Assembly (NCBI GenBank): GCA_043718025.1
Contig: JAYSWN010000052.1
Location: 1 to 13,774, forward strand
Reading direction: 5' to 3'
DNA length: 13,774 nt
Source of the DNA: Pseudomonadota bacterium
GTDB lineage: Bacteria; Bdellovibrionota; FAC87; UBA2466
The translations under genes and the position numbers were made by a program. Positions 1-13,774 of this stretch are shown one piece after another (position 1 is the first letter of the stretch; each line of letters starts with the position of its first letter). The notes below the pieces were generated by a model that was not told where the DNA came from, did not search any database, and saw nothing but the letters and a program-made list of their open reading frames with translations.

Positions 1-287
1 CGTGACGTGATCATGAACTCTTGGCTGGTTGAACCTAAAGCCACCACCGAAGCGTCGGGCTCACCGGCATTTGTCACCATTTGGCGGAGATTTTCGGGAG
101 TCTTAGCTTCTTTAAACTTAACCTGAAGAACCGTGCCACCGGTGAAATCAACACCGTAATTAAGCCCTTTGGTGGCCACGCCCGCGATCGTAAGGCCCAG
201 TAGCAAAACTGAAAACCCGAGAAAGTAGGGAAATTTATCAATGAACTGAATATTGGTGTTTGTTGGAATTAGCTGAAAAAACTTCAT
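1..287 (-). CDS. secF: Protein translocase subunit SecF, N-terminal part (runs off the window edge)
   Basis: Not in the ORF track. Manual translation from ATG at 287 gives MKFFQLIPTNTNIQFIDKFPYFLGFSVLLLGLTIAGVATKGLNYGVDFTGGTVLQVKF..., with a TM helix followed by the SecF GLNYGVDFTGG motif. Lies 9 bp after the secD stop, with an SD-like AAGGGG overlapping that stop. Confidence 0.95.
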   Translation of the reverse strand, partial: MKFFQLIPTNTNIQFIDKFPYFLGFSVLLLGLTIAGVATKGLNYGVDFTGGTVLQVKFKEAKTPENLRQMVTNAGEPDASVVALGSTSQEFMITS

Positions 288-296
288 GGTAGCCCC

Positions 297-2066
297 TTAT
301 ACGCTGAGAGTTTGCAAGTTGCGTTTGTGAATGAAGCTGTCGAATACGAATCGCGTCACAAATACCGCGGTGTACAACGAAGCCGTAAGACCAATCAGTA
401 AAGTTACCGCAAACCCGCGAATTGGACCGTAGCCGAAACTCAAAAGCACGATGCCGGCTATAATTGAGGTTAAGTTACCGTCGAGAATAGCGGAAAAGGC
501 TCGTTCGTAACCCTCGGCCACGGACATGGCCACGCCTTTGCCAGTTCGCAGACACTCTCGAATGTGCTCAAAAATAAGCACGTTCGCATCCACCGCCATA
601 CCCAGCGTAAGCACGAGACCAGCCAGGCCGGGCAGAGTCAGCGTGCCTTCGAATGCCGCCATACACGCCAGTACGAAAAGACCGTTTAGGAAAAGCGCCA
701 TATTGGCAACCATTCCCGACCAGCGGTAGTAAATACCAATGAAGATAAACACCGCGCTCAATCCGGCGATGAGCGAAAGCACACCCGAACGAATGGCGTC
801 GGCGCCTAGCGACGGCCCCACTACGCGTTCTTCAAGAAATTCTAAACGTGCTGGCAGGGCTCCCGATCGGAGAACCAGCGAAGTGTCTTTTGCTTCGTTC
901 TGTATCTGCTCTGGCGATCGGCCATTGCCGCCCATCTCAATCATCGCGCGTCCGCCCCCAATCTTCTGCTTAATGCGCGGCGCAGAATTGACGTTACCAT
1001 CGAGTACAATCGCCATGTATTTATGAACGTTTTCGCCGGTCGCTTTTTCGAATTTAGTGGCGCCCGCCGGAGTTAGCTGAAAGTTCACAATCGGATCATT
1101 GGTTTCTTGATTGAAAGAGGTAGACGCGTCCTGCAGGTCCTCGCCGGTAACCAGGGCTTCGCGTTCAAGTACGTAAGGAATGTATTCCGATTCCTTCGTG
1201 TTCACATTTACCTTACGATGAAAAATAATTTCATTGCCTTTAGGTAATTTATCGGCGTAAAAAGCGTTGATCTGTTTCAAATAGACCGGCATGGGCGTTT
1301 TGATGTCAGGTCTAATGTTTTTTGCCGTTTGGAACTCCGTTACCCATCTTTGCAATTCAGTTTCGGTGGGGGCGCCATTTCCGCCACCCGGCTCTTCGGG
1401 CCCGCTACGCACAATCTGAAAAGACAGCTTCGCGGTGCGCGCCACAATGTCTTTCAAACGGCCAGGATCTTGAACTCCCGGAAACTGCAATAAGATCTTA
1501 TCTTCGCCGTGCCGCTGCAAAATCGGTTCGGCAATACCAAATTCGTCAATTCGATTGCGAAGTGTCTCAATCGACTGGTCGATGGCTCGGCGGCGCACTT
1601 CGGCGTCGTACATTGTAGAGATCTTCAGAGTGGTAGTGGTTTCGGTGCTGCCTTCGGGATCGACATATTCGCCGAGATATTTGCCAATGGTTGCATCCAA
1701 GCTCTTCAGAGCCGCTGCGTTCGGTGCGGTGGCAACTAAACGATTGGCGGCGGTGACTTCGAGCTGAATGTTCTCCACTTTATCAGTTTCGAGGCGTTCT
1801 TTAAGCTGGTTCTTAAGTTTGGTGACGGCGTCTTTTTGCACTTCGTTAAAGTCGATGCCAAGTACCAGATGCAAGCCGCCCATCAGGTCGAGTCCTAGCT
1901 TCAGCGTTTCGGAAGGGAGCCAGTGGGTGTACCAAGGGTCATCGGCTTTCGCGATCTTGGGAATCACCTTGCCGTAACGGAATTTAAGAAAAGAGGGTAT
2001 GAGTAGGTAAACTGCAAAAACTACCGAAAAACCTACTACCCAGCCGCGCCATTTCAGCCCCTTCAT
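297..2066 (-). CDS. secD: Protein translocase subunit SecD (589 aa)
   Basis: LKLGLDLMGG motif, LRNRIDEFGIAEP, LRSGALPA, VGPSLGAD, TLTLPGLAGLVLTLGMAVDANVLIFE, C-terminal TM helices. SD AAGGGAG upstream. Lies between yajC and secF. Confidence 0.98.
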   Translation of the reverse strand: MKGLKWRGWVVGFSVVFAVYLLIPSFLKFRYGKVIPKIAKADDPWYTHWLPSETLKLGLDLMGGLHLVLGIDFNEVQKDAVTKLKNQLKERLETDKVENIQLEVTAANRLVATAPNAAALKSLDATIGKYLGEYVDPEGSTETTTTLKISTMYDAEVRRRAIDQSIETLRNRIDEFGIAEPILQRHGEDKILLQFPGVQDPGRLKDIVARTAKLSFQIVRSGPEEPGGGNGAPTETELQRWVTEFQTAKNIRPDIKTPMPVYLKQINAFYADKLPKGNEIIFHRKVNVNTKESEYIPYVLEREALVTGEDLQDASTSFNQETNDPIVNFQLTPAGATKFEKATGENVHKYMAIVLDGNVNSAPRIKQKIGGGRAMIEMGGNGRSPEQIQNEAKDTSLVLRSGALPARLEFLEERVVGPSLGADAIRSGVLSLIAGLSAVFIFIGIYYRWSGMVANMALFLNGLFVLACMAAFEGTLTLPGLAGLVLTLGMAVDANVLIFEHIRECLRTGKGVAMSVAEGYERAFSAILDGNLTSIIAGIVLLSFGYGPIRGFAVTLLIGLTASLYTAVFVTRFVFDSFIHKRNLQTLSV

Positions 2067-2102
2067 GATGCTCCCTTACGATATGAAATTTTTAAAAATA
2101 AA

Positions 2103-2492
2103 TTAGGTGGTGGTAGAAATTGTTTTGCCGTTAGGTTCTTGTTTTAGCGAGGCAGCATTTTCTGCAATCGCACTACGCAAGATTTTAAGGCAGACGCCAT
2201 CATCCACTTCCATGGTCACAAACCGGTCGCTTAACGTCTTCACCGTACCGATAATTCCAGAGTTGGTGACGATCATGTCACCTTTTTTAAGCTCTTTCAG
2301 AAAGCCTTCGTGAAGTTTTTGCTTTTTTTGCTGCGGACGCAAAACCAAGAAGTAGAAGACACCAAAAATCAAAAGCAAGGGCACCATCGGGCCGAAACCC
2401 GGCTGGCCCGGCTTAGTGGTGTCGCCAAAGGCGGTGTTGGCCCAGAGTTGGCCAAGTAGGGTAACGCCGAAAAATTGGGAAATGAGGTTCAC
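2103..2492 (-). CDS. yajC: Preprotein translocase subunit YajC
   Basis: FYFLVLRPQQKKQK...LKKGDMIVTNSGIIGTV signature. GTG start preceded by SD AAGGAG in the end of tgt. Canonical tgt-yajC-secDF order. Confidence 0.95.
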   Translation of the reverse strand: MNLISQFFGVTLLGQLWANTAFGDTTKPGQPGFGPMVPLLLIFGVFYFLVLRPQQKKQKLHEGFLKELKKGDMIVTNSGIIGTVKTLSDRFVTMEVDDGVCLKILRSAIAENAASLKQEPNGKTISTTT

Positions 2493-2494
2493 GG

Positions 2495-3673
2495 TTACAT
2501 CTCTCCTTGAGGGTCGGTAAACAATAACCCGGGTGCTTTTTTAATTCCGCGCTCATAAGCGTCGGGATAGGCCCGTTTTAGTTGTGGCGACCGCTGTTCG
2601 TAAAAGTCAGGAAACTGCCTAATTTCAAGTACTTGGCGAATCTCCCGCATAAAGGCGTGATAGTAGTGGAGATTATGGATAGTGGCAAGACGACTTCCCA
2701 GCATCTCCTTGGTCGCAAAGAGGTGGCGGAGGTAACTGCGCGAGTAGTTTTGGCAGCAGTCGCAACCACAACTTTCAGCGACGGACTTCTCGCTATTTTT
2801 ATGTTCCGCATTGCGGATATTGAGCAGCCCCTCGTCGGTAAAAAAACCACCGTTGCGGGCGTTGCGGGTGGGCATCACGCAGTCGAACATGTCGATGCCC
2901 CGTTTCACTCCCTCTAATAGATCGCGCGGGGTTCCGACTCCCATAAGATAATGGGGAAGGGCGGGCGGCATCAGGGGCGCTAAATATTCTAACGTGTCCA
3001 TCATCTGCTGATGGGGCTCTCCGACACTCAGGCCCCCTACGGCTAAACCGTCGATTGGTAAACTGGCGGTAAGCTCTAGACTTTGGCGGCGCAAATTGAG
3101 ATCGACCCCCCCTTGAATGATGCCGAAGATTTTCTGCCCGTCCTTACGCGGGCACGCTAAAAATCGTTTGGCCCAACGGTAGCTAAGCTCTAGCGCCGAT
3201 TTTAATGCCGTTTCACTGGCGGGGAGCGCTACGCATTCATCGAGCACCATCGCAATGTCGCTGCCAATGGTGCGTTGAATCTCGGCCGATAGCTCTGGAG
3301 TAAGGTGCACTTTGGCGCCGTCTAAGTGCGAACGAAAGGTCACTCCCTCCTCGCTCATCTGGCGCCCTTCGGCGAGACTAAACACCTGGAAGCCACCGCT
3401 ATCGGTCAACAGCGGTCGATCCCAATTCATCCAGGCATGAAGCCCGCCGAACTGTTTTAGAACTTCAAGACCGGGGCGAAGGTAGAGATGGTAGGTGTTG
3501 CCCAAAATGATTTGGCTGCCCACCGCCTTGACCTCTTGGGGAGAAAGCGATTTCACGGCGCCGTAAGTGCCCACCGGCATGAATACTGGCGTTTCTACTA
3601 CGCCGTGGGCAAGCGTTAGCCGGCCACGACGGGCGTGTCCTTGCTGCTCTAAGACTTGGAATAGGGGTGCCAT
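2495..3673 (-). CDS. tgt: tRNA-guanine(34) transglycosylase (queuine tRNA-ribosyltransferase), bacterial preQ1-inserting type
   Basis: TPVFMPVGT, ILGNTYHL, LTDSGGFQVFSL, LDEC, GIIQGG, GGLSVGE, YLMGVG, DMFDCVMPTRNARNG and zinc site CGCDCC...HNL. The Cys in DEC and Val in SVGE match the preQ1-specific bacterial pocket. Confidence 0.98.
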   Translation of the reverse strand: MAPLFQVLEQQGHARRGRLTLAHGVVETPVFMPVGTYGAVKSLSPQEVKAVGSQIILGNTYHLYLRPGLEVLKQFGGLHAWMNWDRPLLTDSGGFQVFSLAEGRQMSEEGVTFRSHLDGAKVHLTPELSAEIQRTIGSDIAMVLDECVALPASETALKSALELSYRWAKRFLACPRKDGQKIFGIIQGGVDLNLRRQSLELTASLPIDGLAVGGLSVGEPHQQMMDTLEYLAPLMPPALPHYLMGVGTPRDLLEGVKRGIDMFDCVMPTRNARNGGFFTDEGLLNIRNAEHKNSEKSVAESCGCDCCQNYSRSYLRHLFATKEMLGSRLATIHNLHYYHAFMREIRQVLEIRQFPDFYEQRSPQLKRAYPDAYERGIKKAPGLLFTDPQGEM

Positions 3674-3723
3674 TTGGGGCGGGTTGTATGTTATTTTTCA
3701 TTGCGAAAGCAACCAGCAAAAAA

Positions 3724-4188
3724 ATGACGACACTTCCCGAAAAAATTCTTCCCGTTGCCGCCGTCAACGCGGCTATTTTCAACTCAAAAAATGAAGTACT
3801 GCTCACTCGCCGATCAGCGATGGTACGTGAGCCCGGCAAGTGGTGCTTGCCCGGTGGCCATTTTGAGGGAGGTGAGACTTGGGTTGAAGCGATGCGGCGC
3901 GAAACTTTTGAAGAGGTGGGAATTGAAGTGTTGGAGGAGCGACTGATCGGCATTTACTCAGACCCCCAACTTACGGTGACCAGCCAGGCTGCGAAAGATG
4001 GTTTCCACCGGCAGTTTTTGGCGATTCTTTTCGAGGTCACCCGCTTCAAAGGAGAGGTAAAGCCTAATGAAGAGGTCGACCAGTGGGGTTGGTACCACCT
4101 GAATAATCTTCCCGAGCCTATGCTGCGCTCTCACCCCATACGCGTTCAGGACGCCATTGCCAGATCTCCCTTTGTTTTTGTGCGGTGA
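3724..4188 (+). CDS. Nudix hydrolase (154 aa), substrate unknown
   Basis: Complete Nudix box GHFEGGETWVEAMRRETFEEVGI (GX5EX7REUXEEXGU), preceded by VLLTRR...GKWCLPG. Start set at ATG 3724 because the track start (3667) overlaps the tgt start codon. Confidence 0.9.
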   Translation: MTTLPEKILPVAAVNAAIFNSKNEVLLTRRSAMVREPGKWCLPGGHFEGGETWVEAMRRETFEEVGIEVLEERLIGIYSDPQLTVTSQAAKDGFHRQFLAILFEVTRFKGEVKPNEEVDQWGWYHLNNLPEPMLRSHPIRVQDAIARSPFVFVR

Positions 4189-4194
4189 GGGGAA

Positions 4195-4437
4195 TTAGAC
4201 CTTAGTGAAGCGCGGAACAGTTTTTCCTTCCAAACCAGTTACGTTTTCAAAAAACATGCTTAAGGGTCGCGCCCAAAGCTTGCCCATCGGGTTGTCGTAA
4301 AGCGCTTCGTATAAAACCATCTCCTCGCAGCTTTCGCTATGGCGTCCCAGACCGATAATTCGGTAACGGTTTCCTTTGAAGTGAATGTAAACGTCACCCG
4401 CTTTGAGCGCGGAAATGTCACCTTCTGAGTTTTCCAT
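4195..4437 (-). CDS. DUF1653 domain protein (80 aa)
   Basis: Family pattern YIHFKGNRY...HSESCEEMVLYEALY...LWARPLSMF...PRF. Confidence 0.88.
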   Translation of the reverse strand: MENSEGDISALKAGDVYIHFKGNRYRIIGLGRHSESCEEMVLYEALYDNPMGKLWARPLSMFFENVTGLEGKTVPRFTKV

Positions 4438-4490
4438 TATCAGCCATTACGGTTTTTCGGTTTGTAGCGTCAAGAAAATAGGCGGAAAGC

Positions 4491-5093
4491 TTATGGTTTC
4501 ACCAGATCTTCAAACGATTTCGAATCACCCATGCGGGAGTTAAGGGCGTCCCATATAAAAATATTATTGGTGTTTGCGCCCGGGTCATCACCGATATCTT
4601 CAAGGCGGCCGAATTCGTGTACCACCACATCGCGTCGCTGAGCGGACGAGGAGGCAAAAAATTCATCGCATAAATTGATGGTGGAGTGAACGAAACCCAG
4701 GGTGACATTCACAAACGCCACGGTCTCCTGTTGAGTTCCACAGCGCCCGTGTTTGTAAAAACTTACGCCGCTTTTAGTGCAGGCGGCAAAGCGGCGTCTG
4801 AGTGCTTTGCGGTAAAACCCTTCATTTGCAAAAAGGACTTTGAAATTTTGACCGTACTTGAATTCGTTTTTAAGCCGCGCCATTTGATTTTCAATCAGAT
4901 AAAGAGAGCGGTGAATAACCCGACAAGCCTCTTGACTGTCGCTGCTGAGATCCCGGCGCCAACTGATCGGCGCCGCGGCCTCGTTGCTCATTTTCATCGC
5001 GCCAGAATAAAAAGTATCATTAGTAGGACGCGGCACCGCCATCGACGCCGTACACCACGCAAGTCCCAAAGCAAAACCTAAGTTTCCACGCAT
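4491..5093 (-). CDS. Secreted protein resembling M35/aspzincin (lysine-specific metalloendopeptidase-like) proteins, with degenerate zinc motif HEFGR
   Basis: ATG 5093 follows SD GGGGGA and is preferred over TTG 5108. N-terminal signal-peptide-like segment, then C-x6-AFV...INLCDEFF...VVVHEFGR-x4-GD, the motif order I recall for aspzincins. Four Cys in the mature part. The CDS is well supported; the family call is by eye. Confidence 0.55.
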   Translation of the reverse strand: MRGNLGFALGLAWCTASMAVPRPTNDTFYSGAMKMSNEAAAPISWRRDLSSDSQEACRVIHRSLYLIENQMARLKNEFKYGQNFKVLFANEGFYRKALRRRFAACTKSGVSFYKHGRCGTQQETVAFVNVTLGFVHSTINLCDEFFASSSAQRRDVVVHEFGRLEDIGDDPGANTNNIFIWDALNSRMGDSKSFEDLVKP

Positions 5094-5128
5094 TTGATTT
5101 TCCCCCAAAGAGTGCGGGGTAACATAGA

Positions 5129-5143
5129 GTCGCGTCGCGTCGC
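5129..5143. repeat. (GTCGC)x3 pentanucleotide tandem repeat upstream of the M35-like gene
   Basis: gtcgcgtcgcgtcgc read directly at 5129-5143. Confidence 0.7.
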
Positions 5144-5189
5144 CAAAGCGAAACGTGAATTGTGTTAACCAAGCACTAGTCGAGCTGCG

Positions 5190-5897
5190 TCATGGAATTT
5201 TCGACCACAAGATCGGTAGGGGGGCAGGATCTATTTTACCGTCAAAAAAGATCGCGGTTTGGTGAAGCTTTTCATTCTTGGCGCCTAAGTCGTGCCAGCG
5301 GATCATGAAGTCAGTAAGCGCAATATAGCCACGCGCGCCACCGAGCGATGGGTCCATGAAATAAATATTTTGTTCATCAAGGCCAATCACCACCATGTAA
5401 TGACCGGCATCCCAAATGGCCGCATAGTCTTTACTGCCTTTATCGTCGTGGGCCTGACACTCGATCACTACGGTCTGCGCTTTGGCCAAGGCCAGAGCGA
5501 TTTCCGTTAGCGGGACGTTGTGTTTTACCTCTGCTTTGATTCCAATTTGATTTGAGAACGCCGCCATTTTATGATGATCGGTACCCTCTTTCGGGTTGGA
5601 GGCCATCGCTTTAATTAACGCTTCTTCCGTGTAGAGCTTTCCGTAATAGGCAAAAACACTTTGCATGGCCGCCGGACCACACGAGTAATTGGTAGATTGG
5701 GCGGCCAGAGGGACGCCCCACAATATTTTTGTGGTCGCCGGAAGGGTGATGCCGGCGTCGTCGGCTTGGCTAGGGACGATGCGATTCTCACCAGCCCGAA
5801 TCTTGGGCAAGCTGCCACCTTTGGGTTTCTCCCCGCATTGGACTAGTGAAAAAAGCGTAACGAGAAAAAGGAAAAATCGAATGGTGTGCTTGAACAT
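5190..5897 (-). CDS. Stand-alone C39-family (papain-like) cysteine peptidase, exported, possibly a lipoprotein
   Basis: Q67-STNYS-C73-GPAA oxyanion/nucleophile motif, GH166YMVVIG, YFMD182P. Basic-hydrophobic N-terminus ending LVQC21 (non-canonical lipobox). No ABC-transporter domains. Confidence 0.85.
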   Translation of the reverse strand: MFKHTIRFFLFLVTLFSLVQCGEKPKGGSLPKIRAGENRIVPSQADDAGITLPATTKILWGVPLAAQSTNYSCGPAAMQSVFAYYGKLYTEEALIKAMASNPKEGTDHHKMAAFSNQIGIKAEVKHNVPLTEIALALAKAQTVVIECQAHDDKGSKDYAAIWDAGHYMVVIGLDEQNIYFMDPSLGGARGYIALTDFMIRWHDLGAKNEKLHQTAIFFDGKIDPAPLPILWSKIP

Positions 5898-6001
5898 TGT
5901 TTAGATCTCCGCCTAAGCTCCTAAGGAGATACTCATCCGGGGCGGTAGAAAAGCCGCAGCGTTTCATAGCCGCAACAATGGGTGCAAACGGGCAATAGGC
6001 T

Positions 6002-8344
6002 TTACTGAGGGCGAGTTGATTTATAACTGTCCGATTTATGAATTTCGAGCACCGTGATCATGGCCATGTTCACAATCTCATCTACGTCGGCGGACCGTTG
6101 TAATACGTTGATGGGTTTATTCATGCCGACCAGAATGGGGCCAATCGCTTCGGCTCCGCCCACTCGCTGCAGTAGTTTATAGCAAATGTTCGCCGATTGA
6201 AGATCGGGAAAAATAAGCACGTTTGCTCCCCCTTTGATTTCACAGAAGGGAAACGTCTCCTCCATGATTTCGGGCGAGACGGCAGTATCGGCCTGCATTT
6301 CACCATCTACCAGAATGTCTGGGCGCCGTAGCTTCACCAGCCGCGTTGCTTCGCGCACCTTTAATGCGGAAGGGTGGTTGTTGCTGCCAAAGTTGCTAAA
6401 GCTGAGCATGGCCACTTTGGGTTCGATATCAAAAAACCTCGCCTCTTCCGCGCAACAAATGGCGATATCCGCCAAATCGGTAGCGGTGGGATCGATGTTA
6501 ACGGTGGTGTCGGCCAAAAATAGAATACGTTCTTTGAACAGCATCATGTAGATGCCCGAAATTTTCATTCCCTTGCGGGCTCCCACCGTCTGCAAAAACG
6601 GTCGGATGGTGTCCGGATAGCTCTGCGTTACGCCCGAGAGTAGGCCGTCAGCGTCACCGCGTCGTACCATCATCGAGCCGTAGTAGTTTTCGTTTTTCAT
6701 CAAAGAAAAACATTGCTCACGAGTGTAGCCGCTGCGCTGTCGCTGCTCCCAAAATTCATTGGCGTAAATGAGCCGTTCTTCAGCTGCGGAAGGCGCAATG
6801 ATGGCCACCTTATCCAAATTGACCAGCCCCAATTTCTCAATCTGCGCTTTTACGCGCTTTTCGTTGCCGAGCAAAATGGGATTGGCGATGCCTTCCGCCA
6901 CAATAATGTCGGCGGCGCGAAGGATCTTTTGGTTAGAGCCCTCGGGAAATACGATCTTGGGGAGAGGACGGCCCGAGTGCTCTTCTTCATCGAGCACGAT
7001 CTTCTCTTTAATCGAGCGTACGAAGCTTTGGCGAATGCCAAGTCGCTTCTCCAATACGGCGACGTATTCGTCTAAATCAATTTGAATGCGCGCCACGCCT
7101 GAATCCATTGCTGCTTTGGCAACCGCCGGCGCCACCCAGAGTAGAACCCGTGAATCAAATGGCTTGGGAATAATGTACTCGGGCCCGAATTTGAAGCGTT
7201 TGCCACCGTAGGCTTTTGAAACCACTTCCGGAACTTCCTGTTTCGCCAACTTCGACAACGCATGCACGGCCGCAATCTTCATCTCTTCGTTGATCTGTTT
7301 GGCGCGTACGTCGAGGGCCCCGCGAAAAATAAAGGGAAAACCTAAGACGTTATTCACTTGATTCGGATAATCGGAGCGGCCGGTCGCAAAAATGAGATCT
7401 TCACGGGCGGCTTTGGCTTCGTGGTAATCAATTTCTGGATCGGGATTGGCCATGGCAAACACCACGGGGTTTTTCGCCATGGAGCGAACCATATCTTGAG
7501 TTACCGCCCCCTTTGCCGACAAGCCTACAAAAACATCGGCGTCGACCATCGCTTCGGTTAGGGTGCGTACTTTCTGCTTGGTGGCGAAGGGCACCTTGTA
7601 CTTATTCATCCCCGTTTCGCGCCCCTCGTAAATCACCCCATGGGTGTCGCACATTACGATGTTTTCGCGCTTGGCGCCGAGACTGATATAGAGATTGGCG
7701 CAAGAAATGGCGGAGGCGCCGGCGCCGTTAAAAACGATTTTAACTTTATCGAGGGCTTTGCCGGTAACTTCACAGGCGTTGATAAAGGCCGCGCAAGAGA
7801 TGATGGCCGTGCCATGCTGGTCGTCATGGAACACGGGAATGTTCATGGTCTCTTTAAGTTTTTCTTCGATATAGAAACACTCAGGGGCCTTAATGTCTTC
7901 TAGATTGATGCCGCCAAAAGTTGGCTCGAGCAGCCGCACGCACTCAATAAATTTGTCGGGGTCTTCGGTGCCCACTTCGATATCAAACACGTCGATATCG
8001 GCAAAGCGCTTAAAGAGAACTCCTTTGCCCTCCATGACCGGTTTGCTGGCCTGAGCGCCTAAATTACCCAGACCTAGCACCGCGGTGCCGTTGCTGATTA
8101 CCGCCACTAAGTTGCCTTTGGCGGTGTACTTGAAAACGTCGTCTGGATTGCGAAAAATTTCCATGCACGGCAGAGCGACTCCTGGCGAATAGGCCAACGA
8201 TAGGTCGCGCTGAGTGCGGCAAGGTTTGGACGGAATGACTTCGATTTTTCCCGGTCGGCCTTGGCTATGGTAATCAAGTGCTTCTTTAGGAGATTCTTTT
8301 TTTGTCGTCACAGTGGCGGAGACTTTAAACCCCTTCCTTAGCAA
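6002..8344 (-). CDS. maeB: NADP-dependent malic enzyme MaeB (malic enzyme fused to a phosphotransacetylase-like domain); exact start uncertain
   Basis: ALDYH...[102 protein letters not shown]-terminal PTA-like domain with [33 protein letters not shown]. Confidence 0.97.
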
Positions 8345-8409
8345 TTGCCAAGTAGGGGTTTAATCTAAAGATTCTGCTTTTTATTAGGATGCGTTAGGCG
8401 CGCTCGCTT

Positions 8410-8700
8410 TTAGGGCTGCCCGTTTCTAATCACGCCGCTGATGTGCTCTAAAATTTGGGGATTAGTGAACGGGTCATCTGACTTTTCATCGCCAGTGCTC
8501 TGACCATTGCTGCCCACGTCGCCTTCGTCGCTCTCGGTATCTTGACCTTGACCATTGCCACCGACATCGCCGCGAGGAGACCCGCCATCAATTCCTTGAC
8601 CGTTACCCCCGACATCGCCGCGCCCATCGGACGCCAGTAGCGGCGAAGCGGAAAATAGAAATGCGGCTAAGGCGGTCAACATTAGACTACGGATCTTCAT
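8410..8700 (-). CDS. Small secreted Gly/Asp-rich repeat protein (96 aa; signal peptide plus 3x GDVG[G/S]NGQ)
   Basis: SD GAGGAG, ATGA overlap with the upstream gene's stop, Sec-type signal MKIRSLMLTALAAFLFSASPLLA. The repeat copies differ mainly at synonymous positions, which supports real coding status. Confidence 0.85.
   Translation of the reverse strand: MKIRSLMLTALAAFLFSASPLLASDGRGDVGGNGQGIDGGSPRGDVGGNGQGQDTESDEGDVGSNGQSTGDEKSDDPFTNPQILEHISGVIRNGQP
8500..8619 (-). repeat. Three 24-bp coding repeat cores at an exact 48-bp period (8596-8619, 8548-8571, 8500-8523)
   Basis: GGCGATGTCGGGGGTAACGGTCAA / GGCGATGTCGGTGGCAATGGTCAA / GGCGACGTGGGCAGCAATGGTCAG, encoding GDVGGNGQ / GDVGGNGQ / GDVGSNGQ. 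Confidence 0.92.
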
Positions 8701-9536
8701 GATTTCTCCTCGGTATGGGCAAAAAATTGAATATTCAGCTGATAGATCTCAGCCGCTTCTTCTTTGGAAAACTGAGCGTCAAACTCGTCACGAAATTGGC
8801 GGATGCGCTTCTTAGCTTCAGCAAGGTCTGTCGCGCGAATACGCAAAGTCATTGAGGTGATCTCTCGCTTTTCAACCGGCTGCTCTTCAAGCGCTTCCGT
8901 GGCGCGCTTCATCATCTGGGCGTGGTGCATTCGCAAAGCGTTGCTGGGCACGTCAGACGGAGTGATGATTGCCGGTTGGCGAACGGAGTAACCGCCATTT
9001 TCCTTTTGCAGGTAACCGAAGTAGCAGAGACGAATCAGTGCCTCTTTGATCTTTTCGGTGGGCACCTTTTTGCGTAACAGTAGGTGAAGGTTTTCGGCGC
9101 TGGCATCAACTCCCGGGATCTGCACAACCTGGCGAATGACGAAGTAATACCACTGAAAAATCTGGGCGAAGTCTGCCATATCGACGGCGTGTCGCTCGAT
9201 CGGAACTGGTTTTAGCCCCACCATCTCGCTATCCAGGCGTTGGCTGTCGCCGCCGAGGCGGTTGGTCTGCGCTTTTTCAACTAGTAGTTCAAGATAGCGG
9301 CGCTCAGAAGGAGTGTGCAGTAATCGACGGGCCAGACGATCGATCATGAGTTTACTCGGCAAACGGCTGCCCGCGAGCACCATGCCGATGCTTCGCGGCG
9401 ATCGGTAGCCCAAAACTCGGGAAAGGTAGCCTGCACAGCCTCTCTTGGCCGAAAGTCGGGGCGCAAGTTGAGCCGACGCCGCCGACAGAAACGCAGGGAA
9501 CTCTTTGTATTCAAATATGTTAAAAGGCTTTTCCAC
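8697..9536 (-). CDS. TIGR02147-family protein (N-terminal HTH-like region, C-terminal DUF4423), putative transcriptional regulator, ~279 aa
   Basis: Family hallmarks: NIFEY..F..FL start, LSRVLGYRSPRSIGMVLAGSR HTH-like segment, ERRYLELLV, QWYYFVIRQ, LRMHHAQMMKRATEALEEQPVEKREITSMTL, AKKRIRQFRDEF, IYQLNIQFF. GTG 9536 lies 6 nt after AAGG and downstream of a promoter, so it is preferred over the track start at 9698. Confidence 0.88.
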   Translation of the reverse strand: MEKPFNIFEYKEFPAFLSAASAQLAPRLSAKRGCAGYLSRVLGYRSPRSIGMVLAGSRLPSKLMIDRLARRLLHTPSERRYLELLVEKAQTNRLGGDSQRLDSEMVGLKPVPIERHAVDMADFAQIFQWYYFVIRQVVQIPGVDASAENLHLLLRKKVPTEKIKEALIRLCYFGYLQKENGGYSVRQPAIITPSDVPSNALRMHHAQMMKRATEALEEQPVEKREITSMTLRIRATDLAEAKKRIRQFRDEFDAQFSKEEAAEIYQLNIQFFAHTEEKS

Positions 9537-9558
9537 TTCCACCCTTGTTGCGCTGCGT

Positions 9559-9587
9559 AATTTAGCAAAAATCAAAATTTGATGCAA
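9559..9587 (-). promoter_or_regulatory. Putative sigma70-type promoter of the TIGR02147 gene
   Basis: The minus strand reads TTGCAT (9587-9582), a 17-nt spacer, then TAAATT (9564-9559) with an extended -10 TG, ending 22 nt before GTG 9536. The near-palindrome ATCAAAATTTGAT (9571-9583) overlaps the spacer and the -35 edge. Confidence 0.6.
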
Positions 9588-9884
9588 ATGGTTACCAACG
9601 GGGCAACGATATTTGTCTGGGCAGAGGTGGTGCTTTGGCGGTTTCTGGGCACGCAGCGTGCGGAATTTTGAAAAGAGTGGTGTGTTCCTGGTAACCACGA
9701 CGGTTTTTGGGCCGCTATAAGGGGGGTGGGCCCGATTAGTTCTTTAGGAAGGTCGCCGGTCTGTTCGACGAAATCTTTTTGTGCTCTTGAGAATAGGGTG
9801 TTGATTTCAATAGAGTTGTGGGCGTTTTTGCTCCCCGTGAGAGCGCCCATATAAACAGAGAGAAGGTAGTCCGGCAGGCAGCAA

Positions 9885-9904
9885 CCCGATTGAAAAACAT
9901 CGGG
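9885..9904 (-). terminator. Hairpin just after the AMIN-like gene stop; possible weak terminator
   Basis: CCCGAT-N8-ATCGGG perfect 6-bp stem 1 nt after the TAG at 9906-9908. The U-tract is poor (TTGCTG). Confidence 0.35.
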
Positions 9905-9905
9905 C

Positions 9906-10451
9906 CTATTTCATTTCTAGCACCAGCTGGTTTTCAGCATGGCGCGGGTGGTAGGGCGAGACCAGCGCCTCTCTGGATAAAATCATTTCAATTCCCATGT
10001 CGCCATCCTCGATCGACGGGTAGGGAATAATCTCTTTTACAAAACGACTCTTTTTTAGGCTTTTGGCAAGACCTGCCGCTTCGAGTTGACTGCTGCGAAT
10101 TCCTCTTAACAAAATGAAAACCTTCGGGGGTTCAGTGTAGACCACCGTGCCGTCGCTGCGTTGAAAGCTTTCGGCTTTTACCACTTTGACCTGAAACTCA
10201 GGAGCCAGCCGGATAGCCTTTTTTGTCACCGGATCGGTGAAATCGAAGGTCCACCTTTCACCGCCTTCGGAAGGCAGCAGATCGCGCCGCAATCCTTTTA
10301 AACTGGCGGCTTCACCGCTACCGCCCCTAAAAACACCTTCGCTACGAAAGACTCCCGTCGCCATGCGGGGCATGGTGAGAATTTCGGCGGTTTCGGGCAT
10401 GGCCATGAGCGGCACGACGAAAACAAGGGCGGTAAATAAGATCGATGTCAT
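9906..10451 (-). CDS. Exported hypothetical protein, AMIN-like envelope domain (181 aa)
   Basis: Hydrophobic N-terminal signal. Pattern LKGLRR...ERWTFDF...PPKVFILL...VKEI...QLVLEMK resembles AMIN-type beta domains. Begins 4 bp after the mutY stop. Domain call is by eye. Confidence 0.5.
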   Translation of the reverse strand: MTSILFTALVFVVPLMAMPETAEILTMPRMATGVFRSEGVFRGGSGEAASLKGLRRDLLPSEGGERWTFDFTDPVTKKAIRLAPEFQVKVVKAESFQRSDGTVVYTEPPKVFILLRGIRSSQLEAAGLAKSLKKSRFVKEIIPYPSIEDGDMGIEMILSREALVSPYHPRHAENQLVLEMK

Positions 10452-10455
10452 CTGC

Positions 10456-11511
10456 TTATTCTAACATGAGGACTTTGCGCGCCAGCGAGGAGAGGGGGAG
10501 GTCGAAAATGGTGCGCCGTGAGAACCACTGGCCCTTCACCGAAATTTTGAGAGACGAAGATCGGGAAGTGACCGGCAACGAAATGCCGGTAACGTGGAGG
10601 CGGTGGTGGGTGACCGCGTGTCGCTTGACGCCGAGACGTCTTGTGCCGTCAGCCAGCAAAATCTCTTCTGCCTTGTCATTGAGCTCCCCCTGCTTACTAA
10701 AGACGTGGCGGGGCAGATCCCACAAATTTTCCCACCACTCGCCGGTGGCGTTGCGGGCCAGAAAAATGGAGTCACCTTTTTCGTAGCGAAGGGCTAGCCA
10801 GTAAAGATCCACCTTTTCCCGTTTTGGTTTTCGCACCGGAAGGGTTTCGGTGATTCCTTTTTTTAATGCCTGGCAAGTGCCGGCCACTGGGCAAAAATCA
10901 CAGCGCGGTTTGCCCTTCACGCAAACGGTGGAACCTAACTCCATCAGCGCTTGGTTTAACGCCCGCGGGCTTTGGCTTTCATCGACCCAAGCCTGGGCCT
11001 TAGTCCAAAAAAAAGCCTGTGACTTTTTTGTTTCGATGGCATCGGGCCAGGCGTAGTAGCGGGCGAAAACACGCTGCACGTTGCCGTCGACAAGGGGCAC
11101 GCGAAGATCGAACGCAATACTTAGGATGGCGCCGGCGGTGTAGGGGCCTATGCCCGGCGTGAGCAGCAAAAGTTCGCGGTCTTTGGGAAACACCGCCCCG
11201 TGATTTTTTAATATGTATTGAGCCCCCTTCTGCAAGTTTTTTGCCCGGGAATAATAACCTAGGCCCGACCAAAGAGAGAGCACAGTGTCGGTAGGCGCCG
11301 CCGCCAAAATTTTAAGCGTTGGTAACCGCTTCAAAAACTTTTCGTAATAGGGAATCACGGTGGCGACCTGGGTTTGTTGCAGCATCACTTCGGAAATCCA
11401 GATCGAGTAGGGGTCTTGAGTTTTTCGCCAGGGGAGGGGGCGGTGGCTTTTTACAAACCATGACTCCAGCCGCTTTACTTCATTCGAGGTTATAGTTTTT
11501 TGCCGGCCCAT
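10456..11511 (-). CDS. mutY: A/G-specific adenine glycosylase MutY
   Basis: RPLPWRKTQDPYSIWISEVMLQQTQVATVIPYY, WSGLGYYSRAKNL, HhH PGIGPYTAGAI, VDGNVQRV, NQALMELGS and the [4Fe-4S] motif C-x6-C-x2-C-x5-C (CVKGKPRCDFCPVAGTC). C-terminal MutT-like domain (HAVTHHRL). Confidence 0.96.
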   Translation of the reverse strand: MGRQKTITSNEVKRLESWFVKSHRPLPWRKTQDPYSIWISEVMLQQTQVATVIPYYEKFLKRLPTLKILAAAPTDTVLSLWSGLGYYSRAKNLQKGAQYILKNHGAVFPKDRELLLLTPGIGPYTAGAILSIAFDLRVPLVDGNVQRVFARYYAWPDAIETKKSQAFFWTKAQAWVDESQSPRALNQALMELGSTVCVKGKPRCDFCPVAGTCQALKKGITETLPVRKPKREKVDLYWLALRYEKGDSIFLARNATGEWWENLWDLPRHVFSKQGELNDKAEEILLADGTRRLGVKRHAVTHHRLHVTGISLPVTSRSSSLKISVKGQWFSRRTIFDLPLSSLARKVLMLE

Positions 11512-11517
11512 AAAAAG

Positions 11518-12726
11518 TTAAGTTGGTTCGCGCCACCCCGATTTATCACTCTGTTTTATCCACATGCCGCGTGGTTTCAAGTGGGCAAAAAAATCTAAGG
11601 GTGAAAAAATTTTTTCCGGAGGTAGGGCCCCTCTGGCCGCGGTTTTTCCCTCGGCAATTAGGCGAACGGCGATAGCCGGTGGGCAGCCGGTATTGGCATC
11701 GGAGCCGACTCCCCATTTGGCTATGCCGGTGGTGTGGCAGTCAATTACTACCGTGCATTTGCTGCGGTTGCGGTAGCCTTTGACAATGGCGCGTACGATC
11801 TCATGTTGCTTTACGGGGCCTACCCGTTTCGCCGGTTTTTGCGACATGGCCACTTTGTCGGTGAGCAAAAGCGGCGAAATTTTGGTGCCGTGAACGGTAA
11901 TTGGCTCTTCTTGCGCCAACCCCAAGTCGCGCAAGAAACGCACCTTGGTGACGAAATCGTCGTCAAACGCGATCTTAAACGAAACCTCTTTCACTCCCTT
12001 GTCGCGGAAGCTCTGAGGCAGCGTTGCTAACTCGGAGTGCAGGGTGAAGAAAGGGCGGCGTAAACCCACCGGGCGGGGAAACGCGAACGGGTTGGCACCG
12101 CTCATCGGCTCTACGAAGGTAAGCTTGCCATTAGTATAGAGCGCCGGCGCTTTGCTAAATTCTTCTAGAATGGTTTTGAGCGAATACGAAATTGGTAGCG
12201 CCGGCAACGATTCATAGCGGGTGGCGTCTTTCGAACCCAGTCGAATATGAATCTCAGTGACCTCATCCAGCTGGTGGGCTGCGTGTGCCGCTAATAAATT
12301 GGTGATGCCGGGCGAGGCGCCCATGCCGAGTACCGCGATGATACCCGCCTGCTTAAAACGCAGGTGAAGCTTCAATTGCTGTTTGGTCATATGAAAGAGC
12401 CCGCCCAAATCAACGTAGTGGCAGCGCGCCTTTAACGCTGCGTCCATTACGTTGAGATTGAAGGCGTAAGGGCAGCAATTGATGACGGCAAAGGCGCCGT
12501 GCAGCGCAGTGGTTAGCGATTCTTTTTTTGTAACGTCGATAAAGCAGAACTTTGGCGTCTTTAATTCTTTTGCAAGGGCTTGGGCTTTGGCTTGGTCGTA
12601 GTCGGCGACGATGACCTGGGCTTCGGGCCAAAACTCCACCAAATCGCGCACCGCGATTCGCCCCATGGCCCCGGCTCCTCCGGCCACCACCACTCGGAAA
12701 GATTGTTCGGCAGTTGGCTTGTTCAT
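11518..12726 (-). CDS. Saccharopine dehydrogenase-family NAD(P)-dependent oxidoreductase (lysine 6-dehydrogenase / carboxynorspermidine dehydrogenase-like)
   Basis: Rossmann VVAGGAGAMG...VADYD, VINCCPY, HYVDLGG, GMGASPGITNL, HSELATLP and C-terminal GALPPE motifs. Confidence 0.85.
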   Translation of the reverse strand: MNKPTAEQSFRVVVAGGAGAMGRIAVRDLVEFWPEAQVIVADYDQAKAQALAKELKTPKFCFIDVTKKESLTTALHGAFAVINCCPYAFNLNVMDAALKARCHYVDLGGLFHMTKQQLKLHLRFKQAGIIAVLGMGASPGITNLLAAHAAHQLDEVTEIHIRLGSKDATRYESLPALPISYSLKTILEEFSKAPALYTNGKLTFVEPMSGANPFAFPRPVGLRRPFFTLHSELATLPQSFRDKGVKEVSFKIAFDDDFVTKVRFLRDLGLAQEEPITVHGTKISPLLLTDKVAMSQKPAKRVGPVKQHEIVRAIVKGYRNRSKCTVVIDCHTTGIAKWGVGSDANTGCPPAIAVRLIAEGKTAARGALPPEKIFSPLDFFAHLKPRGMWIKQSDKSGWREPT

Positions 12727-12728
12727 AA

Positions 12729-13774
12729 TCAGTGCTCAGTTGGCAGCGGGCGGTTTTTGTAGGGGAACCAGTAATTCTTGGCTTCCATCACGTAGTCTAA
12801 ATGGACATGCTTAGATTCGCGGAAGGCGTTTAGTCCGTCTTCGCCCAGCTCGCGGCCGATCCCGCTCCAGCGCATTCCGCCGAAAGGGGCGGCGTCATTA
12901 TCGGTAAGCGGATCGTTGATCCAAAATGTGCCCGCTTTAATCTCTTCCATGGCCTTCATCGCGTAATCCATGCGGTTGGTGTAAATCGAGGCTCCCAAGC
13001 CGAATTTAGAGTCGTTAGCCAATTCAATGGCGTGGTGAACATCATCAGCGACGATTAGCGAAATCACCGGACCAAAAATCTCTTCGGTGCACGGTAGCGA
13101 GCCGTGCTTTACGTTGGTGAGAATGGTGGGCTCAAAGAAAAAACCTTTGCCTTTTATCACGGCGCGTTTGCCGCCCAACAAGAGTTCTGCCCCTTCTTCG
13201 CAGGCGGCCTTCACCTGAGACTCCACCTTTTCTAATGCCTCTTTGCTAATGAGCGGCCCCATGTCGGTGGATTTGTCGGCAGGGTTGCCCATTTGCACGG
13301 TTTTTACGTGCTTCACCAGCCGTTCGGTAAATTCCTTGGCAATCGACTTCACGAGATAAATTCGCTTTGCCGAAGTGCAGACCTGCCCCGCGTTGAGCAG
13401 CCGAGCCCAAGCCACCCCGCGAACCGCCACGTTGAGATCGGCATCTTCGCACACGATAAACGGATCGATGCCGCCCATCTCGAGGTTAACTTTCTTTAGG
13501 TCCTGTCCGGCTATCGCGGCGATCTTTCGGCCCGCGGCGGTAGATCCGGTGAAAGCGATCAGATCGACGTCGGGATGTCGCACCAACGCCTCCCCCGTCA
13601 CCGCATCTCCGGTAATTACGTTGAGCACCCCCGCGGGCAGACAAGAAAACGCCTTGCTCATTAGTAGCGTTGACAGCGGGTTTTGGTGCGGCGGTTTGCA
13701 CACTACCGTGTTGCCCGCCGCAATCGCCGGGGCCAGTTTCCAGGATAAGAGAAGAAGCGGGAAATTAAAGGGCA
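12729..13774 (-). CDS. NAD-dependent aldehyde dehydrogenase (betaine/amino-aldehyde-like); 5' part lies outside the window
   Basis: The frame stays open to the window edge (PFNFPLLLLSWKLAPAIAAGNTVVCKP). Motifs FTGSTAAG, LEMGG (catalytic Glu), NAGQVCT (catalytic Cys), EEIFGPV, PFGGMRWSGIGRELG. Confidence 0.95.
   Translation of the reverse strand, partial: PFNFPLLLLSWKLAPAIAAGNTVVCKPPHQNPLSTLLMSKAFSCLPAGVLNVITGDAVTGEALVRHPDVDLIAFTGSTAAGRKIAAIAGQDLKKVNLEMGGIDPFIVCEDADLNVAVRGVAWARLLNAGQVCTSAKRIYLVKSIAKEFTERLVKHVKTVQMGNPADKSTDMGPLISKEALEKVESQVKAACEEGAELLLGGKRAVIKGKGFFFEPTILTNVKHGSLPCTEEIFGPVISLIVADDVHHAIELANDSKFGLGASIYTNRMDYAMKAMEEIKAGTFWINDPLTDNDAAPFGGMRWSGIGRELGEDGLNAFRESKHVHLDYVMEAKNYWFPYKNRPLPTEH

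Follow-up and report, generated by a model that had tools for sequence, protein, structure and literature searches.

What could a 96-residue secreted protein be for when its mature part carries three copies of a single short core? The question is raised by the small gene at 8410..8700 on the minus strand of the window, that is, of the whole stretch of 13,774 nucleotides that was analysed; all window features given below lie on the same strand. A preliminary description of this DNA had reported a secreted 96-aa open reading frame with a signal-like start and three GDVG[G/S]NGQ cores, and the sequence bears it out. Residues 1-23 (8632..8700) form a predicted Sec signal peptide with a K/R start, a hydrophobic core and an LLA/S site, called by eye and by a hydrophobicity rule. 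Three cores, hereafter tags, follow: tag 1 (GDVGGNGQ, residues 28-35, 8596..8619), tag 2 (GDVGGNGQ, residues 44-51, 8548..8571) and tag 3 (GDVGSNGQ, residues 60-67, 8500..8523), the last with one substitution and a score below 9 by the family matrix introduced below. They start at G28, G44 and G60 (spacing 16 + 16), are separated by the spacers GIDGGSPR and GQDTESDE, and precede a 29-aa acidic tail. What had been read as a fourth NGQ at the C-terminus is present as RNGQP, which is not a full core. A ribosome binding site, GAGGAG (8706..8711), lies 5 nt ahead of the ATG, inside the end of an upstream regulator gene, whose stop overlaps the start of the small gene in an ATGA (8697-8700).

The three-core repeat is not a chance arrangement: three equally spaced 7-mers of the core type appeared in 0 of 2000 shuffles of the mature part, and triples of this kind occur in 4 of the 1125 called proteins of the genome with at most 200 aa. 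Over the ten codons of RGDVGGNGQG, copies 1 and 2 differ in 4 of 30 bases, all synonymous and none non-synonymous, exactly as first described; the eight codons of copy 3 show 5 synonymous and 1 non-synonymous codon differences from copy 1, and 4 and 1 from copy 2. The gene is spanned whole, with zero differences, by independently assembled contigs of two runs; since these runs may be the source sample, the identity excludes only a mis-assembly by one assembler. No family match for the protein was obtained in Pfam (best E 0.5) or NCBIfam, and a direct homologue search among 17 candidates of 52-168 aa returned only the protein itself.

Orthologues of the small gene were consequently found via synteny. 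The same locus, in the order MutY-like gene (by inspection), 181-aa gene, regulator, small gene, malic enzyme, recurs in all three other genomes of the genus, and one metagenome contig carries part of it; the regulator orthologues are 72-74% identical. In every partner gene a signal-like start is followed by two or more cores of the form x-D-[VA]-[AG]-[GS]-N-[GS]-x, the copy numbers in the five orthologues being 2, 2, 3, at least 4 and at least 2. The core spacings are 14 in G003, 19 and 12 in G001, 35 in G002 and 15 in L160; the exact 16-residue period noted earlier is true of the window, but with spacings of 12-35 overall it is not a conserved feature. The spacers, of 4 to 27 residues, are conserved neither in length nor in sequence, and the bodies differ widely, with total lengths of 214 aa in G002, 135 aa in G003 and 96 aa in the window. 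In G001 the small gene, with at least 4 cores, is split over two contig ends inside the repeats, the pieces having been assigned to one gene from synteny. A body of some 90 aa is common to G003 and G001 (39% identity over 89 aa), and the bodies of G003 and G002 align weakly (E 0.008 in a 4-sequence set). What is kept at the locus is the core D-[VA]-[AG]-[GS]-N-[GS], while spacing and body change. This agrees with the earlier view that the motif is conserved at protein level, and the comparison of repeat number and spacers that had been proposed for homologues was thus made on syntenic orthologues.

The window protein itself has almost nothing but tags left. Its 29-aa tail had no BLAST match in the orthologue bodies, and the idea that it is a remnant of such a body was dropped; that a body has been lost at the window locus follows from length and synteny, not from alignment. 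An orthologue body derived from a decayed zincin was likewise unsupported by a profile of 116 HE-motif segments. Two further signal-bearing proteins without a Pfam or NCBIfam match are encoded in the window: the 181-aa protein (9906-10451), which has a signal-like start and is syntenic upstream of the regulator in G001 and G002, and a 205-aa protein with a zincin-like VVHEFGRLE motif (4491-5108).

Constant cores with variable spacers had suggested a RiPP-like multi-cassette precursor with the spacers as products, or else a periodic metal-binding or surface peptide; the acidic residues could also be cited in favour. We regard both as very improbable, as the spacers show no conservation and the period is not kept in the orthologues, most family members described below contain a single core without a spacer, the repeat families of Pfam and NCBIfam gave no match, and a modifying enzyme is not among the neighbours (regulator, malic enzyme, 181-aa gene and MutY-like gene). 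The one neighbour that would suit such a pathway is a C39-like peptidase (Peptidase_C39_2, E 1e-13) with a lipoprotein-like start at 5190-5897, 2.5 kb downstream of the 96-aa gene; it follows the malic enzyme gene in 4 of 4 genomes of the genus and, by proximity only, is a candidate for a processing peptidase. An RTX, curli or Fap repeat protein was also set aside, with a period of 12-35 and no match in either database. The notion of a multi-cassette precursor, and of a clean test case, seems to stand in another form, in which the core and not the spacers is the product.

The gene that overlaps the small one had been left out of the preliminary description, and it is this gene that explains the motif, the core itself being the likely product. 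With 125.8 bits for TIGR02147 (cut-off 50) and 127.9 for DUF4423 (PF14394, cut-off 30), it is a member of this regulator family. It occupies 8697..9536 and encodes 279 aa from a GTG at 9536, a start inferred from the orthologue alignment (the mechanical open reading frame runs to 9698). A candidate sigma-70-type promoter, TTGCAT and TAAATT separated by 17 nt (9559..9587), lies 23 nt before this start, and equivalent hexamers 17 nt apart are found in four orthologues; the pair was absent from the list of a consensus promoter scan. In G003 (L163) an inverted repeat, GTGCG-N14-CGCAC, surrounds the candidate -10 box about 60 nt upstream of the regulator start, with 4 of 5 matches in G001 (L161) and none evident in the window; it is a possible operator. 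The openly available main texts that we searched described no function, ligand or partner for TIGR02147/DUF4423.

The model of the regulator (pLDDT 92) consists of an XRE-type HTH, a winged HTH and a C-terminal domain, and the last is predicted to have the hood fold of HetR, a fold reported as novel in a single master regulator of cyanobacteria (PMC4649674). In a whole-chain search, residues 197-274 (8715..8948) matched the complete HetR hood, 76 residues (HetR 222-297), in the structure with bound ERGSGR, 4ynl (Z 6.5, rmsd 1.8). When the C-terminal domain was folded alone (pLDDT 89), 4ynl_B came first of 48161 chains (Z 9.1, rmsd 1.8 Å, 76 aligned) and HetR 4hri second (Z 8.2), the best non-HetR structure reaching Z 3.8. 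In Foldseek, 4ynl was the sole match of the domain at E <= 10, a weak one (E 7.3, TM 0.64/0.75), and the whole protein gave nothing at E <= 0.001, with HetR at E 0.25; no strands were formed in the monomer model of the domain. By sequence, an assignment as HetR was rejected: hood identity is 9%, and the HetR_C profile (PF18460) matches none of the 11 regulators of this genome, where its only match (E 0.217) contains a stop and lies elsewhere, nor is it among the best 25 of 191 families listed for 132 members. The N-terminal HTH is of the XRE/HigA type by profile and fold, which does not imply HetR's own type; residues 115-192 match winged-helix proteins, and the HetR matches cover the hood, at most residues 209-297.

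The regulator and its small partner belong to a large set of similar modules. DUF4423 regulators number 11 in this genome and 2-25 in each of 34 family genomes, and are present in 127 of 151 sampled genomes of the phylum; for Bdellovibrio bacteriovorus, a table entry lists Bd3700 as a member (PMC12546842). The loci compared were the best-scoring DUF4423 matches among 301 at family level and 925 at phylum level, rather than a random sample. At family level, a downstream open reading frame was picked for 139 regulators; in 119 cases it lies within 30 bp, usually with an overlap, and nearly every such reading frame looks secreted. An unsupervised motif search in 108 coupled proteins yielded G-x-[ED]-[VIG]-G-[NG]-G-[GD]. 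The earlier statement that many secreted proteins of Bdellovibrionota carry a motif after the signal peptide was therefore right in kind and wrong in register, which is G-x-x-x-G-N-G and not G-x-x-G-N-G; the pattern it had proposed, G-x-x-G-[GS]?-N-G, gave 122 six-frame matches, mostly noise.

To score the tag independently of the window, the family matrix was learned without this genome and its orthologues. The 3731 called genes of the genome include 1186 with signal-like products. Of these, 16 reach a score of 10 or more, namely 7 of 7 regulator-coupled genes vs 9 of 1179 others, the latter mostly with Gly-rich runs, and so do 12 of the remaining 2545 proteins; the threshold of 10 was chosen after the scores had been seen, and one coupled gene scores 10.1. 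The window protein, with a score of 11.5 and a signal peptide by rule, belongs to this coupled tagged class. No coupled tagged gene accompanies 4 of the 11 regulators of the genome, and the hood residues do not separate regulators without a coupled tag from those with one (29 vs 103 rows). Across the phylum, 90 of 106 loci have a coupled signal-like gene, of which 61 score at least 10. In many partners the tag starts only a few residues from the predicted mature N-terminus. A lipobox-like site, followed by a linker and then the tag, occurs in 43 of 168 tagged proteins, and the tagged proteins show no evident shared context for cleavage.

By score, 169 of 208 partners carry a single tag and at least 6 carry two, the matrix undercounting tags (it scored the window's three-tag protein as two), and 11 of 170 complete partners have at most 135 aa. 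Multi-tag and very short partners are thus not unique to the window locus. Other very short DUF4423 partners are L253 and L262 (68-69 aa), L227 (90 aa), L250 (89 aa) and L238 (69 aa, containing an X), which include two small lipoproteins with a GTATGNP variant; all five are candidates for further pure signal precursors. Another module, that of the L001 clade (L051-L056, L106, L117, L121, L130, L133, L134, L155 and L159), carries a GFE[LIV]GNG tag and is unusually conserved across the family, with short branches; in this genome it adjoins a ribosomal protein L9-like gene (by inspection), and in the close orthologues L055, L057-L059, L097, L109, L114 and L129 no coupled tagged gene was found by the rules used. 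Near two regulators that lack a coupled tag, a divergent or second-downstream gene encodes a secreted protein with an SSGG[GE] variant behind the signal peptide (L010:363-1388, minus strand, and L011:3052-3744, plus strand).

If a single tag suffices in most modules, the 96-aa gene might be the decaying remnant of a larger cargo gene and its repeats the products of neutral slippage. The widely differing bodies at the locus, the lack of any homologue of the 96-aa protein among candidates of similar length and the degeneration of tag 3 and of several orthologue copies would suit such a history, which we nevertheless judge improbable: the tag copies differ mostly at synonymous sites and the spacers are unrelated, the signal peptide, ribosome site and ATGA overlap are intact, and all five orthologues have retained two or more tags. 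Even for a remnant, one functional tag would serve a multi-copy precursor.

A different doubt concerns what reads the tag. As it always stands behind a signal peptide, on the exported side, it could be a signal for sorting or processing in the envelope that is recognised not by the regulator but by another factor, the link with DUF4423 then being co-inheritance of adjacent DNA. Such a signal would be expected on many secreted proteins; the near confinement of the tag to DUF4423-coupled genes speaks against it, as it does against the general sorting tag envisaged earlier, and the multiplication of the tag on a cargo-free protein would have no evident purpose. To compare tags with regulators, 102 of 132 pairs were kept (coupled gene, score at least 10), which fall into 17 unrelated body clusters. 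Tag similarity rises with regulator identity; the tree used in this comparison was a quick one. Of the 6 variable tag positions, 3.2 are shared at 40-50% regulator identity when the bodies are unrelated vs 3.16 when they are related, and at 30-35% the values are 1.88 vs 1.93, unrelated and related bodies being alike; the nearest regulator with an unrelated body shares 3.09 tag positions vs 1.87 ± 0.11 at random. The tag follows the regulator, not the cargo. However, the tag and the end of the regulator are adjacent in the DNA, and linkage alone would make tags follow regulators; the position of the signal within the regulator was therefore examined.

In a set of 168 pairs (130 effective) with a score of at least 9, drawn from 132 + 90 loci, 17 of the top 20 co-varying column pairs lie in the hood, which makes up 87 of the 244 regulator columns. 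The strongest regulator residues are 250, 205, 226, 204 and 195-198; for tag position 2, the partners are residues 136 and 185 of the winged helix. As a control, twenty flanking cargo positions gave z values of at most 6.1 vs 10-19 for the variable tag positions, and their top pairs are not concentrated (9 in the hood, 9 in the HTH and 2 in the winged helix); the flanks were aligned by offset, ungapped, and the control thus understates shared ancestry. The column pair of residue 250 and tag position 3 was chosen as the best among about 1700; the two bear opposite charges in 121 of 121 regulator-tag pairs in which both are charged: residue 250 is basic and tag position 3 acidic in 106, the reverse holds in 15, and like charges occur in 0. 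Tag position 3 is acidic in 0 of 31 rows with an acidic residue 250 vs 106 of 116 rows with a basic one. In the window module, residue 250 is Asp (8787..8789) and tag position 3 is a non-acidic Val, in keeping with this rule, which is why the core here reads GDVGGNG and not the usual GxEVGNG.

Shared descent weakens the charge swap. The acidic state of residue 250 corresponds to 12 changes on the tree (FastTree, built without columns 246-254). Contrasts corrected for the tree gave 9 independent pairs on well-supported branches, 5.3 in the expected way and 0 in the opposite one, with a median p of 0.0625, so the swap is suggestive and not significant; strict acid/basic contrasts went the expected way in 4 of 4 (p 0.125), and the pair of residue 205 and tag position 6 reached p 0.25. 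Both linkage and the lack of significance in the tree-based tests thus leave room for a sorting signal, yet linkage predicts neither opposite charges at one hood position nor concentration in the hood, and we assign that explanation a low probability. A second apparent charge swap was seen between residue 185 and tag position 2 (basic/acid 29, acid/basic 6, like charges 0).

The co-varying residues can be placed on the known complex. PatS6, ERGSGR, sits in the lateral cleft of the HetR hood, where it forms main-chain hydrogen bonds to strand beta3 and contacts E253, E254, D256, D270, D278 and R223, and its binding releases HetR from DNA (as reported in PMC4649674). Mapped from the ends of the aligned range only (±2), the top residues (195-198, 204-205, 226 and 250) would lie close to the positions that correspond to HetR R223, strand beta3 and helix alpha12, the lining of the PatS6 site. 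The last six tag positions, [ED]-x-G-[NG]-G-x, have the glycine spacing of ERGSGR and HRGTGR; in what we take as the PatS register the window tags read VGGNGQ and VGSNGQ, with the glycines matching in tags 1 and 2, and they do not conform to the X-R-G-[ST]-G-R hexapeptide, both arginines being absent. The tag likely binds the hood domain of the regulator.

From these results, a hypothesis regarding the function of the locus may be put forward: the 96-aa protein is rather probably a precursor of peptide signals, in multiple copies, that address its own regulator in the manner of PatX and HetR. According to PMC12756182, PatX carries a Sec signal and depends on export; its cleavage yields HRGTGR, the peptide that HetR binds. 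By analogy, regulator and precursor would be made together from the overlapping genes, and the precursor would be exported and cut in the envelope to short peptides around (GD)VGGNGQ. These would return to the cytoplasm, plausibly through a peptide ABC importer; the genome encodes a family-5 (peptide-type) ABC solute-binding protein, as do 11 of 14 control genomes, so its presence is only permissive. There the peptides would bind the hood dimer of the DUF4423 regulator, perhaps adding a strand in the lateral cleft as PatS6 does, and alter its DNA binding, which would feed back on the two-gene unit. Three tag copies would give more signal per export event. In most modules one tag heads a larger cargo; in the lineage studied here the tag would have been retained and increased in copy number, next to a body that changed or became shorter.

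Should the tag bind the hood, export, processing and re-import have slightly better than even prospects against a route confined to the cytoplasm. Under the latter, the regulator would monitor export: the tag would bind the hood cleft on the unexported precursor and report a secretion backlog of its own cargo, with three tags raising sensitivity or bridging both clefts of the dimer, and cleavage and re-import would not be needed. All evidence for binding, co-variation and fold alike, fits this equally, and translational coupling would put regulator and precursor side by side. The HetR acids E254 and D256, which hold the free amino end of the peptide, appear to map to S/G228 and T230; with this clamp seemingly absent, the ligand may exceed six residues or may still be an internal segment, as the co-variation of tag position 2 with the winged helix may also indicate, and the cytoplasmic reading stays alive. 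The lipobox-bearing proteins with their linker and the lack of an evident common cleavage context point the same way. Against it, signal-less PatX neither interacted with HetR in the two-hybrid assay nor blocked differentiation, as given in PMC12756182, many tags begin close to the predicted mature N-terminus, and little would be left to report once the cargo body is gone, as in the window. Overall, we consider an export monitor a rather doubtful, minor possibility.

If the multi-copy precursor acts as proposed, and DUF4423 reads peptides as the hood does, a family present in most sampled genomes of the phylum would acquire both its ligand and its mechanism, and diderm predators would have peptide signalling whose specificity code is readable. 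What is new at the window locus is the nearly cargo-free multi-tag precursor and the co-variation evidence; the residue-level specificity rule, residue 250 against tag position 3, is testable at once, and the locus is the cleanest handle, with no enzyme body to confound a knockout and a peptide that can be synthesised directly. In a wider and decidedly tentative view, which we think unlikely to hold in full, the protein would be a dedicated pheromone precursor, DUF4423 a large family of hood-fold peptide sensors that provides dozens of orthogonal cell-to-cell channels in Bdellovibrionota as a diderm counterpart of RRNPP, the HetR-PatX switch might share its origin, and cargo-free precursors would mark the step from tagged cargo to pure signal. 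Our search of openly available main texts found no description of this tagged-precursor system, nor any report of a hood or HetR-like regulator outside cyanobacteria.

Compared with known systems, the locus would work like HetR-PatX but belongs to neither family. It resembles HetR (PDB 4YNL, 4HRI, 4YRV) as a dimer-type regulator with an N-terminal HTH and a predicted C-terminal hood, PatX in having a small precursor with a Sec signal peptide, and PatS, PatX and HetN in the x-x-G-small/polar-G-x pattern of the short ligand. Unlike in HetR, the middle domain of DUF4423 matches winged-helix proteins, the usual charges are reversed (acidic tag, basic pocket), the ligand gene is translationally coupled to the regulator, and a genome may hold up to 25 paralogous modules with clade-specific tags. 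In contrast to PatX, DUF4423 tags usually head a large secreted cargo, and the window precursor has three copies. Kfla_6221 (PDB 4G6Q), the best Foldseek match of the whole model (E 0.07; Z 6.7 over 148 residues), shares the winged helix and a similar C-terminal arrangement, but has no N-terminal XRE HTH, and its C-terminal match alone is weak (Z 3.5, rmsd 5.2). In the RRNPP systems of Firmicutes (Rap-Phr, PlcR-PapR, AimR-AimP), a regulator gene is followed by a small gene for a secreted pro-peptide, many paralogous cognate pairs occur per genome, and the sensor is a TPR superhelix. The gene-pair logic is the same here, with a predicted hood as the sensor and a diderm as the host.
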